From the NCBI RefSeq assembly GCF_003334335.1, contig NZ_QOWQ01000014.1: a stretch of DNA of 64,000 nucleotides. One strand, given 5' to 3'. Position 1 is the stretch's first letter. Every line of letters starts with the position of its first letter. Both the position numbers and the translations under genes were made by a program. The stretch comes from Escherichia coli. Its GTDB lineage: Bacteria; Pseudomonadota; Gammaproteobacteria; Enterobacterales; Enterobacteriaceae. Positions 1 to 64,000 of this stretch are shown here, one piece after another. Below the pieces are notes generated by a model. It saw nothing but the letters and a program-made list of their open reading frames with translations, was not told where the DNA came from and searched no databases.

Positions 1-361
1 GCGCAATTCCGCGCCGCTTCAGTTCACTCTTCAGGGCGGGGGTGAATTGGCTGGTAATAAATGACGGACACAGACGGAAACCACGTCGTAGCCAGTGAAA
101 TAAACACAAACGTTGGTTAAGCACTGTACCTTCAACCCGGTAGCTACCGTCATAACCAGTCGTCAGTGTGAGTTGATGATAGCGCAGGATCTCCCGTCCT
201 GTTTCGCTGATATCAAGACTGGCAATATCATCATCCACACCATTAAGCTCGCTGAAGGTTGCCATGGTGGCGGTCAACCCCGGCTGAAAGAGCGTCAGCA
301 AGATCTGGCAGCGGCGCTGGGGAGCCGAAAGGACAGATGGTGGAGCAAGCGTAGGCATCAT
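1..361 (-). CDS. csiE: CsiE (stationary-phase inducible protein), N-terminal ~120 codons; gene runs off the left window edge
   Basis: Minus-strand translation from the ATG at 359-361 reads MMPTLAPPSVLSAPQRRCQILLTLFQPGL..., recognised as the CsiE N-terminus. Absent from the ORF track because it is truncated by the window edge. Confidence 0.8.
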   Translation of the reverse strand, partial: MMPTLAPPSVLSAPQRRCQILLTLFQPGLTATMATFSELNGVDDDIASLDISETGREILRYHQLTLTTGYDGSYRVEGTVLNQRLCLFHWLRRGFRLCPSFITSQFTPALKSELKRRGIA

Positions 362-551
362 CTGTAGATCTCCCATAAGCATAATTGATAAGAATAGCTA
401 AAGTTTGCTCAAGGAAATGGCGAAGGGAATGCTAATCATCAGAAATGTTGGCAAGCGTCACAGAATTTTTCTCATCTTAAACTGTTCTGACCAGTGGATT
501 AGCATGTCTTAAGGTGGTTTTGTGAATGATTATCGTGCTAGCGATCATGGG

Positions 552-1406
552 TTAGTTCTGCGGATTCAACGCGCTAAGGATAAAGTCCACCATCTGTTCG
601 CGATAAACATCGCCGTGACGATCGGAAAAAGCATCAATGTGTTCGCCATCCGGGATTAGGATCAACCGTTTTGGCTCTTTTGCCAGGCTATACAACTTTT
701 CGCTGTGCTGCCATGGGATAACGTGATCAGCTTTACCGTGAATGAGTAAAAGCGGGATCGGGCTGACGCTGGCGATATAATTTTCGCCGCTGTAACTCTC
801 ATCAAGTAAGTAGCCACTGCCGGGGATCATCTGGTTGGCGATGGTTGCATAAGAGGCAAATGTGGAGTCGAGGATCACCGCACGTATGCCTTCACGATCA
901 CCCCGACCAATAACATCCAGAATATTCGCCCCGCCAATACTCTGCCCGAACAGCACCAGACGTTGTGGGTTTACATCACTGCGATGGCGCACCACATTGA
1001 TGGCACTTTGCGTATCGTCCAGCAATCCGGCCTGGGACGGCGTGCCTTTTGATTTACCAAACCCGCGATAATCAAACATAAAAACGTTGAAATTACGCTC
1101 GGGTAACCAACTGACCAGCGGCCAGTGGGCGGACATATTTCCGGCATTGCCGTGAGCATGAATGATGGTTGCGATGGCGTTGTCAGCAGGGCCCGTCGAA
1201 GAAGGGATAAACCAGCCTTGCAGACGAGTACCGTCCTTAGCCGTAAATTCGACGGATTCCGCCGACCAGGGATCGGGACCGTAAATTTTATCGTCGGGAT
1301 AATAGAAGAAGTTGATGGCAACGCGCGGCACTAAATAAACGCAGAAGGCAACAACAAAGAGAATAAACAGAATTTTGGGAACGCGTTTGTTCACTGGCAG
1401 TGCCAT
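552..1406 (-). CDS. yfhR: YfhR, alpha/beta-hydrolase (S9-like peptidase/esterase) family membrane protein
   Basis: ORF 552..1433 (293 aa). Hydrolase-like HAHGNAG and GQSIGG motifs. Start trimmed to internal ATG (MALPVNKR...) to give the known 284-aa product. Confidence 0.85.
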   Translation of the reverse strand: MALPVNKRVPKILFILFVVAFCVYLVPRVAINFFYYPDDKIYGPDPWSAESVEFTAKDGTRLQGWFIPSSTGPADNAIATIIHAHGNAGNMSAHWPLVSWLPERNFNVFMFDYRGFGKSKGTPSQAGLLDDTQSAINVVRHRSDVNPQRLVLFGQSIGGANILDVIGRGDREGIRAVILDSTFASYATIANQMIPGSGYLLDESYSGENYIASVSPIPLLLIHGKADHVIPWQHSEKLYSLAKEPKRLILIPDGEHIDAFSDRHGDVYREQMVDFILSALNPQN

Positions 1407-1550
1407 AACCTTTCCTTGCGACTTCTTTATCATCCATTAATCGGGGAAAGATGGTGGGAGAGTGACGAAAGAAAGTAAAGCAGTGAGGAAGTATTTCGGA
1501 ATAGCGCCTGAAAGGCGAGGGCGGGTGAGTGATATCACCCGCCTGAGTCA

Positions 1551-2354
1551 TTAACGCTTCAGAGCGTCGCTTAACTCGTCACGCATGTTCGCCAGCATGG
1601 CTTTAACAACGCGCGGGTTACCAGCAACGATGTTACCGGTCAGCATGTAGTTATGACCACCGGTGAAGTCGCTGACGATGCCGCCCGCTTCACGAACCAG
1701 CAGCTCGCCTGCGGCGAAGTCCCACGGGCGCAGACCGATTTCAAAGAAACCGTCAACACGACCCGCAGCGACGTAAGCCAGATCCAGCGCCGCAGAACCG
1801 GTACGACGGAAGTCTGCACATTCGTTGAACAGTTTGCCGACGATGTTGATGTAGGTAGTGGCGTACTGTTTTGCTTTGAACGGGAAGCCGGTCGCCAGAA
1901 TAGTACCGTCGAGATCGCGAGCGGTGCTGCCGCGCAGTCGGTAGCCGTTCAGCTGTGCGCCCTGACCGCGAGTGGCGGTGAACAGTTCGTTACGCATAGG
2001 ATCGTATACCACAGCAACTTCGGTGCGGCCTTTGATACGAACAGCGATAGATACCGCGAAGTGCGGCAGACGTTTGATAAAGTTGGTAGTGCCATCCAGT
2101 GGATCGATAACCCATTGAACATCCTGATCAGTACCTTCAAGTTCACCGCTTTCTTCGGTGATGATGGTGTGCTGTGGGTAAGATTTACGAATCGTGTCGA
2201 TAATCACCGCTTCGGCAGCTTTATCTACGTTGGTCACGAAATCGTTACTGCCTTTCTGGCTCGCTTCTACAGCGTCCGGGGTTTCATAGTTTTTGGCAAT
2301 TAAATTACCCGCCTTGCGCGCTGCGCGCACGGCGATGTTCAGCATCGGATGCAT
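1551..2354 (-). CDS. suhB: Inositol monophosphatase SuhB
   Basis: ORF 267 aa, MHPMLNIAVRAARKAGNLIAK..., IMPase family motifs (DPLDGT, WDFAAG). Confidence 0.95.
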   Translation of the reverse strand: MHPMLNIAVRAARKAGNLIAKNYETPDAVEASQKGSNDFVTNVDKAAEAVIIDTIRKSYPQHTIITEESGELEGTDQDVQWVIDPLDGTTNFIKRLPHFAVSIAVRIKGRTEVAVVYDPMRNELFTATRGQGAQLNGYRLRGSTARDLDGTILATGFPFKAKQYATTYINIVGKLFNECADFRRTGSAALDLAYVAAGRVDGFFEIGLRPWDFAAGELLVREAGGIVSDFTGGHNYMLTGNIVAGNPRVVKAMLANMRDELSDALKR

Positions 2355-2472
2355 CGGTCTCTCTCACTGGATGTTAAAGAACGGGAAAACGGCGCAGAGT
2401 ATAGCAGCGAGATCGGCATCTGTCTTCGTTTTATGATAAGATGCGTGAATAATCTTTAGATGAAGAAAGACA

Positions 2473-3213
2473 ATGCTGCAAAATATTCGAATTGTGCTGG
2501 TGGAGACGTCACACACCGGCAATATGGGTTCTGTTGCCCGTGCCATGAAAACAATGGGATTAACCAATCTGTGGCTGGTTAATCCACTGGTGAAACCCGA
2601 CTCCCAGGCGATTGCCCTGGCAGCAGGGGCCAGCGATGTGATTGGTAATGCTCACATCGTCGATACGCTCGACGAAGCGTTAGCCGGTTGTAGCCTGGTG
2701 GTGGGCACCAGCGCACGTTCCCGCACGCTGCCATGGCCGATGCTCGACCCGCGCGAATGCGGCCTGAAAAGCGTCGCTGAAGCGGCAAATACCCCGGTGG
2801 CGCTGGTGTTTGGTCGCGAGCGCGTCGGCTTGACCAATGAAGAGTTGCAGAAATGCCATTATCATGTCGCGATTGCGGCTAACCCGGAATACAGCTCGCT
2901 GAACCTGGCGATGGCGGTTCAGGTTATTGCCTATGAAGTGCGCATGGCCTGGCTGGCAACTCAGGAAAACGGCGAGCAGGTCGAGCATGAAGAGACGCCG
3001 TATCCGCTGGTCGATGATCTGGAGCGTTTTTATGGTCATCTGGAACAAACGCTGCTGGCAACCGGTTTTATCCGTGAAAACCATCCGGGGCAGGTGATGA
3101 ATAAATTGCGCCGTCTGTTTACCCGTGCGCGCCCGGAAAGCCAGGAGTTGAATATCCTGCGCGGGATTCTGGCTTCTATTGAGCAGCAGAATAAAGGTAA
3201 CAAGGCCGAATAA
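2473..3213 (+). CDS. trmJ: tRNA (cytidine/uridine-2'-O)-methyltransferase TrmJ (SpoU family)
   Basis: ORF 246 aa, [30 protein letters not shown]...; sits directly upstream of the isc operon. Confidence 0.95.
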
Positions 3214-3395
<182 letters not shown>

Positions 3396-3440
3396 CAACA
3401 GGTACAAACGCCACGATAAAAAAATGGCACTGAAGGTTAA

Positions 3441-3490
3441 ATACCCGACTAAATCAGTCAAGTAAATAGTTGACCAATTTACTCGGGAAT
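3441..3490 (+). promoter_or_regulatory. Two adjacent IscR type-1 operator sites in the iscR promoter
   Basis: 3441..3465 atacccgactaaatcagtcaagtaa matches the type-1 consensus ATASYYGACTRwwwYAGTCRRSTAT at about 24 of 25 positions. 3466..3490 atagttgaccaatttactcgggaat is a weaker second copy. Both lie 85-135 bp upstream of the iscR ATG. Confidence 0.6.
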
Positions 3491-3573
3491 GTCAGACTTG
3501 ACCCTGCTATGCAATACCCCCACTTTTACAATAAAAAACCCCGGGCAGGGGCGAGTTTGAGGTGAAGTAAGAC

Positions 3574-4062
3574 ATGAGACTGACATCTAAAGGGCGCTAT
3601 GCCGTGACCGCAATGCTTGACGTTGCGCTCAACTCTGAAGCGGGCCCGGTACCGTTGGCTGATATTTCCGAACGTCAGGGAATTTCCCTTTCTTATCTGG
3701 AACAACTGTTTTCCCGTCTGCGTAAAAATGGTCTGGTTTCCAGCGTACGTGGACCAGGCGGTGGTTATCTGTTAGGCAAAGATGCCAGCAGCATCGCCGT
3801 TGGCGAAGTAATTAGCGCCGTTGACGAATCTGTAGATGCCACCCGTTGTCAGGGTAAAGGCGGCTGCCAGGGCGGCGATAAATGCCTGACCCACGCGCTG
3901 TGGCGTGATTTGAGCGACCGTCTCACCGGTTTTCTCAACAACATTACTTTAGGCGAACTGGTTAATAACCAGGAAGTGCTGGATGTGTCTGGTCGTCAGC
4001 ATACTCACGACGCGCCACGCACCCGCACACAAGACGCGATCGACGTTAAGTTACGCGCTTAA
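3574..4062 (+). CDS. iscR: Fe-S cluster regulator IscR (Rrf2 family)
   Basis: ORF 162 aa, [65 protein letters not shown]... Confidence 0.97.
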
Positions 4063-4173
4063 TAAAAAGAATTCAGAATCAGGCCGGAGTGCTAAATACT
4101 CCGTAAACACGGTCGTACATCCAGCCGGTAGCCTGATTCCTTGCATTGAGTGATGTACGGAGTTTATAGAGCA

Positions 4174-5388
4174 ATGAAATTACCGATTTATCTCGACTAC
4201 TCCGCAACCACGCCGGTGGACCCGCGTGTTGCCGAGAAAATGATGCAGTTTATGACGATGGACGGAACCTTTGGTAACCCGGCCTCCCGTTCTCACCGTT
4301 TCGGCTGGCAGGCTGAAGAAGCGGTAGATATCGCCCGTAATCAGATTGCCGATCTGGTCGGCGCTGATCCGCGTGAAATCGTCTTTACCTCTGGTGCAAC
4401 CGAATCTGACAACCTGGCGATCAAAGGTGCAGCCAACTTTTATCAGAAAAAAGGCAAGCACATCATCACCAGCAAAACCGAACACAAAGCGGTACTGGAT
4501 ACCTGCCGTCAGCTGGAGCGCGAAGGTTTTGAAGTCACCTACCTGGCACCGCAGCGTAACGGCATTATCGACCTGAAAGAACTTGAAGCAGCGATGCGTG
4601 ACGACACCATCCTCGTGTCCATCATGCACGTAAATAACGAAATCGGCGTGGTGCAGGATATCGCGGCTATCGGCGAAATGTGCCGTGCTCGTGGCATTAT
4701 CTATCACGTTGATGCAACCCAGAGCGTGGGTAAACTGCCTATCGACCTGAGCCAGTTGAAAGTTGACCTGATGTCTTTCTCCGGTCACAAAATCTATGGC
4801 CCGAAAGGTATCGGTGCGCTGTATGTACGTCGTAAACCGCGCGTACGCATCGAAGCGCAAATGCACGGCGGCGGTCACGAGCGCGGTATGCGTTCCGGCA
4901 CTCTGCCTGTTCACCAGATCGTCGGAATGGGCGAGGCCTATCGCATCGCAAAAGAAGAGATGGCGACCGAGATGGAACGTCTGCGCGGCCTGCGTAACCG
5001 TCTGTGGAACGGCATCAAAGATATCGAAGAAGTTTACCTGAACGGTGACCTGGAACACGGTGCGCCGAACATTCTCAACGTCAGCTTCAACTACGTTGAA
5101 GGTGAGTCGCTGATTATGGCGCTGAAAGACCTCGCAGTTTCTTCAGGTTCCGCCTGTACGTCAGCAAGCCTCGAACCGTCCTACGTGCTGCGCGCGCTGG
5201 GGCTGAACGACGAGCTGGCACATAGCTCTATCCGTTTCTCTTTAGGTCGTTTTACTACTGAAGAAGAGATCGACTACACCATCGAGTTAGTTCGTAAATC
5301 CATCGGTCGTCTGCGTGACCTTTCTCCGCTGTGGGAAATGTACAAGCAGGGCGTGGATCTGAACAGCATCGAATGGGCTCATCATTAA
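4174..5388 (+). CDS. iscS: Cysteine desulfurase IscS
   Basis: ORF 4150..5388. Start trimmed to ATG at 4174 ([19 protein letters not shown]...) for the 404-aa product. PLP-lysine context [12 protein letters not shown] and active-site SSGSACTS present. Confidence 0.96.
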
Positions 5389-5415
5389 TCGGTATCGGAA
5401 TCAGGAGAATTTATA

Positions 5416-5802
5416 ATGGCTTACAGCGAAAAAGTTATCGACCATTACGAGAATCCGCGTAACGTGGGTTCCTTTGACAACAACGACGAGAACGTCGGCA
5501 GCGGCATGGTGGGGGCACCGGCCTGTGGCGACGTGATGAAGTTGCAGATTAAAGTCAACGATGAAGGTATCATTGAAGACGCGCGTTTTAAAACTTACGG
5601 CTGCGGTTCCGCTATCGCTTCCAGCTCCCTGGTCACCGAATGGGTGAAAGGGAAGTCTCTCGACGAAGCGCAGGCGATCAAAAACACCGATATTGCTGAA
5701 GAACTTGAACTGCCGCCGGTGAAAATTCACTGTTCTATTCTGGCAGAAGACGCGATCAAAGCCGCCATTGCGGACTATAAAAGCAAACGTGAAGCAAAAT
5801 AA
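5416..5802 (+). CDS. iscU: Fe-S scaffold IscU
   Basis: ORF 128 aa, MAYSEKVIDHYENPRNVGS...; conserved cysteines and LPPVK motif. Confidence 0.97.
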   Translation: MAYSEKVIDHYENPRNVGSFDNNDENVGSGMVGAPACGDVMKLQIKVNDEGIIEDARFKTYGCGSAIASSSLVTEWVKGKSLDEAQAIKNTDIAEELELPPVKIHCSILAEDAIKAAIADYKSKREAK

Positions 5803-5818
5803 GAGTTGAGGTTTGGTT

Positions 5819-6142
5819 ATGTCGATTACACTGAGCGACAGTGCAGCAGCGCGAGTAAATACCTTTCTGGCTAACCGCGGTAAAGGGTTTGGCCTGCGTC
5901 TGGGCGTGAGAACCTCCGGGTGTTCAGGTATGGCTTATGTACTGGAATTTGTTGACGAACCGACGCCGGAAGACATCGTGTTTGAAGACAAAGGCGTGAA
6001 AGTCGTGGTCGATGGCAAGAGCCTGCAATTTCTGGACGGTACGCAGCTGGACTTCGTAAAAGAAGGCCTGAACGAAGGGTTTAAATTCACCAACCCGAAC
6101 GTCAAAGATGAGTGTGGTTGCGGCGAAAGCTTCCACGTTTGA
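5819..6142 (+). CDS. iscA: Fe-S carrier IscA
   Basis: Track ORF starts at a TTG at 5813. The ATG at 5819 gives [13 protein letters not shown]... (107 aa), with C-terminal CGCGESF. Confidence 0.95.
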
Positions 6143-6237
6143 TGCGCATACCGATAACCCCACCGTGGTCGCCTGCGCGTGGGGTTTGTTTTACCTGATT
6201 CGCCGTTATCGCGGCGGATCGCAGCCCTGAGAATGTT

Positions 6238-6753
6238 ATGGATTACTTCACCCTCTTTGGCTTGCCTGCCCGCTATCAACTCGATACCCAGGCGCTGAGC
6301 CTGCGTTTTCAGGATCTACAACGTCAGTATCATCCTGATAAATTCGCCAGCGGAAGCCAGGCGGAACAACTCGCCGCCGTACAGCAATCTGCAACCATTA
6401 ACCAGGCCTGGCAAACGCTGCGTCATCCGTTAATGCGCGCGGAATATTTGCTTTCTTTGCACGGCTTTGATCTCGCCAGCGAGCAGCATACTGTGCGCGA
6501 CACCGCGTTCCTGATGGAACAGTTGGAGCTGCGCGAAGAGCTGGACGAGATCGAACAGGCGAAAGATGAAGCGCGGCTGGAAAGCTTTATCAAACGTGTG
6601 AAAAAGATGTTTGATACCCGCCATCAGTTGATGGTTGAACAGTTAGACAACGAGACGTGGGACGCGGCGGCGGATACCGTGCGTAAGCTGCGTTTTCTCG
6701 ATAAACTGCGAAGCAGTGCCGAACAACTCGAAGAAAAACTGCTCGATTTTTAA
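6238..6753 (+). CDS. hscB: Co-chaperone HscB (J-domain)
   Basis: ORF 171 aa, [36 protein letters not shown]... Confidence 0.95.
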
Positions 6754-6769
6754 TTTCTGGAAGCTAAAC

Positions 6770-8620
6770 ATGGCCTTATTACAAATTAGTGAACCTGGTT
6801 TGAGTGCTGCGCCGCATCAGCGTCGTCTGGCGGCCGGTATTGACCTGGGCACAACCAACTCGCTGGTGGCGACAGTGCGCAGCGGTCAGGCCGAAACGTT
6901 AGCCGATCATGAAGGCCGTCACCTGCTGCCATCTGTTGTTCACTATCAACAGCAAGGGCATTCGGTGGGTTATGACGCGCGTACTAATGCAGCGCTCGAT
7001 ACCGCCAACACAATTAGTTCTGTTAAACGCCTGATGGGACGCTCGCTGGCTGATATCCAGCAACGCTATCCGCATCTGCCTTATCAATTCCAGGCCAGCG
7101 AAAACGGCCTGCCGATGATTGAAACGGCGGCGGGGCTGCTGAACCCGGTGCGCGTTTCTGCGGACATCCTCAAAGCACTGGCGGCGCGGGCAACTGAAGC
7201 CCTGGCAGGCGAGCTGGATGGTGTAGTTATCACCGTTCCGGCGTACTTTGACGATGCCCAGCGTCAGGGCACCAAAGACGCGGCGCGTCTGGCGGGCCTT
7301 CACGTCCTGCGCTTACTTAACGAACCGACCGCTGCGGCTATCGCCTACGGGCTGGATTCCGGTCAGGAAGGCGTGATCGCCGTTTATGACCTCGGTGGCG
7401 GGACGTTTGATATTTCCATTCTGCGCTTAAGTCGCGGCGTGTTTGAAGTGCTGGCAACCGGCGGTGATTCCGCGCTCGGCGGCGATGATTTCGACCATCT
7501 GCTGGCGGATTACATTCGCGAGCAGGCGGGCATTCCTGATCGTAGCGATAACCGCGTTCAGCGTGAACTGCTGGATGCCGCCATTGCAGCCAAAATCGCG
7601 CTGAGCGATGCGGACTCCGTGACCGTTAACGTTGCGGGCTGGCAGGGCGAAATCAGCCGTGAACAATTCAATGAACTGATCGCGCCACTGGTAAAACGAA
7701 CCTTACTGGCTTGTCGTCGCGCGCTGAAAGACGCGGGTGTAGAAGCTGATGAAGTGCTGGAAGTGGTGATGGTGGGCGGTTCTACTCGCGTGCCGCTGGT
7801 GCGTGAACGGGTAGGCGAATTTTTCGGTCGTCCACCGCTGACTTCCATCGACCCGGATAAAGTCGTCGCTATTGGCGCGGCGATTCAGGCGGATATTCTG
7901 GTGGGTAACAAGCCAGACAGCGAAATGCTGTTGCTTGATGTGATCCCACTGTCGCTGGGCCTCGAAACGATGGGCGGCCTGGTGGAGAAAGTGATTCCGC
8001 GTAATACCACTATTCCGGTGGCCCGCGCTCAGGATTTCACCACCTTTAAAGATGGTCAGACGGCGATGTCTATCCATGTAATGCAGGGTGAGCGCGAACT
8101 GGTGCAGGACTGCCGCTCACTGGCGCGTTTTGCGCTGCGTGGTATTCCGGCGCTACCGGCTGGCGGTGCGCATATTCGCGTGACGTTCCAGGTCGATGCC
8201 GACGGTCTTTTGAGCGTGACGGCGATGGAGAAATCCACCGGCGTTGAGGCGTCTATTCAGGTCAAACCGTCTTACGGTCTGACCGATAGCGAAATCGCTT
8301 CGATGATCAAAGACTCAATGAGCTATGCCGAGCAGGACGTAAAAGCCCGAATGCTGGCAGAACAAAAAGTAGAAGCGGCGCGTGTGCTGGAAAGTCTGCA
8401 CGGCGCGCTGGCTGCTGATGCCGCGCTGTTAAGCGCCGCAGAACGTCAGGTCATTGACGATGCTGCCGCTCACCTGAGTGAAGTGGCGCAGGGCGATGAT
8501 GTTGACGCCATCGAACAAGCGATTAAAAACGTAGACAAACAAACCCAGGATTTCGCCGCTCGCCGCATGGACCAGTCGGTTCGTCGTGCGCTGAAAGGCC
8601 ATTCCGTGGACGAGGTTTAA
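6770..8620 (+). CDS. hscA: Hsp70-type chaperone HscA
   Basis: ORF 6716..8620. Start trimmed to ATG at 6770 ([15 protein letters not shown]...) for 616 aa. Hsp70 motifs IDLGTTNS and DLGGGTFD. Confidence 0.95.
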
Positions 8621-8621
8621 T

Positions 8622-8957
8622 ATGCCAAAGATTGTTATTTTGCCTCATCAGGATCTCTGCCCTGATGGCGCTGTTCTGGAAGCTAATAGCGGTGAAACCA
8701 TTCTCGACGCAGCTCTGCGTAACGGTATCGAGATTGAACACGCCTGTGAAAAATCCTGTGCTTGCACCACCTGCCACTGCATCGTTCGTGAAGGTTTTGA
8801 CTCACTGCCGGAAAGCTCAGAGCAGGAAGACGACATGCTGGACAAAGCCTGGGGACTGGAGCCGGAAAGCCGTTTAAGCTGCCAGGCGCGCGTTACCGAC
8901 GAAGATTTAGTAGTCGAAATCCCGCGTTACACTATCAACCATGCGCGTGAGCATTAA
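8622..8957 (+). CDS. fdx: [2Fe-2S] ferredoxin Fdx
   Basis: ORF 111 aa, [53 protein letters not shown]... Confidence 0.95.
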
Positions 8958-8968
8958 CAGAGGTTAGT

Positions 8969-9169
8969 ATGGGACTTAAGTGGACCGATAGCCGCGAAAT
9001 TGGCGAAGCACTGTACGATGCGTATCCCGATCTTGATCCGAAAACGGTTCGATTCACCGATATGCATCAGTGGATTTGCGATCTGGAAGATTTCGACGAC
9101 GACCCGCAGGCATCCAACGAGAAAATCCTCGAAGCGATTTTGTTAGTCTGGCTGGACGAGGCCGAATAA
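8969..9169 (+). CDS. iscX: IscX (YfhJ), small acidic Fe-S assembly protein
   Basis: ORF 66 aa, [66 protein letters not shown]. Confidence 0.93.
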
Positions 9170-9346
9170 TTTCCGCGTCATGCTTCACGCCGCAGATGCG
9201 TTGGCTGCGCTCGTTCACCCCAGTCACATAGTTATCTATGCTCCTGGGGCTTCACTCACTTGCCGCCTTCCTGCAACGCGAATCATTTAGCGGAAAAATC
9301 CTGGGGCTGCCAACTGGCGGCCCTTTTACAAAGAAGGATAACTAAA

Positions 9347-10630
9347 ATGACAGAAGCGATGAAGATTACCCTCTCTACCCAACCTGCCGACGCGCGCTGG
9401 GGAGAAAAAGCAACTTACAGCATTAATAATGACGGCATTACCCTGCATTTGAACGGGGCAGACGATCTGGGGCTGATCCAGCGTGCGGCGCGCAAGATTG
9501 ACGGTCTGGGCATCAAGCATGTTCAGTTAAGCGGTGAAGGCTGGGATGCGGATCGCTGCTGGGCATTCTGGCAAGGTTACAAAGCCCCGAAAGGCACGCG
9601 TAAAGTGGTGTGGCCGGATCTGGACGATGCCCAGCGCCAGGAACTGGATAACCGCCTGATGATCATCGACTGGGTGCGTGACACCATCAACGCACCGGCA
9701 GAAGAATTGGGACCATCGCAACTGGCACAGCGTGCTGTTGATCTGATCAGCAACGTCGCGGGCGATCGTGTGACTTATCGGATCACCAAAGGCGAAGATC
9801 TGCGTGAGCAAGGTTATATGGGGCTGCACACAGTCGGACGCGGTTCAGAACGTTCTCCGGTATTGCTGGCGCTGGATTACAACCCAACTGGCGATAAAGA
9901 AGCGCCAGTGTACGCGTGCCTGGTAGGTAAAGGTATCACTTTTGACTCCGGCGGCTACAGCATCAAACAGACTGCGTTTATGGACTCGATGAAGTCGGAC
10001 ATGGGCGGCGCGGCAACGGTTACCGGGGCGCTGGCATTTGCCATTACGCGCGGACTGAACAAGCGCGTGAAGCTGTTCCTCTGCTGTGCGGATAACCTGA
10101 TTAGCGGCAATGCGTTCAAGCTGGGCGATATCATCACCTATCGCAACGGTAAAAAAGTTGAAGTGATGAACACTGATGCCGAAGGGCGTCTGGTGCTTGC
10201 CGATGGTCTGATTGATGCCAGTGCGCAGAAACCGGAAATGATCATTGATGCGGCGACCCTCACCGGGGTGGCGAAAACTGCGCTGGGTAATGATTATCAC
10301 GCGCTGTTCAGTTTTGACGATGCGCTGGCCGGTCGCTTGCTGGCGAGTGCCGCGCAGGAGAACGAACCGTTCTGGCGTCTGCCGCTGGCGGAGTTCCACC
10401 GCAGCCAGCTGCCGTCTAACTTTGCCGAACTGAACAATACCGGAAGCGCGGCGTATCCGGCAGGCGCGAGCACGGCGGCGGGCTTCCTGTCGCACTTTGT
10501 TGAGAACTATCAGCAAGGCTGGCTGCATATCGACTGCTCGGCGACTTACCGTAAAGCGCCGGTTGAACAGTGGTCTGCGGGCGCTACGGGACTTGGTGTG
10601 CGCACGATAGCTAATCTGTTAACGGCGTAA
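9347..10630 (+). CDS. pepB: Peptidase B (M17 leucyl aminopeptidase family)
   Basis: ORF 9260..10630. Start trimmed to ATG at 9347 ([21 protein letters not shown]...) for 427 aa. M17 motif NTDAEGRL. Confidence 0.93.
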
Positions 10631-10638
10631 ACTAATAT

Positions 10639-10736
<98 letters not shown>

Positions 10737-10771
10737 TTTGCGCCCCGAACGTTGAATGAATTGTGGTTCTT

Positions 10772-11548
10772 ATGTCCGAAACAAAAAACGAACTTGAAGA
10801 CCTGCTGGAAAAAGCAGCAACTGAACCGGCGCACCGCCCGGCCTTTTTCCGTACTCTACTGGAATCCACCGTCTGGGTGCCTGGTACGGCGGCGCAGGGC
10901 GAGGCTGTGGTTGAAGATAGCGCGCTTGATTTACAGCACTGGGAAAAAGAAGACGGCACCAGCGTCATTCCTTTTTTCACCTCGTTAGAAGCACTTCAAC
11001 AGGCGGTTGAAGACGAACAGGCATTTGTCGTAATGCCCGTTCGCACGCTGTTTGAGATGACACTTGGCGAAACGCTCTTCCTTAATGCCAAAATGCCAAC
11101 CGGTAAAGAATTTATGCCGCGTGAAATCAGTTTGTTGATTGGTGAAGAGGGAAATCCGCTGAGCAGCCAGGAAATCCTGGAAGGCGGTGAATCGCTGATA
11201 TTATCGGAAGTCGCAGAGCCGCCAGCACAAATGATTGATTCACTCACCACCTTATTTAAAACCATTAAGCCGGTGAAGCGTGCTTTTATTTGTTCAATTA
11301 AAGAGAACGAAGAGGCACAGCCTAATTTACTTATTGGCATTGAAGCCGATGGTGATATCGAAGAAATTATTCAGGCGACGGGAAGTGTAGCGACCGATAC
11401 ATTACCTGGCGATGAACCAATCGATATTTGTCAGGTGAAAAAAGGGGAAAAAGGAATTAGCCACTTTATTACCGAACATATTGCGCCATTCTATGAACGT
11501 CGCTGGGGTGGTTTTTTGCGTGACTTTAAACAGAATCGGATAATCTAA
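10772..11548 (+). CDS. sseB: SseB (enhanced serine sensitivity protein B)
   Basis: Track ORF starts at GTG 10763. ATG at 10772 gives MSETKNELEDLLEKAATEPAHRPAFFRTL... (258 aa). Confidence 0.9.
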   Translation: MSETKNELEDLLEKAATEPAHRPAFFRTLLESTVWVPGTAAQGEAVVEDSALDLQHWEKEDGTSVIPFFTSLEALQQAVEDEQAFVVMPVRTLFEMTLGETLFLNAKMPTGKEFMPREISLLIGEEGNPLSSQEILEGGESLILSEVAEPPAQMIDSLTTLFKTIKPVKRAFICSIKENEEAQPNLLIGIEADGDIEEIIQATGSVATDTLPGDEPIDICQVKKGEKGISHFITEHIAPFYERRWGGFLRDFKQNRII

Positions 11549-11860
11549 AATATGCCGCCCAAAGGGCGGCATTCGGGCTTACTTGCTGCTCTGAAGGTTG
11601 TTAACCACCAGTAAATTGTCGCCGGAGAGACTCCGGTTATTATTTACCTCGGTTAACAGCGCACCAGAAACAATAAGTACGATACAAAAGCACCGTATCT
11701 TCATTGTGCGGTCCATGCGAAGACCGCATCACGACAGCACCACTGGCGATATTGCCGCGATAGCAAGCGCTGTGAAACACCTGCATTTACGGCCACGGAA
11801 CATCCTTTCCTAAAGCCAGCGCCCGTTTGCGAGACGGCGGAAAGGGCCGCAGTGGATAAT
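11549..11860 (-). ncRNA. ryfA: RyfA-like ~300-nt transcript (small-protein mRNA / sRNA) in the sseB-sseA intergenic region; ends at the hairpin 11554..11570
   Basis: Minus-strand unit inferred from an intrinsic terminator oriented for the minus strand (stem gccgccc/gggcggc at 11554..11570, U-tract given by the complement of 11545..11553), a minus-strand TATTAT -10-like hexamer at 11866..11871 (no convincing -35 found) and the enclosed small ORF. Position matches my recollection of where ryfA lies relative to sseB. Exact ends are uncertain. Confidence 0.45.
11579..11716 (-). CDS. Candidate small membrane protein, 45 codons (41 from the second ATG at 11704): MDRTMKIRCFCIVLIVSGALLTEVNNNRSLSGDNLLVVNNLQSSK; TimP-like type I toxin candidate
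   Basis: Hand translation of the minus strand. Hydrophobic N-terminal segment IRCFCIVLIVSGALL followed by a polar Asn-rich tail. Stop codon lies 8 nt upstream of the terminator hairpin. No strong Shine-Dalgarno sequence seen. Below the ORF track's length cutoff. Confidence 0.4.
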   Translation of the reverse strand: MDRTMKIRCFCIVLIVSGALLTEVNNNRSLSGDNLLVVNNLQSSK

Positions 11861-12027
11861 ACACTAACAGAACAATAATAACTCTCTTTTGCTTGACAAA
11901 AAGAGAGTTACTGGCGAGTATTGTCTCCGCTGAGACGCGCTTGCATTACTACGGTAATACAACCTGCTGGAAAGGCCGCGAACCGGACCAGCAACAAAAA
12001 ACCGCCTGATTTTGGCGGTTTTTTGTT
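11834..12027 (+). ncRNA. sRNA-like module copy 1 (~194 bp): internal inverted repeat around TTGACA, conserved 22-nt box, intrinsic terminator
   Basis: Inverted repeat actctctttt/aaaagagagt flanks gcTTGACA (11893..11898). Conserved box cctgctggaaaggccgcgaacc at 11963..11984. Hairpin aaaaaaccgcc-tgatttt-ggcggtttttt near 11995..12027 with T-tracts on both strands, so strand assignment is tentative. Longest internal ORF is 12 codons. Confidence 0.4.
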
Positions 12028-12155
12028 TTTTAAAGGAAAGTGAATTTACATGTTTAAGTAATATCTTTTACCGGTTAGAATTTTTAATTTTGAGCAGGAT
12101 TTGTTTATATTTGTCTGAATTCGGACTAATAAGCCAGGTTATTTTATTACCGAAC

Positions 12156-12349
12156 ACGGCGGAAAGGGCCGGTGTCGATAATACGCTAAATAAACAATAA
12201 TTACTCTCTTTTGCTTGACAAAAAGAGAGTTACTGGTGAGTATTGTTTTGCTGTGAAGCACCTGCGTTGCTCATGTAACACAAGTCAACCTGCTGGAAAG
12301 GCCGCGAACCAGACTAGCAATAAAAAACCGCCAAATTCGGCGGTTTTTT
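12156..12349 (+). ncRNA. sRNA-like module copy 2 (~194 bp), diverged paralogue of copy 1
   Basis: Same architecture 322 bp downstream: identical start acggcggaaagggcc, same inverted repeat and TTGACA, identical 22-nt box at 12289..12310, terminator aaaaaaccgcc-aaattc-ggcggtttttt at 12322..12349. Central part diverged (roughly 75-80% identity by eye). Longest ORF 14 codons. The terminator also closes sseA on the minus strand. Confidence 0.35.
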
Positions 12350-12365
12350 ATTGCCTGTAAAATAC

Positions 12366-13211
12366 TTATTTCACTGGCTCAACCGGTAAATCTGCCCGCG
12401 CGCCCCATTCACTCCATGCGCCGTCGTACAGTTTCACGTTTGGCACATCCAGCGTCGCGAGTGCTAACAAAACCACGGCTGCCGTTACACCAGAGCCGCA
12501 GCTGACGATAATTGGTTTGTCGTAGCTGACGCCGCGACCAAAAAATATCGCATCCAGTTCATCGGTCGTTTTTAGTTCGCCTTCGCGCACCAGTTCCGTC
12601 CACGGAACATTCAGTGCTCCGGGAATATGTCCGCGACGTAAACCTGGGCGAGGTTCATCAACTTCTGCGTTAAAACGTGCAGCCGGGCGGGCATCAATAA
12701 TTTGCGCCGTATTTTCATGGCTTGCCAATAATACATCGGTTACTTTCACCACGGCTTCAGGATTAAACGCGGCGTTAAACTCTCCTTCCGGCAGCTCTAC
12801 TGCACCTTCTTCTAACAGCAGATCATCGCGCTGCCAGCCTGCAAGTCCACCCCCCAGAATCGACACTTTCTCTACACCAAAGGTGCGCAGCATCCACCAT
12901 GCTCGTGGGGCTGAGAAAAGATTACCTTCGTCATAGACAATCAGGTGCTTATCCTGGTTAACGCCTAATTCACGCATCGCCACGGCGAACGTTTCCGGGC
13001 GCGGCAGCATGTGCGGAAGCGGGGAAGTGTGATCAGAAAGCGCTTCGATATCAAAAAACACTGCGCCGGGAATATGTCCATTCAGATACTCCTGAGCAAC
13101 GTTACGATCCTCCTGTCCAGGCGACGCCATGCGGGCATCGATAATCTGAATTTCCGGGTCATCAATATGTTCGGCGAGCCAGTCGGCTCCTACAAACCAT
13201 GTCGTGGACAT
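12366..13211 (-). CDS. sseA: 3-mercaptopyruvate sulfurtransferase SseA (tandem rhodanese domains)
   Basis: ORF 12366..13370. Start trimmed to internal ATG (MSTTWFVGADWLAEHIDD...) for 281 aa. Catalytic-cysteine context CGSGVTA present. Confidence 0.9.
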   Translation of the reverse strand: MSTTWFVGADWLAEHIDDPEIQIIDARMASPGQEDRNVAQEYLNGHIPGAVFFDIEALSDHTSPLPHMLPRPETFAVAMRELGVNQDKHLIVYDEGNLFSAPRAWWMLRTFGVEKVSILGGGLAGWQRDDLLLEEGAVELPEGEFNAAFNPEAVVKVTDVLLASHENTAQIIDARPAARFNAEVDEPRPGLRRGHIPGALNVPWTELVREGELKTTDELDAIFFGRGVSYDKPIIVSCGSGVTAAVVLLALATLDVPNVKLYDGAWSEWGARADLPVEPVK

Positions 13212-13417
13212 AGGCATCTCCATTTTTGCCGGGGTTAGGCTAAATTGTCGGATGTTTAGTGAAAAGCGACAAGCAAAAGAGGCTGATTTGGCTGTCTGAG
13301 CCACAATTCTCACTAAAATTCGGATTGTATGGGCGTGATACTGAATTACATAACGTAAATTCTCACGCATAATAATTATTCGACGTTGCTAACGGGCCAT
13401 TGTGGCAGGGATGAAAA

Positions 13418-16400
13418 ATGAAAAAGTTACGCGTAGCCGCCTGCATGCTAATGCTGGCGCTGGCAGGGTGCGACAACAACGATAACGCGCCAACAGCGGT
13501 GAAAAAAGATGCGCCTTCTGAAGTTACTAAAGCGGCCTCTTCAGAAAACGCGAGTTCAGCAAAACTCTCCGTGCCGGAGAGACAAAAACTGGCCCAACAG
13601 AGTGCCGGTAAGGTGCTGACATTGCTGGATCTCTCTGAAGTCCAACTTGATGGTGCAGCCACGCTGGTGCTGACGTTCTCCATCCCTCTCGACCCGGATC
13701 AGGATTTCTCACGCGTTATTCATGTCGTCGATAAAAAAAGCGGCAAAGTGGATGGTGCCTGGGAGCTGTCAGATAATCTTAAAGAGTTACGTTTACGCCA
13801 CCTCGAACCGAAACGTGATTTGATCGTTACTATTGGCAAGGAGGTCAAAGCACTCAACAACGCAACCTTCAGTAAAGATTACGAAAAAACTATAACTACC
13901 CGCGACATCCAACCCAGCGTCGGTTTTGCCAGCCGTGGTTCGCTGCTGCCTGGCAAAGTCGTTGAAGGGCTGCCGGTAATGGCGCTCAACGTTAATAATG
14001 TCGATGTTAACTTCTTCCGCGTTAAGCCAGAATCTCTGCCAGCATTCATTAGCCAATGGGAATACCGCAATTCGCTGGCGAACTGGCAGTCAGACAAACT
14101 GCTGCAGATGGCGGATCTGGTCTACACCGGACGGTTTGATCTCAATCCTGCGCGTAACACCCGTGAAAAATTATTGCTGCCGCTGGGCGATATCAAACCG
14201 CTTCAGCAGGCGGGCGTGTATCTGGCTGTGATGAATCAGGCTGGACGTTACGATTACAGTAATCCCGCGACGCTGTTTACGTTAAGTGATATCGGCGTTT
14301 CAGCTCACCGTTATCACAATCGTCTGGATATCTTTACCCAAAGTCTGGAAAACGGCGCGGCCCAGCAAGGAATTGAAGTCTCTTTATTAAATGAGAAAGG
14401 GCAGACTCTGACTCAGGCAACCAGTGACGCTCAGGGGCATGTGCAGCTGGAAAATGATAAAAACGCGGCATTACTGTTGGCGCGTAAAGACGGTCAGACA
14501 ACGCTACTCGATTTAAAACTTCCGGCGCTGGACTTAGCAGAATTTAACATTGCTGGCGCGCCAGGCTATAGCAAACAGTTTTTCATGTTTGGCCCACGCG
14601 ATCTTTATCGCCCAGGTGAAACGGTAATCCTCAATGGTTTGCTGCGTGATGCAGACGGTAAAGCGTTGCCCAATCAACCCATCAAGTTAGACGTGATTAA
14701 ACCCGATGGGCAGGTACTCAGGAGCGTCGTTAGTCAGCCGGAGAATGGCCTCTACCACTTTACCTGGCCACTCGATAGCAATGCGGCAACCGGTATGTGG
14801 CATATTCGCGCTAACACGGGCGATAATCAGTATCGGATGTGGGATTTCCACGTCGAAGATTTTATGCCAGAGCGCATGGCGCTGAATCTGACCGGTGAGA
14901 AAACCCCGCTAACGCCGAAAGATGAAGTGAAATTCTCCGTGGTGGGGTACTACCTGTATGGTGCACCTGCTAATGGTAATACTTTGCAAGGGCAACTTTT
15001 CCTGCGCCCACTGCGTGAAGCTGTGTCAGCCTTACCTGGTTTTGAATTCGGCGATATAGCTGCCGAAAATCTTTCCCGCACGCTGGATGAAGTTCAGTTG
15101 ACGCTGGATGATAAAGGGCGCGGCGAAGTTTCTACAGAAAGCCAGTGGAAGGAAACGCATTCCCCATTACAGGTTATTTTCCAGGGTAGTTTGCTGGAAT
15201 CGGGCGGTCGCCCGGTGACGCGCCGCGCTGAGCAGGCTATCTGGCCTGCCGATGCATTGCCGGGGATCCGTCCGCAGTTCGCCTCGAAATCGGTTTACGA
15301 TTATCGTACTGACAGCACGGTGAAACAGCCCATTGTTGATGAAGGCAGTAACGCCGCTTTTGACATCGTTTATAGCGATGCGCAAGGCGTGAAAAAAGCC
15401 GTGTCGGGCTTGCAGGTGCGCCTGATTCGCGAACGCCGCGATTACTACTGGAACTGGTCAGAAGATGAAGGCTGGCAGTCACAGTTTGATCAAAAAGATC
15501 TGATCGAAAATGAACAAACTCTGGATCTGAAAGCGGACGAAACCGGCAAGGTCAGTTTTCCGGTAGAGTGGGGCGCTTATCGTCTGGAAGTCAAAGCGCC
15601 GAATGAAGCGGTCAGTAGTGTTCGTTTCTGGGCTGGCTATAGCTGGCAGGACAACAGCGACGGTAGCGGCGCAGTGCGACCCGACCGTGTCACGCTGAAA
15701 CTGGATAAAGCCAGTTATCGCCCTGGCGACACCATTAAGTTGCATATCGCCGCGCCAACGGCGGGTAAAGGTTATGCGATGGTCGAGTCCAGTGAAGGGC
15801 CGCTGTGGTGGCAAGAGATTGATGTTCGGGCTCAAGGGCTGGATCTGACGATTCCGGTCGATAAAACCTGGAATCGTCATGATCTGTATTTAAGTACGCT
15901 GGTGGTACGTCCTGGCGATAAATCTCGCTCCGCGACGCCAAAACGCGCGGTTGGTGTGTTGCATCTGCCGCTTGGCGATGAAAACCGTCGCCTCGATCTG
16001 GCGCTGGAAACACCAGCAAAAATGCGTCCCAATCAACCATTAACCGTGAAAATTAAAGCCAGCACTAAAAATGGCGAGAAGCCTAAACAGGTGAATGTGC
16101 TGGTGTCTGCCGTTGATAGTGGTGTGCTGAATATTACTGACTACGTCACGCCAGATCCGTGGCAGGCGTTCTTTGGTCAGAAACGCTATGGCGCAGACAT
16201 TTACGATATTTACGGTCAGGTTATTGAAGGTCAGGGGCGTCTGGCAGCTCTGCGTTTCGGTGGCGATGGTGATGAGCTGAAACGTGGTGGTAAACCGCCG
16301 GTCAATCACGTCAATATTGTCGTGCAGCAGGCGCTGCCGGTAACGCTCAACGAACAGGGCGAAGGCTCGGTTACACTGCCGATTGGCGATTTTAACGGTG

Positions 16401-18379
16401 AATTGCGCGTCATGGCGCAAGCCTGGACGGCAGATGACTTCGGTAGCAACGAAAGTAAAGTGATAGTTGCCGCACCGGTGATTGCTGAACTGAACATGCC
16501 GCGCTTTATGGCGAGTGGCGATACCTCGCGTCTGACGCTGGATATCACTAATCTTACCGGTAAACCGCAAAAACTGAACGTTGCCCTGACCGCCAGTGGT
16601 TTGCTTGAACTGGTCAGCGATTCACCCGCAGCCGTTGAATTAGCGCCAGGTGTGCGTACTACGCTGTTTATCCCGGTGCGAGCATTGCCGGGTTATGGCG
16701 ATGGAGAAATTCAGGCCACCATTAGCGGGTTAGCGTTACCGGGTGAAACCGTTGCCGATCAGCATAAGCAGTGGAAAATCGGCGTCCGTCCGGCGTTCCC
16801 GGCACAAACGGTTAATTACGGTACGGCGTTACAGCCTGGTGAGACATGGGCGATTCCGGCGGATGGATTGCAAAACTTCTCGCCTGTTACGCTGGAAGGG
16901 CAATTGTTGTTGAGCGGCAAACCACCGCTGAACATCGCACGTTATATCAAAGAGTTAAAAGCGTATCCGTACGGCTGTCTTGAGCAAACCGCCAGCGGCC
17001 TGTTTCCGTCACTTTATACCAACGCAGCCCAACTGCAGGCGTTGGGCATCAAAGGCGACAGTGATGAGAAACGCCGTGCATCGGTCGATATCGGCATTTC
17101 CCGTTTGCTGCAAATGCAACGTGATAACGGCGGCTTTGCGCTGTGGGATAAAAACGGTGACGAAGAGTACTGGCTGACGGCTTACGTGATGGATTTCCTG
17201 GTCCGCGCAGGCGAACAGGGTTACAGCGTGCCGACAGACGCCATTAACCGGGGTAATGAGCGTCTGCTGCGCTATTTACAAGATCCGGGCATGATGTCGA
17301 TCCCGTACGCGGATAATCTCAAAGCCAGTAAATTCGCCGTACAGTCTTACGCTGCGCTGGTGTTGGCCCGTCAGCAAAAGGCTCCGCTGGGTGCGCTGCG
17401 TGAAATCTGGGAGCATCGTGCAGATGCCGCTTCTGGTTTACCGCTGCTGCAACTTGGCGTTGCGCTGAAAACCATGGGTGATGCGACGCGTGGTGAAGAA
17501 GCGATTGCGCTGGCGCTGAAAACGCCGCGTAATAGTGATGAGCGGATATGGCTGGGTGATTACGGTAGTTCACTGCGCGACAACGCGTTAATGCTCTCCT
17601 TGCTGGAAGAAAATAAACTGCTACCCGATGAGCAGTACACTTTGCTGAACACACTTTCGCAGCAGGCGTTTGGTGAACGCTGGCTATCGACGCAGGAAAG
17701 TAACGCGTTGTTCCTGGCTGCCCGTACGATTCAGGATTTACCCGGTAAATGGCAGGCGCAAACCTCTTTCTCAGCTGAGCAGCTGACAGGCGAGAAAGCG
17801 CAAAACAGCAATCTGAATAGCGATCAACTTGTCACCTTGCAGGTGAGCAACAGTGGCGATCAGCCGTTATGGTTGCGTATGGATGCCAGCGGTTATCCGC
17901 AATCCGCACCTTTACCGGCGAACAATGTGCTGCAAATCGAGCGTCATATTCTTGGTACTGATGGTAAGAGCAAATCGCTGGACTCGTTACGTAGCGGCGA
18001 TCTGGTGCTGGTGTGGTTGCAGGTAAAAGCCAGTAACAGCGTGCCGGATGCGTTAGTCGTGGATCTGCTGCCTGCGGGTCTGGAACTGGAAAACCAGAAT
18101 CTGGCGAACGGTAGCGCCAGCCTGGAGCAAAGTGGTGGCGAAGTGCAGAACTTACTGAACCAGATGCAGCAGGCGAGCATTAAGCACATTGAGTTCCGTG
18201 ACGATCGCTTTGTGGCGGCGGTTGCCGTTGATGAATACCAACCGGTAACGCTGGTGTATCTGGCGCGGGCGGTGACGCCGGGAACGTATCAGGTACCGCA
18301 ACCGATGGTGGAATCAATGTATGTTCCCCAATGGCGGGCGACCGGCGCGGCTGAAGATCTGCTGATTGTCAGACCGTAA
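13418..18379 (+). CDS. yfhM: Alpha-2-macroglobulin family lipoprotein YfhM (ECAM), 1653 aa
   Basis: Lipoprotein signal MKKLRVAACMLMLALAGC. Thioester motif GCLEQ encoded at 16973..16987, in frame. Confidence 0.95.
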   Translation: MKKLRVAACMLMLALAGCDNNDNAPTAVKKDAPSEVTKAASSENASSAKLSVPERQKLAQQSAGKVLTLLDLSEVQLDGAATLVLTFSIPLDPDQDFSRVIHVVDKKSGKVDGAWELSDNLKELRLRHLEPKRDLIVTIGKEVKALNNATFSKDYEKTITTRDIQPSVGFASRGSLLPGKVVEGLPVMALNVNNVDVNFFRVKPESLPAFISQWEYRNSLANWQSDKLLQMADLVYTGRFDLNPARNTREKLLLPLGDIKPLQQAGVYLAVMNQAGRYDYSNPATLFTLSDIGVSAHRYHNRLDIFTQSLENGAAQQGIEVSLLNEKGQTLTQATSDAQGHVQLENDKNAALLLARKDGQTTLLDLKLPALDLAEFNIAGAPGYSKQFFMFGPRDLYRPGETVILNGLLRDADGKALPNQPIKLDVIKPDGQVLRSVVSQPENGLYHFTWPLDSNAATGMWHIRANTGDNQYRMWDFHVEDFMPERMALNLTGEKTPLTPKDEVKFSVVGYYLYGAPANGNTLQGQLFLRPLREAVSALPGFEFGDIAAENLSRTLDEVQLTLDDKGRGEVSTESQWKETHSPLQVIFQGSLLESGGRPVTRRAEQAIWPADALPGIRPQFASKSVYDYRTDSTVKQPIVDEGSNAAFDIVYSDAQGVKKAVSGLQVRLIRERRDYYWNWSEDEGWQSQFDQKDLIENEQTLDLKADETGKVSFPVEWGAYRLEVKAPNEAVSSVRFWAGYSWQDNSDGSGAVRPDRVTLKLDKASYRPGDTIKLHIAAPTAGKGYAMVESSEGPLWWQEIDVRAQGLDLTIPVDKTWNRHDLYLSTLVVRPGDKSRSATPKRAVGVLHLPLGDENRRLDLALETPAKMRPNQPLTVKIKASTKNGEKPKQVNVLVSAVDSGVLNITDYVTPDPWQAFFGQKRYGADIYDIYGQVIEGQGRLAALRFGGDGDELKRGGKPPVNHVNIVVQQALPVTLNEQGEGSVTLPIGDFNGELRVMAQAWTADDFGSNESKVIVAAPVIAELNMPRFMASGDTSRLTLDITNLTGKPQKLNVALTASGLLELVSDSPAAVELAPGVRTTLFIPVRALPGYGDGEIQATISGLALPGETVADQHKQWKIGVRPAFPAQTVNYGTALQPGETWAIPADGLQNFSPVTLEGQLLLSGKPPLNIARYIKELKAYPYGCLEQTASGLFPSLYTNAAQLQALGIKGDSDEKRRASVDIGISRLLQMQRDNGGFALWDKNGDEEYWLTAYVMDFLVRAGEQGYSVPTDAINRGNERLLRYLQDPGMMSIPYADNLKASKFAVQSYAALVLARQQKAPLGALREIWEHRADAASGLPLLQLGVALKTMGDATRGEEAIALALKTPRNSDERIWLGDYGSSLRDNALMLSLLEENKLLPDEQYTLLNTLSQQAFGERWLSTQESNALFLAARTIQDLPGKWQAQTSFSAEQLTGEKAQNSNLNSDQLVTLQVSNSGDQPLWLRMDASGYPQSAPLPANNVLQIERHILGTDGKSKSLDSLRSGDLVLVWLQVKASNSVPDALVVDLLPAGLELENQNLANGSASLEQSGGEVQNLLNQMQQASIKHIEFRDDRFVAAVAVDEYQPVTLVYLARAVTPGTYQVPQPMVESMYVPQWRATGAAEDLLIVRP

Positions 18380-20692
18380 ATGCCTCGCTTGTTAACCAAA
18401 CGCGGCTGCTGGATAACGTTGGCAGCCGCGCCCTTTCTCCTTTTTCTTGCAGCGTGGGGAGCAGATAAACTCTGGCCTCTACCGCTGCATGAAGTCAATC
18501 CCGCACGAGTGGTCGTGGCGCAGGATGGTACGCCGCTCTGGCGCTTCGCCGATGCTGACGGCATCTGGCGTTATCCGGTAACAATCGAAGATGTTTCTCC
18601 ACGTTACCTTGAAGCGCTGATCAATTATGAAGATCGCTGGTTCTGGAAGCATCCGGGGGTGAATCCATTCTCGGTGGCGCGCGCAGCATGGCAAGATCTC
18701 ACTTCGGGACGGGTTATTTCCGGTGGCAGCACGCTCACTATGCAGGTTGCTCGTCTGCTTGATCCTCACCCCAAAACATTTGGCGGCAAAATTCGCCAGC
18801 TCTGGCGCGCGTTGCAACTGGAATGGCATCTGTCTAAGCGTGAAATTCTGACCTTGTATCTTAACCGCGCTCCGTTTGGCGGTACGTTGCAGGGGATCGG
18901 TGCGGCAAGTTGGGCTTATCTCGGAAAATCGCCTGCGAATTTAAGCTATTCCGAGGCGGCAATGCTGGCGGTTTTGCCGCAAGCGCCCAGCCGTCTTCGC
19001 CCGGATCGTTGGCCGGAGCGTGCCGAAGCCGCGCGTAATAAAGTGCTCGAACGGATGGCCGTGCAAGGTGTGTGGTCCCGTGAGCAGGTAAAAGAGTCAA
19101 GGGAAGAACCCATCTGGCTGGCCCCCCGACAAATGCCGCAACTGGCACCGCTGTTTTCGCGCATGATGCTCGGTAAAAGCAAAAGCGACAAAATCACTAC
19201 TACGTTGGATGCCGGTCTTCAACGACGTCTGGAAGAACTGGCGCAAAACTGGAAAGGGCGGTTGCCACCGCGCAGCTCACTGGCGATAATCGTGGTTGAT
19301 CATACCGATATGCGTGTTCGCGGCTGGGTGGGATCGGTTGATCTCAACGATGATTCACGCTTTGGTCATGTTGATATGGTCAATTCGATCCGATCGCCAG
19401 GATCAGTGCTCAAACCGTTTGTTTATGGTCTGGCGCTGGATGAAGGCTTGATCCACCCGGCATCACTGCTGCAAGACGTCCCCCGGCGCACCGGTGATTA
19501 TCGACCAGGTAACTTTGATAGCGGTTTTCATGGCCCGATCAGCATGAGCGAGGCGCTGGTGCGCTCGCTGAACTTACCTGCTGTGCAGGTGCTGGAAGCC
19601 TATGGACCGAAACGGTTTGCGGCAAAGTTACGCAATGTTGGATTGCCGTTATATTTGCCCAACGGTGCTGCGCCGAATCTTTCACTCATTCTCGGCGGCG
19701 CTGGTGCAAAACTGGAAGATATGGCGGCAGCGTATACCGCGTTTGCTCGCCACGGCAAGGCAGGCAAATTGCGCTTACAGCCTGACGATCCGCTGCTTGA
19801 ACGGCCTTTAATGTCGTCGGGGGCGGCGTGGATCATTCGCCGGATTATGGCTGATGAAGCGCAACCCTTGCCGGATAGTGCCTTGCCGCGCGTCGCCCCA
19901 CTGGCATGGAAAACGGGCACCAGCTATGGCTATCGTGACGCCTGGGCGATTGGGGTTAACGCTCGCTATGTCATTGGGATCTGGACTGGCAGACCGGACG
20001 GCACGCCCGTTGTTGGTCAGTTTGGCTTTGCCAGTGCCGTACCATTGTTGAATCAGGTCAATAATATCTTACTGTCGCGCAGTGCGAATCTGCCGGAAGA
20101 CCCGCGCCCGAACTCAGTCACTCGTGGCGTTATCTGCTGGCCGGGCGGACAGTCTTTGCCGGAAGGTGACGGTAACTGTCGCCGCCGCCTGGCAACCTGG
20201 CTGCTGGACGGGAGTCAGCCGCCAACTCTATTACTGCCGGAGCAGGAAGGCATTAATGGCATTCGTTTCCCCATCTGGCTGGATGAAAATGGCAAACGTG
20301 TTGCCGCTGATTGCCCGCAAGCGCGACAAGAAATGATAAATGTCTGGCCGCTACCGCTGGAACCCTGGCTGCCCGCATCAGAACGTCGCGCTGTGCGCTT
20401 ACCACCGGCCTCGACAAGTTGCCCGCCATACGGTCACGATGCCCAGCTCCCGCTGCAGCTGACAGGCGTTCGCGATGGCGCGATTATTAAACGTTTACCG
20501 GGCGCAGCGGAAGCGACTTTGCCGTTGCAATCAAGTGGAGGGGCAGGTGAACGCTGGTGGTTTCTGAATGGCGAACCGTTAACTGAACGCGGGCGCAACG
20601 TGACCCTGCATTTGACGGATAAAGGTGATTATCAATTGCTGGTGATGGATGACGTGGGGCAAATCGCGACAGTGAAATTTGTCATGCAATAG
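18380..20692 (+). CDS. pbpC: Penicillin-binding protein 1C (glycosyltransferase/transpeptidase)
   Basis: ORF 770 aa, MPRLLTKRGCWITLAAAPFLLFLAAWG... ATG immediately follows the yfhM stop codon (TAA-ATG). Confidence 0.95.
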   Translation: MPRLLTKRGCWITLAAAPFLLFLAAWGADKLWPLPLHEVNPARVVVAQDGTPLWRFADADGIWRYPVTIEDVSPRYLEALINYEDRWFWKHPGVNPFSVARAAWQDLTSGRVISGGSTLTMQVARLLDPHPKTFGGKIRQLWRALQLEWHLSKREILTLYLNRAPFGGTLQGIGAASWAYLGKSPANLSYSEAAMLAVLPQAPSRLRPDRWPERAEAARNKVLERMAVQGVWSREQVKESREEPIWLAPRQMPQLAPLFSRMMLGKSKSDKITTTLDAGLQRRLEELAQNWKGRLPPRSSLAIIVVDHTDMRVRGWVGSVDLNDDSRFGHVDMVNSIRSPGSVLKPFVYGLALDEGLIHPASLLQDVPRRTGDYRPGNFDSGFHGPISMSEALVRSLNLPAVQVLEAYGPKRFAAKLRNVGLPLYLPNGAAPNLSLILGGAGAKLEDMAAAYTAFARHGKAGKLRLQPDDPLLERPLMSSGAAWIIRRIMADEAQPLPDSALPRVAPLAWKTGTSYGYRDAWAIGVNARYVIGIWTGRPDGTPVVGQFGFASAVPLLNQVNNILLSRSANLPEDPRPNSVTRGVICWPGGQSLPEGDGNCRRRLATWLLDGSQPPTLLLPEQEGINGIRFPIWLDENGKRVAADCPQARQEMINVWPLPLEPWLPASERRAVRLPPASTSCPPYGHDAQLPLQLTGVRDGAIIKRLPGAAEATLPLQSSGGAGERWWFLNGEPLTERGRNVTLHLTDKGDYQLLVMDDVGQIATVKFVMQ

Positions 20693-20755
20693 TCTGTTTT
20701 GTCCCTGATTGTTGCTAAAACTCATTTTATTTTAAAAAAATGTTACCTTCATCAA

Positions 20756-20784
20756 TAGTCAACGGCCCTGTTGCTCATTATAAT
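20756..20784 (+). promoter_or_regulatory. Candidate ndk promoter (-35 tagtca, 17-bp spacer, -10 tataat)
   Basis: tagtca at 20756..20761 and tataat at 20779..20784, about 57 bp upstream of the ndk ATG. Confidence 0.35.
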
Positions 20785-20840
20785 CCGCGCCATCTCGTAC
20801 GCTGGTACAGACAACAACAGAACAATTTACAGAGGTAAAA

Positions 20841-21272
20841 ATGGCTATTGAACGTACTTTTTCCATCATCAAACCGAACGCGGTAGCAAAAAACGTCATT
20901 GGTAATATCTTTGCGCGCTTTGAAGCTGCAGGGTTCAAAATTGTTGGCACCAAAATGCTGCACCTGACCGTTGAACAGGCACGTGGCTTTTATGCTGAAC
21001 ACGATGGAAAACCGTTCTTTGATGGTCTGGTTGAATTCATGACCTCTGGCCCGATCGTGGTTTCCGTGCTGGAAGGTGAAAACGCCGTTCAGCGTCACCG
21101 CGATCTGCTGGGCGCGACCAATCCGGCAAACGCACTGGCTGGTACTCTGCGCGCTGATTACGCTGACAGCCTGACCGAAAACGGTACCCACGGTTCTGAT
21201 TCCGTCGAATCTGCCGCTCGCGAAATCGCTTATTTCTTTGGCGAAGGCGAAGTGTGCCCGCGCACCCGTTAA
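20841..21272 (+). CDS. ndk: Nucleoside diphosphate kinase
   Basis: ORF 143 aa, [39 protein letters not shown]... Confidence 0.97.
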
Positions 21273-21335
21273 TAATTTCGTAAATGCCGCGTGCAAACGT
21301 GGCATCCGTGCGCCAGAATTTGTACAATGCAGCGC

Positions 21336-21375
21336 CCCCGGACGAGCAGCCGCTCACCGGGGCGTTTCTTTTTTC
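21336..21375 (+). terminator. Putative intrinsic terminator downstream of ndk
   Basis: Stem ccccgg (21336..21341) / ccgggg (21357..21362) followed by cgtttcttttttc. Confidence 0.4.
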
Positions 21376-21421
21376 AACCCTCCAGGGGCCATAACGTGTA
21401 ATAACGAGGCCGGAATAGCAT

Positions 21422-22576
21422 ATGTCTGAACAATTAGTCACACCTGAAAACGTCACCACGAAAGATGGAAAAATCAACCTGCTGGATCTCAACCGTCAGC
21501 AGATGCGGGAGTTTTTTAAAGATTTAGGTGAAAAACCCTTCCGCGCCGATCAGGTGATGAAGTGGATGTATCACTATTGCTGCGACAACTTTGATGAGAT
21601 GACCGACATCAACAAAGTGTTGCGCGGCAAACTGAAAGAGGTGGCGGAAATCCGCGCACCGGAAGTGGTTGAAGAACAGCGTTCATCTGACGGCACCATT
21701 AAATGGGCGATCGCCGTTGGCGATCAGCGCGTCGAAACGGTGTATATCCCGGAAGACGACCGTGCCACGCTCTGCGTCTCTTCGCAGGTGGGGTGTGCGC
21801 TGGAGTGTAAATTCTGTTCCACCGCCCAGCAGGGCTTTAACCGCAACCTGCGGGTGTCGGAAATTATCGGCCAGGTGTGGCGTGCGGCGAAAATCGTCGG
21901 CGCAGCAAAAGTCACCGGTCAGCGTCCGATCACTAACGTAGTGATGATGGGCATGGGCGAGCCGCTGCTCAACCTGAACAACGTCGTTCCGGCGATGGAA
22001 ATCATGCTTGATGATTTCGGTTTTGGCCTGTCTAAACGTCGCGTCACGCTTTCCACTTCCGGTGTAGTTCCGGCGCTGGATAAACTGGGCGATATGATCG
22101 ACGTTGCACTGGCAATTTCCCTGCACGCGCCGAACGACGAAATTCGTGACGAAATTGTGCCGATCAACAAAAAGTACAATATCGAAACGTTCCTTGCTGC
22201 GGTGCGCCGTTATCTGGAGAAATCCAACGCCAATCAGGGCCGAGTCACTATTGAATACGTGATGCTTGACCACGTTAACGACGGCACTGAACACGCGCAC
22301 CAACTGGCGGAACTGCTGAAAGATACGCCGTGTAAGATCAACCTGATCCCGTGGAACCCGTTCCCGGGTGCGCCGTATGGACGCAGCTCGAACAGCCGTA
22401 TCGACCGTTTCTCAAAAGTGCTGATGAGCTACGGTTTCACCACTATTGTGCGTAAAACTCGTGGTGATGATATCGATGCTGCCTGTGGTCAGTTGGCGGG
22501 CGATGTTATCGACCGTACGAAACGTACCCTGCGTAAACGGATGCAGGGTGAAGCCATCGACATTAAAGCGGTCTGA
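21422..22576 (+). CDS. rlmN: 23S rRNA/tRNA m2A methyltransferase RlmN (radical SAM)
   Basis: ORF 384 aa, [27 protein letters not shown]...; radical-SAM CALECKFC motif. Confidence 0.97.
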
Positions 22577-22580
22577 TAGC

Positions 22581-22624
22581 CATTACGCCACGGTTACTTT
22601 ATGTACCGTGGCGTAATGTTTTAT
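22581..22624 (+). terminator. Intrinsic terminator after rlmN
   Basis: Perfect 13-bp inverted repeat attacgccacggt / accgtggcgtaat with a 10-nt loop, followed by gttttatg. Confidence 0.55.
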
Positions 22625-22860
22625 GAATGAAGTATTAAGTTGCAATTGTCTGGTCAATATTAACGGTGCGTTTTTGCTGACTTTAAGGCAGTATGTAACG
22701 ATGCAACAGTAAGTTAGCCTTAGTGAATGTGGGCTTTGTCACGAGCACACAGACGGTCTTATACTGTATGATAACGGTTAACTTAACGGATGTTTCGCGG
22801 TGTGGGTGAGCATGATGGTTCACCGGCATCTCAATTCTCATTTAAACGTACCTGCAGCGA

Positions 22861-23874
22861 ATGAATACTGAAGCCACGCACGACCAAAATGAAGCACTTA
22901 CTACCGGCGCTCGCCTGCGTAATGCTCGCGAACAACTAGGACTTAGTCAGCAGGCCGTTGCCGAGCGACTTTGCCTGAAGGTTTCCACGGTACGCGACAT
23001 TGAAGAAGATAAGGCACCCGCCGATCTTGCTTCAACATTCCTGCGCGGATATATCCGCTCTTATGCGCGTCTGGTACATATTCCAGAAGAAGAACTGCTG
23101 CCAGGGCTGGAAAAGCAGGCTCCACTTCGGGCTGCAAAAGTTGCGCCGATGCAGAGTTTTTCCCTCGGTAAACGCCGCAAAAAACGCGACGGCTGGCTGA
23201 TGACCTTCACTTGGCTGGTGTTGTTTGTGGTTATCGGCCTGAGCGGTGCCTGGTGGTGGCAAGACCACAAAGCTCAGCAGGAAGAGATCACCACTATGGC
23301 CGATCAATCTTCGGCGGAACTGAGCAGTAATAGCGAGCAGGGGCAGAGTGTTCCATTAAATACGTCGACAACTACAGACCCGGCTACAACGTCCACGCCG
23401 CCAGCGTCTGTGGATACTACCGCAACCAACACGCAAACACCTGCCGTAACTGCGCCAGCACCAGCTGTTGATCCGCAACAGAATGCGGTTGTTTCGCCTT
23501 CGCAGGCAAATGTTGATACCGCCGCGACCCCGGCACCAACGGCAGCAACAACGCCAGATGGTGCTGCGCCGTTGCCAACCGATCAGGCTGGCGTGACCAC
23601 GCCGGTGGCTGATCCGAATGCGCTGGTGATGAACTTTACTGCCGATTGCTGGCTGGAGGTCACTGATGCTACCGGTAAAAAATTGTTTAGCGGTATGCAG
23701 CGTAAAGACGGTAATTTGAACTTAACCGGCCAGGCACCGTACAAACTGAAAATTGGTGCGCCAGCCGCAGTACAGATCCAGTATCAAGGGAAACCTGTCG
23801 ATCTGAGTCGTTTTATCAGAACTAACCAGGTTGCGCGTCTGACCCTCAATGCCGAACAATCACCGGCGCAGTAA
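22861..23874 (+). CDS. rodZ: Cytoskeleton protein RodZ (HTH, transmembrane, Pro/Thr/Ala-rich periplasmic linker)
   Basis: ORF 337 aa, [37 protein letters not shown]... Confidence 0.95.
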
Positions 23875-23900
23875 CAGACGGGTAACGCGGGAGATTTTTC

Positions 23901-25019
23901 ATGCATAACCAGGCTCCAATTCAACGTAGAAAATCAACACGTATTTACGTTGGGAATGTGCCGATTGGCGATGGTGCTCCCATCGCCGTACAGTCCATGA
24001 CCAATACGCGTACGACAGACGTCGAAGCAACGGTCAATCAAATCAAGGCGCTGGAACGCGTTGGCGCTGATATCGTCCGTGTATCCGTACCGACGATGGA
24101 CGCGGCAGAAGCGTTCAAACTCATCAAACAGCAGGTTAACGTGCCGCTGGTGGCTGACATCCACTTCGACTATCGCATTGCGCTGAAAGTAGCGGAATAC
24201 GGCGTCGATTGTCTGCGTATTAACCCTGGCAATATCGGTAATGAAGAGCGTATTCGCATGGTGGTTGACTGTGCGCGCGATAAAAACATTCCGATCCGTA
24301 TTGGCGTTAACGCCGGATCGCTGGAAAAAGATCTGCAAGAAAAGTATGGCGAACCGACGCCGCAGGCGTTGCTGGAATCTGCCATGCGTCATGTTGATCA
24401 TCTCGATCGCCTGAACTTCGATCAGTTCAAAGTCAGCGTGAAAGCGTCTGACGTCTTCCTCGCTGTTGAGTCTTATCGTTTGCTGGCAAAACAGATCGAT
24501 CAGCCGTTGCATCTGGGGATCACCGAAGCCGGTGGTGCGCGCAGCGGGGCAGTAAAATCCGCCATTGGTTTAGGTCTGCTGCTGTCTGAAGGCATCGGCG
24601 ACACGCTGCGCGTATCGCTGGCGGCCGATCCGGTCGAAGAGATCAAAGTCGGTTTCGATATTTTGAAATCGCTGCGTATCCGTTCGCGAGGGATCAACTT
24701 CATCGCCTGCCCGACCTGTTCGCGTCAGGAATTTGATGTTATCGGTACGGTTAACGCGCTGGAGCAACGCCTGGAAGATATCATCACTCCGATGGACGTT
24801 TCGATTATCGGCTGCGTGGTGAATGGCCCAGGTGAGGCGCTGGTTTCTACACTCGGCGTCACCGGCGGCAACAAGAAAAGCGGCCTCTATGAAGATGGCG
24901 TGCGCAAAGACCGTCTGGACAACAACGATATGATCGACCAGCTGGAAGCACGCATTCGTGCGAAAGCCAGTCAGCTGGACGAAGCGCGTCGAATTGACGT
25001 TCAGCAGGTTGAAAAATAA
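23901..25019 (+). CDS. ispG: HMBPP synthase IspG (GcpE)
   Basis: ORF 372 aa, [36 protein letters not shown]... Confidence 0.97.
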
Positions 25020-25108
25020 TAACGTGATGGGAAGCGCCTCGCTTCCCGTGTATGATTGAACCCGCATGGCTCCCGAAACATTGAGGGAAGCGTTGAGGGT
25101 TCATTTTT
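25020..25108 (+). ncRNA. sroE: SroE-like 3'UTR-derived small RNA candidate between ispG and hisS
   Basis: Stable hairpin gggaagcg-cct-cgcttccc at 25029..25047, and a second stem gaaccc/gggttc followed by atttttat ending near 25108. Positional assignment only. Confidence 0.35.
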
Positions 25109-25129
25109 ATATTCAGAAAGAGAATAAAC

Positions 25130-26404
25130 GTGGCAAAAAACATTCAAGCCATTCGCGGCATGAACGATTACCTGCCTGGCGAAACGGCCATCTGGCAGCG
25201 CATTGAAGGCACACTGAAAAACGTGCTCGGCAGCTACGGTTACAGTGAAATCCGCTTGCCGATTGTAGAGCAGACCCCGCTATTCAAACGTGCGATTGGT
25301 GAAGTCACCGACGTGGTTGAAAAAGAGATGTACACCTTTGAGGATCGCAATGGCGACAGCCTGACTCTGCGCCCTGAAGGGACGGCGGGCTGTGTACGCG
25401 CCGGCATCGAGCATGGTCTTCTGTACAATCAGGAACAGCGTCTGTGGTATATCGGGCCGATGTTCCGTCACGAGCGTCCGCAGAAAGGGCGTTATCGTCA
25501 GTTCCATCAGTTGGGCTGCGAAGTTTTCGGTCTGCAAGGTCCGGATATCGACGCTGAACTGATTATGCTCACTGCCCGCTGGTGGCGCGCGCTGGGTATT
25601 TCCGAGCACGTAACTCTTGAGCTGAACTCTATCGGTTCGCTGGAAGCACGCGCCAATTACCGCGATGCGCTGGTGGCATTCCTTGAGCAGCATAAAGAAA
25701 AGCTGGACGAAGACTGCAAACGCCGCATGTACACTAACCCGCTGCGCGTGCTGGATTCAAAAAATCCGGAAGTGCAGGCGCTTCTCAACGACGCTCCGGC
25801 ATTAGGTGACTATCTGGACGAGGAATCTCGTGAGCATTTTGCCGGTCTGTGCAAACTGCTGGAGAGCGCGGGGATCGCTTACACCGTAAACCAGCGTCTG
25901 GTGCGTGGTCTGGATTACTACAACCGTACCGTTTTCGAGTGGGTGACTAACAGTCTCGGCTCCCAGGGCACCGTGTGTGCAGGCGGTCGTTATGACGGTC
26001 TTGTGGAACAACTGGGCGGTCGTGCAACACCGGCTGTCGGTTTTGCGATGGGCCTCGAACGTCTTGTATTGTTAGTACAGGCCGTTAATCCGGAATTTAA
26101 AGCCGATCCTGTTGTCGATATATACCTGGTGGCTTCAGGTGCTGATACACAATCTGCGGCTATGGCATTAGCTGAGCGTCTGCGTGATGAATTACCGGGC
26201 GTGAAATTGATGACCAACCACGGCGGCGGCAACTTTAAGAAACAGTTTGCCCGTGCTGATAAATGGGGTGCCCGCGTTGCTGTGGTGCTGGGTGAGTCTG
26301 AAGTGGCTAACGGCACAGCAGTAGTGAAGGATTTGCGCTCTGGTGAGCAAACGGCAGTTGCGCAGGATAGCGTAGCCGCGCATTTGCGCACGTTACTGGG
26401 TTAA
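25130..26404 (+). CDS. hisS: Histidyl-tRNA synthetase
   Basis: ORF 424 aa, [38 protein letters not shown]... Confidence 0.97.
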
Positions 26405-26421
26405 GGAAGGAGAAGGACAGC

Positions 26422-27042
26422 GTGGAAATTTACGAGAACGAAAACGACCAGGTAGAAGCGGTTAAACGCTTTTTTGCTGAAAATGGCAAAGCACTGGCTG
26501 TTGGGGTGATTTTGGGCGTTGGCGCACTGATTGGCTGGCGCTACTGGAACAGCCATCAGGTTGATTCTGCACGCTCCGCTTCTCTTGCCTATCAAAATGC
26601 GGTTACCGCAGTGAGCGAAGGCAAACCGGATAGCATCCCGGCGGCGGAAAAATTTGCTGCTGAAAATAAAAATACTTATGGTGCGCTGGCTTCTTTGGAA
26701 CTTGCGCAGCAATTTGTTGACAAAAATGAACTAGAGAAAGCTGCCGCCCAGTTACAACAGGGGCTGGCAGACACGAGCGATGAAAATCTCAAAGCCGTGA
26801 TAAATCTGCGTCTTGCTCGCGTTCAGGTACAGCTCAAGCAGGCTGATGCCGCGCTGAAAACCCTTGATACCATCAAAGGTGAAGGGTGGGCTGCCATTGT
26901 TGCCGACCTGCGTGGTGAAGCATTGCTGAGCAAAGGTGATAAGCAAGGTGCGCGTAGTGCATGGGAAGCAGGCGTGAAAAGCGATGTTACTCCGGCACTG
27001 AGCGAAATGATGCAGATGAAAATTAATAATTTGTCCATCTGA
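26422..27042 (+). CDS. yfgM: YfgM, inner-membrane TPR-like protein
   Basis: ORF 206 aa with GTG start, MEIYENENDQVEAVKRFFAENGKALAVGVILGV... Confidence 0.9.
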   Translation: MEIYENENDQVEAVKRFFAENGKALAVGVILGVGALIGWRYWNSHQVDSARSASLAYQNAVTAVSEGKPDSIPAAEKFAAENKNTYGALASLELAQQFVDKNELEKAAAQLQQGLADTSDENLKAVINLRLARVQVQLKQADAALKTLDTIKGEGWAAIVADLRGEALLSKGDKQGARSAWEAGVKSDVTPALSEMMQMKINNLSI

Positions 27043-27052
27043 GAGGGACCCG

Positions 27053-28231
27053 ATGCAATTGCGTAAATTACTGCTGCCAGGACTGCTTTCCGTTACCCTT
27101 TTAAGCGGCTGTTCGCTGTTTAACAGCGAAGAAGATGTGGTAAAGATGTCCCCATTGCCAACCGTTGAAAACCAGTTTACGCCGACCACGGCGTGGAGCA
27201 CTTCCGTTGGTAGCGGCATTGGCAACTTCTATTCCAATCTTCATCCGGCACTGGCGGACAACGTTGTCTATGCAGCGGACCGCGCTGGTTTAGTAAAAGC
27301 GCTGAATGCGGATGATGGCAAAGAAATCTGGTCTGTCAGCCTGGCCGAGAAAGATGGCTGGTTCTCTAAAGAGCCTGCATTACTTTCTGGCGGTGTGACC
27401 GTGTCTGGTGGGCATGTCTACATTGGCAGCGAAAAGGCGCAGGTTTACGCGCTGAATACCAGCGATGGTACTGTGGCATGGCAAACTAAAGTCGCGGGTG
27501 AAGCACTTTCGCGCCCGGTGGTCAGCGACGGTCTGGTGTTAATCCACACCAGTAACGGTCAGTTACAAGCGCTGAACGAAGCTGACGGCGCTGTCAAATG
27601 GACAGTTAACCTCGATATGCCTTCGCTCTCTTTGCGTGGCGAGTCTGCGCCGGCAACGGCTTTTGGTGCGGCCGTCGTGGGGGGCGATAATGGTCGCGTC
27701 AGCGCAGTGCTGATGGAACAGGGCCAGATGATTTGGCAGCAGCGTATTTCCCAGGCGACCGGTTCTACCGAAATTGACCGTCTGAGCGATGTTGACACGA
27801 CTCCCGTCGTTGTTAACGGCGTTGTTTTCGCGCTGGCCTATAATGGTAACCTGACGGCGCTTGATCTGCGCAGTGGTCAGATTATGTGGAAACGCGAACT
27901 GGGTTCGGTGAATGATTTCATCGTCGACGGCAATCGCATCTATCTGGTCGATCAAAATGACCGGGTGATGGCGTTGACCATTGATGGCGGCGTTACGCTG
28001 TGGACACAAAGCGATCTGCTGCATCGCCTGCTGACTTCTCCGGTGCTGTATAATGGCAACCTGGTGGTCGGTGACAGTGAAGGTTATCTGCACTGGATTA
28101 ACGTCGAAGATGGTCGTTTCGTTGCCCAGCAAAAAGTTGATAGTTCCGGTTTCCAGACTGAACCGGTTGCCGCTGACGGCAAACTGCTGATCCAGGCAAA
28201 AGACGGAACCGTGTACTCTATTACACGTTAA
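27053..28231 (+). CDS. bamB: Outer-membrane assembly lipoprotein BamB (PQQ beta-propeller)
   Basis: ORF 392 aa, lipoprotein signal MQLRKLLLPGLLSVTLLSGC. Confidence 0.97.
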   Translation: MQLRKLLLPGLLSVTLLSGCSLFNSEEDVVKMSPLPTVENQFTPTTAWSTSVGSGIGNFYSNLHPALADNVVYAADRAGLVKALNADDGKEIWSVSLAEKDGWFSKEPALLSGGVTVSGGHVYIGSEKAQVYALNTSDGTVAWQTKVAGEALSRPVVSDGLVLIHTSNGQLQALNEADGAVKWTVNLDMPSLSLRGESAPATAFGAAVVGGDNGRVSAVLMEQGQMIWQQRISQATGSTEIDRLSDVDTTPVVVNGVVFALAYNGNLTALDLRSGQIMWKRELGSVNDFIVDGNRIYLVDQNDRVMALTIDGGVTLWTQSDLLHRLLTSPVLYNGNLVVGDSEGYLHWINVEDGRFVAQQKVDSSGFQTEPVAADGKLLIQAKDGTVYSITR

Positions 28232-28253
28232 TCGTCTCTGTCGTTCACTTTGA

Positions 28254-28285
28254 AAACGGCTCCTGGACAGGGGCCGTTTTCCTGT
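28254..28285 (+). terminator. Putative terminator after bamB
   Basis: aaaacggctcctggacaggggccgttttcctgttttt: an imperfect GC stem followed by a T-rich run. Confidence 0.45.
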
Positions 28286-28348
28286 TTTTAACAACGACGC
28301 GAATATAGCGTGCGTTGTCTGATGATTTATAAAAATGAGGCTTTAAAC

Positions 28349-29821
28349 ATGGTACCTGTGGTCGCGCTTGTCGGGCGCCCTAACGTAGGAAAATCCACGT
28401 TATTTAACCGTCTAACTCGCACCCGAGATGCGCTGGTTGCGGATTTCCCGGGTCTGACTCGTGACCGTAAGTACGGTCGTGCGGAAATTGAAGGCCGTGA
28501 GTTTATCTGTATTGATACCGGCGGGATTGATGGCACAGAAGACGGTGTAGAAACCCGCATGGCGGAACAGTCGCTGCTGGCGATTGAAGAAGCGGACGTC
28601 GTACTGTTTATGGTGGATGCGCGCGCGGGCCTGATGCCGGCAGATGAAGCGATTGCCAAACATCTGCGCTCCCGTGAAAAACCGACCTTCCTGGTGGCAA
28701 ACAAAACTGACGGTCTGGATCCCGATCAGGCAGTGGTTGATTTCTACTCGCTTGGTTTAGGTGAAATCTACCCGATCGCCGCGTCTCACGGTCGTGGCGT
28801 ATTAAGTCTGCTGGAGCATGTGCTGCTGCCGTGGATGGAAGATCTCGCACCGCAAGAGGAAGTCGACGAAGACGCTGAATACTGGGCGCAATTTGAAGCG
28901 GAAGAGAACGGCGAAGAAGAAGAGGAAGACGACTTCGACCCGCAAAGTCTGCCGATCAAACTGGCGATTGTGGGTCGTCCGAACGTAGGTAAGTCTACAC
29001 TCACTAACCGTATTCTTGGTGAAGAGCGCGTTGTTGTTTACGACATGCCTGGCACGACGCGTGACAGCATCTACATCCCAATGGAACGCGATGGACGTGA
29101 GTATGTGCTCATTGACACCGCTGGCGTACGTAAACGCGGCAAAATCACCGATGCTGTAGAGAAATTCTCCGTAATCAAAACGTTGCAGGCCATTGAAGAC
29201 GCCAACGTGGTGATGTTAGTGATTGATGCGCGCGAAGGTATTTCCGATCAGGATCTCTCGCTGCTGGGCTTTATTCTCAATAGTGGGCGCTCACTTGTCA
29301 TTGTGGTGAATAAGTGGGATGGCCTGAGTCAGGAAGTGAAAGAGCAGGTGAAAGAAACGCTGGACTTCCGTCTGGGCTTTATCGATTTTGCTCGTGTGCA
29401 CTTTATCTCTGCCTTGCACGGCAGTGGTGTTGGTAACTTGTTTGAATCAGTACGTGAAGCGTATGACAGCTCCACCCGTCGTGTGGGGACCTCTATGCTG
29501 ACGCGCATCATGACGATGGCTGTTGAAGATCACCAACCGCCGCTGGTACGCGGTCGTCGTGTGAAGCTGAAATATGCCCACGCCGGTGGTTATAACCCGC
29601 CGATTGTGGTGATTCACGGTAATCAGGTGAAAGACCTGCCTGATTCCTACAAGCGCTACTTGATGAACTACTTCCGCAAATCGCTGGACGTAATGGGATC
29701 GCCGATTCGTATTCAGTTCAAAGAAGGGGAAAACCCGTATGCGAATAAGCGTAACACCCTGACGCCAACCCAGATGCGTAAACGTAAGCGTCTGATGAAG
29801 CACATCAAGAAAAATAAATAA
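28349..29821 (+). CDS. der: Ribosome-associated GTPase Der (EngA), two GTPase domains
   Basis: ORF 28310..29821. Start trimmed to ATG at 28349 ([22 protein letters not shown]...) for 490 aa. Two GxxxxGKS P-loops. Confidence 0.96.
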
Positions 29822-29890
29822 TTATCCGTAAGTATTTTATCTGCCATTCCCTCTATGAATGTAGAGGGAATGGCTACCGGAGGAATTCAT

Positions 29891-31503
<1,613 letters not shown>

Positions 31504-31585
31504 TTATTCAGTCGATAGTAACCCGCCCTTCGGGGATAGCAAGCATTTTTTGCAAAAAGGGGTAGATGCAATCGGTTACGCTCTG

Positions 31586-31591
31586 TATAAT
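31586..31591 (+). promoter_or_regulatory. Consensus -10 hexamer TATAAT of the likely guaB promoter
   Basis: ctctgTATAATgcc, 44 bp upstream of the guaB ATG. No good -35 found. Confidence 0.4.
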
Positions 31592-31634
31592 GCCGCGGCA
31601 ATATTTATTAACCACTCTGGTCGAGATATTGCCC

Positions 31635-33101
31635 ATGCTACGTATCGCTAAAGAAGCTCTGACGTTTGACGACGTTCTCCTCGTTCCTGCTCACTCTACC
31701 GTTCTGCCGAATACTGCTGACCTCAGCACCCAGCTGACGAAAACTATTCGTCTGAATATCCCTATGCTTTCCGCAGCAATGGATACCGTAACGGAAGCGC
31801 GCCTGGCTATTGCTCTGGCTCAGGAAGGCGGTATCGGCTTTATCCACAAAAACATGTCCATTGAACGCCAGGCAGAAGAAGTTCGCCGTGTGAAAAAACA
31901 CGAATCTGGTGTGGTGACTGATCCGCAGACTGTTCTGCCAACCACGACGCTGCGCGAAGTGAAAGAACTGACCGAGCGTAACGGTTTTGCGGGCTATCCG
32001 GTCGTTACCGAAGAAAACGAACTGGTGGGTATTATCACCGGTCGTGACGTGCGTTTTGTTACCGACCTGAACCAGCCGGTTAGCGTTTACATGACGCCGA
32101 AAGAGCGTCTGGTCACCGTGCGTGAAGGTGAAGCCCGTGAAGTGGTGCTGGCAAAAATGCACGAAAAACGCGTTGAAAAAGCGCTGGTGGTTGATGACGA
32201 ATTCCACCTGATCGGCATGATCACCGTGAAAGACTTCCAGAAAGCGGAACGTAAACCGAACGCCTGTAAAGACGAGCAAGGCCGTCTGCGTGTTGGTGCA
32301 GCGGTTGGCGCAGGTGCGGGTAACGAAGAGCGTGTTGACGCGCTGGTTGCCGCAGGCGTTGACGTTCTGCTGATCGACTCCTCCCACGGTCACTCAGAAG
32401 GTGTACTGCAACGTATCCGTGAAACCCGTGCTAAATATCCGGATCTGCAAATTATCGGCGGCAACGTGGCAACAGCTGCAGGTGCACGCGCTCTGGCAGA
32501 AGCTGGTTGCAGTGCGGTTAAAGTCGGCATTGGCCCTGGCTCTATCTGTACAACTCGTATCGTGACTGGCGTCGGTGTTCCGCAGATTACCGCTGTTGCT
32601 GACGCAGTAGAAGCCCTGGAAGGCACCGGTATTCCGGTTATCGCTGATGGCGGTATTCGCTTCTCCGGCGACATCGCCAAAGCTATCGCCGCTGGCGCAA
32701 GCGCGGTGATGGTAGGTTCCATGCTGGCGGGTACTGAAGAATCTCCGGGTGAAATCGAACTCTACCAGGGCCGTTCTTACAAATCTTACCGTGGTATGGG
32801 TTCCCTGGGCGCGATGTCCAAAGGTTCCTCTGACCGTTATTTCCAGAGCGATAACGCTGCCGACAAACTGGTGCCGGAAGGTATCGAAGGTCGCGTAGCC
32901 TATAAAGGTCGCCTGAAAGAGATCATTCACCAGCAGATGGGCGGCCTGCGCTCCTGTATGGGTCTGACCGGCTGTGGTACTATCGACGAACTGCGTACTA
33001 AAGCGGAGTTTGTACGTATCAGCGGTGCGGGCATTCAGGAAAGCCACGTTCACGACGTGACCATTACTAAAGAGTCCCCGAACTACCGTCTGGGCTCCTG
33101 A
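31635..33101 (+). CDS. guaB: IMP dehydrogenase
   Basis: ORF 31566..33101. Start trimmed to ATG at 31635 ([21 protein letters not shown]...) for 488 aa. Catalytic loop [11 protein letters not shown]. Confidence 0.97.
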
Positions 33102-33169
33102 TTCTCTTCGCCCGACTTCATGTCGGGCGATTTATATTATCTGTTTCACTTGCCTCGGAATAAGCGTCA

Positions 33170-34747
33170 ATGACGGAAAACATTCATAAGCATCGCATCC
33201 TCATTCTGGACTTCGGTTCTCAGTACACTCAACTGGTTGCGCGCCGCGTGCGTGAGCTGGGTGTTTACTGCGAACTGTGGGCGTGGGATGTGACAGAAGC
33301 ACAAATTCGTGACTTCAATCCAAGCGGCATTATTCTTTCCGGCGGCCCGGAAAGTACTACTGAAGAAAACAGTCCGCGTGCGCCGCAGTATGTCTTTGAA
33401 GCAGGCGTACCGGTATTCGGCGTTTGCTATGGCATGCAGACCATGGCAATGCAGTTGGGCGGTCACGTTGAAGCCTCTAACGAACGTGAATTTGGCTACG
33501 CGCAGGTTGAAGTCGTAAACGACAGCGCACTGGTTCGCGGTATCGAAGATGCGCTGACCGCAGACGGTAAACCGCTGCTCGATGTCTGGATGAGCCACGG
33601 CGATAAAGTTACCGCTATTCCGTCCGACTTCATCACCGTAGCCAGCACCGAAAGCTGCCCGTTTGCCATTATGGCTAACGAAGAAAAACGCTTCTATGGC
33701 GTACAGTTCCACCCGGAAGTGACTCACACCCGCCAGGGTATGCGCATGCTGGAGCGTTTTGTGCGTGATATCTGCCAGTGTGAAGCCCTGTGGACGCCAG
33801 CGAAAATTATCGACGATGCTGTAGCTCGCATCCGCGAGCAGGTAGGCGACGATAAAGTCATCCTCGGCCTCTCTGGTGGTGTGGATTCCTCCGTAACCGC
33901 AATGCTGCTGCACCGCGCTATCGGTAAAAACCTGACTTGCGTATTCGTCGACAACGGCCTGCTGCGCCTCAACGAAGCAGAGCAGGTTCTGGATATGTTT
34001 GGCGATCACTTTGGTCTTAACATTGTTCACGTACCGGCAGAAGATCGCTTCCTGTCAGCGCTGGCTGGCGAAAACGATCCGGAAGCAAAACGTAAAATCA
34101 TCGGTCGCGTTTTCGTTGAAGTATTCGATGAAGAAGCGCTGAAACTGGAAGACGTGAAGTGGCTGGCGCAGGGCACCATCTACCCTGACGTTATCGAATC
34201 TGCGGCGTCTGCAACCGGTAAAGCACACGTCATCAAATCTCACCACAACGTGGGCGGCCTGCCGAAAGAGATGAAGATGGGCCTGGTTGAACCGCTGAAA
34301 GAGCTGTTCAAAGACGAAGTGCGTAAGATTGGTCTGGAGCTGGGCCTGCCGTACGACATGCTGTACCGTCACCCGTTCCCGGGACCAGGCCTTGGCGTTC
34401 GTGTTCTGGGTGAAGTGAAGAAAGAGTACTGTGACCTGCTGCGCCGTGCTGACGCCATCTTCATTGAAGAACTGCGTAAAGCGGACCTGTACGACAAAGT
34501 CAGCCAGGCGTTCACTGTGTTCCTGCCGGTACGTTCCGTTGGCGTAATGGGCGATGGTCGTAAGTATGACTGGGTTGTCTCTCTGCGTGCTGTCGAAACC
34601 ATCGACTTTATGACCGCACACTGGGCGCATCTGCCGTACGATTTCCTCGGTCGCGTTTCCAACCGCATTATCAATGAAGTGAACGGTATTTCCCGCGTGG
34701 TGTATGACATCAGCGGCAAGCCGCCAGCTACCATTGAGTGGGAATGA
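33170..34747 (+). CDS. guaA: GMP synthase (glutamine-hydrolysing)
   Basis: ORF 525 aa, [40 protein letters not shown]...; PP-loop SGGVDSS. Confidence 0.97.
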
Positions 34748-34772
34748 TTTGACCCTGCACTATGAATGAACA

Positions 34773-34802
34773 AAACCCTCTGTTACTACAGAGGGTTTTT
34801 TA
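34773..34802. terminator. Bidirectional intrinsic terminator between convergent guaA and yfgI
   Basis: aaaaccctctg-ttactaca-gagggtttttt, with A-run and T-run flanking the stem. Confidence 0.6.
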
Positions 34803-34839
34803 TCTTCAAGAATTATAGGATTGAAGTTACTAACATCGA

Positions 34840-35379
34840 TTAATTAAACCAGCTGTCCGATTTGTTCTCTTCTGCTTTGCCCACGCTTTTCATCAGATCG
34901 CGACCGCCTTCAGTCATATTTCTGTTGGCGTCAGCTTCAGATTGCACCACATCGGTTTGCGCAGCTTTGTGCTTCAGTTCCTGATCGATAAATTCGTTTT
35001 CTCGCTTAACGCGGGCTTCTTCTTTCGCCAGCGCCAGTTTTTGTTTCTGAATCTCTAAGCTGCGTAGCTCATCTTCATAACTTTGATCGCGTTTTTTGTC
35101 CGCAGAGGCTTCGGCGTCCAGTTTATCCTGACGAGCTTTCTTATTTGCCGCTGCCGTTGCCGCTCTTTTGTTAGCGGCGGCCTGGGCATTTGCGCGACGT
35201 TGCTTCTCTTGCTGGATTTCCCTGTTGCGCTCCGCGACCCATTCGTCATGCTGCCTTTGCTCTTCATTTTTACCTTGCTGTTCCGCTTCTGCGACAGCAG
35301 AGAGTTGATCCTGCAATGATGAGGCGATAGCCGGATAGCTTAAGGAGGCTAAGATGGCGCAAAGAAAAACTTTCTTCAT
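34840..35379 (-). CDS. yfgI: YfgI, secreted highly charged (K/E/Q/A-rich) protein, 179 aa
   Basis: ORF with signal peptide MKKVFLCAILASLSYPAIASS followed by low-complexity charged repeats. Confidence 0.88.
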   Translation of the reverse strand: MKKVFLCAILASLSYPAIASSLQDQLSAVAEAEQQGKNEEQRQHDEWVAERNREIQQEKQRRANAQAAANKRAATAAANKKARQDKLDAEASADKKRDQSYEDELRSLEIQKQKLALAKEEARVKRENEFIDQELKHKAAQTDVVQSEADANRNMTEGGRDLMKSVGKAEENKSDSWFN

Positions 35380-35394
35380 GACTCCTCCTGATTA

Positions 35395-35913
35395 TTAGCT
35401 CTTTTCAGGACATTTGGTATTTGGCTGAATACGCGTTTCGTTATACGTCGTGGTAATAACAACGGCTAAACCTGTCGTAAACTGGCACTCTTTACCCACC
35501 TGGGTAGAGGTATACACTTTGGTGCCTTCCTTATAGGTTAAAGAAACACCTTCCACTAAGGTTTTATCATTCACCATAGAACCCGCTGCCGCGCCTACAG
35601 CTCCGCCGCCAACTGCACCTGCCGTCGTTCCGGAATTGCTGCCAGACCCGACGTTGTGGCCGATAACACCGCCAGCGACTGCGCCAATAAGCGCGCCGAA
35701 GGCTTGTGCGTTCCGTTTATTTTGGGAGTTGTCTACGGCAACTTTTGCGGGAAGAATGGAAATAATATTAACGGTTTTAGTTTCTTGTTTGGTATTCAGT
35801 TGATCGGTTTGATAAACATCGGCAGCATGATCGTCAGCATTTGACTGGCATCCTGCCAGAGTGAATGACGCTAACATTGCCACAGGCAGAAGACATTTTT
35901 TAAATTTCATCAC
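35395..35913 (-). CDS. yfgH: YfgH, glycine-zipper outer-membrane lipoprotein, 172 aa
   Basis: Lipobox LAGC; Gly-zipper GALIGAVAGGVIGHNVGSGSNSGTTAGAVGGGAVGAAAGS. Confidence 0.88.
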   Translation of the reverse strand: MMKFKKCLLPVAMLASFTLAGCQSNADDHAADVYQTDQLNTKQETKTVNIISILPAKVAVDNSQNKRNAQAFGALIGAVAGGVIGHNVGSGSNSGTTAGAVGGGAVGAAAGSMVNDKTLVEGVSLTYKEGTKVYTSTQVGKECQFTTGLAVVITTTYNETRIQPNTKCPEKS

Positions 35914-36223
35914 TATTCCTTGTTATACACATTACGAAAAATAAGACATTTAAGATCATCAAAAGAGGAAAGTAAATGTATTGCGTATAAAGGGATAGAT
36001 TAAATTTATTAAAATTCACGCAGGGAATAATTTATAAAAATATATCATTACAACATATATATTAATTTTATATTTATTTCGCAGCCAAACAGGATAAACA
36101 TCAGTCAGGATAAAGACGTAAAATTTAAGATGAAAGAATATCTGCCGCTTTGATAATCCCAAACAGCAAAAGCATCCGACAGCGAAGTGCCGTTATGTTC
36201 TGTGAAAGTGGAGAAGGTAACCG

Positions 36224-36415
36224 CTAACGTTGTACCGGTGATTCGACGGAGAGTGTGGATTGCTGAGCTTCTTTTTTGCTCTGATGGTGCTGCCAGGCAC
36301 CGACGGACGAGTAGATAAAACGGCCAAAGAAGAAGATAAAGCTGATGAGCAGTACGATACGGGTCATGCGACTGTTAAATCGGTGTCGTTTTCGCATACT
36401 GGTTGCCTGACTCAC
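36224..36415 (-). CDS. yfgG: YfgG, small membrane protein, 63 aa
   Basis: ORF MSQATSMRKRHRFNSRMTRIVLLISFIFFFGRFIYSSVGAWQHHQSKKEAQQSTLSVESPVQR; one predicted transmembrane helix. Confidence 0.8.
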   Translation of the reverse strand: MSQATSMRKRHRFNSRMTRIVLLISFIFFFGRFIYSSVGAWQHHQSKKEAQQSTLSVESPVQR

Positions 36416-36625
36416 AAAAGGTTCCTTGAAGTATGTCCCACGCTGTGGACGGTACTTACATTAAGGCACAACAGGACAAAATGGTCAATTCTTCGTTATG
36501 TAAAAAAGCGTCAGTGGATACATATTTTAATGTTATGGAAGTTAATTTAATTATTTACAATGATGATGTAATAATGATGAATTAACATGATAAACGTAAT
36601 AATTCATTAATCAGGGTTATTTTGT

Positions 36626-36639
36626 TTGATATATATCAA
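36626..36639. promoter_or_regulatory. FNR box TTGATatatATCAA upstream of pdeF
   Basis: Perfect match to the FNR consensus TTGAT-N4-ATCAA, centred about 134 bp upstream of the pdeF ATG in an AT-rich divergent promoter region. Confidence 0.55.
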
Positions 36640-36766
36640 TTGGTACTTTCATATGACACTTAGAATCAATGCTCTCTATAGTGATGAATAATCATCATTC
36701 GAAGTCAGGTGGGATGCCTGTCTGAATACACCTCCTTCAGGATGTGGGGGATTCTGCTGAGCATCT

Positions 36767-39010
36767 ATGAAACTGAATGCAACTTATATAAAAATACGTG
36801 ATAAATGGTGGGGGCTTCCGCTGTTCCTGCCTTCTTTAATCTTGCCCATTTTCGCCCACATTAATACTTTCGCGCATATTTCTTCCGGTGAGGTTTTTCT
36901 CTTTTATCTGCCTCTGGCACTGATGATCAGCATGATGATGTTTTTCAGCTGGGCGGCATTGCCAGGGATCGCCTTAGGGATTTTTGTCCGCAAATATGCA
37001 GAGCTGGGTTTTTACGAAACGCTATCATTAACGGCTAATTTTATTATCATTATCATTCTCTGTTGGGGCGGTTACAGGGTCTTTACTCCCCGGCGTAACA
37101 ACGTTTCACATGGTGATACCCGTTTAATTTCCCAGCGTATATTCTGGCAGATTGTGTTTCCTGCAACGCTGTTTCTGATACTTTTCCAGTTTGCTGCATT
37201 TGTAGGATTACTGGCGAGCAGAGAAAATCTGGTCGGTGTCATGCCTTTTAACCTCGGGACTTTAATCAATTATCAGGCCTTACTGGTGGGTAATCTGATC
37301 GGTGTCCCGCTGTGCTACTTCATCATTCGGGTAGTGCGAAATCCATTTTATTTACGTAGCTATTATTCGCAATTAAAACAGCAGGTTGATGCCAAAGTCA
37401 CCAAAAAAGAGTTCGCGCTCTGGCTACTGGCATTAGGTGCTTTATTGTTGCTGTTATGCATGCCGTTAAATGAAAAAAGCACAATTTTTAGCACCAATTA
37501 TACCTTGTCATTATTGCTGCCCCTGATGATGTGGGGAGCGATGCGCTATGGTTATAAGCTGATTTCGCTGCTCTGGGCGGTCGTGTTGATGATCAGCATC
37601 CACAGCTATCAAAATTACATTCCCATTTATCCTGGCTATACCACGCAGCTGACCATAACCTCCTCCAGTTATCTGGTATTCTCTTTTATTGTCAATTATA
37701 TGGCTGTACTGGCAACCCGTCAGAGAGCGGTAGTCAGACGCATTCAGCGGCTTGCGTATGTGGACCCGGTGGTTCATCTGCCAAATGTTCGCGCCCTGAA
37801 TCGCGCGTTGCGTGATGCCCCCTGGTCTGCGCTTTGTTATTTACGCATCCCTGGCATGGAAATGCTGGTTAAGAACTATGGCATCATGCTGCGGATTCAA
37901 TACAAGCAAAAACTTTCTCACTGGCTGTCACCCTTGCTGGAACCGGGTGAAGATGTTTATCAGCTTTCGGGTAACGATCTCGCGCTGCGACTGAATACAG
38001 AATCGCACCAGGAGCGCATTACCGCACTGGATAGCCATCTCAAGCAATTTCGTTTCTTTTGGGATGGCATGCCGATGCAACCGCAGATTGGCGTCAGTTA
38101 CTGCTATGTGCGCTCGCCAGTGAATCATATCTACCTGCTGCTGGGAGAGCTAAATACGGTCGCCGAACTTTCCATCGTGACCAACGCCCCGGAAAATATG
38201 CAGCGTCGCGGGGCAATGTATTTGCAACGCGAATTGAAAGATAAAGTCGCGATGATGAATCGACTACAGCAGGCGCTGGAACACAACCATTTTTTCCTGA
38301 TGGCCCAGCCGATTACCGGTATGCGTGGTGATGTTTACCATGAAATTCTTCTGCGCATGAAAGGTGAGAATGATGAACTGATCAGCCCCGATAGCTTCTT
38401 GCCGGTCGCGCACGAATTTGGTTTATCGTCGAGTATCGACATGTGGGTCATTGAGCATACGCTGCAATTTATGGCTGAAAACAGAGCGAAGATGCCCGCT
38501 CACCGTTTTGCTATTAATCTGTCTCCAACCTCGGTATGTCAGGCTCGTTTTCCTGTTGAAGTCAGTCAGTTGCTGGCTAAATATCAGATTGAAGCGTGGC
38601 AACTTATTTTTGAAGTCACCGAAAGTAATGCTCTGACCAATGTTAAGCAGGCGCAAATCACCTTGCAGCATCTTCAGGAATTAGGCTGCCAGATTGCGAT
38701 TGATGATTTCGGCACCGGCTACGCCAGCTATGCGCGGCTTAAAAATGTGAATGCCGATCTGCTTAAAATTGACGGCAGTTTTATCCGCAATATTGTGTCA
38801 AATAGTCTGGATTATCAGATAGTGGCATCGATTTGCCACCTGGCGCGAATGAAGAAAATGCTGGTAGTGGCAGAGTACGTTGAAAACGAAGAGATCCGCG
38901 AGGCGGTGCTCTCTTTGGGGATCGATTATATGCAGGGTTATCTTATTGGTAAGCCGCAGCCGTTAATTGATACGCTGAATGAAATCGAACCCATTCGCGA
39001 AAGTGCCTGA
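36767..39010 (+). CDS. pdeF: c-di-GMP phosphodiesterase PdeF (YfgF): MASE1 membrane domain, GGDEF-like and EAL domains
   Basis: ORF 747 aa, MKLNATYIKIRDKWWGLPLFLPSLILPIF...; EIL (EAL-type) region YHEILLRMKGE. Confidence 0.92.
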   Translation: MKLNATYIKIRDKWWGLPLFLPSLILPIFAHINTFAHISSGEVFLFYLPLALMISMMMFFSWAALPGIALGIFVRKYAELGFYETLSLTANFIIIIILCWGGYRVFTPRRNNVSHGDTRLISQRIFWQIVFPATLFLILFQFAAFVGLLASRENLVGVMPFNLGTLINYQALLVGNLIGVPLCYFIIRVVRNPFYLRSYYSQLKQQVDAKVTKKEFALWLLALGALLLLLCMPLNEKSTIFSTNYTLSLLLPLMMWGAMRYGYKLISLLWAVVLMISIHSYQNYIPIYPGYTTQLTITSSSYLVFSFIVNYMAVLATRQRAVVRRIQRLAYVDPVVHLPNVRALNRALRDAPWSALCYLRIPGMEMLVKNYGIMLRIQYKQKLSHWLSPLLEPGEDVYQLSGNDLALRLNTESHQERITALDSHLKQFRFFWDGMPMQPQIGVSYCYVRSPVNHIYLLLGELNTVAELSIVTNAPENMQRRGAMYLQRELKDKVAMMNRLQQALEHNHFFLMAQPITGMRGDVYHEILLRMKGENDELISPDSFLPVAHEFGLSSSIDMWVIEHTLQFMAENRAKMPAHRFAINLSPTSVCQARFPVEVSQLLAKYQIEAWQLIFEVTESNALTNVKQAQITLQHLQELGCQIAIDDFGTGYASYARLKNVNADLLKIDGSFIRNIVSNSLDYQIVASICHLARMKKMLVVAEYVENEEIREAVLSLGIDYMQGYLIGKPQPLIDTLNEIEPIRESA

Positions 39011-39015
39011 ATAAT

Positions 39016-39042
39016 GCGGGCCGACATTTCTCGTCGGCCCGC
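39016..39042. terminator. GC-rich hairpin between convergent pdeF and ppx
   Basis: gcgggccgac-atttctc-gtcggcccgc, a 10-bp perfect stem. Flanking U-tracts are weak. Confidence 0.45.
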
Positions 39043-39048
39043 AAAGTA

Positions 39049-42661
<3,613 letters not shown>

Positions 42662-42832
42662 TACCACTTTTACTCCGTTTTATTCACGGGACACTGCCTG
42701 GATATTATGGCGAGCAATATTGGCAGATGTCCAACTATGCCAGAAAAGGGGGAAAAAAACTGCTGGAGCTTGCGATTTACAGGTGAATTGAAAAACGCCA
42801 GCGGCAGAGCTGGCGCTTTAATTACGGGGGTA

Positions 42833-43470
42833 TTACTCGTCGGCAGCGTAGCCCTGCGGCGGCAGACGTTGACCATCCAGCCACGCGGCGTTTTCGTGCA
42901 TTTTCAGACGACCATCGGCAAACCAGCTAATCACCAGTGGATAAATGGCGTGTTCCTGGGTTTGCACGCGGGCGGTGATGTCATCTTCCGAATCACCAGC
43001 AAATACCGGGACTTTCGCCTGTAAAATAACCGGGCCACCGTCCAGTTCATCGGTGACGAAATGCACCGATGTACCGTGCTCTTCATCGCCATTTTCCAGC
43101 GCCTGACGATGGGTGTGTAATCCGGGATATTTCGGCAGCAGAGAAGGGTGAATGTTCAGCAAACGCCCGGCATAGTGGGAGACAAACGCCGGGCTGAGAA
43201 TGCGCATAAAACCAGCCAGCACGACCACATCGGGTGCGTACATGTCGATTTCATGAATCAACTCCCGGTCATAGGCTTCACGACTGTCAAACGCGCTGGC
43301 GATGAGCGTATGCGTTGCAATACCCGCCTGGCGGGCGCGTTCAAGGCCGAACGCGTCGGCCTTATTGCTGAAAACTGCCCGTACGGTGCCTTTAATTTTG
43401 TTGGTTTTACAGGCGTCAATAATTGCCTGTAAATTACTTCCGTTGCCGGAAATAAGCACCACAATATTCA

Positions 43471-43471
<1 letters not shown>
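42833..43471 (-). CDS. purN: Phosphoribosylglycinamide formyltransferase PurN
   Basis: ORF 212 aa, MNIVVLISGNGSNLQAIIDACKTNKIKGTVRAVFSNKADAFGLERA... Confidence 0.97.
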
Positions 43472-44526
<1,055 letters not shown>

Positions 44527-44571
44527 TTACTTGCGGTAGAAAAATAAAATTCGGCGCAATTCTAACAGGGA

Positions 44572-44587
44572 AAGCAAACGTTTGCGA
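44572..44587. promoter_or_regulatory. PurR operator (PUR box) in the purMN promoter region
   Basis: aagcaaacgtttgcga: palindromic match to the PurR box consensus, 64-79 bp upstream of the purM start. Confidence 0.6.
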
Positions 44588-44832
44588 GACTGCTTTACAC
44601 AACCTTTTTGCACGTCTTTTCCCCAGGCGCGCGGCGAAAGAAGACTTGTGCCAGGGTAAAGGTTAGTTTTCGGATGGAATAATCTTCTTTCATAACCATC
44701 TGAATATAAAATAACTTTATCTCAAACCGTTATCATTTTGACTAAAGTCAACGAAAAGAATATTGCCGCCTTGAAGAAAGGAGGTATAATCCGTCGATTT
44801 TTTTTGTGGCTGCCCCTCAAAGGAGAAAGAGT

Positions 44833-45459
44833 ATGAAGATCGTGGAAGTCAAACACCCACTCGTCAAACACAAGCTGGGACTGATGCGTGAGCAAGATAT
44901 CAGCACCAAGCGCTTTCGCGAACTCGCTTCCGAAGTGGGTAGCCTGCTGACTTACGAAGCGACCGCCGACCTCGAAACGGAAAAAGTAACTATCGAAGGC
45001 TGGAACGGCCCGGTAGAAATCGACCAGATCAAAGGTAAGAAAATTACCGTTGTGCCAATTCTGCGTGCGGGTCTTGGTATGATGGACGGTGTGCTGGAAA
45101 ACGTTCCGAGCGCGCGCATCAGCGTTGTCGGTATGTACCGTAATGAAGAAACGCTGGAGCCGGTACCGTACTTCCAGAAACTGGTTTCTAACATCGATGA
45201 GCGTATGGCGCTGATCGTTGACCCAATGCTGGCAACCGGTGGTTCCGTTATCGCGACCATCGACCTGCTGAAAAAAGCGGGCTGCAGCAGCATCAAAGTT
45301 CTGGTGCTGGTAGCTGCGCCAGAAGGTATCGCTGCGCTGGAAAAAGCGCACCCGGACGTCGAACTGTATACCGCATCGATTGATCAGGGACTGAACGAGC
45401 ACGGATACATTATTCCGGGCCTCGGCGATGCCGGTGACAAAATCTTTGGTACGAAATAA
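44833..45459 (+). CDS. upp: Uracil phosphoribosyltransferase
   Basis: ORF 44806..45459. Start trimmed to ATG at 44833 ([21 protein letters not shown]...) for 208 aa. Confidence 0.97.
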
Positions 45460-45476
45460 AGAATAAAAATAATTAA

Positions 45477-45504
45477 AGCCGACTTTAAGAGTCGGCTTTT
45501 TTTT
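45477..45504 (+). terminator. Intrinsic terminator/attenuator between upp and uraA
   Basis: agccgact-ttaag-agtcggct followed by tttttttt. Confidence 0.6.
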
Positions 45505-45544
45505 GAGTAAAGCGCCTATAACACATAATACAGAGGATAATACT

Positions 45545-46834
45545 ATGACGCGCCGTGCTATCGGGGTGAGTGAAAGACCGCCACTTTTACAGACAATCCC
45601 GCTTAGTTTGCAACATTTGTTCGCCATGTTTGGTGCAACCGTCCTGGTGCCCGTCTTATTTCATATTAACCCGGCGACTGTACTGTTATTTAACGGTATT
45701 GGAACGCTGCTGTATCTCTTCATCTGTAAAGGGAAAATTCCGGCTTATCTTGGTTCCAGCTTTGCCTTTATTTCACCGGTATTGTTACTGTTGCCGTTAG
45801 GGTATGAAGTCGCGCTGGGCGGCTTTATTATGTGCGGCGTGCTGTTCTGCCTGGTTTCTTTTATCGTGAAGAAAGCGGGGACCGGCTGGCTGGACGTGCT
45901 GTTTCCACCTGCGGCAATGGGCGCAATCGTTGCCGTCATCGGTCTGGAGCTGGCGGGCGTAGCTGCCGGTATGGCGGGTTTACTCCCGGCTGAAGGGCAA
46001 ACGCCAGACTCCAAAACCATCATCATCTCTATTACCACCCTGGCGGTCACGGTTTTAGGTTCCGTGCTGTTTCGTGGTTTCCTGGCAATTATCCCGATTT
46101 TAATTGGCGTGCTGGTGGGGTACGCGCTCTCTTTCGCAATGGGAATTGTCGATACCACGCCGATTATTAATGCTCACTGGTTTGCGCTGCCAACCCTCTA
46201 TACGCCGCGCTTCGAGTGGTTTGCCATTCTGACTATTCTGCCAGCGGCGTTAGTGGTTATTGCCGAACACGTAGGGCACCTGGTAGTAACGGCTAATATC
46301 GTCAAAAAAGATCTGCTGCGCGATCCAGGTCTGCACCGTTCGATGTTTGCTAATGGCTTGTCGACCGTGATTTCCGGCTTCTTTGGCTCTACGCCAAATA
46401 CTACTTACGGAGAAAACATTGGCGTGATGGCGATCACCCGTGTTTACAGTACCTGGGTTATCGGCGGGGCGGCGATTTTCGCTATCCTGCTTTCCTGCGT
46501 CGGTAAACTGGCTGCCGCTATCCAGATGATCCCATTGCCGGTGATGGGCGGCGTTTCGCTGCTGCTTTATGGTGTCATCGGTGCTTCCGGTATTCGTGTT
46601 TTGATCGAATCGAAAGTGGATTACAACAAAGCACAGAACCTGATCCTGACTTCCGTGATTTTGATCATCGGCGTCAGTGGCGCGAAGGTAAACATCGGCG
46701 CGGCGGAGTTAAAAGGTATGGCGCTGGCGACCATCGTCGGTATCGGCTTAAGTTTGATCTTCAAACTGATCAGTGTGCTGCGCCCTGAAGAAGTGGTGCT
46801 GGACGCAGAAGACGCGGATATAACAGACAAATAA
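45545..46834 (+). CDS. uraA: Uracil:H+ symporter UraA (NCS2 family)
   Basis: ORF 45503..46834. Start trimmed to ATG at 45545 ([33 protein letters not shown]...) for 429 aa. Confidence 0.95.
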
Positions 46835-46928
46835 TGTACCGACCGGGCAGTGTTGCTGCCCGGTTCAAACATCATGGGATTCTGTGGTAAACTTCTCGCG
46901 ATTTTGTGAAATCCTGGTTGAGGTATCT

Positions 46929-47630
46929 CTGAACACACCGGCACAGCTCTCTTTGCCACTTTATCTTCCTGACGACGAAACCTTTGCAAGTTTCTGGCCG
47001 GGGGATAACTCCTCTTTACTGGCCGCGCTGCAAAACGTGCTGCGTCAGGAACATAGCGGTTACATCTATCTCTGGGCACGCGAAGGCGCGGGGCGCAGCC
47101 ATCTGCTGCACGCGGCTTGCGCGGAATTGTCGCAGCGTGGCGATGCGGTGGGCTATGTCCCGCTGGATAAACGCACCTGGTTTGTTCCGGAAGTGCTCGA
47201 CGGTATGGAGCATTTGTCGCTGGTCTGTATCGACAACATTGAGTGTATTGCAGGCGATGAGTTGTGGGAGATGGCGATTTTCGATCTCTACAATCGAATT
47301 CTGGAATCGGGCAAAACACGGTTGTTGATCACCGGCGATCGTCCACCGCGGCAGTTGAATCTGGGATTACCGGATCTCGCGTCGCGACTCGACTGGGGGC
47401 AGATCTACAAATTGCAGCCACTTTCTGATGAAGATAAGTTGCAGGCGCTACAGTTACGCGCGCGTTTGCGTGGTTTTGAACTGCCGGAAGATGTGGGGCG
47501 TTTCTTGCTGAAGCGGCTCGACAGAGAAATGCGCACGCTATTTATGACGTTGGATCAGTTGGATCGTGCGTCGATTACCGCGCAACGTAAGCTGACCATT
47601 CCGTTTGTGAAAGAAATTCTGAAGTTGTAG
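46929..47630 (+). CDS. hda: DnaA-inactivating AAA+ protein Hda; probable non-canonical CTG initiation
   Basis: ORF 46884..47630 starts at a GTG. The known 233-aa product begins at the in-frame CTG at 46929-46931 ([19 protein letters not shown]...). Confidence 0.88.
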
Positions 47631-47644
47631 ATAAGGTGTTTATT

Positions 47645-47738
47645 GTCGGATGCGGCGCGAACGCCTTATCCGAACTACGCGAAGTTAATCCATAGTATTC
47701 GTAGGCCGGATAAGACGTGGCAAGCGTCGCATCCGGCA
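47645..47738. repeat. BIME with two REP palindromes between hda and yfgD
   Basis: gtcggatgcggcgcgaacgccttatccgaactac at 47645..47678 and gtaggccggataagacgtggcaagcgtcgcatccggca at 47701..47738. Confidence 0.7.
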
Positions 47739-47767
47739 ATGTGCTTCAACTAGCGATGGAGCACATC

Positions 47768-48127
47768 TTAACCCACGATTTCCAGTACCTGCTCCGGTGG
47801 ACGACCAATCCGCGCTTTGCCATTCGCGACCACAATCGGGCGCTCCATCAGCTTCGGATTATCCACCATTGCCTGAATCAGCGCCTCTTCGCTAAGCGAA
47901 CTGTCAGCCAGGTTCAGTTCTTTATAAAGATCCTCTTTCTGGCGCATCAATTCACGGGCGCTATTCATCCCCAGTATTTTCAGCAAATCGCGCAGCGTTG
48001 CCGCATCGGCGGGTGTCTCAAGGTAGAGCACCACTTCTGGCTCCACGCCGTTTTCTTTCAGCAGGTTCAGCGTTTCCCGGCTCTTTGAACAGCGTGGGTT
48101 ATGGTAGATTTTTACCTGTTTGGTCAT
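47768..48127 (-). CDS. yfgD: ArsC/Spx-family thiol-reductase-like protein YfgD
   Basis: ORF 119 aa, MTKQVKIYHNPRCSKSRETLNLLKENGVEPEVVLYLETP... Confidence 0.88.
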   Translation of the reverse strand: MTKQVKIYHNPRCSKSRETLNLLKENGVEPEVVLYLETPADAATLRDLLKILGMNSARELMRQKEDLYKELNLADSSLSEEALIQAMVDNPKLMERPIVVANGKARIGRPPEQVLEIVG

Positions 48128-48147
48128 TGTTCTTCCTTTAATGCGAA

Positions 48148-49611
48148 TTACATCTTGGTATAAGGCTTAAAGCGTTCCTGCAGCTGGCGCAACTGGTCGA
48201 TGCGCGCATCGTAACGCGCTTGTTGCAGGCTGCCTAATTTCACCTGCGAACTGGCGCTACTCAACAGCGAAATGGCCTGATCGAGTCGTCCGGCGAGCGC
48301 ATAACCTTCTGCTCGCGCAGCCAGCTCCTGATCGCGGTTATTTAGCGCGGCTTCCGCCTGTGCCAGCAAATCCCAGCCGTTGCTGTCATCTTTATTATTA
48401 AAGGTGTAGCGATTCAGAATATTGGCCGCTTCTTGTGGTTGACCGCCTTGCAAATAAGCGTTCGCCAGGTTGAGCTGCAACACCGGATTGGTGCGTAAAT
48501 CGCGGGCATTTTTCAGACGATTGATCGCCTCATTGGCTTTGTTTTGCCCAAGATCGATATCAGTAGCCAGATCGAGATACCATGCGTTGCCAGGTTCTGC
48601 CGCCAGTAACGGTTGCAGCGTTTTACGCGCCTCGTCGTATTTATTGGCTTCCATCGCCTGTAAAGCACGACCATATTGTGCTGCTCGTTGCTGACGAACG
48701 TTTCCTTTCGCCCATTCATCCAGCAAATCACTGGTGAGCTGGTTACGTCCGGAATTATACATCCCCAGTGTGCGCGCTTTCGCCAGATAGAAATCTTCCG
48801 ACGACTGCACCACCATCGGGCGCATCTGATTAGCACGGTTGCGGGCATCTGCCAGACGACTTTCCGGCAACGGGTGAGTCAATAAAATTTCCGGCGGGCG
48901 CGAGGAGTAACGCGCCTGATCGAGTAATTTTTCGAGGAAGGTTGGCATCGCCTGCGGATCGAATCCCGAGCGTTGCAGCACCTGAATACCAATGCGGTCC
49001 GCTTCCTGTTCATTTTGCTGGGTGAAACTGATCATCCCCTGACGCGTTCCCGCCAGTGTACCGGTCAGCGCCGCCATCCCCGCCTGCGGACTGGCCATCG
49101 CCAGTAAAATAGAACCTAACGCGCCGACCCAGGTCAGCGGCGCGCTGCGCTGCTGATCTTCCATCGCTCGCGCCAGGTGACGTTGGGTGACGTGGGAGAT
49201 TTCGTGCGCCATAACTGAAGCCAGTTGACTTTCGTTATCGGAATAACGGAACAGGGCAGAGTGCAGCACCACGTTGCCGCCAAAGAAAGCAAAGGCGTTA
49301 ATTTCGTCGTTGTTGATCAGAAAAAAATGAAACGGTGTCTTAACCGAATTGGCATGCGAAACCAGACGCATCCCCAGCGAATTAATATATTGCGTTAACA
49401 GCGGGTCATTAATTAACGGCGCGCTGCCGCGTAGCTGGCGGACATAATAGTCGCCCATCTGCATTTCCTGACCAATGGAAAGCGTGCTTCCTGCGGAGGT
49501 TCCCATATCCGGCAAGGTGTCTGCGCTGTCGGCAAACGCCGGGGCTACCTGACCAATGGTCATAGCAGCAATGAGGGTTGCAACCAGGTTTTTTTTCAAC
49601 TGCCTGAACAT
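48148..49611 (-). CDS. bepA: Periplasmic M48 metalloprotease/chaperone BepA (YfgC) with TPR domain
   Basis: ORF 487 aa with signal peptide; zinc-binding motif HEISH. Confidence 0.95.
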
Positions 49612-49823
49612 AACCTCTATCCTGTATTTCTGGAGATAGTCATTTGACCGATACTGTGAAATATCGTTCCCACCGCGCCGCCTTTGAGTGTAACGGCGAA
49701 GATTAGCCCACTCAAATGACTTTTCAGTTTCCTGAATCCGTCATAAAAAGCGAAGTCTTTTTTGTGACATTTCGATACAATTGCGGATCGCAATCCCGCT
49801 CTTGAGGTTCAGGGAAGGTCTTT

Positions 49824-50885
49824 ATGCTCGAAATGTTGATGCAATGGTATCGCCGCCGTTTTAGCGACCCGGAAGCGATTGCCTTGCTGGTTATTTTAGT
49901 TGCCGGATTTGGCATTATCTTTTTCTTTAGTGGCCTGCTTGCTCCGTTGCTGGTGGCTATTGTGCTGGCCTATTTGCTGGAATGGCCAACCGTGCGTCTG
50001 CAATCTATTGGCTGCTCCCGCCGCTGGGCGACGTCGATTGTATTGGTGGTTTTCGTCGGTATATTGCTACTGATGGCGTTCGTGGTACTGCCTATCGCCT
50101 GGCAACAGGGCATCTACTTAATCCGCGATATGCCGGGGATGCTCAATAAGCTTTCTGACTTTGCCGCCACGTTGCCGCGCCGCTATCCGGCGTTAATGGA
50201 CGCGGGCATTATTGATGCAATGGCCGAAAATATGCGCAGTCGGATGCTGACCATGGGCGATTCGGTGGTGAAAATTTCCCTCGCCTCGCTGGTCGGTTTG
50301 CTGACCATAGCCGTCTATCTGGTGCTGGTGCCATTGATGGTCTTCTTCCTGCTGAAAGACAAAGAGCAGATGCTGAACGCCGTTCGCCGGGTGCTGCCGC
50401 GTAACCGTGGGCTGGCAGGACAGGTGTGGAAGGAGATGAATCAACAAATCACCAACTATATCCGCGGCAAAGTGCTGGAGATGATCGTGGTGGGGATCGC
50501 CACCTGGCTGGGGTTCTTGCTCTTCGGGCTGAACTATTCGCTGCTGCTGGCAGTGCTGGTCGGCTTCTCGGTTCTTATTCCGTACATTGGCGCATTTGTG
50601 GTGACCATTCCGGTGGTTGGCGTGGCGCTATTCCAGTTTGGCGCAGGTACTGAATTCTGGAGCTGCTTCGCGGTGTATCTGATTATTCAGGCGCTGGACG
50701 GCAACCTGTTAGTGCCGGTGTTGTTCTCCGAAGCGGTTAACCTGCATCCGCTGGTGATTATTTTATCGGTGGTGATCTTCGGTGGTTTGTGGGGATTCTG
50801 GGGCGTATTCTTCGCCATTCCGTTGGCGACGCTGATCAAAGCCGTGATTCATGCCTGGCCCGATGGGCAAATCGCGCAAGAATAA
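49824..50885 (+). CDS. perM: AI-2E family membrane transporter PerM (YfgO)
   Basis: ORF 353 aa, MLEMLMQWYRRRFSDPEAIALLVILVAGFGIIFFFSGLLAPLL...; polytopic. Confidence 0.9.
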   Translation: MLEMLMQWYRRRFSDPEAIALLVILVAGFGIIFFFSGLLAPLLVAIVLAYLLEWPTVRLQSIGCSRRWATSIVLVVFVGILLLMAFVVLPIAWQQGIYLIRDMPGMLNKLSDFAATLPRRYPALMDAGIIDAMAENMRSRMLTMGDSVVKISLASLVGLLTIAVYLVLVPLMVFFLLKDKEQMLNAVRRVLPRNRGLAGQVWKEMNQQITNYIRGKVLEMIVVGIATWLGFLLFGLNYSLLLAVLVGFSVLIPYIGAFVVTIPVVGVALFQFGAGTEFWSCFAVYLIIQALDGNLLVPVLFSEAVNLHPLVIILSVVIFGGLWGFWGVFFAIPLATLIKAVIHAWPDGQIAQE

Positions 50886-50889
50886 TCTT

Positions 50890-50923
50890 CAGCCCGACGA
50901 ACTGTTTCGCCGGGCTGATTTTT
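50890..50923 (+). terminator. Intrinsic terminator after perM
   Basis: cagcccgacg-aactgtttcg-ccgggctg followed by attttt; lies between convergent perM and focB. Confidence 0.5.
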
Positions 50924-51771
50924 CAGGGTTCCTGACGTAAATAAATAGCCCGATAACACATACTCACCAGCACCGCACCGCCGATAATATTACCCAGCAT
51001 CACCGGGAGCAGATTGGCGGTAATAAAATGGCTGACCGTCAGTGCCGGAAAATTGTCTGCGCTACTGTGCGCCAGCTGCCAGAAGGGGGGAGGGGCGAAA
51101 TGGCGAATGGCAATGGCGAACGGAATCACAAACAAATTGGCGATACAGTGCTCAAAGCCACTGGCGACAAACAGGGTGATGGGCAAAATCATGGCGACGA
51201 TTTTGTCGCATAACGAACGCCCGCAATAACTCATCCACAGCGCCAGGCAAACCATCAGATTGCACATAATGCCGAGGCTGACAGATTCAGTAAATGTATG
51301 ATGCATTTTGCCCTCGGCGCAGTGTAAAACCGCGACTCCCCACATCGCGTTTTCACTCATCACCAGCCCGGAAAACCAGATTAACAAACTGAAACAGGCA
51401 ATACCTGCCAGATTACCGCAGGCCACCAGAAGTGCGTTAATCAGCCAAGTTCGCCAACTAATAACGCCCCGACTTTTTGCCATCACCGTCATTACCGACG
51501 AGGTGAACAGGCTGGTGCCGCAAACCGCCAGCAAAATAAAGCCGAGTGTAAAGCAAAGGCCGCCCACCAGATGGGTTAATGCCTGTGAAGACGGGGCATC
51601 GGCGATAACGGAAAGGTAAAAAGTAAATCCGATCGCCATAAACACGCCAGCGGACATCGCCATTAAAAAGACCGACACTTTACTGCGGGCAATTTTATGG
51701 GCGGCAATCCGTTCAGCGATTGCCGCTTTTCTGGCGCTCAACTGCAAGTCGAAAGAGAGTTTGTTTCTCAT
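50923..51771 (-). CDS. focB: Formate channel FocB (FNT family)
   Basis: ORF 282 aa, MRNKLSFDLQLSARKAAIAERIAAHKIARSKVSVFLMAMSAGVFMAIGF... Confidence 0.92.
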   Translation of the reverse strand: MRNKLSFDLQLSARKAAIAERIAAHKIARSKVSVFLMAMSAGVFMAIGFTFYLSVIADAPSSQALTHLVGGLCFTLGFILLAVCGTSLFTSSVMTVMAKSRGVISWRTWLINALLVACGNLAGIACFSLLIWFSGLVMSENAMWGVAVLHCAEGKMHHTFTESVSLGIMCNLMVCLALWMSYCGRSLCDKIVAMILPITLFVASGFEHCIANLFVIPFAIAIRHFAPPPFWQLAHSSADNFPALTVSHFITANLLPVMLGNIIGGAVLVSMCYRAIYLRQEP

Positions 51772-51792
51772 GCATACTCCTGCAAAAGCAGA

Positions 51793-53808
51793 TTACAACA
51801 CCTCGCGAACCGAGATCCCCAGCCGCTGCATTCGTGACAGCAGCGTGGTGCGCTTCATCCCTAATCGCGTCGCTGCGCCACGGGGCCCGGCAACAATGCC
51901 ATTGGTTTCTCGCAATACCTGAACAATGCGCTGACGTTCTTCTTCGTCATTCTCTGGCGTCGTCGGGTGCAGTAACTGCGCCATTGAACTGCGAAGCGCT
52001 GAATCTTCATTTAGCGTCGGCAGTAAACGGCTTTGTCGGACATTTAGATGTAAATTCAGACTGTTACCACGAGTCAACAGTACCGCCCGCTCAATCACGT
52101 TTTCCAGCTCGCGCACGTTGCCCGGCCAATCCCACGACATCAACTGGCGTAGTGCCTCGGTCGGGATGGCGTCAATTGCGCGATTCATATGGCGCGCCAT
52201 TTTTTGCGTGAAATGTTTTGCTAAAAGAGGGATATCTTCCGGACGGTCGCGTAGCGGCGGCAATTCCAGTGGGAAGACATTCAGGCGATAAAAGAGATCG
52301 CTGCGAAACTGGCGATCTTCAACCATTTGCCACAAATCACGGTTGGTGGCGGCAATGACTCTGACATTCACCGGGATCGTTCTACTCCCGCCGAGACGCT
52401 CAATCTCCCGCTCCTGCAATACGCGCAGCAGTTTAGGCTGAAGTTCTAACGGCAGATCGCCAATTTCATCGAGAAACAACGTGCCGCCATCGGCAATTTC
52501 AAAACGACCACGATGGGTATTAATCGCACCAGTAAACGCCCCTTTGTCATGACCGAATAACTCACTTTCCAGAAGACTGGCGGGGATGGCAGCGCAGTTG
52601 ATTTTGACCAGCGGCTTGTCGCGTCGCGGGCTAAGTTGATGGATCGCTCTGGCGATCACCTCTTTGCCAGTTCCGGTTTCACCACAAATCAACACCGTAC
52701 TGTCGCTCTTCGCCACAATATCTACCTGCTGGAGCAGGTCTTCCATTGCCTGGCTTTGATAGATAATGTCACCGATGCCCAGATTCGAAAGGAGCTGCTC
52801 GCTAAGCTGGTGGTTTTCTTGCTGCAAACTTTCCTGCAAATCGGTCATGCTACGCCAGGCATCGGCATTGCCAACGGCAATAGCGATGCGATCGGCTATG
52901 TGTTGTAGTAGCTGGCAGTTTTCCTCACTAAAGAGAGTGGAAGAGGTATGCGCCAGCAACAATGCACCCGGTGTATGGTTGCCAAAGGTAAGCGGTATAA
53001 GGAGCGCAGATTCGCAGCCGTTAGATGCAAGTAAGAGTAATAACGGGTCGCGTTGCCAGAGAAACAGATCATCTGCACGGTGCGTCAAGGTCGGTTGTCG
53101 GGTTTGTAGCGTTTGTGTCAGCAATACACTTTCGCCAGGCATACAGCGTGGCAGACACGCACAATGTGAGGCAGAAAGATCGCTGCACCACAGGCTGAAC
53201 TTCTCGTTCTTTCGATGATCGCCCAGTACCATACTGACTGAAGCCAGACCGAAAAAATGATGGATCTCACGAGCGACGTCAGCGATCAGATCGTCGAGAT
53301 CAAGATGTGACAGCACTGCATTAGTAATATCAACCAGTACCCGATGATGATCGCGATCTTTCTCCAGCAAACGCAGCGCCACCTGCTGTTCTTCATCATT
53401 GAGCCATGATTGCAGAACCGGGGTGATTATCCGCGCCAGCCAGTTAAACAGTGTGCAATCCTGGGAAGTAAAACGACTGCCGTGGGTGCGAATAAAGCGT
53501 AGCTCCGCCATTCCACTACTGCCGAGAAGGACGGCGTGACGCGAATAATCGACCATCTCGCCCTGATACTCTGTTGTTGCCGTCACATCGCTGCCATCAT
53601 CATGGTAGCGGTAATAGAAGTTGCTTTTGAGAACATGCAGTTCAATAAGTTGTACCGGGCTGAACGGCGGCGGCAGCGGGATGAAGGCGCGTAATAAAGA
53701 CGCCTTGCCGTGTTTCTGTGCTAACCGCTCCGCGAGCATTCCGTTTACCGCTTCAATTGTTATTCCTTGTGGCGGGGCAAACATCGCCTCGTCTGACATA
53801 GCCATCAA
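51793..53808 (-). CDS. hyfR: Sigma-54-dependent transcriptional activator HyfR (FhlA paralogue)
   Basis: ORF 671 aa. AAA+ sigma-54 activator signature GETGTGKE and GAFTGA motif; C-terminal HTH. Confidence 0.93.
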
Positions 53809-53834
53809 CAGTCCTTATTAATGAGAAATCCTTC

Positions 53835-54248
53835 TCACGCAATTTTTCTGGCCATCAGATAGATGGCCGGTTCCTGCACAATTTCATCCAACAGATGAAT
53901 GAATTGAATGCTACGCGCCTGCCACACAGACGTCGCGTCATCCGCCAGTGGCGCGAATGCCCGGGTCAACAGGGCGGTGTGGCTGGCGTCAATAACAATC
54001 TCACCAAAAGTCATCACCCCCAGCATCTTACGTCGGGCTTGCTCCTCTTCGACCAGTGCAAGCCAATCTTCGTATTCCGTCAGTGGGCAGCGGAAGGCGA
54101 CATTCAGACAATCAATCACGCCAACGTGATGGCCGATAGCTAGCGAGTAATACATTACCTGAGAGCTGTGTTCCGGCATCTCGTCGCTACTGGCGACAAA
54201 CTTTTTTCGCAGCGTCCAGAAAACAATTTCCCCGCACTCTTCAGTCAT
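53835..54248 (-). CDS. hyfJ: HyfJ (HycH-like hydrogenase maturation/assembly factor)
   Basis: ORF 53835..54311. Start trimmed to [17 protein letters not shown]... for 137 aa. Confidence 0.82.
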
Positions 54249-54999
54249 GTAACCCCCGGAGTACGCGAAAGAGTTGCTGAACGATACTATTGAGACGTGG
54301 ATCGTCGGCATCGCGCAACCAGGTGTTAACCCGATTTCCTGTAGGATCGTCGCTTAAATGGCGCAGGAGCCGATCGCAAATTTCTCGCCCCTGACGATAG
54401 CCCGCCAGCCGCCGCGCTTCTCGCTCAATGGCGATACGCTGTGATGGCGGGATCTGCGGCCACAACGGTTGCATAGTCACCCCGGTGGGATCGCGATAAT
54501 CCACAGCGTGAATCTTCTGTTGCAGCAAACCGAGCGCCACGGCGAAACCGTGAATGGTGGCGGCCGGTGTTGGCGGGCAGCCGGGGATCCAAACATCAAT
54601 GGGGACAATGGTGTCGCTACCGCCCCAGACGCTGTAGAGATCGTGGAAAATACCGCCGCCGACACCGCACGCGCCGTAGGAAACACAAATTTTATGATCG
54701 GGGGCAGACTCATACGCCCGAAGTGCAGGCATACGCATCGCCCGGGTGACTGCGCCAGTAAATAACAAAATATCGGCGTGACGCGGTGATGAAACAACCT
54801 TAATGCCAAAACGTTCTGCGTCGAATACTGGTGTAATGGCAGCAAAAATTTCGATTTCACAGGCGTTGCAGCCGCCGCAATCGACGCGATAAACGTAAGC
54901 CGAGCGACGGATATCCTGTAGCAAATGCCGCTTCATCTTTTGCGTTTGCTCGTCCAGCGTGATGGGCTGGCTGACATGTTGTGTAAGCACTGGACTCAT
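54241..54999 (-). CDS. hyfI: Hydrogenase-4 small subunit HyfI (NuoB-like)
   Basis: ORF 252 aa; cysteine motifs CGGCNAC and GCPP. Confidence 0.93.
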
Positions 55000-55541
55000 A
55001 GCTGCTCCTTAGCCACCAGCAGTACATCTGTATCGTCGTTGATCAGCGTCGCGCGTTGTTTGCATTCCGGGCAGACGCTCGCTTGCGCCCACAACATTTC
55101 GCGGTTTTGTGGCGCATTTTGTTGCTGTGCTAACAATTCAGCAGCCAGTGCGATGGTTTTTTGCGGGGCAAACGGGCGTTCGCAACGGCTGCAACGTTGT
55201 AGATGGAACGTCGCGCGGGTATAGAGATCGGCTTTATTGGTGACGGTCAGTTCAAAGTTATTGGTAAGCTGGATGGCTCTGGTCGGGCACACTTCTTCAC
55301 AACGTCCGCAGTAAATACAACGCCCCAGATAGAGCTGCCAGGTGCGCGAATTTTGCTGGTCGTCGGTCTGGATAGTCAGCGCATTTGCCGGACAAGCACA
55401 GGCGCAGGCACCGCAGGCAATACATTGGCTGGGCATCAGGTCCGGTTTTCCGCGAAAGCCAGGGCTGACCTCCAGTGGCGCGAAGGGATATTTCACCGTC
55501 GCGGTTCCGGCGCGCATAATAGTTTTCAGTAATTTCAGCAT
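54996..55541 (-). CDS. hyfH: Hydrogenase-4 ferredoxin-type subunit HyfH (2x[4Fe-4S])
   Basis: ORF 181 aa; [12 protein letters not shown] and [12 protein letters not shown] motifs. Confidence 0.93.
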
Positions 55542-55550
55542 CTTCTGTCC

Positions 55551-57218
55551 TTACTTCAGCGGCGAACGGTTACGATCAATGCCGTAGCGTTCGATCTCTT
55601 TATACGGCACGGTTTTTGACTGGCGCTTGCGCACATCTACCAGCGTCACACGGTCGGTACAGGAGTAGCAGGGATCAAGGCTACCGATAATCAGCGGTGC
55701 GTCAGAAACGGTATTGCCGCGCAGCATGTAACGCAACACCGGCCAGTTGGCGTAGGTGGCGGCACGGCAGCGCCAGCGGAACAATTTTTGGTTATCACCG
55801 AGCATGCTCCAGTGCACGTCTTCACCGCGTGGCGCTTCAACAAAGCCCAGCGCGAATGCGTGAGGTTTATAGCTAAAGCCTTCGGTCAGCAGTGGGGTAT
55901 CCGGCATGTTGTCGAGGGCAAATTCCAGCATTGCCAGCGAATCAAACGTCTCTTTGACACGGACCATCACGCGGGAGAAAACATCGCCGCCGGTAAAGGT
56001 AAACAGTGTTTTTGGAATATTGCCGTAGTCGGCGTAGGGGTGATCAAAGCGCAAATCACGGGCGATTTGTCGGTCGAGAATGCCAATGCCCTGAGTGCGT
56101 TGTTCCATATTCGGCGTAGCAAGCAGCATCTCTACCAGCTCCGACACGTCGGCGCGCATCTCGCGCACCAGTTTCAGCGTTTGCAGACGTTGCTCTTTGA
56201 GAATATCGCGGCGAACACCACCAATCAGATTCAGACCGTAGGTTTTACGCGACCCGATCAGCAATTCCGCCATCGTCATCGACTTTTCCCGCACGCGGAA
56301 AAATTGCATAAAGCCGGTATCAAAACCAACGAAATGGCAGGAGAGGCCAAGGTTAAGCAAATGACTGTGTAGCCGTTCGACTTCCAGCAGAATCGAGCGA
56401 ATAGTATGTGCTCGTTGCGGCACCTCAATCCCCAGTGCATTTTCAACCGAATTGGTATAGGCCACACTGTGGGCAAAACCGCAAATCCCACACACGCGGT
56501 CCGATAAGAAGGTCACTTCGTTGTAGCCCATCCGCGTTTCTGCCAGTTTCTCCATGCCGCGATGGACATAAAACAGGCGGTAATCAGCATCGACAATTTG
56601 CTCGCCATCCACAAACAAGCGGAAGTGACCCGGTTCATCGGAGGTGATATGCAGCGGGCCGACAGGGATCACCCGCGCATCGCTGTTGCCCTCATTGATA
56701 AACGGATACGTTTCGGAATCAGTCGTCGGTTCAGGGCGCAGTCGATAATCCATCGCATCTTTGCGCAGCGGATGCATATCTTCCGGCCAGTCATCGGGCA
56801 ACACCAGGCGACGCTGATCCGGCAGGCCAACCGGAATCAGCCCGTACATATCGCGAATTTCTCGCTCGCCCCAGACCGCGGCAGGGACGCGCGGTGTGAC
56901 TGACGGAAACTCCCGACTGTCGGCATCGACCAGCGCCTTCACCACAATCCAGCATTTTTCGGCCCCTTCCATTGAAAGGGCATAATAAACCGCGTAATGA
57001 CCGTTAAGTGTCCGCTCGTCGTTGCCAAACAGGACCGGAAGCCAGCCATCATGTTGATAATAAAGATACTGTACAACGTCAGGCAGCAGATTGATTTTCA
57101 CCGTAATGGTGACCTGTTCAGGCGTTTGTCGCTCTTCATCCAGCACCGCGCCGGGGAACTGCGTTTTCAGGGCGGCGAGAATCGCTTCGCCACGATTTGA
57201 CGATGAATTAACGTTCAC
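55551..57218 (-). CDS. hyfG: Hydrogenase-4 [NiFe] large subunit HyfG
   Basis: ORF 55551..57263. Start trimmed to the GTG at 57216-57218 for 555 aa. N-terminal RVCGICGF and C-terminal DPCYSC (encoded at 55659..55676) nickel-binding motifs. Confidence 0.92.
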
Positions 57219-58788
57219 TGTGTTTCTCCGAAACAGATGCGGTGCCTGAAGGCAAAAAATCATGCCAGGTGCTACGTTGTGCAGGCAGATCGTGCGTCCC
57301 TGAGAGGACTATAGTGGAAGCGCCCGCCAGGATCCTGATGACAGGTTGTGGAATATGCGTTCCCATCGCCAGCATCATGACCAGCAGAATCACCATTGGC
57401 GAGGTGGTCAACCAGCCGAGATCACCCCGGTTAACGGCCTGCGGCGGTTTCGCCATTAACACCCGCGCAGCCATCCGTACCAGGCCCGCCAGCACCAGCG
57501 TTAACAGCAATAACAGCAGGACGATAATCAGCAGGTGATTACGTGCCAGTCCGGCGGTAATGGTCATAAATTCGCTAAGAAAAATGTTGAAGGGCGGCAT
57601 CCCTGCCAGCGCCAGCGCACCGCCGCCAAACAGCACGGCGGTAAATGGCATGATTTTGAGCATCCCACAGACGACGTTGAGATCGCGCGTGCCGTACTTG
57701 AGCAGTACATTGCCGGAACCGCAGAACAGCAGCGTTTTTGCCAGACTGTGGTTTAAGATGTGCAGCAGCGCGGCAAAAATTCCCAGCGGCCCGCCAATGC
57801 CTAGCTCCACCGCGACCAGCCCCATGTTCTCCACGCTGGAGTACGCCAGCAGACGCTTAATGTCCCGCTGTACCAGAATGAAAAATGCCGCCACGGCAAC
57901 CGACAACATGCCGAAGATGAGCAACAACCGGTTGGGGAAATCGCTGCCGATGGCTTGGCAAATAATGATGTAATAGCGAATCAGCACCAACAGCGCGCAG
58001 TTCAGCAATACGGCGGAGAGCAGGGCGCTGACCGGACTCGGCGCTTCACTGTGAGCATCCGGCAGCCAGGCGTGCATGGGAAATAGCCCGGTTTTGGTAC
58101 CAAAGCCAATTAGCAAAAACACAAAGGCCAACAGCATTAATGTTGGGTCAAGCAAGGACGATTGCTTAAGAACCTCGCTCCAGAATATCGCCATTTCTGC
58201 CTGCGGCATAACGCTGGCGGCGTTGGCGTATACCAGCACGGTACCGAACAGACCAAAAGCGACACCAACAGTACAAATAATGATGTACTTCCATGCAGCT
58301 TCCAGCGATGAACGCTGACCGTAAATGCCTACCAGAAACGCCGAGCTTAAGGTGGTGGCTTCGATCGCCGCCCACATCACAATCAGGTTATTGCTGGTAA
58401 CAACCAGCAGCATGGTGAACAAAAACAGATGGAAGAAACCGTAGTAATCGCACAGCGTAACGGGTGAAAGCTCGCCGTGTGCCACTTCATGACGCATGTA
58501 GCCAATCGAGTAAATACCGGTGAGAAAGCCAATCACACCAAGAATGGCGAGGAACAAACCGCCCAGACCATCAATATGAAGCCACAGTCCCGCAGCGAAT
58601 ATTTCTCCTGCATCAGCGGCAGTTTGGACCACCCAGAGTGCCAGAATCAGCAGCAGTGTGATCCCTAAGCTATGTAATACGGTCACCGTGCGAGTCGCAG
58701 AAAGTCTCCGTTTCCGGCAGGCAAAACAGAGCAGCGAAAAAAGCAGCGGCGTGAGCAGGAGTAAAGCGAACATCACAGAATAACTCAT
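57208..58788 (-). CDS. hyfF: Hydrogenase-4 membrane subunit HyfF (NuoL/M/N antiporter-like)
   Basis: ORF 526 aa, polytopic. Confidence 0.92.
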
Positions 58789-58792
58789 CTCA

Positions 58793-59443
58793 TTATCCCT
58801 TCAGCGCGGTCAAGTTGTTCACGTCCAGCGTGCCGTGGGTACGCCATATTTTTCTTGCCAGTAACACCATCACAATGACGGCGAAGATGGCGTCGGTAGC
58901 GATACCTATTTCCACCAGTTCCGGTGCTCGCCAGGCAAGAAGCGCCAGCACCAGATGGGAGCCGTTTTCCATCAGGCAGTAACCAAAAATTTGCCGCAGG
59001 ATATTGCGCTGGCTGACAATGCACAGCAGGCCAAGCAGAAAATGACCTAACGCTACCGCCAGCGCCGGTTTCAGCCCGGTAGCCATCGGTAGCTTCACGG
59101 GCTGAACGACAAATGCGCAAAGCAGGACAATTAACGCCGCGAGCAGTGCCATCATTGCCGGACCGAATAACGCTTTTTCCGGGATGTTCTGGGGAATATT
59201 TCGTGCAGCGTAAGTCATGATTAACGGTACCAGCAGCACTTTGGTGATAAAGGCGCTGGCGGACCAGATCAGCAGTTGCTCTGCGGCGAACAGGCACGAG
59301 AGAGTGGCGAAAATAGACACCAGCACCAGTGACTGGCAGGCGTAAAATCCGCATGACAGGCGATAGCTTTTGACGCTAATCACAAACAGCGATGTCAGCA
59401 TCATCAGTCCCGCCAGATTATTTACGATCATAGAACCGGTCAT
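58793..59443 (-). CDS. hyfE: Hydrogenase-4 membrane subunit HyfE
   Basis: ORF 216 aa, polytopic. Confidence 0.9.
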
Positions 59444-59454
59444 TCATCATCTCC

Positions 59455-60894
59455 TTACTGCAACCAGGTCGCGGCGATTACGCTGGAAATCAGCGACATC
59501 ACAATCAGTACAATCAACACCAGGCGCATTGATCCTGGCAGCGGTGCGGCATCGGCGACGGCCTCGCTCGGTTTACCAGGCACAACGCGACCAAACCAGC
59601 GAATAAACCAGGCGAAACTGGCGACCGATTCAATCATCAGAAGAATCATGGCGGGCAGCAGGATCCAGTACTCCACTGACAACGCAAAACCGGCAGCAAA
59701 CAGCGGGAATTTACTGAAGAAGCCGTTGAACGGCGGCACGCCGGTAATCGCCAGCGCTGCCACGCAGAAACCCACGCCTGGCAACGGCAGGGTGTGCAAT
59801 ACGCCACGCAGACGCGGCAACAAGCGCGTGCCGCAGCTGTAACTCAGCGCACCTGCTACAAGGAAAAACAGGCTTTTAGCGAACGCGTGGTTGACGATGT
59901 AGGCGATGCTGCCCTCCAGCGCCAGCCGCGAGCCGAAGATGGAGAGCGACAAGCCGAAGAACATCCAGCCAAGTTGAGTGATGGTCGACCAGGCTAGCAA
60001 CCGCTTCATATCCTGCTGTGGCAAATACATCAGAAAGCCATAAAGAATGGTGACCAGTGCCATGACCATGCCAACGCCGCCAATCACATGCGGGATATTG
60101 CCGCCGTCGATAATAGCGCGGGCAAAAATGTAAACGCCCACTTTCACCATCGATGCGGCGTGGAGATAGGCGCTGATCGGTGTTGGCGCTTCCATTGCGT
60201 CCGATAGCCACGCTTGCATCGGTAGCTGGGCCGATTTCCCCCACGCGGCAAACAGGATGCCGCCATAAACCAGATAACGTGCGTCGCCGTGTAACTCGCT
60301 CATCGCGCTAAGCGCAAACGTTCCGGTCTGCAAAAACAGCGTGGCGGCGGCAAGATACAACCCCAACGAGCCGATATGAGTGATAAGTAACGCTTTTAGT
60401 GCTGAACGCTGCGCTTTATCGCTCTGGTAATAACTGATCAACGCCCAGGAGCAGCCGCCTGTAATTTCAAAAAACAACAACTGACCGAGCAGCGTCGAGG
60501 AGAGTACCAGTCCCGCCATCGCGCCGATAAACACCAGTAAAAATGCGTAATAACGATTCGTGCCGTTATGCGGGTGTTCGCGATTTTTATCCGTCAGATA
60601 ACCCGTGGAGTAGATCGTGACCAGCAAACCGAGAAACACCACCACAAACAGAATCAGCGTACTCACGCGATCAATGACCAGGCCAAACAACGCCACATCC
60701 CCCACGTTGACCAACGTCAACGTGACGGCAACTTTATCGGCCTGATAAAACGCGGAGATCAGTGACAACATGCACAGCGTGGTCAGCGCGGCGAACAAAA
60801 CCCCCCATTCGGCGGCCCGACGTTGTGGCGAAAACGAAACGACCAGTGCGCCGATAAAAGGCAGCAATAACGTCGTCAGAGCAAGATTTTCCAT
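59455..60894 (-). CDS. hyfD: Hydrogenase-4 membrane subunit HyfD (antiporter-like)
   Basis: ORF 479 aa, polytopic. Confidence 0.92.
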   Translation of the reverse strand: MENLALTTLLLPFIGALVVSFSPQRRAAEWGVLFAALTTLCMLSLISAFYQADKVAVTLTLVNVGDVALFGLVIDRVSTLILFVVVFLGLLVTIYSTGYLTDKNREHPHNGTNRYYAFLLVFIGAMAGLVLSSTLLGQLLFFEITGGCSWALISYYQSDKAQRSALKALLITHIGSLGLYLAAATLFLQTGTFALSAMSELHGDARYLVYGGILFAAWGKSAQLPMQAWLSDAMEAPTPISAYLHAASMVKVGVYIFARAIIDGGNIPHVIGGVGMVMALVTILYGFLMYLPQQDMKRLLAWSTITQLGWMFFGLSLSIFGSRLALEGSIAYIVNHAFAKSLFFLVAGALSYSCGTRLLPRLRGVLHTLPLPGVGFCVAALAITGVPPFNGFFSKFPLFAAGFALSVEYWILLPAMILLMIESVASFAWFIRWFGRVVPGKPSEAVADAAPLPGSMRLVLIVLIVMSLISSVIAATWLQ

Positions 60895-60910
60895 ATTCCG
60901 TCAGTGCTCC

Positions 60911-61858
60911 TTACAGACCGGTTAACCAGAAGACCCATGCAAGCGCAGCAAGGCTGAAGCCAAGCCAGGTCACATGGTGAATGAGTAAAAAACGCCCGCG
61001 TGCCAGCGTGTTTTCTGCGATTGAGGCCAGTACAAAAATCAGCAAAACCTTGAGCAGCGTAACGACAAGTGAAGTCAGCAGGCAGGCGAGAGAAAGTTCT
61101 TGCGCGCGCCCAAAGGGCAGAAACAGGGCCACAAACAGTGATGCCATCACGACCTGTTTCAGCCCCAGCCCCCATTTCGCTAGCGCCAGCCCGGCACCGG
61201 AATATTCGGTCAGCGGGCCTTCCTGTAATTCCTGTTCTGCTTCAGCAACATCAAAGGGAATTTTTCCCATCTCAATGAAGCAGGCAAAACCACAGGCCAG
61301 TAACGCCAGTACGGTGGTTAGCGGCGAGTTCCAGCCCATCGCCAGCGTATTGCTGATCATCTCGATATGCGTGGAACCTGCTATCAGCGCCAATACCAGC
61401 AGTGAGAGAATAAGCATTGGTTCGACCAGAATGCCGAGCGTCAACTCGCGACTGGCACCGACTCCCGCAAACGGACTTCCGGTATCCAGCCCGGAAAGAG
61501 CAAAGAAAAAACGAAACAGGGCAAGAAGATAGATAAGGGTGATCAGATCGCCGCCGCCCGCAAAAGGGGAAACGGTAATAAACAGTGGTAAGGCCATCGC
61601 CAGCACCAGCATGCTGCTGATTAATACCCACGGCATCAGGCGGAACATCAGACCTGAAGATGTCGGCGCAACTTCCTGGCGTTTAAACAGTTTGTGGATA
61701 TCGCGATAATCCTGCCAGATCCCCGGCCCGCGGCGGGAGTGCATACGCGCGCGTATCTGCCGGGAAATACCCGTAAAAAGTGGGGTTAGCATCAGCAGAA
61801 TCACGGCCTGTGCTAACGCAAAAATGACCAGATATCCGTCGCAAAGAGTTTGTCTCAT
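60911..61858 (-). CDS. hyfC: Hydrogenase-4 membrane subunit HyfC (NuoH-like)
   Basis: ORF 60911..61879. Start trimmed to MRQTLCDGYLVIFALAQ... for 315 aa. Confidence 0.9.
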   Translation of the reverse strand: MRQTLCDGYLVIFALAQAVILLMLTPLFTGISRQIRARMHSRRGPGIWQDYRDIHKLFKRQEVAPTSSGLMFRLMPWVLISSMLVLAMALPLFITVSPFAGGGDLITLIYLLALFRFFFALSGLDTGSPFAGVGASRELTLGILVEPMLILSLLVLALIAGSTHIEMISNTLAMGWNSPLTTVLALLACGFACFIEMGKIPFDVAEAEQELQEGPLTEYSGAGLALAKWGLGLKQVVMASLFVALFLPFGRAQELSLACLLTSLVVTLLKVLLIFVLASIAENTLARGRFLLIHHVTWLGFSLAALAWVFWLTGL

Positions 61859-61868
61859 GGTGATTTCC

Positions 61869-63887
61869 TTAGACGGCAATAGCGATTAGCAGCACAACCA
61901 GTGCGGCGACCACATACAGGCAATAGAGACGAAAGTCGCCGCTTTGCAGATGCTGTATTTCTTTGGCCAGCCGTTGGGTGGCGCTCACGATGGGGCGGAT
62001 CACCCGCTCATCCCAGAAGGGTTCTGTGCTCTGAGCCCTGGCGGTGACGTGCGCAAGACCTTTATTTAGCCTCAGCGTAGGGTCGAGCTGTTGTCGTAGA
62101 CGAAATAGCGCAGAAAAGACCACACGCAGCGGCTGCATCACGCCATTGCCTGACGGGGCCATCGCATTTTCCCAGCCGTAGCCGCATGCCCAGGCATCTC
62201 CTGTGCGACGAAACGCTGCGCGGCGCGAACGACACCACAGCCAGTAAAGGCCAGGCAGCAAAGGCATCGCCAGTAGTAACAGCAACAGTAATGAGGGGGT
62301 GACCTGTGTATGAAACGTGCCGGGTACAAGTGCTATTCCGCTGGCGACAGTGGTGGGAGGGGTATTGGTAAACGCATGGGCAATATGCATTATCTTCGGT
62401 GCCAGCCAACTGGCACTAAGCGCAATTAATACGCAGAGTGCCGCGAGCAGTAGCATGGCGACGATCATCGTATTTGGCACTTCCTGTGCCTCTTCAGCGT
62501 GTGTACTGCGCGGCGCACCACAGAAAGTAATACCGTACATTTTTACGAAGCACATTACTGCCAGCCCACCAGTGACTGCCAGCATTACCATAGCAATAGG
62601 ACCCGCAAGTTGTAGCGCTACGGCTTCCACACGACTTAGTGAGAACAGCGACTGCCAGGTGTACCATTCGCTGATAAAACCATTCAGCGGAGGAATGGCT
62701 GATATCGCGAGGCAACCAATCAGGCATGCTGCGGCTGTCCACGGCATCCGTTTCGCTAGTGCCCCCATTTTTTCCATGTCGTGGGTATGCAAACGCGAAA
62801 TAATCGCTCCCGCGCCGAGAAATAGCAGCCCTTTGAACAGCGCATGGTTGAGCAGATGAAACAGTGCGCCGAGCAGTCCAACCACGGTGAGCAGCGGGTC
62901 GTGCAGTGACAGACCGACCATCGCCACACCGACTGCCAGCAAAATAATGCCGACGTTTTCGACGGTACTCCAGGCCAGCAGCCGTTTGATATCCTGTTCC
63001 GCCAGCGCATATAGCACGCCCAGGAGCGCGGAGATTGCGCCGATCGCCATCACCAGAATGCCCCACCACAGAGGCAAACCCGTTTGCGCCAGCAGATCCA
63101 TCGCTACTTTCAGGATGCCGAAAATACCTATTTTGACCATTACGCCAGACATCAACGCCGAAGCGTGCGATGGTGCGGCAGGGTGAGCGCGCGGCAACCA
63201 GCTGTGCAACGGCATCATCCCGGCTTTCGCGCCAAAACCGAAAAAGGCCAGCAGGAACACCGCCGACGCCAGCCCCGGAGAAAGTGAAAGCGTGCGGAAA
63301 CTGGCAAAATCGAGGCTGCCGCTTTCGCGCCCCATCAGCAAGAAGGCGATCATTATCAGCACCGATCCGGCGTGGGCGATAAAAAAGTAGAGCATGCCAG
63401 CGTTGATCGACGTTTTATCCTGCCTGGCAATGACCAGAAACCAGGAAGACAGCGACATCATTTCAAACAGCACGATGAACCAAAAAGCGTTGTCCATCAC
63501 CAGCAGGGCAACCATCGATGCGATGAAAATATTCATAAAGAAGCCCATCGCCGCCGCGCCTTTGCCCTCGTATTCGCGCATATAAGTCAATGAATAGAGA
63601 GAACAAACCACCACCAGCAAGGAGATAACCAGCACCATAAATGCCGAGAGGCTATCCATTCGCAGGGTTAAATCGGCAAATTCAAAAGGGGTGGCAAAAC
63701 GGGCGACTAAAGTTACACCAGCATGTAATTGCGTAATTCCGCTGATGATGCCAATCACGCCGCCCACCAGCGATGTGATGCCGGAAAGCTTAATAGCCAG
63801 TCTGTCCAGACCGAGTAAAAACAGCGAAGCCAGACTAGCAAACAGATAGAGAATCAGCGACCAGGTTAATAATTGCAGGGCATCCAT
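61869..63887 (-). CDS. hyfB: Hydrogenase-4 membrane subunit HyfB (NuoL-like)
   Basis: ORF 61869..63926. Start trimmed to MDALQLLTWSLILYLFASL... for 672 aa. Confidence 0.9.
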   Translation of the reverse strand: MDALQLLTWSLILYLFASLASLFLLGLDRLAIKLSGITSLVGGVIGIISGITQLHAGVTLVARFATPFEFADLTLRMDSLSAFMVLVISLLVVVCSLYSLTYMREYEGKGAAAMGFFMNIFIASMVALLVMDNAFWFIVLFEMMSLSSWFLVIARQDKTSINAGMLYFFIAHAGSVLIMIAFLLMGRESGSLDFASFRTLSLSPGLASAVFLLAFFGFGAKAGMMPLHSWLPRAHPAAPSHASALMSGVMVKIGIFGILKVAMDLLAQTGLPLWWGILVMAIGAISALLGVLYALAEQDIKRLLAWSTVENVGIILLAVGVAMVGLSLHDPLLTVVGLLGALFHLLNHALFKGLLFLGAGAIISRLHTHDMEKMGALAKRMPWTAAACLIGCLAISAIPPLNGFISEWYTWQSLFSLSRVEAVALQLAGPIAMVMLAVTGGLAVMCFVKMYGITFCGAPRSTHAEEAQEVPNTMIVAMLLLAALCVLIALSASWLAPKIMHIAHAFTNTPPTTVASGIALVPGTFHTQVTPSLLLLLLLAMPLLPGLYWLWCRSRRAAFRRTGDAWACGYGWENAMAPSGNGVMQPLRVVFSALFRLRQQLDPTLRLNKGLAHVTARAQSTEPFWDERVIRPIVSATQRLAKEIQHLQSGDFRLYCLYVVAALVVLLIAIAV

Positions 63888-63951
63888 TAGCGTTGCTCCT
63901 GAGTGAGGGAAAGGGGATCCTCCCATAAGCGCTAACTTAAGGGTTGTGGTA

Positions 63952-64000
63952 TTACGCCTGATATGATTTAACGTGCCGATGAATTACTCTCACGATAACT
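63952..64000 (-). CDS. hyfA: Probable 3' end of hyfA (hydrogenase-4 ferredoxin-type subunit), last ~15 codons; gene runs off the right window edge
   Basis: Minus-strand frame reads ...VIVRVIHRHVKSYQA then stop at 63952..63954, directly upstream of hyfB. Assignment by position only. Confidence 0.4.
   Translation of the reverse strand, partial: VIVRVIHRHVKSYQA

Follow-up and report, generated by a model that had tools for sequence, protein, structure and literature searches.

Two abutting type-1 IscR operators overlie the iscR promoter in an Escherichia coli isc locus

Positions 3441–3490 of the window (the whole 64-kb stretch of Escherichia coli DNA that was analyzed) are occupied by two abutting 25-bp IscR type-1 sites, a promoter-distal site A and a promoter-proximal site B, and we are highly confident that these constitute operators A and B of the E. 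coli iscR promoter (PiscR), the target of a feedback circuit in which holo-IscR represses its own operon. The two sites are unique within the window, lie on the promoter, and are conserved both in sequence and in 25-bp register across the Gammaproteobacteria. The dependence of binding and repression on the iron-sulfur cluster is taken from the literature. The coordinates of the operators and of the associated promoter and coding features are collected in Table 1.

Table 1. Operator, promoter, and coding features at the iscR locus, numbered from the first position of the window.
Feature	Position	Strand	Sequence or basis
IscR type-1 site A (promoter-distal)	3441–3465	not assigned	ATACCCGACTAAATCAGTCAAGTAA; consensus match, position weight matrix, conservation
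IscR type-1 site B (promoter-proximal)	3466–3490	+	ATAGTTGACCAATTTACTCGGGAAT; includes the -35 hexamer and the greater part of the spacer
-35 hexamer of PiscR	3470–3475	+	TTGACC, within the left half-site of site B; 5/6 match
Putative extended -10 element	3490–3498	+	TG-n-CAGACT; hexamer at 3493–3498, 17 bp after the -35 hexamer
iscR coding sequence (162 aa)	3574–4062	+	Open reading frame list; IscR annotation in the identical RefSeq locus

The region is part of the E. coli chromosome, and its annotated neighborhood has the gene order hcaR-hcaT-csiE-yfhR-suhB-trmJ, followed by iscR-iscS-iscU-iscA-hscB-hscA-fdx-iscX-pepB, with trmJ ending at position 3213. The IscR protein encoded in the window is intact and contains the cluster ligands C92, C98, C104, and H107 as well as E43, and the DNA from 3400 to 3580 is base-for-base identical to that of E. 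coli K-12 MG1655. When the 407-bp sequence from 3214 to 3620 was used as a query, a 100% match was found in E. coli strain 300709 and matches were returned from all 5426 complete E. coli genomes. At least 80% of this query was covered in only 1561 of the 5426 genomes, as the REP-containing stretch upstream is variable while the promoter proper is nearly invariant. Identity over the 153-bp promoter segment (3421–3573) reaches 99% or more in 5421 of the 5426 complete genomes; the segment is nearly invariant in 5425, and a single genome lacks a megablast match to it. A preliminary description of this DNA had taken the operators as a sign that the regulatory architecture of the locus is intact. 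This reading stands for iscR itself and for the promoter, which matches MG1655 over 3400–3580, but it needs one qualification, as the regulatory architecture extends beyond these 50 bp, to a reported third site C and to the iscRS stability element.

The variable DNA between trmJ and the iscR promoter (3213–3394) holds two tandem copies, 95% identical, of a 91-nt REP/BIME unit, and Rfam places an naRNA4 call at 3275–3346. Closer to the operators, one natural variant was encountered. The blood isolate E. coli strain 27992 (NZ_CP195627.1) carries a 44-bp deletion equivalent to positions 3404–3447 of the window, by which the first 7 bp of site A (ATACCCG) are lost while site B and the promoter remain intact. 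This strain offers a ready-made test of the importance of site A.

Type I sites are defined in the literature by TTGAC/CCGAC half-sites, and the type-1 consensus is quoted as ATASYYGACTRWWWYAGTCRRSTAT (PMC6599224, PMC3899308). Both sites match this consensus across its 25 bp, site A at 24 positions with a single mismatch and site B at 22 positions with three. The preliminary description had placed two adjacent 25-bp sites upstream of iscR and credited the first with about 24 of 25 matching positions; its coordinates prove to be exact, as does the count. If both strands of the 64-kb window are searched allowing up to three mismatches, sites A and B are the sole matches, and 100 dinucleotide-preserving shuffles searched at the same threshold gave none at all (mean 0.00, maximum 0), so that none is expected by chance. 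Relative to the iscR ATG at 3574, site A begins 133 nt and site B 108 nt upstream, and the pair covers the interval from 133 to 84 nt before the start codon. Within site A, the half-sites are CCGAC on the plus strand (3445–3449) and TTGAC on the minus strand (3457–3461), flanked by ATA and TAA. Within site B, they are TTGAC on the plus strand (3470–3474) and CCGAG, with one mismatch, on the minus strand (3482–3486), flanked by ATA and AAT. Site A is therefore inverted relative to site B. A search of literature text for the exact site sequences returned only the consensus string, in papers on Pseudomonas.

The sequences behind the consensus presumably came from the promoters of iscR, erpA, and nfuA in E. 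coli and its relatives. They include these two sites and their orthologues, and a match of the E. coli iscR sites to the consensus is consequently in part circular. This circularity is the one consideration that favors regarding the two matches as chance occurrences in AT-rich intergenic DNA. The motif was also obtained independently. To collect iscR loci, with each species represented by a single genome, a degenerate DNA pattern encoding the conserved N-terminal peptide served as the query, which contains no operator information. Of the 120 loci obtained, 112 provided 250 nt of usable upstream sequence, and the addition of the window resulted in a set of 113. A consensus score of at least 20 of 25 was reached in 100 of these 113 upstream regions, compared with 2 of 1990 control stretches of 250 bp drawn at random from these loci. 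A Gibbs sampler was then run from random starts and with no prior on the 95 iscR upstream regions from outside the Enterobacterales, and it recovered the motif ATACTTGACTAAATTAGTCGGGTAT (26 bits), in essence a reproduction of the published type-1 motif. When the window was scanned with the resulting position weight matrix (PWM), site B ranked first, with 36.5 bits on the plus strand, and site A second, with 34.5 bits on the minus strand and 19.9 bits on the plus strand, a preference that agrees with the order of its half-sites. The third-ranked position in the window reached 8.3 bits, leaving a gap of more than 25 bits below the two sites. Across 200 dinucleotide-resampled windows, the maximum PWM score averaged 9.4 bits (sd 2.9), and the highest value was 23.9 bits. 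The comparison of a PWM scan with a shuffled control, which had been proposed beforehand as the way to check these sites, thus came out decisively in their favor. As a motif derived from other orders ranks both sites on top, the concern about circularity is removed. Against chance there also stand the absence of any match in all 100 shuffles, the size of the PWM gap, the resampled maximum, and the conservation of the sites across orders, and we regard a chance origin as vanishingly improbable.

One further position was considered as a third type-1 site and was rejected. The sequence at 45475–45499 (AAAGCCGACTTTAAGAGTCGGCTTT) scores 7.2 bits, which is within the range of the shuffles, and forms a perfect palindrome with a GC stem, more suggestive of a bidirectional terminator hairpin than of an IscR site.

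The position of the operators relative to the transcription start was estimated from hexamer geometry. The hexamer CAGACT matches the -10 consensus at three of six positions and is preceded by TGn, from which we infer a weak extended -10 promoter with transcription starting near 3506 (±2). A generic sigma-70 promoter scan of positions 3150–4250 called no promoter. The tool requires at least four of six matching positions in the -10 hexamer, which explains why PiscR was missed, and the null scan was rejected as evidence against a promoter, since the conserved TGnCAGACT block is consistent with an extended -10 element of the weak kind. If transcription starts near 3506, site B would extend from approximately -40 to -16 and site A from approximately -65 to -41, in agreement with the positions of about -65/-41 (A) and -40/-16 (B) reportedly assigned to the sites of E. 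coli PiscR. These predicted positions closely parallel those of the footprinted tandem sites of Pseudomonas aeruginosa, in which site A covers -67 to -43 and site B -42 to -18 (PMC6599224). The operator overlaps the core promoter, with its predicted start site, of an operon that is led by the intact gene for its regulator. The region also contains a 16-nt inverted repeat of 81% complementarity (3492–3507 and 3545–3560) that pairs the -10/start region with sequence beyond a hairpin in the 5' untranslated region (UTR); with a start near 3506, the upstream arm of this repeat would be mostly untranscribed.

The overlap with the promoter raises the question of whether the conserved DNA is core promoter only, that is, a -35 element with an AT-rich UP element whose likeness to the IscR motif is incidental. 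TTGAC serves alike as a type-1 half-site and as the -35 consensus, the AT-rich flanks are UP-like, and site B could owe part of its conservation to the -35 element instead of to IscR binding. However, the conservation seen at TTGAC extends equally to the half-sites that have no role in the promoter (AGTCGGG/CCGAC) and to the dyad symmetry, and site A, which is located upstream of the -35 hexamer, still scores 34.5 bits. In addition, control regions of the same loci almost never reach such scores, and direct binding of a 30-mer containing site B has been published (PMC12594620). Because conservation and high scores also characterize the non-promoter half-sites and site A in its entirety, this explanation fails, and we judge it very improbable.

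Published work bears directly on the reading of the two sites as IscR operators. The type-1 motifs of the isc promoter are bound specifically by [2Fe-2S]-IscR, resulting in negative autoregulation (PMC12594620, PMC3899308), and the isc operon is repressed by cluster-bearing IscR and not by apo-IscR (PMC12594620). With a PiscR-lacZ reporter, [2Fe-2S]-IscR gave 32-fold repression, whereas IscR(C92A) gave none (PMC12594620). The 30-mer probe iscRB (AAATAGTTGACCATTTTACTCGGGAATGTC) was bound by reduced [2Fe-2S]-IscR with a Kd of approximately 22 nM and by the oxidized form with a Kd above 1000 nM (PMC12594620). This probe is identical to positions 3464–3493 of the window at 29 of 30 bases, and site B lies inside it. 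The single difference is at 3477, where the probe in the Methods of PMC12594620 has GACCATTTTAC and both the window and MG1655 have GACCAATTTAC; it is either a typographical error in that paper or a deliberate change. With the E. coli isc operon, an intact iscR, and published autoregulation by [2Fe-2S]-IscR through type-1 motifs, the earlier assignment of the pair to the autoregulatory circuit of the isc operon is well supported.

On this basis, a [2Fe-2S]-IscR dimer would occupy each of the 25-bp pseudo-palindromes, the dimer on site B covering the -35 TTGACC and the spacer and the dimer on site A covering the adjoining upstream region that would be contacted as an alpha-CTD/UP element. Occupancy by IscR is expected to exclude RNA polymerase and thereby repress iscRSUA-hscBA-fdx-iscX. 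Steric occlusion is suggested here by the position of the sites; in the literature, it has been shown by modelling for type-2 promoters only. As IscR acquires its cluster from the Isc machinery that it represses, the arrangement would form a negative feedback loop. If the demand for Fe-S clusters rises, or if the cluster of IscR is oxidized or lost, binding to the type-1 sites would fail and the operon would be derepressed.

Conservation was followed from the Enterobacterales to the Gammaproteobacteria at large. When 16 Enterobacterales were aligned, site A, site B, and a GAATG(T/A)CAGACTT block stood out as conserved islands, and the sequence downstream diverged fast; GTTGAC is invariant in all 16. 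Scanning with the de novo PWM identified at least one site of at least 12 bits in 108 of the 113 iscR upstream regions and at least two sites in 53, so that sites of this type are conserved in orthologous iscR promoters. The promoter-proximal site is on the plus strand in 103 of 108 species. Among the adjacent site pairs in Gammaproteobacteria, 42 of 57 are exactly 25 bp apart and hence abutting. The orientation of the upstream site in these abutting pairs is direct in 25 (++) and inverted in 17 (-+), E. coli being among the latter. The upstream site is inverted in Escherichia, Citrobacter, Vibrio, and Aeromonas and direct in Yersinia and Shewanella. Other arrangements occur in two genera. In three loci of Pseudoalteromonas, three strong type-1 sites are separated by gaps of 38–39 bp and 66–89 bp between neighbors, and in two loci of Colwellia, a pair of sites with a spacing of 55 bp lies 174–231 nt upstream of the ATG; none of these loci shows the 25-bp abutment.

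The frequency of exact abutment could suggest that A and B form one composite 50-bp operator bound cooperatively by two contacting IscR dimers, with the 25-bp register reflecting the contact between dimers. The 42 of 57 pairs in this register favor such an arrangement, as does the report that binding to site B of P. aeruginosa appears to promote binding to the weaker site A (PMC6599224). On the other hand, site A varies in orientation, with 25 direct and 17 inverted cases, and approximately half of the species have only one recognizable site. Moreover, in the E. coli model as described in PMC6599224, IscR binds site A or site B independently. We therefore consider a single composite operator quite unlikely and retain the reading of A and B as two abutting type-1 operators. 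A related proposal, that the strict 25-bp abutment combined with an upstream site that flips between lineages marks a functional dimer-dimer contact or a constraint on DNA shape at the A/B junction, is doubtful as well. If true, such a contact or constraint would be undescribed for E. coli, in which binding is reported to be independent.

Additional IscR sites were sought in the window. Three IscR sites are reported for E. coli PiscR, of which site C is minor and non-conserved (PMC6599224, PMC3899308). Site C could not be located by motif, as no position from 3491 to 3550 scored above 3 bits with the type-1 PWM. The sequence ATACCCCCACTTTTACAATAAAAAA (3514–3538) resembles one half-site only, and a link to site C would be speculation. 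IscR type-2 sites, such as those of hyaA, sufA, and ydiU, resemble type-1 sites in being recognized by the same regulator, in length, in their AT-rich flanks, and in often overlapping the -35 element, but they differ in having CCxYA half-sites and in being bound by apo-IscR. The type-2 consensus AWARCCCYTSNGTTTGMNGKKKTKWA had no match with up to three mismatches in the 64-kb window, and the two sites do not belong to this type.

Comparison with characterized promoters places the window with E. coli K-12. The sequence is identical over 3400–3580 and the gene context is the same, so that no difference from the K-12 sites is detectable. Sites A and B of K-12 PiscR were reportedly described as type-1 sites by Giel et al. 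in 2006 and 2013. The PiscR of P. aeruginosa likewise has two abutting 25-bp type-1 sites over the promoter, with TTGAC in the proximal site B (PMC6599224, PMC3899308), which overlaps the -35/-10 region (PMC6599224). By hand count, site B of the window is identical to the footprinted site B of P. aeruginosa at 20 of 25 positions. In P. aeruginosa, site A is weak (68% consensus match), site B is primary, and cooperativity is possible (PMC6599224), whereas the E. coli site A surpasses site B in its match to the consensus (24/25), and IscR is reported to bind the two E. coli sites independently (PMC6599224).

The E. coli iscR 5' UTR is approximately 40 nt longer than that of P. aeruginosa. It contains a segment of approximately 41 nt that was found only in the Escherichia/Citrobacter/Enterobacter/Klebsiella group, and within this segment an A-run is followed by a GC hairpin (CCCCGGGCAGGGG, 3539–3551) whose stem is maintained in that group and which has a terminator-like score on the minus strand. 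Downstream of iscR, the intergenic region before iscS contains the iscRS stability element (Rfam RF01517, 138 bits) at 4063–4172, a post-transcriptional layer of isc regulation that was absent from the preliminary description. Elsewhere in the window, Rfam matches at gathering level were obtained for the sRNAs ryfA (11547–11850, minus strand), IS128 (11982–12190, minus strand), and sroE (25019–25110, plus strand).

Sites A and B of E. coli PiscR are already known, they are present here in wild-type sequence, and there is no sign of an unrecognized feature at 3441–3490. The window thus carries the textbook feedback circuit of Fe-S homeostasis in its wild-type form, which is useful for annotation and adds nothing new biologically. 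The minor additions are the flipped site A, the 44-bp deletion in one strain, and the conserved 5'-UTR hairpin. The frequency of the tandem register, the lineage-specific orientation of site A, and the natural truncation of site A are small refinements toward understanding why two sites exist.

Follow-up and report, generated by a model that had tools for sequence, protein, structure and literature searches.

The closest described system is the timP-TimR pair of Salmonella enterica, whose toxin gene was formerly called ryfA or STnc2070 (Andresen 2020; Eleftheraki & Holmqvist 2024; Eleftheraki 2026). In Salmonella, TimP inserts into the inner membrane, its overproduction makes the membrane leaky, and the toxicity comes from the protein, not the RNA (PMC7667032). 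[quoted passage not shown] The 5' UTR has also been studied experimentally (PMC11228461, PMC13000454), and the role of the SL4 hairpin in trapping the Shine-Dalgarno sequence (SD) was shown there (PMC11228461). In Shigella dysenteriae, ryfA1/ryfB1 and ryfA2/ryfB2 are tandem units of a RyfA RNA of about 300 nt and a divergent RyfB RNA of about 100 nt, both treated as non-coding in that study (Fris 2017). As in E. coli, a variable patch within the antisense site determines their pairing specificity. The tisB/istR-1, shoB/ohsC, zorO/orzO and dinQ/agrB systems resemble timP in having a small hydrophobic membrane toxin, a local trans-acting antisense sRNA that acts on the 5' UTR far from the RBS, and an RBS buried in structure. 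Their mRNAs must be processed by nucleases and often depend on a ribosome standby site; timP, in contrast, requires nothing but refolding for its activation, and TimP has a Sec-type signal-like N-terminus instead of the plain transmembrane helix of that class (PMC7667032).

The window analysed here is a 64,000-nt stretch of Escherichia coli DNA (contig NZ_QOWQ01000014.1). We identified its minus-strand unit at 11547..11850 as E. coli timP, historically the sRNA gene ryfA, with a probability of about 0.93. Together, timP/ryfA and TimR are an already known enterobacterial type I toxin-antitoxin system, and the finding itself is not new. The transcription unit has the following features.

11547..11850, minus strand: timP mRNA (RyfA RNA), 304 nt; Rfam RF00126, K-12 ryfA b4440
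11856..11861, minus strand: putative -10 box TATTAT of the timP promoter, assigned by position and homologues
11552..11572, minus strand: timP intrinsic terminator, 9-bp stem with 7 G-C pairs and T-rich tail ATTTTAGATT; found by hairpin search and as the Rfam terminal hairpin
11879..11910, no strand: perfect palindrome with 12-bp arms and an 8-bp centre, located where the timP and TimR-b promoters diverge

The RF00126 ryfA covariance model matched the unit end to end (model positions 1-296 of 296) with 314.9 bits and an E value of 8.9e-88, and no non-canonical pairs were flagged; the Rfam gathering threshold is 80 bits for this family and likewise 80 bits for RF00125. The curated K-12 record lists ryfA (b4440), timP (b4812) and timR (b4811) at coordinates agreeing with the window, and its ryfA feature maps exactly onto 11547..11850. 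The RefSeq/PGAP annotation places a timP CDS at 11579..11704 in 100%-identical genomes, and timP was called in all top matches. The ryfA gene was found in 5426/5426 complete E. coli genomes. The gene order is pepB - sseB - timP - sseA - yfhM, with timP lying between sseA and sseB and convergent with sseB, and the sseA-sseB neighbourhood, the Rfam family and the protein family are all common to this locus and Salmonella, which carries an extra gene, STM2534, between sseA and timP. The RNA is predicted to fold with an MFE of -129.4 kcal/mol (z = -5.4 against shuffles). A preliminary description of the locus had proposed a RyfA/TimP-like type I toxin candidate in a unit of about 300 nt at the size and position of ryfA, and the Rfam model, the TimP HMM and the PGAP and K-12 naming agree in bearing this out.

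The putative -10 box ends 6 nt upstream of the RNA 5' end (11850), and a similar hexamer (TATTAT, TATGAT, TACACT or TAAAAT) occupies the equivalent place in other genera. The preliminary description had put a TATTAT at 11866..11871, 10 nt off; none is present there, and the minus-strand TATTAT hexamers lie at 11856..11861 and 11875..11880. The palindrome at 11879..11910 contains the TimR -35 box, is repeated at 12203..12232, and may be an operator. At the other end of the unit, the terminator hairpin with its T-run was conserved in all genera compared. The full stem follows the timP stop codon (11581..11579) at a distance of 6 nt, and its G+C core at 8 nt; the core matches a hairpin reported earlier at 11554..11570, with a U-tract for the minus strand and a stop codon 8 nt away. 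The transcript ends at 11547, sharing 2 nt with the stop codon of sseB. Read on the plus strand, TCGGGCTT comes after the hairpin and is not a T-run, so the hairpin does not serve sseB, as the earlier reading had it.

Every published control element is present in the 5' UTR: the hairpin SL4 that traps the SD, the pseudoknot of SL1 with SL3, and the pairings of site 2 with site 4 and of site 1 with site 2.

11805..11844, minus strand: SL1, mRNA nt 7-46; Rfam consensus structure
11815..11821, minus strand: site 1 (pseudoknot and switch), nt 30-36, in SL1
11789..11794, minus strand: site 2, nt 57-62, GGCCGU; pairs with site 4 (active form) or site 1 (inactive form)
11764..11783, minus strand: SL2, nt 68-87; 99% paired
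11769..11787, minus strand: predicted TimR-a binding site, nt 64-82, in the 5' arm and loop of SL2; 19-nt complementarity
11728..11761, minus strand: SL3, nt 90-123; 92% paired
11741..11747, minus strand: pseudoknot site 3, nt 104-110, in SL3
11708..11727, minus strand: SL4, nt 124-143, SD-trapping hairpin; invariant pairs, MFE fold

The lower stem of SL1 was paired in 95% of cells and its upper hairpin in 100%. The pseudoknot between nt 30-36 and nt 104-110 was paired in 100% of 91 cells, against 14-81% for slid control pairings, and 3 of its 7 pairs showed compensatory double changes; it occupies the positions of the Salmonella M2/M2' mutations (G33-C103, C34-G102) with an offset of +2. All 7 SL4 pairs (nt 124-130 with 137-143) were invariant in 13 sequences and were recovered in the MFE fold, and the SD sequence GGA (11712..11714, nt 137-139) sits in the 3' arm of SL4, 7 nt before the start codon. 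The site 2-4 pairing (nt 57-62 with 124-129) was present in 100% across the 13 sequences, and no double-sided changes were seen among them, so that its support is conservation rather than covariation. The alternative site 1-2 pairing (nt 33-37 with 57-61) was possible in 11-13 of the 13 sequences and appeared in the MFE fold. The site 2 positions agree with the Salmonella C57-G125 and G33-C57 mutants, again at +2. The 5' UTRs of the two species thus agree in SL1-SL4, in the pseudoknot of sites 1 and 3 and in the 2-4/1-2 switch, with positions offset by exactly 2 nt, and in both the TimR 5' end is directed to SL2. The presence and covariation of these elements, as well as the identity and conservation of the RNA and its ORF and the antisense specificity, were read directly from the sequence.

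By homology with the Salmonella experiments, membrane toxicity, the structural switch and TimR repression would be expected to operate in E. coli as well; toxicity and repression are experimental in Salmonella, whereas the E. coli genes are known here from sequence homology. The timP mRNA would be made constitutively and be poorly translated because its SD is locked in SL4. Activation would be a purely structural switch, in which site 1 of SL1 and site 3 of SL3 form the pseudoknot and site 2 pairs with the 5' flank of SL4, freeing the SD, while the site 1-2 pairing would lock the inactive form. The 5' end of TimR would pair with SL2, destabilise the pseudoknot and block initiation.

The strongest competing explanation is that RyfA acts in E. 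coli mainly as a base-pairing regulatory sRNA on stress, fimbrial and virulence genes, with the ORF dispensable or vestigial, or that it is a dual-function RNA in which riboregulation dominates. We consider this possible, if rather unlikely. In UPEC CFT073, ryfA alleles with a destroyed ORF still complemented all phenotypes of the ryfA deletion (PMC8205139). In APEC, ryfA deletion attenuated virulence and the ryfA-timR double mutant looked wild type, which suggests RNA-RNA interplay, and deletion of timR had minimal effects (PMC13188913). In S. dysenteriae, RyfA1 overproduction lowered ompC mRNA and no protein from ryfA1 was detected (PMC5333039). RyfA overexpression slows the growth of MG1655 (PMC4606813), and whether the E. 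coli peptide is toxic 'remains to be determined' according to a 2026 paper (PMC13188913); in the literature we found neither direct evidence for its synthesis or toxicity nor a ribosome-profiling statement on the timP ORF in E. coli. Against a mainly regulatory role, the ORF, its start, stop and frame are preserved over six genera, though the C-terminal codons diverge; the whole 5' UTR is an elaborate covarying device around the SD and the start codon; and the Salmonella genetics cited above assign toxicity to the protein. The two roles are not mutually exclusive, and the toxin gene remains our preferred reading of the unit.

Two TimR copies lie on the plus strand between timP and sseA.

12250..12349, plus strand: TimR-a, cognate antitoxin sRNA, K-12 timR b4811; the curated ncRNA maps exactly here, and complementarity agrees
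11929..12027, plus strand: TimR-b, paralogous orphan antitoxin, non-cognate; duplicated block with no NC_000913.3 feature

TimR-a lies beside the sseA 3' end and 400 nt away from the 5' end of timP. It has a perfect -35 box TTGACA (12215..12220) and a terminator hairpin with arms in 12317..12354. Its nt 1-19 match timP nt 64-82 without gaps, with 17 Watson-Crick and 2 G.U pairs and -32.6 kcal/mol, and this site in SL2 was hypervariable between alleles and genera. Complementarity alone thus suggests that TimR represses E. coli TimP, and the pairing partner of timP in a K-12-type strain would be the distal TimR-a. These energies refer to ungapped local runs, which replaced full-length TimR-timP duplex predictions that gave an unrealistic multi-loop of about -68 kcal/mol for both copies. 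Rfam hits of OhsC, OrzO-P, AgrB, RNAI and the rimP leader on the TimR copies were sub-threshold and were rejected as terminator-driven noise. The TimR core GCUGG(A/G)AAGGCCGC was near-invariant (core motif GGAAAGGCCGC).

It is improbable, in our judgement, that the adjoining TimR-b is instead the antitoxin of this timP. Adjacency speaks for it, since in other strains and genera the cognate TimR was directly adjacent, 82-100 nt upstream, in 12/12 loci. TimR-b is a duplicated block (D1 90%, D2 84%) with its promoter (TTGACA 11893..11898), terminator and conserved core intact, and its partial match to timP overlaps the TimR-a site. However, the longest run of that match is 11 nt with 3 G.U pairs and -13.6 kcal/mol, against the 19 nt of TimR-a, and TimR-b matches the timP-b alleles of other E. 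coli perfectly over 16 nt (-33 kcal/mol). In addition, RyfB1 of S. dysenteriae acts on RyfA1 and not on RyfA2 (PMC5333039), and the K-12 curators give the name timR to the distal copy. With TimR-a as the cognate partner, the earlier expectation of antisense-capable small RNAs nearby held with a refinement: a divergent sRNA with a 19-nt match exists, but it lies 400 nt off and the adjoining copy is non-cognate. In Salmonella a single TimR is adjacent to timP, whereas here the cognate TimR stands behind the non-cognate TimR-b and the IS128 relic. The distance is a locus rearrangement and is no ground for excluding the locus from the timP-TimR family.

The ORF and its two candidate start codons are as follows.

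11579..11704, minus strand: timP CDS, 41 aa, MKIRCFCIVLIVSGALLTEVNNNRSLSGDNLLVVNNLQSSK followed by TAA; PGAP, NF040796, K-12 b4812
11714..11716, minus strand: upstream in-frame ATG that starts the 45-codon form, probably unused as judged by the homologue alignment and the HMM start

The 41-aa form matched the NCBIfam model NF040796 (toxic_TimP) with 86.8 bits over residues 1-40 against profile positions 1-40 of 40, well above the curated cutoff of 45 bits. Similarity to TimP was judged by this HMM and by an alignment of six genera (Escherichia, Citrobacter, Superficieibacter, Rahnella, Yersinia and Erwinia). The homologues came from a scan of 298 Gb of genome contigs with the SL4/SD motif GCGGTCNNNGCANNGACCGCAC, which was too permissive and gave at least 120 matches; those listed were mostly chance G+C-rich palindromes in unrelated phyla, with at least 13 true timP homologues among them and Salmonella not among them. 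In 14 sequences from the six genera, the ATG at 11704 was invariant and the ORF measured 38-41 aa, ended in TAA and had only indels that preserve the frame, while the C-terminal codons diverged freely. The Salmonella protein has 38 aa, and its C-terminal half likewise diverges from the 41 aa in the window. The N-terminus reads MKIR and then CFCIVLIVSGALL, with the conserved motif MK(I)R[YC]xCIxxxVxG. On the Kyte-Doolittle scale, residues 4-19 have a mean hydropathy of +1.78 and the rest of the protein one of -0.55; judged from charge and hydropathy, TimP appears to have a positively charged, hydrophobic, signal-peptide-like N-terminus.

These data indicate that the conserved product is the 41-aa form from the second ATG at 11704 and not the 45-aa form. 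Both had been described before us: the 45-codon minus-strand ORF at 11579..11716 is indeed in the ORF list with the translation quoted for it, and the 41-aa form from 11704 proved to be the conserved one. Initiation at the first ATG (11716) is very improbable. That codon is in frame and occurs in all E. coli alleles examined, and a 45-aa ORF was predicted at +135..+270 of the CFT073 RNA (PMC8205139). Yet it is AAG in 5/14 homologues (4 Rahnella and Erwinia), lies at mRNA nt 135-137 inside the loop and stem of SL4 without an upstream SD, and falls outside the TimP HMM, which aligned to residues 5-44 of the 45-aa form (86.4 bits). Moreover, PGAP and the K-12 curators choose the second ATG, and the equivalent AUG was proven to be the Salmonella start by an ATG->AAG mutation (PMC7667032).

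With 51 ORFs of at least 20 aa within 3.5 kb, the timP ORF by itself is not beyond chance. The variable sites per codon position in the homologue alignment (29/27/31) showed no clear third-position excess, so the coding argument comes from conservation of start, stop and frame instead. On the family-model matches and cross-genus conservation, the predicted ORF is confirmed as real. That the frame is open by chance, within a structured RNA that is non-coding, is hardly credible: such frames are abundant and the third-position signal is lacking, but the HMM match, invariant start, conserved stop, frame-preserving indels and conserved SD spacing all stand against it, as do the other reading frames, which are mostly closed (frame +2 is stop-free in the three Yersinia sequences), and the detection of TimP in Salmonella (PMC7667032).

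The array has also left the following relic.

11982..12190, minus strand: IS128, relic of a second timP unit; RF00125, 262.1 bits, model positions 1-209 of 209

RF00125 is listed as an sRNA gene family. The copy in the window contains a timP promoter copy (TATTAT 12178..12183) and the first 16 nt of timP-a (12172..12157), its 5' end keeping the timP leader motif. It also comprises the tail of an sseB 3' fragment that has been duplicated, and an inter-unit spacer. Its 3'-terminal 46 nt are fully complementary to TimR-b, whose terminator is where IS128 ends. No hydrophobic ORF was found for IS128 in the ORF list of the region. Alignment to the intact two-unit strain L005 showed one clean 357-bp deletion with its junction between 12157 and 12156. 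By this alignment, IS128 is a timP promoter plus a 16-nt stub left after the 357-bp loss, a deletion derivative of a timP unit, and the K-12-type locus is a remnant of a two-unit timP-TimR array. The IS128 body occurred in only 2243/5426 E. coli genomes, and E. coli arrays have 1-3 units, whose antisense specificities fall into three or more classes (a, b and c). The Shigella pairs form the same kind of array as is seen in E. coli L005, with two units, and L002, with three, whereas in the window one toxin gene is deleted, leaving IS128, and the surviving toxin stands beside the wrong antitoxin. As a side result, this architecture is of modest weight and new only in part. Neither the origin of IS128 from timP nor the presence of two TimR genes in K-12 was found described in the literature; coverage was incomplete and novelty is unproven.

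It is doubtful, though conceivable, that the K-12-type timPR locus is a working three-RNA circuit rather than a toxin, an antitoxin and debris. We speculate that the TimR core and the conserved timP 5' end could make a second, specificity-independent contact. If so, this contact would let TimR-b engage in cross-talk and IS128 titrate TimR, and it could account for the weak phenotypes of single timR deletion in E. coli.

For timP/ryfA and timR as such little is new, as they are annotated K-12 genes with a mechanism dissected in the three Salmonella papers, and what the analysis corrects is the start codon (41-aa form) and the location of the -10 box. In K-12-type strains a second TimR gene, which lacks annotation, lies between timP and the copy annotated as timR, and the classic 'sRNA' IS128 is a deletion relic of a second toxin unit. 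Because strains differ in unit number (1-3) and antisense class, results from CFT073, APEC and Shigella are not transferable to K-12 without matching TimR to timP. E. coli offers a natural set of orthogonal toxin-antitoxin RNA pairs.

The preliminary description had read a 45-codon minus-strand ORF abutting sseB as a RyfA/TimP-like toxin candidate, and three independent resources gave the identity of this ORF and its RNA as timP/ryfA. The Rfam ryfA covariance model (RF00126) matched end to end on 11547..11850 of the minus strand, with 314.9 bits against a threshold of 80, the TimP-family profile (NCBIfam NF040796) matched from the second Met of the ORF with 86.4-86.8 bits against a cutoff of 45, and PGAP annotates timP in 100%-identical genomes. 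The curated record of K-12 MG1655, which has a single base difference from the window over 11300..12500, showed the following genes.

11547..11850, minus strand: ryfA (b4440)
11579..11704, minus strand: timP (b4812), 'putative toxic protein TimP'
12250..12349, plus strand: timR (b4811)

Moreover, not one of the 5,426 complete E. coli genomes in the collection lacked ryfA, and a 45-codon version of the timP ORF in UPEC CFT073 is already in print (PMC8205139). The proposed identification is therefore correct and already known. Two other Rfam matches nearby were below threshold and are probably REP-like or chance, namely naRNA4/CssrE in the pepB-sseB spacer (10625..10669, 40 bits vs 59.5) and Vibrio AS5 upstream of pepB (9171..9295, 45 bits vs 96).

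The ORF list contained the 45-aa minus-strand ORF (11579..11716, second ATG at 11704) with exactly the translation first quoted; since there were 51 ORFs of at least 20 aa within 3.5 kb, ORF size alone carries no weight. The minus-strand terminator was also borne out as a 9-bp stem with 7 G-C pairs at 11572..11552, followed by the tail ATTTTAGATT, and its G+C core is the hairpin previously placed at 11554..11570. The plus-strand side showed TCGGGCTT and no T-run, so the hairpin serves the minus-strand transcript and not sseB, as had been proposed. It is the single hairpin between the convergent timP and sseB genes, and with a T-run on the timP side only, no intrinsic terminator is evident for sseB itself; the RNA as annotated ends (11547..11548) within the sseB stop codon, sharing 2 nt with it. 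The -10-like TATTAT assigned to 11866..11871 was absent there, misplaced by 10 nt. Minus-strand TATTAT hexamers lie at 11856..11861 and 11875..11880, and the correctly placed one is 11856..11861, whose end is 6 nt upstream of the RNA 5' end.

Both a 45-aa and a 41-aa form of the protein had been offered, and only the latter held. At least 13 true homologues were obtained among the matches listed, from Escherichia, Citrobacter, Superficieibacter, Rahnella, Yersinia, and Erwinia. The second ATG (CACAATGAA) was invariant in 14/14 aligned sequences, each of which ran from it for 38-41 aa to a TAA stop. All indels in the timP ORF of this 14-sequence alignment were multiples of three, and the other two frames were mostly closed, frame +2 being stop-free in the three Yersinia sequences. 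The conserved portion of TimP is the N-terminus, MK(I)R[YC]xCIxxxVxG, while the C-terminal half drifts, as already reported (PMC7667032). The first ATG is replaced by AAG in four Rahnella sequences and in that of Erwinia, and lies inside hairpin SL4 with no Shine-Dalgarno (SD) sequence ahead of it, and the 45-aa start was rejected. The timP product is the 41-aa form.

In Salmonella, overproduced TimP inserts into the inner membrane and causes it to leak, an ATG to AAG mutation abolishes TimP protein and toxicity alike, and pairing of the 5' end of the antitoxin sRNA TimR with the timP 5' UTR blocks translation (PMC7667032). SL4, one of the four stem-loops (SL1-SL4) of this UTR, traps the SD, and initiation needs an SL1-SL3 pseudoknot; once the pseudoknot has formed, TimR binds at SL2 and makes the pseudoknot less stable (PMC11228461). 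Pairing of switch sites 2 and 4 frees the SD, and pairing of sites 1 and 2 locks the inactive form (PMC13000454). These elements were tested on our own 13-sequence alignment, with mRNA nt n corresponding to window position 11851 - n.

SL4, mRNA nt 124-130 with 137-143: no variation in any pair; the SD (GGA, nt 137-139) precedes the AUG (nt 147) by 7 nt
Pseudoknot (sites 1-3), mRNA nt 30-36 with 104-110: 100% of cells paired, compensatory changes in 3/7 pairs
Site 2-4 pairing, mRNA nt 57-62 with 124-129: 100% paired
Site 1-2 pairing, mRNA nt 33-37 with 57-61: paired in 11-13 of 13 sequences and seen in the E. coli MFE fold

Slid controls of the pseudoknot in the same alignment were 14-81% paired, and the MFE fold of the E. 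coli timP RNA had -129.4 kcal/mol (z = -5.4). Four pairs mutated in Salmonella (G33-C103, C34-G102, C57-G125, and G33-C57) corresponded exactly to E. coli pairs 35-105, 36-104, 59-127, and 35-59, a constant offset of +2 which also holds for the ORF start (+145 vs 147). Because each element could be mapped and was conserved, with the Salmonella mutant pairs matching at +2, the whole timP switch is present and under constraint in the window sequence. By homology with Salmonella, it would operate in the same way in E. coli. The short upstream ORF of the Salmonella 5' UTR begins here with GUG (11794..11796, mRNA nt 55-57); certain other E. coli alleles have AUG and other genera have neither codon, which is consistent with the published result that the upstream ORF is not needed.

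RyfA overexpression slowed the growth of MG1655 (PMC4606813). A dual-function or mainly riboregulatory RyfA in E. coli stays a live rival, since all UPEC phenotypes were complemented by ORF-disrupted ryfA alleles (PMC8205139), no protein was seen in S. dysenteriae (PMC5333039), and a 2026 APEC study found little effect of timR deletion and stated that E. coli TimP toxicity 'remains to be determined' (PMC13188913).

A block of ~190 bp at 11834..12023 has a duplicate at 12156..12349. It includes the first ~17 nt of timP, the timP promoter and a palindromic divergent-promoter element, and on the plus strand an sRNA gene of ~100 nt that has a terminator and whose -35 box is a perfect TTGACA, so the window has two TimR genes.

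11929..12027, plus strand: TimR-b, adjacent to timP; 11-nt run against this timP with three G.U pairs, -13.6 kcal/mol
12250..12349, plus strand: TimR-a, distal; nt 1-19 pair with timP nt 64-82 (17 Watson-Crick and 2 G.U pairs), -32.6 kcal/mol

The timR of the K-12 curators is the distal copy. TimR-b has an intact promoter and terminator and carries no feature in NC_000913.3; its 5' end fits timP-b as found in other strains (over 16 nt) but not the window's own timP (11 nt), which makes TimR-b an orphan antitoxin. In 12/12 loci of other strains and genera, the gene directly next to timP, 82-100 nt upstream, was the cognate TimR. S. dysenteriae has the sibling pairs ryfA1/ryfB1 and ryfA2/ryfB2 with a 'variable region' in the binding site, RyfB1 being specific for RyfA1 (PMC5333039). 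A perfect palindrome with 12-bp arms (AACTCTCTTTTG...CAAAAAGAGAGTT) was observed at 11879..11910 and 12203..12232. Both units retain this palindrome, which has the TimR -35 box at its centre and separates the divergent timP and TimR promoters. It may act as an operator for a regulator or consist of two overlapping -35 elements that face each other (TTGACA/TTGTCA).

The distal cognate and adjacent non-cognate TimR of the window were explained by the unit architectures of other E. coli genomes, whose timPR loci (L002, L005, L003, L004) comprised between one and three tandem units of ~680 bp, with antisense specificities that fall into at least three classes (a, b, c).

L003, one unit: TimR-b, timP-b
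L005, positions 1240..2410, two units: TimR-a, timP-a, sseB' fragment, spacer; TimR-b, timP-b
L002 (E. coli GF4-3), positions 1600..3500, three units at a ~680-bp period: c, a, b; three PGAP timP CDSs, each unit with 84-87 bp of the sseB 3' end

The 84-87 bp sseB 3' fragment of every extra unit is an annotated sseB pseudogene. In intact units, the TimR 5' end fitted its own timP over 19 nt (a-a), 16 nt (b-b) or 15 nt (c-c), each at about -31 to -33 kcal/mol. Cross-pairs of a and b were weak (about -9 to -14 kcal/mol), the exception among cross-pairs being TimR-c on timP-a with a G.U-rich 18-nt run at -22 kcal/mol.

Alignment with L005 showed one clean 357-bp deletion in the distal unit of the window (junction 12157/12156), spanning from timP-a nt 17 into the sseB' fragment. 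The remnant, made of a promoter (TATTAT 12178..12183), a 16-nt timP-a stub, the sseB' tail and the inter-unit spacer, and reaching into the TimR-b terminator, coincided exactly with the Rfam 'sRNA' IS128 (RF00125, 262 bits, 11982..12190, minus strand). Judged by its sequence, IS128 is what the deletion left of a second timP unit, and over its 3'-terminal 46 nt it runs perfectly antisense to TimR-b. The surviving timP is of class a, yet occupies the proximal slot behind the TimR-b promoter, and it switches from b-like to a-like sequence within the first ~24 nt, which implies recombination or gene conversion besides the deletion.

In the 5,426-genome collection, with counts approximate because BLAST joins pieces, the IS128 body was found in only 2,243 genomes and the deletion junction in at most 1,782. 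For the non-cognate TimR-b/timP-a adjacency, 1,061 genomes reached ≥99% identity and 522 lay at 95-99%, and 3,327 fell in the 90-95% band expected for the cognate b/b type. In Citrobacter amalonaticus, the timP copy of locus L073 (about 8030..8333) could be aligned from mRNA nt 57 onward only; before that point lies a TimR 3' end with its terminator, in antisense orientation, and SL1 is missing. In this other genus too, a unit seems to have been rearranged or to have decayed.

The TimR core GCUGG(A/G)AAGGCCGC, present in the window at 11968..11981 and 12294..12307, hardly varied across six genera, and it is the complement of the conserved 5' end of timP (11836..11850), whose motif the IS128 stub retains. 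The duplex of the E. coli core with timP nt 1-15 had -22.0 kcal/mol, against -12.7 ± 2.8 for shuffled cores, 0.4% of which equalled it, and neither partner varies informatively for covariation. The core may be a second contact with timP that would compete with the SL1 lower stem, of which the mechanism paper makes no mention, or the complementarity may simply go back to TimR having arisen by partial, inverted copying of the timP leader.

In the literature searched, no account was found of an orphan TimR-b gene in K-12, of a timP origin for IS128 or of a third specificity class. The architecture of the K-12-type locus is a modest, partly new by-product, and it matters mainly for the design and interpretation of E. 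coli timPR experiments.

Follow-up and report, generated by a model that had tools for sequence, protein, structure and literature searches.

Two TimR-type sRNA genes, probably one cognate and one non-cognate, at the timPR type I toxin–antitoxin locus of a K-12-type Escherichia coli allele

The question raised by this locus is what is encoded by two tandem repeats lying beside ryfA, and whether their products act on the ryfA RNA. The repeats are situated in a K-12-type sseB–ryfA/timP–sseA locus of E. coli, within an analysed stretch of 64,000 nt (the window). The ryfA RNA (11547..11850, minus strand) gives a full-length match to the Rfam covariance model RF00126 (314.9 bits, with the gathering score at 80), and the annotation of K-12 provides ryfA (b4440), timP (b4812) and timR at this position; the locus is therefore that of timPR, a type I toxin–antitoxin system already described in the literature. 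The ryfA RNA is the mRNA of TimP, a membrane toxin silenced by the small RNA TimR, and has an intact timP ORF of 41 codons (11579..11704, minus strand). Its first 15 nt, GCGGCCCUUUCCGCC (11836..11850, minus strand), form the 5′ tail and the 5′ arm of lower SL1 in the Rfam consensus structure, in which nt 1-6 are unpaired. The TimR-binding site is found in SL2 of the 5′UTR (11767..11787, minus strand; RyfA nt about 64-84) and is of recognition type B, with the variable pentamer UGUUU. The explanation which we favor, and hold with considerable confidence, is that the region is a K-12-type timPR allele with two TimR genes, of which the distal one (copy 2) is cognate to the resident timP and the proximal one (copy 1) is not.

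The original prediction described tandem, diverged sRNA-like modules of ~194 bp, and pairwise alignment agrees with this, showing two repeat units of ~194 bp with a spacing of 322 bp and an overall identity of 85%. Two direct-repeat families lie within them, namely D1 (11834-11924 and 12156-12246; 91 nt, 90% identity, spacing 322) and D2 (11960-12023 and 12286-12349; 64 nt, 84% identity). As had been described, both units open with ACGGCGGAAAGGGCC, both possess an inverted repeat flanking TTGACA (12 nt and perfect in copy 1, 11879-11890 and 11899-11910; 10 perfect bp inside a longer imperfect repeat in copy 2, 12203-12232), and both end with a terminator hairpin (11993-12027 and 12317-12354). 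The units were also rightly taken for genes of TimR- or RyfB1-like antitoxin sRNAs divergent from the RyfA/timP toxin mRNA. However, they are not themselves sRNAs of ~194 nt, as the RNAs are ~97-100 nt in length, with starts at 11927 (from the sequenced RNA ECS011) and 12250 (from the K-12 annotation). The 194-bp unit is a unit of DNA duplication and not a transcript. Promoter DNA and sequence antisense to the start of timP occupy its left half, and the TimR sRNA gene of 97-100 nt its right half, the RNAs being the 3′ halves only.

Copy 1 (11927..12023, plus strand; predicted length 97 nt) is a TimR paralog of recognition type A, identified by its fold and a TimR HMM score of 98.3 bits. It has a recognition sequence (11929-11945), the hairpin SL-A, a second hairpin containing the box discussed below (11965-11993) and a terminator hairpin followed by a U run (11996-12024). 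Its start lies 77 bp from the +1 of ryfA (11850) on the opposite strand, and the divergent promoter region between them (11851..11926) contains the inverted repeat, a -35/-10 pair and a minus-strand promoter-like site. The copy 1 promoter (-35 TTGACA, 11893-11898; -10 GAGTAT, 11916-11921; 17-nt spacer) is intact and stands back to back with that of timP, and the 5′ end of ECS011 fits its position. The sequence of ECS011 corresponds to 11927..11997, and IS129 (Chen, 2002, via PMC3175480) and ECS011 (Shinhara, 2011; PMC3175480) agree with copy 1 base for base. This RNA was detected in K-12 by sequencing and by strand-specific northern blotting with a copy-specific probe, giving bands of ~95 and ~100 nt (PMC3175480). 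Copy 1, at K-12 positions 2653682-2653778, has no annotation in the K-12 RefSeq record.

Copy 2 (12250..12349, plus strand; predicted length 100 nt) is a TimR of type B and is the annotated timR (b4811), K-12 positions 2653356..2653455 mapping here; its 5′ end was placed by the RefSeq annotation together with promoter geometry. It scores 94.4 bits with the TimR profile and comprises a recognition sequence (12250-12266), a box hairpin (12291-12319) and a terminator hairpin followed by a U run (12322-12349). Its promoter region (12173..12249) includes, besides the inverted repeat, a -35 TTGACA (12215-12220) and a -10 GAGTAT (12238-12243), as well as an orphaned promoter-like site on the minus strand (12221->12194). 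Copy 2 has the same orientation as copy 1 and lies about 400 bp from timP, with the non-cognate copy in between. The original prediction of a previously unappreciated sibling holds in that two siblings are present, but it had the copies reversed: it is copy 2, the distal one, that is annotated and cognate, whereas proximal copy 1 is unannotated and was already in the literature as IS129/ECS011. Transcription of each TimR leads away from timP, beginning at its TTGACA-17-GAGTAT promoter and stopping at its intrinsic terminator.

Other identities were considered for the units. The statement that neither has an ORF of more than 14 codons is correct for ATG starts, of which there are none within the modules, but not for TTG/GTG starts, with ORFs of 38 and 46 codons. 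These begin upstream of the transcription starts or have no stop, and with no ATG-start ORF a coding role was therefore rejected. No plus-strand match across the locus reached threshold in Rfam 15, which thus appears to have no TimR family; the plus-strand matches to the rimP leader, AgrB, ohsC and RNAI fell below their gathering scores, all lying on terminators, and were discarded. Identification with RyfB or RyfC of K-12 was also dropped, there being no such genes at this position in the K-12 annotation; these names later became shoB and ohsC, at another locus. In a profile search with nhmmer, Citrobacter, Salmonella and Superficieibacter each gave a TimR next to their timP (60-76 bits), and compensatory changes in the TimR consensus structure support both SL-A and the stem of the box hairpin.

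For TimR of Salmonella (also named RyfB1 or STnc2070), published mutants and probing experiments locate the contact that is essential between its 5′ end and SL2 of the timP 5′UTR (PMC7667032, PMC11228461). Binding protects the SL2 loop (SL2/G76) and destabilizes the pseudoknot between SL1 and SL3, which is required for initiation of timP translation and is blocked by TimR at SL2 (PMC11228461). TimR there acts on translation, the level of timP mRNA being unchanged (PMC7667032). In the E. coli locus the single-stranded first ~17 nt of TimR are an exact copy of the timP SL2 region on the same DNA strand, making the RNA antisense to SL2; the SL2 site is accordingly seen as a direct repeat of the TimR 5′ end (repeat family D3). 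We infer that E. coli has at least four co-varying types of this 17-nt sequence. Among 15 cognate pairs from five genera and two plasmids, 96.9% of pairs at this site (site 1) are standard, compensatory changes occur at 13 of the 17 positions, and none of 2000 partner shuffles reached the observed value. A wider origin of TimR from the antisense of the whole timP 5′UTR found no support beyond two complementary blocks, local alignment of the TimR body with the antisense of timP nt 64..1, site 1 excluded, giving z values of -1.1 to 2.4.

Full-length RNAduplex comparison of RyfA with each sRNA admitted huge interior loops, was barely separable from shuffles, and was replaced by a windowed, accessibility-corrected pairing scan. 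With this, cognate pairs fall between -13 and -18 kcal/mol and non-cognate pairs between -6 and -9, and a base-by-base matrix shows 15-17 Watson–Crick pairs and 0-1 mismatch for cognate pairs. Copy 2 pairs with SL2 of the resident timP by 15 Watson–Crick and two G-U pairs with no mismatch in 17; the best contact, timP 67-83 with TimR 1-17, has a hybridization energy of -32.8 and a total energy of -13.0 kcal/mol. The type-B timP of K-12 thus matches the distal copy 2, which we infer to be its cognate, working antitoxin, repression itself being known from TimR of Salmonella.

Copy 1 shows 12 Watson–Crick pairs, three G-U pairs and two mismatches in the same 17 positions, with a longest uninterrupted helix of 9 bp compared with 17 bp for copy 2. 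Because of these mismatches and G-U pairs it is predicted to be a weak binder of the resident timP, its total energy being -7.1 kcal/mol. With type-A timP of other strains, however, it matches at 16 of 17 positions, and its 5′ region is identical to that of TimR in O111-type strains. By descent and architecture copy 1 is a TimR, yet from these pairing values it would be non-cognate here; it is expressed, and its type, A, is inferred to be the one that fits timP in the majority of other E. coli.

In one alternative, which we consider unlikely, copy 1 would repress the resident timP redundantly with copy 2, the effects of the two being additive. Copy 1 is expressed from an intact promoter adjoining that of timP, and it can form standard pairs with timP-B at 15 of 17 positions, at the same SL2 site and with a hybridization energy of -25.1 kcal/mol. 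Its two mismatches, however, are located in or adjoining the SL2 loop, where nucleation occurs, and its total energy is in the non-cognate range. Furthermore, in Shigella the GC-rich-type RyfB1 lowers RyfA1 and has no effect on RyfA2, which has the TGTTT pentamer of type B (PMC5333039), although that assay measured RNA levels whereas TimR of Salmonella alters translation. Partial cross-repression of timP-B by TimR-A may be possible, since the U-rich loop of timP-B tolerates G-U pairs.

How a non-cognate copy came to lie next to timP is suggested by the DNA separating the two units. An AT-rich spacer (12028..12142), which makes up the body of Rfam IS128, aligns with the inter-module spacer of strain 1532WA, in which a full tandem of timPR units is present. 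Next come 14 nt left over from a duplicated 3′ fragment of sseB, TTTATTACCGAACA (12143..12156, plus strand), identical to 11465-11478 (repeat D4), and then what is left of a second timP mRNA, namely its first ~15 nt (12157..12172, minus strand), which copy 2 adjoins. Junction analysis places these at the left and right edges, respectively, of a 357-bp deletion: the K-12 spacer follows the inter-module region of 1532WA as far as the sseB fragment, beyond which the alignment resumes at the 5′ end of timP. The junction in CS18F is identical to that of K-12. As 1532WA carries the full tandem, copy 2 would be the survivor of a second timPR unit whose timP fell to this deletion. The allele may have begun with a tandem duplication of the whole unit (sseB 3′ fragment, timP, promoters, TimR, and spacer), the 357-bp deletion then taking out the distal timP, and a later exchange setting a type-B timP beside a type-A TimR. 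That the deletion preceded the exchange is suggested by a handful of alleles.

The original prediction had placed the contact between the sRNAs and the toxin mRNA at a 22-nt box, CCTGCTGGAAAGGCCGCGAACC. This is indeed identical in the two copies (11963..11984 and 12289..12310, plus strand) and is part of the middle hairpin of TimR, a constant scaffold to which it contributes the 5′ arm and the conserved loop. Duplex prediction also reproduced the proposed complementarity, with 13 bp, one bulge and -22 kcal/mol for RyfA nt 1-15, an energy reached by two in 1000 shuffles of the 5′ end, while 0.04% of 16-mers in the window reach -20 kcal/mol or lower. All genera examined keep a pairing of 10-13 bp, as does plasmid pGDT4 of Yersinia. 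Real and conserved as it is, the complementarity between the box and the timP 5′ end is not type-specific.

That this pairing is a regulatory contact in both modules is improbable, even with such conservation. The box contact is colinear with site 1, and its GGCCGC core forms the loop of the box hairpin, opposite a timP 5′ tail that is free in the Rfam consensus. Invasion of SL1 could be inhibitory, since mutation M7, which destabilizes lower SL1, abolishes timP translation (PMC11228461), and the literature leaves open how TimR disrupts the pseudoknot. Against this, the published contact is at the TimR 5′ end and SL2 and not at the box, and the reported effects of TimR binding include none at the start of timP (PMC11228461). 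The 5′ part of the box is sequestered in the stem of TimR itself, and with accessibility costs counted the contact shrinks to 6 bp, at -7.5 to -8.8 kcal/mol. Pairing energies are equal for cognate and non-cognate partners (-18.6 and -18.4) and so cannot explain specificity. Pairing stands at 92.2% and stays the same when partners are shuffled, and the site accordingly shows no covariation; nt 1-2 and 7-10 of timP differ between sequences but the box does not, so that changes are one-sided only and none is compensatory.

The distribution of the two TimR types was examined in 5426 genomes by megablast identity bands with short queries, so that the counts are approximate. TimR-A was found in 4550 of these and TimR-B in 2030, compared with timP-A in about 2991 and timP-B in about 1975; the spacer was present in 2243, and a K-12-like allele (at least 99% identity over 1101 bp) in 1516. 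From the excess of TimR-A over timP-A, about 1500 genomes would carry an intact, expressed non-cognate copy. To the further proposal that copy 1 is retained for another function, whether to protect in advance against type-A timP brought in by mobile elements or recombination or to regulate other mRNAs in trans, we give little credence. Apart from this excess, it is favored by timP-less loci with TimR only in Citrobacter and Superficieibacter, by timPR modules on plasmids and probable phage-plasmids, and by avian pathogenic E. coli (APEC), where ryfA-deletion phenotypes vanish when timR is also deleted, suggesting that TimR has other effects. However, the K-12-like loci are so alike that retention may reflect recent common descent instead of selection, and neither chromosomal recognition sequence, TimR-A or TimR-B, matches the mobile timP on a plasmid of E. 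coli ATCC 25922.

A broader scenario, which is speculative and rather unlikely to hold in full, would join several of these points. In it timPR specificities are combinatorial, with 17-nt cassettes copied between toxin 5′UTR and antitoxin, and roughly one strain in four, among them the laboratory lineages K-12 and B, would keep an expressed, foreign-type orphan TimR as an RNA form of orphan immunity against type-A timP entering by recombination or on mobile elements. The invariant GGCCGC loop would in addition make a type-independent second contact with the timP 5′ tail, opening lower SL1 as the missing step in dismantling the pseudoknot.

Rfam IS128 (RF00125) has a match on the minus strand at 11982..12190 that is full length and above the gathering score (262.1 bits), and a plus-strand match over copy 2 that is below threshold (34.3 bits). 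The matched segment begins at the timP promoter orphaned in unit 2, crosses both remnants and the spacer, and finishes at the copy 1 terminator, which is bidirectional. Its strong Rfam match, promoter-like site and terminator notwithstanding, it is highly improbable that a minus-strand IS128 RNA is the functional product and the plus-strand repeats incidental, as strand-specific probes gave no signal for it in K-12 while the opposite strand was detected (PMC3175480), its sequence is a mosaic of timP 5′ remnant, sseB remnant, spacer and antisense of the TimR terminator, and 59% of E. coli genomes lack it. IS128 is probably a relic more than a functional sRNA. IS128, IS129, and ECS011 were catalogued as sRNAs without an assigned function (PMC3175480), and in the literature searched no paper was found tying them to TimR or timP.

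Like the TimP/TimR system of Salmonella (Andresen, 2020, PMC7667032; Eleftheraki and Holmqvist, 2024, PMC11228461; NAR, 2026, PMC13000454), the E. coli system lies at the sseB-adjacent locus with a ryfA/timP mRNA of the same family and has a divergent sRNA of ~100 nt with an intrinsic terminator and a 5′ end antisense to SL2. The TimR bodies are homologous, and the same box hairpin occurs in Salmonella diarizonae. However, Salmonella has one TimR where there are two here, with differing recognition sequences, and here the cognate copy lies behind a non-cognate one. The module is likewise tandemly duplicated in Shigella dysenteriae as RyfA1/RyfB1 and RyfA2/RyfB2, where the stem-loop of RyfA has a variable pentamer overlapping the pairing site and RyfB1 acts on RyfA1 only (Fris, 2017; PMC5333039). 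The K-12 pentamer TGTTT is that of Shigella ryfA2 and CGCGT is type A here, while our type D is absent from the four versions reported in that study (PMC5333039). Shigella retains both toxin genes, whereas here the distal timP is deleted and the remaining one stands beside the antitoxin type of the other unit. IS128 corresponds to the minus strand across the spacer region.

E. coli also has type I systems that are present in several copies and whose antitoxins act on their cognates only, examples being Ibs/Sib and ZorO/OrzO. Zor-orz is cited as an analog in the timPR literature. As here, toxin and antitoxin units are repeated in these systems and short stretches discriminate cognate from non-cognate partners. 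The Sib RNAs differ in being true cis-antisense RNAs, TimR being encoded beside its target and not opposite to it; a further difference is that one antitoxin here is left with no toxin partner at all.

The timPR system is already known and its mechanism is unaltered by these findings; what is new is a modest twist, namely copy 1 as a predicted non-cognate TimR. K-12 carries an expressed TimR paralog that is absent from its RefSeq annotation, and the Rfam IS128 family probably models a wrong-strand relic. Work on timPR in strains of the K-12 or B type has to reckon with a background of two TimR RNAs, and to delete the “sRNA upstream of ryfA” would be to hit the wrong gene, as the timP-adjacent TimR is the non-cognate one. 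The locus illustrates a trans-encoded antitoxin tracking its target, where a cassette present as a direct repeat in toxin 5′UTR and antitoxin allows switching of specificity, orphan antitoxins and recurrent deletions between the repeats.

The window is 100% identical to several K-12/B-like strains, and the species is E. coli. The repeat region lies between sseB (10763..11548, plus strand) and sseA (12366..13211, minus strand) and holds ryfA (11547..11850, minus strand; Rfam, 314.9 bits), whose RNA is the timP toxin mRNA, and IS128 (11982..12190, minus strand; Rfam, 262.1 bits). No Rfam family reached threshold on the plus strand over either repeat in the search of the window. The K-12 reference carries ryfA (b4440), timP (b4812, within ryfA) and the antitoxin gene timR (b4811), with no gene annotated in the region of copy 1. 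Upon conversion (K-12 coordinate = 2665705 - window coordinate), timR occupies the 3′ half of copy 2 (12250..12349). ECS011 (CCGCUGAGACGCGCUUGCAUUACUACGG...CCAGCAACAA), an RNA sequenced from K-12, is identical to 11927..11997 in copy 1. A 35-nt strand-specific probe directed at its unique 5′ region showed bands of ~95 and ~100 nt; its authors equated it with IS129 and did not detect IS128 on the opposite strand (PMC3175480). Copy 2 is already annotated, and copy 1 has already been seen as IS129/ECS011. The locus is the timPR system, of which tandem siblings are already known from S. dysenteriae. The old K-12 sRNA candidate C0614 (U00096.2 2651474-2651560; PMC3175480 supplement) converts to 12167-12253 (plus strand), covering the copy 2 promoter region and ending 3 nt into TimR-B; it was probably an early but imprecise record of that transcript. 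Sub-threshold Rfam matches (naRNA4, ES036, V_AS5, CssrA) at 10610-10714 (pepB-sseB intergenic) and 9118-9295 (upstream of pepB) look like REP-type palindromic elements.

The two-module repeat (copy 1, 11834..12027; copy 2, 12156..12349) of the original prediction was borne out, with direct repeats D1 (91 nt, 90% identity) and D2 (64 nt, 84%) and aligned units 85% identical, and the shared 22-nt box (11963..11984, 12289..12310), the TTGACA-flanking inverted repeat and both terminators lie where predicted. The absence of ORFs longer than 14 codons holds for ATG starts only, not for other starts. The units are not 194-bp sRNA-like modules. In each, a TimR gene of 97-100 nt is preceded by promoter DNA that also holds the divergent timP promoter and sequence antisense to the timP 5′ end. 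In both, 17 nt separate a perfect TTGACA from GAGTAT, a geometry that sets starts at ~11927-11929 (copy 1), matching the RNA sequenced from K-12 (ECS011), and 12249-12250 (copy 2), matching the K-12 timR annotation. Within the inverted repeat (11879-11910 and 12203-12232) the TimR -35 TTGACA stands back to back with a minus-strand TTGTCA, so that the divergent promoters overlap. This repeat is confined to promoter regions of recognition types A and B; in its place, types C and D, Salmonella and Citrobacter have a CTCYC...GRGAG repeat between -35 and -10.

TimR, an sRNA encoded divergently from timP, pairs through its 5′ end with the timP 5′UTR at a site >50 nt upstream of the ribosome-binding site; mutating either partner abolishes rescue (PMC7667032). 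Within stem-loop SL2 it binds the loop and the 5′ arm, which destabilises the SL1-SL3 pseudoknot needed for timP translation (PMC11228461; PMC13000454). In the window this pairing is visible as direct repeat D3: 11769-11787, in the ryfA 5′UTR, has two further same-strand copies (11929-11947 and 12250-12268), making the plus-strand module RNAs antisense to RyfA nt ~64-82.

When alleles of complete E. coli genomes were compared, SL2 sites and TimR 5′ ends co-varied in at least four types, with recognition sequences GCTGAGACGCGCTTGC (A), GCTGTGAA(A/G)CACCTGC (B), ACTGTGGGGTGCCTG (C) and GACGAGATACACTTGC (D); TGTTT, CGCGT and CACCC, the "variable region" versions of Fris et al., are the counterparts of B, A and C, respectively. 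Toxin and TimR are of the same type in O111 (A), CFT073 (B) and O157 (C). With a timP of type A, CS18F has TimR A proximal and B distal, and ECSD228 and WP7-S17 have A proximal and D distal; UID2309220033 (timP D) has B proximal and D distal. The window and K-12 combine timP B with a proximal TimR A (copy 1), whose 5′ region is identical to that of O111 TimR, and a distal TimR B (copy 2). Judged by its pairing, distal copy 2 is the predicted cognate TimR of K-12: base by base, it forms 15 Watson-Crick and 2 G-U pairs with K-12 SL2 and 0 mismatches, against 12, 3 and 2 mismatches for copy 1 (longest helix 9). Accessibility-corrected energies are -13 to -18 kcal/mol for cognate and -6 to -9 for non-cognate pairs, K-12 timP giving -13.0 (copy 2) and -7.1 (copy 1). 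Over 15 cognate pairs from Escherichia, Citrobacter, Salmonella, Superficieibacter and two plasmids, 96.9% of SL2-site positions form standard pairs, compensatory changes occur at 13/17 positions, and none of 2000 partner shuffles reached the observed pairing. Experimental support for orthogonality, at the RNA level only, comes from Shigella, where RyfB1 lowers RyfA1 and not the TGTTT-type RyfA2 (Fris et al.). In the searchable literature, IS129/ECS011 was found neither as a TimR paralogue nor as non-cognate for K-12 timP.

Cross-pairing is asymmetric. The U-rich timP-B SL2 (11771-11787) accepts G-U pairs when matched with GC-rich TimRs, TimR-C pairing at 16/17 positions (6 G-U), while TimR-B has 5 mismatches with sites of type A or C. 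On this pattern, the toxin allele most open to cross-repression may be type-B timP.

The complementarity of the box to the RyfA 5′ end does exist (-22 kcal/mol, above chance), but it is unlikely to be the regulatory contact, since both regions are constant, with equal energies for cognate and non-cognate partners. In TimR of each of the four E. coli types, the middle hairpin takes its 5′ arm (GCUGG) and its loop (AAAGGCCGCGAACC...) from the box; across a 22-sequence alignment compensatory changes, such as those in C. werkmanii, keep the stem paired, and the loop hardly varies. Further points against the box pairing as the regulatory contact are that variation is all one-sided, partner shuffling has no effect, a 6-bp GC helix is all that is left after accessibility costs, and published probing reports SL2 protection with no more than minor changes in other parts. 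The box may still make an auxiliary contact with lower SL1 and the timP 5′ tail, because lower SL1 is required for translation (mutation M7); the complementarity is kept in every lineage (-13 to -22 kcal/mol), plasmid pGDT4 included, although computation offers nothing further in favour of such a contact.

All 5426 complete genomes have ryfA/timP (5604 places; more than one in ~170 genomes). The IS128 spacer, which marks a second unit, occurs in 2243 (41%), and the K-12-like allele (≥99% over 1101 bp) in 1516 (28%). Type counts, approximate as they come from identity bands, are 4550 (84%) for TimR-A, 2030 (37%) for TimR-B, ~2991 for timP A and ~1975 for timP B; some 1500 genomes thus have TimR-A but no timP of type A.

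Strain 1532WA has a complete tandem (L091 2201-3400): sseB, timP(B), TimR(B), spacer, an 87-nt sseB 3′ fragment (a pseudogene in the annotation), timP(A), TimR(A), sseA. The K-12 spacer aligns to its inter-module region as far as TTTATTACCGAACA, the sseB fragment start and also the 14-nt repeat D4, and then runs straight on into CGGCGGAAAGGGCC, which is antisense to timP nt 15..1, implying that a 357-bp deletion took the remaining sseB fragment and the entire distal timP. CS18F has an identical junction, which points to one deletion event; in the K-12 lineage an allele of type B would then have replaced the proximal timP, an order we infer. This deletion origin of the second unit was not found in the searchable literature. 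The junction accounts for IS128 as a composite of the orphaned timP promoter, remnants of timP (15 nt) and sseB (14 nt), spacer and copy 1 bidirectional terminator.

Conjugative plasmids carry timPR modules with their own recognition types. Mobile modules lie on the Yersinia pseudotuberculosis IncFII plasmid pGDT4 (L093 395-990), with a degenerate second module in tandem, on an E. coli ATCC 25922 48-kb plasmid (L092 603-1169) and in Yersinia phages vB_YpM_39/41/44 (H141-H143); a ~49-kb timPR element, found as an E. coli plasmid (beside parA) and as Yersinia phages, is probably a phage-plasmid. Different insertion sequences (IS200/IS605, IS3-family ISEcB1, IS1A) lie in the sseB-sseA intergenic region of different strains (L005 2477-2935; L006 3010-4367; L090 749-1446), disrupting the TimR region in L090 and L006. 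TimR-like genes with promoter and terminator adjoin sseB in C. werkmanii (L014 3399-3489), C. braakii (L018 1151-1242) and Superficieibacter sp. (L053 3378-3472), where ryfA/timP was not detected (nhmmer; Rfam at gathering score), and look like toxin-less orphan antitoxins. E. coli 06-00048 (L006 2859-2960), C. amalonaticus (L023 3508-3604) and S. enterica arizonae (L025 3509-3598), three lineages independent of one another, each have the timP SL2 site fused straight to the TimR body. Such a fusion is the product expected from a deletion between two same-strand recognition-sequence copies and, as both promoters and timP nt 1 to ~60 would be removed, this looks like a recurrent locus-killing route.

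Follow-up and report, generated by a model that had tools for sequence, protein, structure and literature searches.

For the Salmonella homologs of TimP, both the toxicity of the protein and its repression by a small RNA (sRNA) have been shown (PMC7667032). The 5' end of the sRNA TimR pairs with the 5' untranslated region (UTR) of timP and represses TimP translation; mutations on either side abolish control of timP, and compensatory mutants restore it (PMC7667032). Pairing with TimR destabilizes a pseudoknot that is required for initiation (PMC11228461). In S. dysenteriae, RyfB1 lowers RyfA1 and does not lower its sibling RyfA2, whose variable region differs (PMC5333039).

We analyzed a 64,000-nt stretch of E. 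coli DNA (NZ_QOWQ01000014.1; referred to below as the window), which contains the sseB–ryfA(timP)–sseA interval in its K-12-type form, 99.9 to 100% identical to K-12-type genomes. A first-pass annotation of this DNA had drawn attention to an AT-rich spacer between two sRNA modules and had proposed that it could be a decayed second toxin-antitoxin (TA) unit. Taking the evidence below as a whole, we think it likely that the locus is a K-12-type allele of timPR that went through tandem duplication and carries the scar of a 357-bp deletion, and that the sRNA of module 2 is most likely the working antitoxin.

The interval is organized around two direct repeats, D1 (positions 11834 to 11924 versus 12156 to 12246; 91 nt, 90% identical) and D2 (11960 to 12023 versus 12286 to 12349; 64 nt, 84% identical). 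Each module consists of a palindrome with back-to-back promoters, an sRNA body of ~100 nt, and a perfect bidirectional terminator; the coordinates of all features are collected in Table 1. The small hydrophobic open reading frame (ORF) noticed earlier beside module 1 can now be given a name: it is TimP, encoded within ryfA, and the window holds only one ryfA copy (the GA of the RF00126 model is 80 bits). The published 5' end of the sRNA ECS011 (sequence from PMC3175480) maps to 11927, 6 nt past the −10 element of the unit 1 sRNA promoter. The predicted architecture of the module 2 sRNA is the same as that of the module 1 sRNA, with fold z scores of −3.3 and −4.5, respectively. The module 1 terminator is predicted to act in both directions and would also stop minus-strand transcripts that cross the spacer. 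Upstream of this interval, a REP-like hairpin with a sub-threshold naRNA4/CssrE match (40.3 bits; GA, 59.5) lies between pepB and sseB at 10625 to 10669, adjoined by an ES036/CssrF-like match at 10673 to 10714. Upstream of pepB, at 9171 to 9295 on the minus strand, there is a sub-threshold match to the Rfam Vibrio antisense RNA AS5 (44.9 bits; GA, 96; E = 1.5e-7), which is probably a REP or structured intergenic element.

Table 1. Features of the sseB–sseA interval (window coordinates)
Feature	Position	Strand	Basis or remark
sseB CDS	10772..11548	+	RefSeq annotation of the near-identical K-12 locus; ORF list; alignment
ryfA RNA (timP mRNA, type I toxin mRNA)	11547..11850	-	Rfam RF00126, 314.9 bits, full length
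TimP toxin CDS, 41 aa	11579..11704	-	NCBIfam NF040796, 86.8 bits (cutoff 45); RefSeq timP annotation
TimR target site in ryfA 5' UTR, allele A	about 11771-11790		Allele typing; plus-strand letters TGTGAAACACCTGC
Unit 1 divergent promoters, back to back in palindrome I7	11872..11921	both	Promoter scan
Unit 1 timP promoter, TTGTCA-16-TATTGT	within 11872..11921	-	Promoter scan
Unit 1 sRNA promoter, TTGACA-17-GAGTAT	11893-11898 and 11916-11921	+	Promoter scan
Module 1 sRNA, TimR/RyfB1-type antitoxin paralog, B-type seed CCGCUGAGACGCGCUUGC	11927..12027	+	Equals ECS011/IS129
Rfam IS128 span	11982..12190	-	RF00125, 262.1 bits, full length
Module 1 sRNA bidirectional intrinsic terminator (I6)	11993..12027	both	Perfect 14-nt arms; 3' hairpin of Rfam IS128
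Inter-unit linker of the tandem timPR array, AT-rich, E. coli-specific	12028..12142		Present between units in arrays
sseB' remnant, 13 nt, TTTATTACCGAAC, left edge of the deletion	12143..12155	+	Identical to sseB 11465-11477
357-bp deletion junction	12155..12156		1 nt (A) microhomology
Leader remnant of the deleted second ryfA/timP, homolog of ryfA nt 1-17	12156..12172	-	D1 register 11834 = 12156; alignment
Unit 2 divergent promoter pair, intact	12194..12243	both	Promoter scan; hexamers identical to those of unit 1
Orphaned timP2 promoter, TTGTCA-16-TATTGT	within 12194..12243	-	Promoter scan
Unit 2 sRNA promoter, TTGACA-17-GAGTAT	12215-12220 and 12238-12243	+	Promoter scan
Module 2 sRNA, TimR paralog, A-type seed GCUGUGAAGCACCUGCGUUGC	12249..12354	+	5' end predicted by homology
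Bidirectional terminator (I5) common to module 2 sRNA and convergent sseA	12317..12354		19-nt arms, 95% complementary
sseA CDS, right-hand boundary of the locus	12366..13211	-	RefSeq annotation of the K-12 locus

Because the palindrome of the module 1 terminator ends at 12027, the unique segment between the modules is exactly 12028 to 12155. The GC content of this 128-bp spacer is 27.3%, compared to 52.3% for the whole window, and only 0.5% of 128-bp windows are equally low; a value this extreme, together with the exact position between the repeats, means that the AT-rich spacer described in the first-pass annotation is real and no chance feature. The same annotation had found no ORF on either strand. 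This holds for ATG ORFs of at least 8 codons, none of which occurs in the spacer, and needs correcting for two ORFs with other start codons that overlap it: a TTG ORF of 62 aa (12012 to 12200, plus strand), whose start lies inside the hairpin loop of the module 1 terminator, and a GTG ORF of 29 aa (12157 to 12068, minus strand), whose start codon overlaps the deletion junction. Both lack a Shine-Dalgarno sequence and an NCBIfam match, and neither frame is conserved in other spacer-bearing genomes, owing to frameshifts and different stops. The spacer is without any conserved or toxin-like ORF, and these two are purely mechanical.

The comparison of E. coli genomes for two intact small ORFs, which the first-pass annotation had recommended, brought to light tandem arrays with two or three copies of timP. 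Two complete timP-timR units are present in strains RS571, EC476, ES5, and PapRG-06-5, and three are present in MEW; the Rfam model likewise detects full-length ryfA twice in RS571 and three times in MEW. Each extra unit is made up of the linker, an 84-nt sseB 3' fragment (the part co-duplicated with timP, which corresponds to the last 84 nt of sseB, 11465 to 11548 in the window), a complete ryfA/timP gene, the pair of promoters, and an sRNA resembling TimR; in RefSeq, the sseB fragment is listed as a partial pseudogene. Save for one gap, the window allele aligns collinearly with these arrays, and the gap measures exactly 357 bp against RS571, EC476, ES5, and PapRG-06-5. The missing segment covers the remainder of sseB' and, apart from the first 17 nt, the whole of ryfA2/timP2. 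At the left edge the sequence ends in ...TTTATTACCGAAC, and at the right edge it resumes with ACGGCGGAAAGG..., which is the ryfA leader from nt 1 to nt 17, with one A common to both edges; in tandem genomes, the sseB match runs on past the 13-nt remnant into ATATTG(C/T)GCCATTCTATGAACG.... What the window allele retains is 13 nt of sseB', 17 nt of the ryfA leader, both divergent promoters, and the full TimR-like sRNA. The two remnants can be understood only as sequence flanking a deletion, and we therefore infer a polarity from the array to the K-12 type. The linker was absent at 80 other Enterobacteriaceae sseB loci, and a single unit lacking the linker is present in the outgroup species (E. 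whittamii, Citrobacter, Salmonella arizonae and diarizonae, and about 75 others); the duplication therefore arose within E. coli. The earlier idea that a toxin-plus-sRNA unit was duplicated and one toxin was then lost is supported by the two- and three-unit arrays and the single clean 357-bp deletion.

Two further arrangements were seen at this locus. The array of MEW (NZ_CM192120.1, positions 350 to 2300) is the largest that we encountered and reads timP(B)-timR(B), linker, sseB', timP(A)-timR(A), linker, sseB', timP(D-like)-timR(D), the letters denoting the specificity alleles described below; it is the sole example of the order B then A. In the B strain Rosetta2-DE3 (NZ_CP083274.1, positions 2300 to 3799), module 2 is followed by gltX and not by sseA, a sign that either the region was rearranged or the assembly differs, with the breakpoint at or close to the terminator of module 2.

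The arrays also bear on the origin of the spacer. Judged from the alignments, 12028 to 12155 is linker (12028 to 12142) plus sseB' remnant (12143 to 12155), that is, a junction and a scar and not decayed coding sequence. The linker showed no similarity beyond that of shuffled sequences to timP, the sseA 3' end, module 1, or upstream sseB, with the exception of the 13-nt sseB remnant. We considered whether the spacer could be a longer, diverged sseB fragment, as a 9-nt match (ATATTTGTC) and a frame running from the linker into sseB' in MEW might hint, and rejected this, as 63 to 90% of shuffles gave an equal score. An origin from a remnant of Salmonella STM2534 is unsupported within the 80 Enterobacteriaceae species sampled, since no spacer homologs were found downstream of sseB in them. 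A search for a mobile or repeat origin of the linker gave no extra copies elsewhere in the genomes and no phage match, and the single "plasmid" match to the linker was a mislabelled 4.9-Mb chromosome.

The distribution of the locus was determined in 5426 complete E. coli genomes, from which representatives were fetched and aligned; the genome counts come from BLAST place-joining and are approximate. Every one of the 5426 genomes has ryfA, at 5604 places in total and up to three per genome, and there are therefore about 180 extra copies (about 180 to 200). The linker/spacer is present in 2244 of the 5426 genomes, always on the chromosome, only at the sseB–sseA locus, and at no more than two places per genome. 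The K-12 junction occurs in at most 1774 of the 5426, a count that tandem genomes inflate; these were counted by junction-specific probes and by ryfA copy excess, and a 420-nt probe also caught K-12-type genomes. Six architectures were recognized: a single unit (the majority), the two-unit array, the three-unit array, the K-12/window type, a linker followed by a divergent sRNA, and an IS-disrupted form. The fifth of these, in which the second toxin is missing, was found in 392 of the 5426 genomes.

The specificity of each unit could be read from the TimR site in the timP 5' UTR, the "variable region" of Fris et al. (2017), which covaries with the 5' seed of the sRNA. Alleles A, B, and D are matched toxin/sRNA pairs, and type C is an sRNA seed without a cognate toxin in the sample. 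All 14 of the 14 other units examined were matched (A-A, B-B, or D-D); unit 1 of the window alone is A/B, its diagnostic positions being A-like through 11826 and B-like from 11924 on. In the window, timP(A) adjoins the seed-B sRNA of module 1, and the seed-A sRNA is that of module 2 (seed-A-specific stretch, GCUGUGAAGCACCUGCG). When duplexes were computed from restricted segments (folding of whole ryfA with whole sRNA gave meaningless long-loop solutions), timP(A) paired with module 2 at −42.5 kcal/mol through a contiguous helix of 20 bp and with module 1 at −34.0 kcal/mol through one of 11 bp, compared to −44 to −49 kcal/mol for cognate timP/sRNA pairs elsewhere. The target-A site is present in 1975 genomes, compared to 2030 for the seed-A sRNA; these figures are consistent with co-retention, as judged from similar totals and not from matched genome lists. 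That every other unit examined has a perfectly matched neighbor argues that matching is selected. We infer that the sRNA of module 2 probably is the working antitoxin of the sole timP in K-12-type strains. The first-pass annotation had taken it for an orphan regulatory sRNA, a label that probably does not fit a module whose seed complements the 5' UTR of the surviving timP, whereas the module 1 seed fits another allele. The module 1 sRNA may repress timP(A) too, given its partial complementarity.

Several other genomes add to the picture of allelic variation. In the 392-genome form (L007, positions 2095 to 2290; L003; L012), a divergent TimR-like sRNA with the C seed GAGUAGACGAGAUACACUUGCAG comes after the first ~108 nt of the linker; the promoter-proximal sequence of this sRNA differs, there is no ryfA leader remnant, and no cognate timP was found in the sample. 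Duplexes of the C-seed sRNA with the A, B, and D targets reach only −13 to −19 kcal/mol, and this sRNA looks like a genuine orphan antitoxin. In E. coli 06-00048 (~1700 to 1870), the direct repeats of the timP target site and the timR seed have apparently recombined, fusing GATAGCAAGCACTGTGGGGTGCCTGC to GTTGCTCCGGCAAC... and removing both promoters and the ryfA leader, with the IS3-family element ISEcB1 immediately downstream (1870 to 3227). In E. coli MSB1_4I (1357 to 2401), an IS1A is inserted between the linker and the C-type sRNA; the unit 1 sRNA seed of this strain is an A-like variant (GCTGTGAGGCACCTGCGTTGTTCATGC), and its timP target matches none of the A, B, and D patterns. A B-type unit is carried by E. 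whittamii, and a D-like unit is carried by the divergent "E. coli" SCPM-O-B-8794. The specificity alleles are older than the arrays, and this suggests either trans-species polymorphism or timPR allele exchange within Escherichia.

The spacer also lies inside an older sRNA prediction. It forms the central 128 nt of the 209-nt Rfam IS128 model (positions 1 to 209 matched on the minus strand; GA, 80 bits), a match absent from the first-pass annotation, and the model scores 165 to 214 bits on the linker of other architectures. IS128 was predicted from the succession of a promoter and a terminator; it gave zero reads and a negative strand-specific northern blot, and the authors regarded it as an artefact or as condition specific (PMC3175480). 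Shinhara et al. (2011) detected the antisense IS129 instead and renamed it ECS011 (PMC3175480). The ECS011 sequence in the supplement of that paper (PMC3175480) maps to 11927 to 11997 (plus strand), which identifies it as the module 1 sRNA. An old annotation, C0614, maps to 12167 to 12253 (plus strand) and abuts the module 2 sRNA. The IS128/IS129 pair reportedly stems from Chen et al. in 2002. The K-12 names ryfB and ryfC do not denote the local sRNAs: in K-12, ryfB stands for the shoB mRNA, which has no relation to Shigella ryfB1, and ryfC we take to be OhsC.

The RNA structure predicted for the spacer is no more than expected by chance (minimum free energy of −10 kcal/mol; z = 0.22). The fold z score of the whole IS128, −4.1, stems from the terminator and from a hairpin created by the junction. 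In this predicted 5' hairpin (UAUUAUCGACAC...GUGUUCGGUAAUA; IS128 parts 11982 to 12027 and 12156 to 12190, minus strand), ryfA2 leader-proximal sequence pairs with the antisense of the sseB' remnant, and it exists only because the 357-bp deletion joined its two arms. On sequence grounds, IS128 is a chimeric predicted transcript that would begin at the orphaned timP2 promoter and run through the leader remnant, antisense sseB', and the linker to the module 1 terminator in reverse. The published negative northern blot suggests that such an RNA is unstable or not made.

If the spacer were a second toxin gene decayed by mutation and module 2 an orphan regulatory sRNA, the presence of two paralogous sRNA modules beside a single timP would be accounted for, and the spacer does lie roughly where a second toxin would be expected. 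However, local alignment of the spacer with ryfA on the two strands gave z scores of 0.6 and −0.9 against 200 shuffles, the Rfam ryfA model has no match in it, and in tandem genomes this spacer adjoins second and third copies of timP that are intact. A sequence that coexists with intact toxins is not itself a decayed one; the toxin was excised by one clean deletion to the right of the spacer and was not eroded, and the seed of module 2 fits the surviving timP better than does that of module 1. We regard this explanation as highly improbable. Module 2 might, on the other hand, be nothing but the terminator of sseA, its sRNA not being made and the module 1 sRNA alone controlling timP in spite of an imperfect seed. 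The bidirectional hairpin does end 12 nt from the sseA stop and is invariant in the alignment of all architectures, the module 1 sRNA has been detected experimentally, and its predicted duplex with timP(A) is still substantial at −34 kcal/mol; in the portion of PMC3175480 available to us, where the module 1 sRNA is abundant, the module 2 sRNA does not appear among the candidates. Yet module 2 shares its −35 and −10 hexamers, and the distance between them, with the expressed module 1, its body folds like that of module 1, seed A and target A occur in nearly equal numbers of genomes, and all other units examined have a perfectly matched neighbor. In S. dysenteriae, moreover, the TimR homolog is inactive on the sibling with a different variable region (PMC5333039). 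We consider it unlikely that module 2 is a terminator alone. The suggestion in the first-pass annotation of a terminator region shared with sseA is true but incomplete: module 2 also terminates sseA, and it has kept a promoter, a seed, and an sRNA body besides.

It could further be argued that the spacer encodes a functional minus-strand sRNA, IS128, made from the timP2 promoter and serving as cis-antisense partner or sponge of the module 1 sRNA, the 3' ~45 nt of which it overlaps. The full-length RF00125 match, promoter hexamers and spacing identical to those of the active timP promoter, and the bidirectional terminator are all compatible with this, and IS128 is listed as downregulated after exponential phase in one RNA-seq study (PMC4676190), in parallel with ryfA. 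Against it stand the zero reads and the negative strand-specific northern blot (PMC3175480), the use of a double-stranded probe in the earlier detection, the lack of structure beyond chance in the spacer RNA (z of about 0.2), and a 5' hairpin owed solely to the deletion junction. Where the array is intact, this DNA comes after the terminator of ryfA2 itself and was therefore not selected as the body of an RNA. A functional IS128 thus strikes us as quite improbable.

We favor a model in which a unit of ~680 bp, comprising the last 84 nt of sseB, the timP mRNA gene, the divergent promoters, and the TimR sRNA gene, was duplicated in tandem within E. coli, the units of the resulting array being joined by an AT-rich linker of ~115 nt. 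One illegitimate 357-bp deletion (between 12155 and 12156) removed the sseB' fragment and the second toxin gene. Unit 1 is chimeric, with the timP target allele A beside the sRNA seed allele B. A plausible order of events begins with a B-B/A-A array, as seen in MEW, from which the A target region would have moved into unit 1 before the 357-bp deletion took away the second toxin, by then redundant. We found no route by which a single event would turn a B-B/A-A array into the window allele; at least a conversion or exchange and the 357-bp deletion are needed. The unit 2 promoters are predicted to be active from their hexamers, and the module 2 sRNA would pair with the timP 5' UTR through 20 contiguous base pairs and block TimP translation, as Salmonella TimR does. 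The module 1 sRNA (ECS011) is an expressed but poorly matched paralog. The orphaned timP2 promoter would at most yield an unstable, unstructured read-through RNA of ~200 nt ("IS128") that ends at the module 1 terminator in reverse. More speculatively, and with doubts of our own, we raise the possibility that ~30% of E. coli, including K-12 and B strains, run a "swapped" timPR system, in which the distal module 2 is the essential antitoxin, kept by addiction to the mismatched unit 1, and the adjacent module 1 is a true orphan, free for other targets or buffered by antisense IS128 read-through.

This account offers an explanation for the long-standing and dubious annotations IS128, IS129, and C0614 in the sseA-ryfA intergenic region of a model organism, as by-products of a type I TA cassette that was duplicated and then partly deleted. 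It also has a practical side: experiments on ryfA/timP in K-12-type strains must weigh two TimR paralogs, of which the one adjacent to the toxin may be non-cognate. The six architectures, with their single, double, triple, toxin-deleted, and orphan C-type forms, constitute a natural series in which TA specificity alleles duplicate, shuffle, and decay. The searchable literature yielded no paper that describes the two TimR paralogs of K-12 or derives IS128 from a deletion, and neither the interpretation of IS128 as the scar of a deletion nor the swapped arrangement of the seeds appears to be described there.

All components of the locus are of known kinds, namely, the timPR type I TA system, the tandem ryfA siblings, and Rfam IS128, and no new kind of system is involved. 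The closest likeness is to the timP-timR loci of Salmonella and other enterobacteria (ryfA/STnc2070; Andresen et al., 2020, PMC7667032; PMC11228461), which occupy the same sseB–sseA locus and share the toxin mRNA of ~300 nt, the TimP family, the divergent sRNA of ~100 nt, the pairing with the 5' UTR, and the back-to-back promoters. In contrast to these single-unit systems, the window has two TimR paralogs per timP, the adjacent one mismatched in its seed and the distal one matched, and it carries a linker and a deletion scar between them. IS128, a prediction made from a promoter and a terminator, is explained here as the truncated leader of the deleted timP2 reading into the linker. Chromosomal type I TA loci that exist in several copies and have paralog-specific antitoxins (ldr/rdl, ibs/sib, zor/orz, and hok/sok remnants in E. 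coli) resemble the locus in their tandem or dispersed duplication, seed-specific cognate pairing, and frequent toxin loss or inactivation. Their antitoxins are cis-encoded as overlapping antisense RNAs, or the toxin partner is retained, whereas the sRNA of the window is divergent and non-overlapping and the matched pair is split by a mismatched paralog. In the ryfA1/ryfA2 and ryfB1/ryfB2 genes of S. dysenteriae (Fris et al., 2017, PMC5333039), the same cassette is duplicated in tandem, the sRNA is sibling specific by virtue of a 5-nt variable region, and the authors, too, speculated on duplication followed by loss (PMC5333039). That paper does not connect the IS128 region of K-12 to the array (PMC5333039). 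Both toxin mRNAs are intact in S. dysenteriae, whereas in the window the second one has been deleted.

Follow-up and report, generated by a model that had tools for sequence, protein, structure and literature searches.

The yfhM and pbpC genes lie directly next to each other on the plus strand of the 64,000-nt stretch of Escherichia coli DNA analysed here (the window), and the features read within and around them are collected in Table 1. The region is the ordinary, intact chromosomal yfhM–pbpC pair of a strain very near K-12. Over 14,301 aligned bases (~14.3 kb), the K-12 MG1655 record and the window are separated by 6 substitutions and 0 indels; two of the substitutions, at 16560 and 19288, fall within the pair, and neither ORF is interrupted by a stop codon or a frameshift when set against the K-12 genes. 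Among the E. coli matches listed, which include K-12 MG1655, C600 and J53, 8301 bases are covered at a rounded identity of 100.0%, and the locus was found in every one of the 5426 complete E. coli genomes; its annotation in K-12 and the other listed genomes reads yfhM, pbpC, ndk and sseA. Indeed, the ORF lengths, combined with an E-value of 0 to solved ECAM structures and a 1568-bit PbpC equivalog match, are far above chance. Taken as a whole, the locus is very probably best explained as an intact pair with YfhM as a snap-trap inhibitor, in which pbpC would be translated mainly by restarting ribosomes and a hairpin may limit its expression.

Table 1. Coordinates of the features of the yfhM–pbpC locus, numbered from the first base of the window.
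Feature	Position	Strand	Basis
sigma-70-like promoter candidate ATTACA-17-CATAAT, sseA-yfhM divergent intergenic region	13345..13373	+	consensus scan only
yfhM (ECAM), type I bacterial alpha-2-macroglobulin, 1653 aa, ATG start	13418..18379, stop included	+	mechanical ORF list, annotation, PDB, Pfam
Lipobox L15-A16-G17-C18, then Asp19 at +2 (13472..13474)	13460..13471	+	translation
Bait region core, Arg923-Leu942	16184..16243	+	R923 and L942 present; role from PMC4498604
SNP GGT (Gly1048) vs GAT (Asp) in K-12, PDB sequences and Salmonella; YfhM D1048G	16560	+	alignment
Thioester motif G-C-L-E-Q (GGC TGT CTT GAG CAA), residues 1186-1190; Cys1187 16976..16978, Gln1190 16985..16987	16973..16987	+	translation
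RDDR motif 1594-1597, C-terminal MG domain	18197..18208	+	read in sequence
E-x-M-Y motif, ESMY 1632-1635 including Met1634	18311..18322	+	read in sequence; PMC4498604
yfhM-pbpC junction, TAA (18377-18379) and ATG (18380-18382)	18377..18382	+	read directly, ...AGACCG TAA ATG CCT...; without Shine-Dalgarno upstream
pbpC, penicillin-binding protein 1C, 770 aa, ATG start	18380..20692, stop included	+	ORF, NCBIfam, Pfam
Conserved RNA hairpin, pbpC codons 8-17 (+22..+51)	18401..18430	+	folding and covariation
GT51 motif 1, E84-DRWFWKHPG, catalytic Glu84	18629..18658	+	aligned to PBP1A ED..F..H.G
GT51 motif 3 position, G136-K-I-R-Q140 (R-K-x-x-E in PBP1A structures)	18785..18799	+	structure alignments
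SNP ATA (Ile303) vs ATG (Met) in K-12; PbpC M303I	19288	+	alignment
Transpeptidase motif S342-V-L-K345, active-site Ser	19403..19414	+	sequence and alignment
Transpeptidase motif S396-L-N398	19565..19573	+	sequence and alignment
Transpeptidase motif K511-T-G513	19910..19918	+	sequence and alignment
BiPBP_C domain, residues 687-767, hallmark of PBP1C-type class A proteins	20438..20680	+	PF06832, E = 4.8e-17

The first-pass annotation had called yfhM a 1653-aa lipoprotein gene with an in-frame GCLEQ thioester motif, its stop directly abutted by the pbpC ATG, and each of these calls is borne out by the ORF list and the translated sequence. The domain search and the comparison with reference proteins that it proposed returned a macroglobulin and thioester set in YfhM, Transgly and Transpeptidase domains in PbpC, and no frameshift relative to K-12; in alignments, the thioester is intact, as are the PBP motifs save for a Gln in GT51 motif 3 that is the norm for its clade. 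Its judgement that the pair is noteworthy but already described also holds, as the gene pair is known and its pairing described in the literature (ECAM mechanism and/or the yfhM–pbpC pairing are treated in PMC4498604, PMC3328433, PMC3735191, PMC5764988, PMC9181621 and PMC7554673). What is new is confined to a conserved RNA hairpin that lies a short way into pbpC and may set the amount of PBP1C.

YfhM is near-identical to crystallised ECAM (PDB 4RTD, 4ZIQ and 5A42, all at E = 0), and its Pfam domains run bMG1, A2M_bMG2, bMG3, MG2, bMG5, bMG6, A2M_BRD, A2M, TED_complement, CUB_A2MG and bMG10. The N-terminus, MKKLRVAACMLMLALAGCDNN, contains the lipobox L-A-G-C with Cys18; Asp at the +2 position of a lipoprotein is an inner-membrane retention signal, and YfhM would fittingly be exported, lipidated on Cys18 and held at the periplasmic face of the inner membrane. 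[quoted passage not shown] The bait core falls in the stretch from A2M_BRD (759-905) to A2M (976-1056), and residues 923-942 are disordered in elastase-cleaved ECAM (PMC4498604). Cys1187 and Gln1190, the thioester pair of ECAM (PMC4498604), are unchanged in 49 of 49 orthologous loci, and the RDDR motif shields the thioester and binds the cleaved bait (PMC4498604). YfhM would act as a monomeric "snap-trap": an endopeptidase reaching the periplasm would cut the disordered bait at ~923-942, the cut bait would push the C-terminal MG domain off the thioester domain, and the exposed Cys1187-Gln1190 thioester would bond covalently to the protease, leaving it tethered and sterically blocked. We assign these steps to this YfhM because they were demonstrated by experiment on the K-12 protein, from which it differs by 1 residue.

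That protein (4RTD, 4ZIQ, 5A42; Garcia-Ferrer 2015, Fyfe 2015, Neves 2012, Doan and Gettins 2008) is the product of the same gene at the same length, sharing domain order, lipobox, bait, CLEQ, RDDR and ExMY with E = 0 over the whole crystallised length; the one residue that differs from its genome sequence is Gly1048 here for Asp, a rare natural allele, and the 4RTD construct has P219 and R605 where the window's YfhM has S and Q. The type I Salmonella enterica Sa-A2M (4U48, 4U4J, 4U59) is an orthologue matched over 18-1653 (3034 bits), likewise a thioester-bearing lipoprotein whose gene lies beside pbpC (PMC5764988), although it comes from another species and differs at ~20 positions within 100 residues compared. 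Human alpha-2-macroglobulin and complement C3, a weak but significant match (E about 1e-6), have MG2, A2M, TED, the CxEQ thioester and bait-triggered activation in common with YfhM (PMC4498604, PMC3328433); unlike the secreted, tetrameric "Venus flytrap" cage, however, ECAM is a membrane-anchored monomer (PMC9181621). Type II macroglobulins (P. aeruginosa MagD and the E. coli YfaS class) belong to the same superfamily and are periplasmic, inner-membrane-associated and equipped with a bait region (PMC3735191, PMC5764988), but neither the lipobox Cys nor the CxEQ thioester is present in them, and their place is a six-gene mag operon instead of the neighbourhood of pbpC. Because both Cys residues and the pbpC neighbour are present here, YfhM is type I.

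PbpC matches the NCBIfam equivalog NF008414 at 1567.9 bits (cut-off 1121) and TIGR02073 at 920.6 bits, with Pfam domains Transgly (61-226), Transpeptidase (303-519) and BiPBP_C (687-767). It is the third class A PBP, built of an N-terminal membrane anchor, GT51, a transpeptidase with all three motifs and BiPBP_C. The PDB entries searched include no PBP1C structure, the top match being PBP1A (1.4e-54). With PBP1A and PBP1B (4OON, 3UDF, 2OQO, 5FGZ), PbpC shares GT51, transpeptidase and N-terminal anchor as well as the aligned motifs ED..F..H.G, GGSTLTMQ, SxxK, SxN and KTG; it differs in its BiPBP_C domain, in Gln140 for the Glu of RKxxE and in having none of the insert domains specific to PBP1A and PBP1B. 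Ser342 is kept in 64/64 orthologues and Lys345 in 63/63.

At motif 3, aligned to 2OQO, 3NB6, 4OON, 3UDF and 5U2G, column 140 holds Gln in K-12 and in 71 of 71 fetched orthologues. The same column across 150 family representatives holds Gln in 80, Glu in 58 and Asp in 3, and the closest 46 representatives covering it all have Gln. Gln140 is, on this comparison, the clade norm and no lesion of this strain, because it is common to K-12 and every fetched orthologue. In this PBP1C clade, Gln occupies the position of the glycosyltransferase domain's second catalytic Glu. Glycosyltransferase activity of K-12 PBP1C, sensitive to moenomycin, was reportedly described by Schiffer and Holtje in 1999.

No Shine-Dalgarno (SD) sequence precedes pbpC. 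Within the 25 nt before its start, the best anti-SD duplex is +0.4 kcal/mol, compared with -6.0 for yfhM, -7.1 for ndk and -5.9 for rlmN, and is weaker than ~90% of random window positions (median -2.85 kcal/mol). Across 34 enterobacterial loci, taken from an orthologue sample that was picked by the exact EDRWFWKHPG pattern and leaves out genera such as Salmonella and Enterobacter, 21 have the two genes in direct contact (0 nt), 8 have 1 nt between them and 5 have 6-12 nt. An SD is missing from all 29 tight junctions (-0.6 to +0.6 kcal/mol), while the five looser ones have a GTG start and an SD-like stretch of -2.0 to -5.7 kcal/mol, only one of them below -4. Since no SD precedes pbpC, its translation would depend mainly on ribosomes that, having just finished at the yfhM TAA, start again at the ATG next to it. 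Coupling of pbpC to yfhM is therefore plausible from the sequence; the first-pass wording "translationally coupled" was an inference that goes beyond its evidence, and no experiment demonstrating such coupling was found in the literature searched. Furthermore, the conserved C-terminus of ECAM is encoded by the 20 nt upstream of pbpC, so that coding constraint and shared ancestry account for part of the conserved lack of an SD.

The hairpin inside pbpC consists of a 12-bp uninterrupted stem with three G-U pairs and a 6-nt loop (dG -19.7 to -20.8 kcal/mol, z = -2.96), followed by a U-rich CCCUUUCUCCUUUUUCUU. Of the 34 enteric loci, 32 carry it at this position, in most of them from ~+21/+22 to +51/+52. 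Ten of its 12 pairs are changed on both sides, with compensatory changes across enteric genera; 92.9% of alignment cells are paired, as against 75.1% in shuffles (28-60% in slid controls), and the covariation score was reached by 0 of 500 shuffles. RNAalifold recovers the same helix, and Rfam gave no match for it. A different pairing, by which the window's pbpC start is masked, is not conserved. Located 22-51 nt into pbpC, the hairpin would further limit pbpC expression relative to yfhM, perhaps as a leaky terminator or a 3'-end-protecting stem-loop relieved by ribosomes translating through it.

Stem-loops within operons set differential expression, as malE-malF-type REP hairpins and leaky intrinsic terminators do. 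The pbpC hairpin resembles these in being a stable, conserved stem-loop right after the operon's upstream gene, and Lysobacterales carry REP-like hairpins at the equivalent place after a2m (stable hairpins after the a2m stop; median best -15.4 vs -6.2 kcal/mol inside a2m). It differs in that it contains no REP repeat, that its effect on RNA ends or stability is only proposed, and that it lies within the downstream coding sequence, because the genes abut. No experiment on it was found in the literature searched, the Term-seq supplements searched have no pbpC or yfhM entry, and it was not among the terminators called by the consensus scan. Its U-rich tail is interrupted (CCCUUUCUCC...) and need not be a terminator tail, since it also encodes a hydrophobic membrane segment.

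How pbpC is expressed could be read in other ways. The genes may be merely co-transcribed and closely packed, with pbpC initiated independently by SD-independent 30S binding or from a promoter inside yfhM, which we consider possible but rather unlikely. SD-less initiation does occur in E. coli. Lysobacterales keep the same gene order with the genes tens to ~2460 nt apart, the interval being tens to hundreds of bases long or, in four Lysobacter loci, filled by 1.1-2.5 kb of inserted genes; tight coupling is thus no property of the pairing as such and is dispensable for it. A genomic SELEX peak of one minor sigma factor, listed under pbpC < yfhM > sseA in the inside-gene class (PMC5493296), would also fit. 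Against independent initiation stand the missing SD, the retention of SD-free 0-1 nt junctions in 29 of 34 enteric loci across ~30% protein divergence and the SD-like stretches that arise where the gap widens; moreover, promoter-like sites within genes occur at the chance rate (7 found vs 6.0 expected). The count in the sseA-yfhM intergenic region likewise equals chance expectation, so the candidate there offers no functional evidence. It is unlikely, too, that the hairpin is no terminator or stabiliser and instead acts on translation, either as an early-elongation roadblock keeping PBP1C low or as a barrier that keeps the terminating ribosome on UAA-AUG and so promotes re-initiation. Its position is fixed relative to the pbpC start codon, just past the footprint of the initiating ribosome; the U tract is imperfect in Escherichia, and the Lysobacterales spacer hairpins have none. 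However, several genera carry an A/U-flanked stem like a bidirectional intrinsic terminator (e.g., AAAACCCGC...GCGGGUUUU), the hairpin ranks with the gene-end terminators among the window's strongest, and neither translational mode is directly evidenced.

Functional impairment of the pair in this strain is highly improbable. The alleles are indeed rare or private, the exact 61-mer of YfhM D1048G occurring in 6 of 5422 E. coli genomes and that of PbpC M303I in 0 of 5330; Asp1048 is kept in Salmonella and all PDB sequences, and PbpC has Gln140 in place of the RKxxE Glu. But Gly is native at column 1048 in 24 Lysobacterales-type orthologues, column 303 is hydrophobic (M 23, L 29, I 9, A 2, V 1) and Gln140 is universal among the fetched orthologues. 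Both missense differences lie, by alignment, inside orthologue variation. The substitution at 19288 also changes GATGAT to a -10-like GATAAT. As to function, the first-pass annotation had paired a protease trap with cell-wall repair; the pairing stands on the literature, whereas the repair role, which PMC4498604, PMC3328433 and PMC5764988 cite from Budd et al. 2004, is a hypothesis resting on gene linkage and was worded beyond its evidence. ECAM and PBP1C may not be partners at all, their linkage reflecting co-inheritance or co-regulation and PBP1C being used otherwise, e.g., as spare glycosyltransferase capacity, a reading we regard as somewhat improbable. For PBP1C, no role is known in laboratory-grown cells, and it cannot substitute for PBP1A plus PBP1B (PMC7554673), its first and sole reported phenotype, support of LdtD-dependent labelling, appears on overproduction only (PMC6131605), and one PBP1C-type homologue (P0049) has no a2m upstream. 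Nevertheless, in each of the 68 loci whose flank is long enough, drawn from two distant orders, a2m sits directly upstream of pbpC and on its strand, and it also precedes a Glu-type homologue that is more distant (L076); an order kept so persistently speaks for a shared function.

The yfhM-pbpC pair is already known and ordinary, and there is nothing new about the gene pair itself. The first-pass annotation had claimed an in-frame GCLEQ motif, a pbpC ATG abutting the yfhM stop and a pairing already described; all of its coordinates and features proved correct against the ORF list, the sequence and the translation. Indeed, the junction reads AGACCG-TAA-ATG-CCT with 0 nt between the stop and start codons, C1187-L-E-Q1190 stands in the yfhM translation, and both the class and the pairing are in the literature (PMC3735191; PMC3328433; PMC5764988). 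Its suggested checks gave no stops and no indels in either gene relative to K-12, a complete macroglobulin domain set in YfhM, and Transgly, Transpeptidase and BiPBP_C domains in PbpC. The observation is confirmed and its interpretation supported, except that coupling is something we infer and a repair role for PBP1C is a hypothesis. This E. coli core locus for envelope defence is intact in the present strain.

The chromosomal setting is equally conventional. An 8.3-kb query over the pair matched 5426/5426 complete E. coli genomes, always on the chromosome, with a single match of at least 80% of the query in 5424 of the 5426; the annotation under the listed matches is yfhM (alpha2-macroglobulin), pbpC (peptidoglycan glycosyltransferase PbpC), ndk and sseA. 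The K-12 MG1655 record has the order pepB, sseB, timP, sseA (opposite strand), yfhM, pbpC, ndk, rlmN, rodZ and ispG, and differs from the window by 6 substitutions and 0 indels over 14,301 bases. A search for repeats in the pair region gave only short, chance-level matches. Coordinates of the pair and of the other features are collected in the table.

Features of the yfhM-pbpC pair and its surroundings
Feature	Coordinates	Strand	Basis or remark
yfhM	13418..18379	+	ORF list; 1653 aa, ATG start
GGC TGT CTT GAG CAA = G1186-C1187-L-E-Q1190	16973..16987	+	in yfhM frame; CLEQ at 16976..16987
pbpC	18380..20692	+	ORF list; 770 aa, ATG start
RNA hairpin	18401..18430	+	folding of junction; pbpC nt +22..+51, codons 8-17
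PbpC G136-K-I-R-Q140	18785..18799	+	GT51 motif 3, aligned to PBP1A structures
naRNA4	3275..3346	+	Rfam
iscRS stability element	4063..4172	+	Rfam
ryfA	11547..11850	-	Rfam
timP (small toxin gene)	about 11579..11704	-	offset from K-12 record; inside ryfA
IS128 sRNA	11982..12190	-	Rfam
sroE	25019..25110	+	Rfam

YfhM has the features of the type I bacterial macroglobulins (class definition in PMC3735191), namely a lipobox Cys, a bait region, CLEQ and a gene beside pbpC (PMC3735191; PMC3328433; PMC5764988). Its N-terminus as read from the translation, MKKLRVAACMLMLALAGCDNN, carries the lipobox L-A-G-C with Cys18 and with Asp19 at +2; the signal peptide with its lipobox, MKKLRVAACMLMLA-LAGC, has the form expected in this class for a periplasmic lipoprotein anchored in the membrane. 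The Pfam domains follow in the order bMG1, A2M_bMG2, bMG3, MG2, bMG5, bMG6, A2M_BRD, A2M, TED_complement, CUB_A2MG and bMG10 (all E <= 2e-7), covering the macroglobulin, bait, thioester, CUB and C-terminal MG parts of the class. The CxEQ motif is present in YfhM and invariant in 49/49 orthologous loci; yfhM adjoins pbpC on its upstream side, and an alpha-2-macroglobulin gene (a2m) ends just upstream of pbpC on the same strand in all 68 loci with enough upstream DNA to be informative. The E. coli structures 4RTD, 4ZIQ and 5A42 are matched from end to end at E = 0, and the PDB search gave 3034 bits for the Salmonella orthologue Sa-A2M (4U48). NCBIfam release 20 returned no family at E <= 0.001 for the 1653-aa protein (13418..18376), despite its RefSeq name alpha2-macroglobulin, although the Pfam and PDB searches identify it readily.

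[quoted passage not shown] Upon bait cleavage the C-terminal MG domain leaves the thioester domain and Cys1187-Gln1190 is exposed (PMC4498604). YfhM of the window retains the bait stretch Arg923-Leu942, Arg956, Met1634 and the C-terminal MG domain motifs RDDR (1594) and ESMY (1632), whose roles were assigned in crystallised ECAM (PMC4498604). Thioester bond and protease capture should carry over from the K-12 protein, which is identical at all but one residue. As a monomer, ECAM acts as a 'snap-trap' through covalent tethering and steric hindrance; human A2M, by contrast, forms a tetrameric cage (PMC9181621).

PbpC is identified as PBP1C by its family models, scoring 1567.9 bits against the NCBIfam equivalog NF008414 (cut-off 1121) over residues 1-770 and 920.6 bits against TIGR02073 (cut-off 494.2). 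It has the Pfam domains Transgly (E = 4.9e-52), with E84-DRWFWKHPG and GGSTLTMQ as GT51 motifs 1 and 2, Transpeptidase, with S342VLK, S396LN and K511TG intact as SxxK, SxN and KTG, and the C-terminal BiPBP_C (PF06832; residues 687-767, E = 4.8e-17). All five motifs align with active-site motifs of PBP1A structures, and those of the transpeptidase are conserved across PBP1C family representatives. A PDB search with PbpC found no PBP1C structure, the best match being P. aeruginosa PBP1A (4OON). PBP1C is a class A PBP that has no role known under standard conditions and cannot replace PBP1A and PBP1B (PMC7554673); its first phenotype appeared only on overproduction, with LdtD (PMC6131605). The idea of joint defence and repair by ECAM and PBP1C dates from Budd et al. 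2004, and it is still a hypothesis. An entry named 'penicillin-binding protein 1C' in a sigma-E regulon table (PMC2731931) corresponds to yfgM-bamB-der; it looks like a labelling slip and is not evidence on pbpC.

With no stops or indels relative to K-12 and every motif in place, gene disruption is ruled out, leaving two missense changes to consider. G at 16560 gives YfhM Gly1048, where K-12, the PDB constructs and Salmonella have Asp; this D1048G allele occurs in 6/5422 E. coli genomes, and Gly is native at the column in 24 Lysobacterales-type orthologues. A at 19288 gives PbpC Ile303, Met in K-12, and a 61-mer carrying M303I occurs in none of 5330 complete E. coli genomes; the orthologues have M 23, L 29, I 9, A 2 and V 1 at column 303. 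Both residues being natural in orthologues, the changes are ruled out as lesions, and neither looks damaging on these comparisons. With the private SNP at 19288, GATGAT also becomes GATAAT, and a promoter-like TTGCCA-17-GATAAT (10/12 matches; 19262..19290, + strand) arises inside pbpC, probably by chance since the scan count is no higher than expected.

The Glu of R-K-x-x-E, GT51 motif 3, is the second catalytic Glu of PBP1A and PBP1B. PbpC departs from this canonical motif, with G-K-I-R-Q140 aligned to the R-K-x-x-E of PBP1A structures (Aquifex 2OQO, RKIKE; 4OON, RKINE). This is not a lesion of the window, as Gln140 is common to K-12 PbpC and 71/71 fetched orthologues. For an unbiased view, 1.84 billion cluster representatives were searched: of the best 150 family representatives, 80 carry Gln at this column, 58 Glu and 3 Asp; Gln stands in all 46 closest representatives that cover it, and Glu is kept in more distant PBP1C-type proteins. 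By this distribution Gln140 is a trait of this particular clade of PBP1C, giving no ground to exclude the protein from PBP1C. An association of Gln140 with a2m linkage is unsupported: a Glu-type homologue (family representative P0059, locus L076) also has a CLEQ a2m upstream, so the substitution marks the clade and not the linkage. Two further representatives were a homologue without a2m upstream (P0049) and one uninformative on linkage (P0117). A literature search for discussion of the substitution found none.

Translational coupling, as the first-pass annotation had it, is suggested by a 0-nt stop-to-start distance combined with a pbpC that has no ribosome-binding site of its own. The 25 nt before pbpC show no anti-Shine-Dalgarno pairing: the best duplex is at +0.4 kcal/mol, whereas yfhM reaches -6.0, ndk -7.1 and rlmN -5.9, and the median over random positions is -2.85 kcal/mol. 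Searching one genome per species for the PbpC motif EDRWFWKHPG, a pattern that biases the sample, gave 73 loci, including the 68 with informative upstream DNA; 34 loci are enterobacterial (Escherichia, Citrobacter, a Klebsiella MAG, Superficieibacter, Phytobacter, Kosakonia, Pluralibacter, Atlantibacter and Franconibacter). Of these 34, a2m and pbpC abut with 0 nt between them in 21 and lie 1 nt apart in 8; the remaining 5 have gaps of 6-12 nt. All 29 tight junctions are without a Shine-Dalgarno sequence (-0.6 to +0.6 kcal/mol), conservation to be read with the caveat that this stretch also codes for the conserved ECAM C-terminus; the 5 looser ones have a GTG start and SD-like stretches of -2.0 to -5.7 kcal/mol, only one of them below -4. 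The distance from a2m stop to motif is 243-258 nt in enterics, as opposed to 248-2760 nt in 34 Lysobacterales-type loci. Our literature search found no experiment on the dependence of pbpC translation on yfhM translation. Termination-reinitiation is on this evidence a well-supported proposal for the enteric lineage, though not a universal one.

Just inside pbpC, the transcript is predicted to fold into a hairpin with a 12-bp uninterrupted stem including three G-U pairs, CGCGGCUGCUGG-AUAACG-UUGGCAGCCGCG (-19.7 to -20.8 kcal/mol, z = -2.96), one of the strongest + strand hairpins in the 64-kb window. Uninterrupted hairpins of 11-14 bp, at about -17 to -28 kcal/mol, lie at the same distance from the start in 32/34 enteric loci, with stem sequences that vary by genus and an encoded peptide that varies too (KRGCWITLAAAP, KTRWRWLAGF, RSRGLWLAGA, KKCACVIAGA). 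In the 32-sequence alignment, 92.9% of cells are paired vs 75.1% in shuffles, 10/12 pairs are changed on both sides, and the covariation score of 0.545 (vs 0.217) is reached by 0/500 shuffles; slid controls give 28-60% pairing, and RNAalifold independently arrives at the same helix. Within Escherichia, for example, where the 5' arm has CGU in place of CGC, the 3' arm has GUC-ACG in place of GCC-GCG, at the price of Ala-Ala to Val-Thr. RNA pairing appears, from these substitutions, to outweigh the peptide here. Rfam gave no family for 18250..18550 even at E <= 10, and none inside the pair at gathering thresholds.

We prefer to read the hairpin as a putative leaky terminator, or a stem-loop protecting a 3' end, that would keep PBP1C below ECAM and be opened by ribosomes on re-initiation. 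Most other window hairpins of equal strength look like gene-end terminators, with flanking A and U tracts. Directly 3' of the pbpC hairpin lies CCCUUUCUCCUUUUUCUU, its tail running to about 18448; the tail in the window, CCCUUUCUCCUU, has 4 U in 10, and the terminator consensus scan made no call, while other genera have 5-7 U in 10. The main rival is a purely translational role for the hairpin, such as that of a barrier to translation. The Term-seq supplements of PMC7815308 and PMC12207403 hold no pbpC or yfhM entry. A separate start-masking hairpin, pairing 3' codons of yfhM with pbpC codons 2-5 (z = -3.5 in the window), is one we do not claim, since the enteric loci do not conserve it (their mean unpaired probabilities span 0.21-0.69, with a median of 0.43).

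We entertain, as a tentative and rather unlikely proposal, that the covarying hairpin and the TAA-ATG junction lacking a Shine-Dalgarno sequence form an undescribed cis-regulatory device. In it the hairpin would be the point where the majority of yfhM transcripts stop or gain protection; ribosomes re-initiating from yfhM, and only those, would open it to allow PBP1C to be made, and a low PBP1C:ECAM ratio would be fixed in this way. With Gln in place of the second catalytic Glu, PBP1C of this clade may in addition be an attenuated or partner-activated glycosyltransferase. Such an enzyme, if real, could explain the lack of a laboratory function. The junction, the hairpin and Gln140 are small, testable additions, cheaply approached in K-12, that could bear on the purpose of PBP1C and on how its level is tied to that of ECAM.

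Outside the enterics, stable hairpins, REP-like in some cases, occur in the Lysobacterales-type loci in the first 100 nt downstream of the a2m stop; the median best hairpin there is -15.4 kcal/mol vs -6.2 inside a2m. In Pseudoxanthomonas and Lysobacter, the spacer begins immediately past the a2m stop with repeated hairpins of REP-like type, of the sequences AUCCCGGCGMAAGCCGGGAU and CCCUUCUCCC...GGGAGAAGGG (loci L013, L026, L037, L040, L047, L050, L053; L008, L012, L044, L059, L065). Four Lysobacter loci (L007, about 2615..4834; L052, L070, L074) have 1.1-2.5 kb of extra DNA between a2m and pbpC, encoding one or two paralogous lipoproteins that carry a GDLDRDGxDD motif and a lipobox (e.g., MRKIAVLSLMLGLAAC); the Pfam matches of the inserted lipoprotein are no more than faint ones to FG-GAP, and it may be an accessory part of this system.

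Downstream of the pair, the stretch from the pbpC stop to ndk (20693..20840) is free of terminator-like sites, so read-through from pbpC into ndk is possible; the first such site past pbpC is at 21351..21364, after ndk. A promoter-like TAGTCA-17-TATAAT is found between pbpC and ndk at 20756..20784. The Rfam matches and timP in the table are all known from K-12. Genomic SELEX with minor sigma factors placed a holoenzyme-binding peak, entered under pbpC < yfhM > sseA and classed as inside a gene (PMC5493296), at K-12 coordinate 2649866, within the 5' part of yfhM or close to it.

Follow-up and report, generated by a model that had tools for sequence, protein, structure and literature searches.

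SroE between ispG and hisS in Escherichia coli: a known small RNA read as a possible terminator–promoter junction

The genes ispG and hisS of Escherichia coli are neighbours on the same strand, and the short spacer between them has potential to form stable stem-loop structures when transcribed. We wondered what this spacer is: the 3' end of the upstream transcript, a control region of hisS, or both at once. The analysis concerns a window of 64,000 nucleotides, i.e. the whole stretch of contig NZ_QOWQ01000014.1 (assembly GCF_003334335.1) that was studied, in which the spacer is 110 bp long and occupies exactly positions 25020–25129. Features discussed below are listed in Table 1.

Table 1. Positions of features in the window, with the basis of each assignment
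Feature	Position	Strand	Description and basis
ispG coding sequence	23901..25019	+	stop codon TAA at 25017–25019; ORF list and annotation of identical E. coli records
Primary 5' end inside ispG	24753	+	Kim et al. 2012: 2638974 (−), U00096.2 coordinates, 4 reads
sroE	25019..25110	+	92-nt small RNA, b4761, RF00371; Rfam and MG1655 annotation
Hairpin H1	25023..25054	+	core stem GGGAAGCG/CGCTTCCC at 25030–37/25041–48, loop CCU; folds
−35-like hexamer TGGGAA (3/6)	25028..25033	+	17 bp upstream of −10, overlaps H1 5' arm; read from sequence
Proposed −10 hexamer TATGAT of hisS promoter	25051..25056	+	in invariant linker, 8 nt upstream of mapped 5' end
Hairpin H2, predicted terminator stem	25057..25103	+	outer stem TGAACCC (25057–63)/GGGTTCA (25097–103), interior variable; folds
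Primary 5' end (TSS) of hisS transcript, G25064	25064	+	Kim et al. 2012 TSS map
U-tract, TTTTT then AT	25104..25110	+	TTTTT at 25104–25108; sequence; annotated SroE 3' end at 25110
hisS ribosome-binding region and start codon	25116..25132	+	GAAAGAGAATAAAC and GTG; AGAGAA…AACGTG columns invariant or nearly so
hisS coding sequence	25130..26404	+	start codon GTG; ORF list and annotation of identical E. coli records
naRNA4	3275–3346	+	Rfam
iscR stability element (iscRS)	4063–4172	+	Rfam
ryfA	11547–11850	−	Rfam
IS128	11982–12190	−	Rfam

Identity and fold of the spacer

A 2.4-kb query around the spacer was matched in all 5426 complete E. coli genomes, and a 171-base stretch around the spacer agrees with K-12 MG1655 in every base (100% identity). 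Rfam family RF00371 (sroE) covers the region with all of its model positions (1–92 of 92) at 116.6 bits (E = 1.8e-28), the gathering score of the model being 51 bits. The match is located between ispG (gcpE) and hisS on the strand of both genes, and the identical bases in the MG1655 record are annotated as ncRNA sroE (b4761), 2640595–2640686 on the minus strand. The same 92 nt were used as the SroE sequence in earlier work (PMC6172242). The spacer element is SroE itself, at its type locus, and was already known. As an sRNA gene annotated since 2003, sroE is merely re-found here, which is of little importance in itself.

The first-pass annotation, made from the letters alone, had called the spacer RNA SroE-like and had named an Rfam scan as a way to check this. 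Both the full-length match and the sroE gene on identical MG1655 sequence bear it out. Its proposal that the RNA is processed from a 3'UTR is supported too. No primary start is listed at the 5' end of SroE in the transcription start site (TSS) map of Kim et al. 2012 (PMC3415461), and SroE has been classed with sRNAs that arise by processing from the 3' ends of longer transcripts (PMC8313858).

Folding of 25017–25129 as RNA yields two hairpins, H1 and H2, with ΔG of −41.6 kcal/mol and z = −4.73; none of 200 shuffled sequences was as stable. Both are also stable when folded alone (H1, −16.5 kcal/mol, z −4.5; H2, −21.7 kcal/mol, z −3.8). The arrangement noticed at first sight, two hairpins between the ispG stop and the hisS start with a U-tract behind the second, is thereby confirmed. 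Since the stable H2 stem ends at 25103 and TTTTT follows directly, H2 has the form of an intrinsic terminator. A rule-based terminator scan of the spacer returned no site; its rule accepts loops of 3–8 nt only, and H2 was missed because it is a long branched hairpin whose loop size falls outside this rule.

Elsewhere in the window, the other Rfam matches above gathering scores are naRNA4, the iscR stability element (iscRS), ryfA and IS128, all of them known E. coli RNA elements.

Conservation across Enterobacterales

Further, we compared the locus in 80 Enterobacterales loci (one genome per species), which were fetched through IspG. Adjacency of ispG and hisS and the GTG start codon of hisS are found in 80 of the 80, and the length of the spacer ranges from 13 to 241 nt. 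Within Enterobacteriaceae, several blocks are near-invariant: the H1 stem (TGGGAAGC…GCTTCCC), the linker between the hairpins, the outer stem of H2 (TGAACCC/GGGTTCA), the T-run followed by RTAT, and the ribosome-binding region of hisS. In 43 Enterobacteriaceae spacers the linker TGTATGAT shows no change at all. Both the loop of H1 and everything inside the outer stem of H2 are free to vary in this family, and the H2 interior is hypervariable, with lengths from 5 to 158 nt across the loci.

The outer stem of H2 and the T-run are kept in 67 of 79 related loci, belonging to Enterobacteriaceae, Erwiniaceae and Yersiniaceae. Pairing of this stem reaches 88.4% (27 distinct sequences) versus at most 46% in slid controls, and it is accompanied by compensatory exchanges of C-G for U-A and vice versa (Erwiniaceae), by G-C↔A-U exchanges and by several wobble changes. 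In Enterobacter, H2 is reduced to a minimal stem with a 5-nt loop and T6. H1 behaves differently: 98.3% of its cells are paired in 29 distinct Enterobacteriaceae sequences, mostly through invariance, and its compensatory changes number two, each in a single sequence. In Erwiniaceae and Yersiniaceae, a different G+C-rich hairpin stands in place of H1, and in Pantoea and Erwinia the linker is different as well.

The RF00371 model itself reaches threshold in only part of Enterobacteriaceae. Among relatives, Klebsiella (75.3), Enterobacter (58.2) and Mangrovibacter (51.5) pass the gathering score. The remaining 17 loci scanned stay under it: 6 more of Enterobacteriaceae type (Raoultella, Shimwellia, Siccibacter, Buttiauxella, Cedecea and Affinibrenneria), 8 Erwiniaceae, 2 of Yersiniaceae type and 1 unclassified Enterobacterales MAG.

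Some spacers depart from the common form. One Pantoea locus (L070, 3622–3636) has an ispG–hisS spacer of 13 nt, and several Erwinia and Rosenbergiella loci (L051, L065, L067, L068, L073) have spacers of 53–62 nt with a single hairpin, mostly without a T-run. These short spacers imply that the terminator/SroE module is dispensable in parts of Erwiniaceae. Conversely, about 95 nt are inserted in the H1 loop of Pseudocitrobacter and about 125 nt inside H2 of Cedecea sp. and 'Klebsiella sp. BIGb0407' (insertion-carrying spacers: L009 and L010, 3619–3805; L040 and L047, 3622–3864). The insertions fold as long hairpins and leave the SroE blocks on either side intact; they may represent small mobile palindromic elements. 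Lastly, the linker of Pantoea loci such as L053 (GTTTGTGATTGAAC) includes TTGTGAT, which we take to be the anticodon-loop sequence of tRNA-His and which is absent from the Enterobacteriaceae linker. This likeness is probably a coincidence.

Transcript ends and the proposed junction

The hisS promoter was reportedly sequenced in 1982 by Eisenbeis and Parker. In the 5'-triphosphate-enriched TSS map of E. coli (PMC3415461), a start at 2638663 on the minus strand is supported by 6 reads and was assigned to 'sroE' by the pipeline of the authors. The −50 to +1 sequence given for it ends in ...TATGATTGAACCCG / …GTGTATGATTGAACCCG, so that it corresponds to G25064 of the window. With this base, 66 nt before the hisS GTG, the sequence has just left the 5' arm of H2. 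In this single data set the start follows the TATGAT of the linker at a distance of 8 nt, within the 6–9 nt expected of a sigma-70 promoter. TATGAT matches the −10 consensus in 5 of 6 positions and is required for neither H1 nor H2. A consensus promoter scan of the spacer, demanding at least 4/6 for each hexamer, found no site, which is due to these thresholds, TGGGAA having only 3/6. With a position-weight scan, the combination TGGGAA-17-TATGAT comes up in almost every Enterobacteriaceae locus. Activity of a hisS promoter fusion in a promoter library (PMC10665441) has also been recorded.

The position of the start relative to the hairpin appears to be preserved as well. In nearly all of 47 Enterobacteriaceae sequences examined, TATGAT adjoins the 5' arm of H2 (offset 0 or ±1), and the geometry is therefore conserved. 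An RNA that begins at 25064 is not significantly structured (z = −0.07), nor does it form a hairpin adjoining the U-tract. Serratia, Chimaeribacter and Affinibrenneria (L079, L081, L082; spacers 3622–3762) are devoid of the linker TATGAT and carry a near-consensus promoter instead (TTGAAN, 16–18 bp, TATAAT), which ends 35–38 nt before the hisS GTG. In Serratia and Chimaeribacter this promoter lies inside H2, and the start predicted from its sequence would again fall beyond the 5' arm; in Affinibrenneria no H2 stem was found.

The first-pass idea of a terminator–promoter junction thus finds support from both sides, namely H2 with its T-run in most related loci and the primary 5' end behind an invariant TATGAT. 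On this basis we propose that the spacer, as sroE, is a composite junction. Transcription entering from ispG and the genes before it would be ended by H2 and the U-tract as an intrinsic terminator. The hisS promoter would be embedded in the same DNA, its −35-like TGGGAA lying over H1 and its TATGAT in the linker between H1 and H2, and transcription of hisS would start one base beyond the 5' arm of the terminator stem. RNA from this promoter would therefore be deprived of half of the stem and run into hisS, while RNA derived from ispG would possess both arms of H2 and could stop at the U-tract. The 92-nt SroE would then arise from the ispG transcript by a cut at or close to the stop codon, as a stable remnant of its 3' end whose two termini are protected by H1 and the terminator hairpin.

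We estimate the probability of this composite-junction reading at about 0.65. Its observed basis consists of the identity of the spacer, its structure, its conservation pattern and one published primary 5' end. Efficiency of termination, processing of the 5' end by an endonuclease and absence of a dedicated function in trans are parts of it that we infer. Near-invariance of the H1 stem, where just two compensatory changes occur, exceeds what a hairpin alone needs and counts against the reading; other weak points are the TSS, with its six reads from one data set, the poor −35 element together with the negative consensus promoter scan, the absence of a Term-seq 3' end at the U-tract, and the association of SroE with Hfq (see below), which leaves some probability to a role in trans.

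RNA 3' ends give a mixed picture. The annotated end of SroE lies at the end of the U-tract, but Adams et al. 2021, in their Term-seq tables, call no RNA 3' end there (26405xx–26406xx). Termination at H2 may be weak, or SroE scarce, in the conditions used.

The same Term-seq tables contain strong RNA 3' ends inside hisS, at window positions 25271 and 25422 (+). They correspond to MG1655 2640434 and 2640283, i.e. 141 and 292 nt into the coding sequence, and the former is marked as not Rho-dependent.

Another primary 5' end of the TSS map is situated within ispG, 377 nt upstream of hisS (Table 1); its −50 to +1 sequence is window 24703–24753. Transcripts from there include the whole SroE region, and it is possible that the site is an internal promoter feeding both SroE and hisS.

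Should the composite-junction reading be true, the apparent essentiality of SroE in transposon screens would be explained without a regulatory RNA function. SroE was scored 'required' in Salmonella transposon libraries (TraDIS) by Barquist et al. (PMC3632133), presumably because insertions would separate the essential hisS from its promoter. Likewise, conservation of a 'seed' in SroE would be no evidence of target pairing. What is added to the known gene is modest: a testable reading in which the conserved core of SroE would coincide with the hisS promoter and its 3' hairpin would be a terminator, escaped by the hisS transcript because this starts within it.

Alternative roles and relation to known systems

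SroE might instead be a trans-acting, Hfq-dependent regulator that uses the single-stranded linker (GUGUAUGAUUGAACCC) as seed for mRNAs. It does have the architecture of a 3'UTR-derived sRNA, with 5' hairpin, conserved linker, and terminator with U-tail; it was found among Hfq-associated sRNAs in nitrogen-starved E. coli (PMC12539622), and its level is 1.75-fold lower in K. pneumoniae Δhfq (PMC3136514). However, weak in vitro binding to ligB is all that came out of ten predicted targets, in a study where SroE is called uncharacterized and its Hfq dependence is given as N/A (PMC6172242). Overexpressed SroE caused no change in biofilm, motility or fimbriae (PMC4606813), a search of the RNA for an (ARN)x Hfq motif was negative (PMC5575007), and SroE is detected in all conditions (PMC12266141), its level being unchanged across nutrient conditions in the same work. 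The −10 element and the mapped TSS account for conservation of the linker just as well, and the linker differs in Pantoea and Erwinia. A regulator acting in trans is hence doubtful in our opinion. A promoter dedicated to SroE where ispG ends, which would make the RNA a primary transcript rather than a processing product, is unlikely. TTGACG (24994–24999) and AATAAT (25015–25020) score 10.2 bits at a spacing of 15 in a position-weight scan, and several genera carry TTGACG-17-TAACGT in their place. Yet a 15-bp spacing is poor, the predicted start (~25027) disagrees with the annotated 5' end at 25019, and conservation of TTGACG follows from its being coding sequence; the TSS map has no entry at 2638700–2638799 (Kim et al. 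2012, PMC3415461), and SroE is classed as processed (PMC8313858). The label 'REP' that sroE bears in the RepRanger table (PMC12306157) would make H1 a dispersed REP-type palindromic repeat present here by chance. This can be excluded, as the sequence is single-copy: a search at E ≤ 10 gives one copy of H1 with the linker, and no second one, in each of the 5426 complete E. coli genomes, and this sequence is conserved at the single locus across genera.

A T-box-like leader of hisS was proposed by Barquist et al. (PMC3632133), and the element might more generally be a cis-regulatory leader that senses tRNA-His, histidine or HisRS (T-box-like, attenuator or operator mimic) through a terminator/antiterminator switch. 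It is always found 5' of essential hisS, its 'required' score in TraDIS would fit (PMC3632133), and it places a terminator-like hairpin upstream of a gene. The E. coli sequence contains GGGAAGCG at both 25030 and 25087, so that the 3' arm of H1 could pair in another way; the loop of H2 contains CAU, and a His-rich open reading frame (25066–25206, plus strand; 46 codons, 6 of them His) opens 2 nt behind G25064 and runs across the hisS start in a different frame. But the interior of H2, where the downstream copy of GGGAAGCG, the CAU and the start codon of this frame all reside, is hypervariable or absent in other genera, and a hypervariable interior argues against the published T-box-like leader. 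Neither T-box nor any other cis-regulatory family of Rfam was matched even at E ≤ 1, and the loops are not conserved. Moreover, the main hisS mRNA contains neither H1 nor the linker nor the 5' arm of H2, all of which precede the mapped hisS TSS, and Erwinia, Rosenbergiella and one Pantoea have spacers of 13–62 nt without a terminator. We regard a sensing leader as improbable. Related in purpose is the suggestion raised by H1. Its palindrome (TGGGAAGC-N5-GCTTCCCG) covers the hisS promoter from −36 to −16, and because its stem is kept across genera while the loop drifts freely, it is a possible sequence-specific binding site. A putative DNA operator for a protein, or an RNA site related to HisRS or tRNA, could tune initiation at hisS or read-through from ispG as part of an undescribed control of histidyl-tRNA synthetase; such a role we consider unlikely.

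Individual devices for such control were considered and rejected. The duplicated GGGAAGCG does not qualify as antiterminator, since the second copy is absent outside Escherichia and a few Citrobacter, nor does the CAU of H2 as T-box-like specifier, which is not conserved and comes with no T-box match. A His leader peptide as general mechanism was dismissed too: its ATG is poorly kept (only in Escherichia, Citrobacter, Raoultella and one Enterobacter sp.), and its His codons are the alternate frame of conserved hisS codons. The open reading frame is probably due to chance.

Returning to the composite junction, we compared the element with known systems. With SroE (RF00371; K-12 b4761) it shares everything, i.e. 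sequence, length, position from the ispG stop codon to the U-tract, and structure, and no difference was seen. Among 3'UTR-derived sRNAs that use the terminator of their parent mRNA, SroC and CpxQ have defined seeds and targets. Like them, SroE forms the 3' part of a coding transcript, ends at a predicted intrinsic terminator and is classed as processed (PMC8313858). In contrast to them, it has no seed or target beyond the one weak in vitro binding (PMC6172242), and its linker, the most conserved part, would double as a −10 element. T-box and other leaders of aminoacyl-tRNA synthetase genes, such as the Bacillus hisS T-box and the thrS operator, have in common with sroE a structured RNA and a predicted terminator upstream of a synthetase gene (PMC3632133); sroE differs by having no T-box match, no conserved specifier or antiterminator, and the hisS TSS inside the element.

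The closest likeness in layout is to intrinsic (Rho-independent) terminators that overlap a downstream promoter. Our literature search retrieved no paper stating an arrangement with the start behind the 5' arm for hisS. The stem with its G+C-rich top, the U-tract and the proposed promoter of the next gene within the spacer are shared by sroE and such junctions. What sets sroE apart from them is that the start sits directly after the 5' arm, and the hairpin would therefore form only in RNA that comes from upstream.
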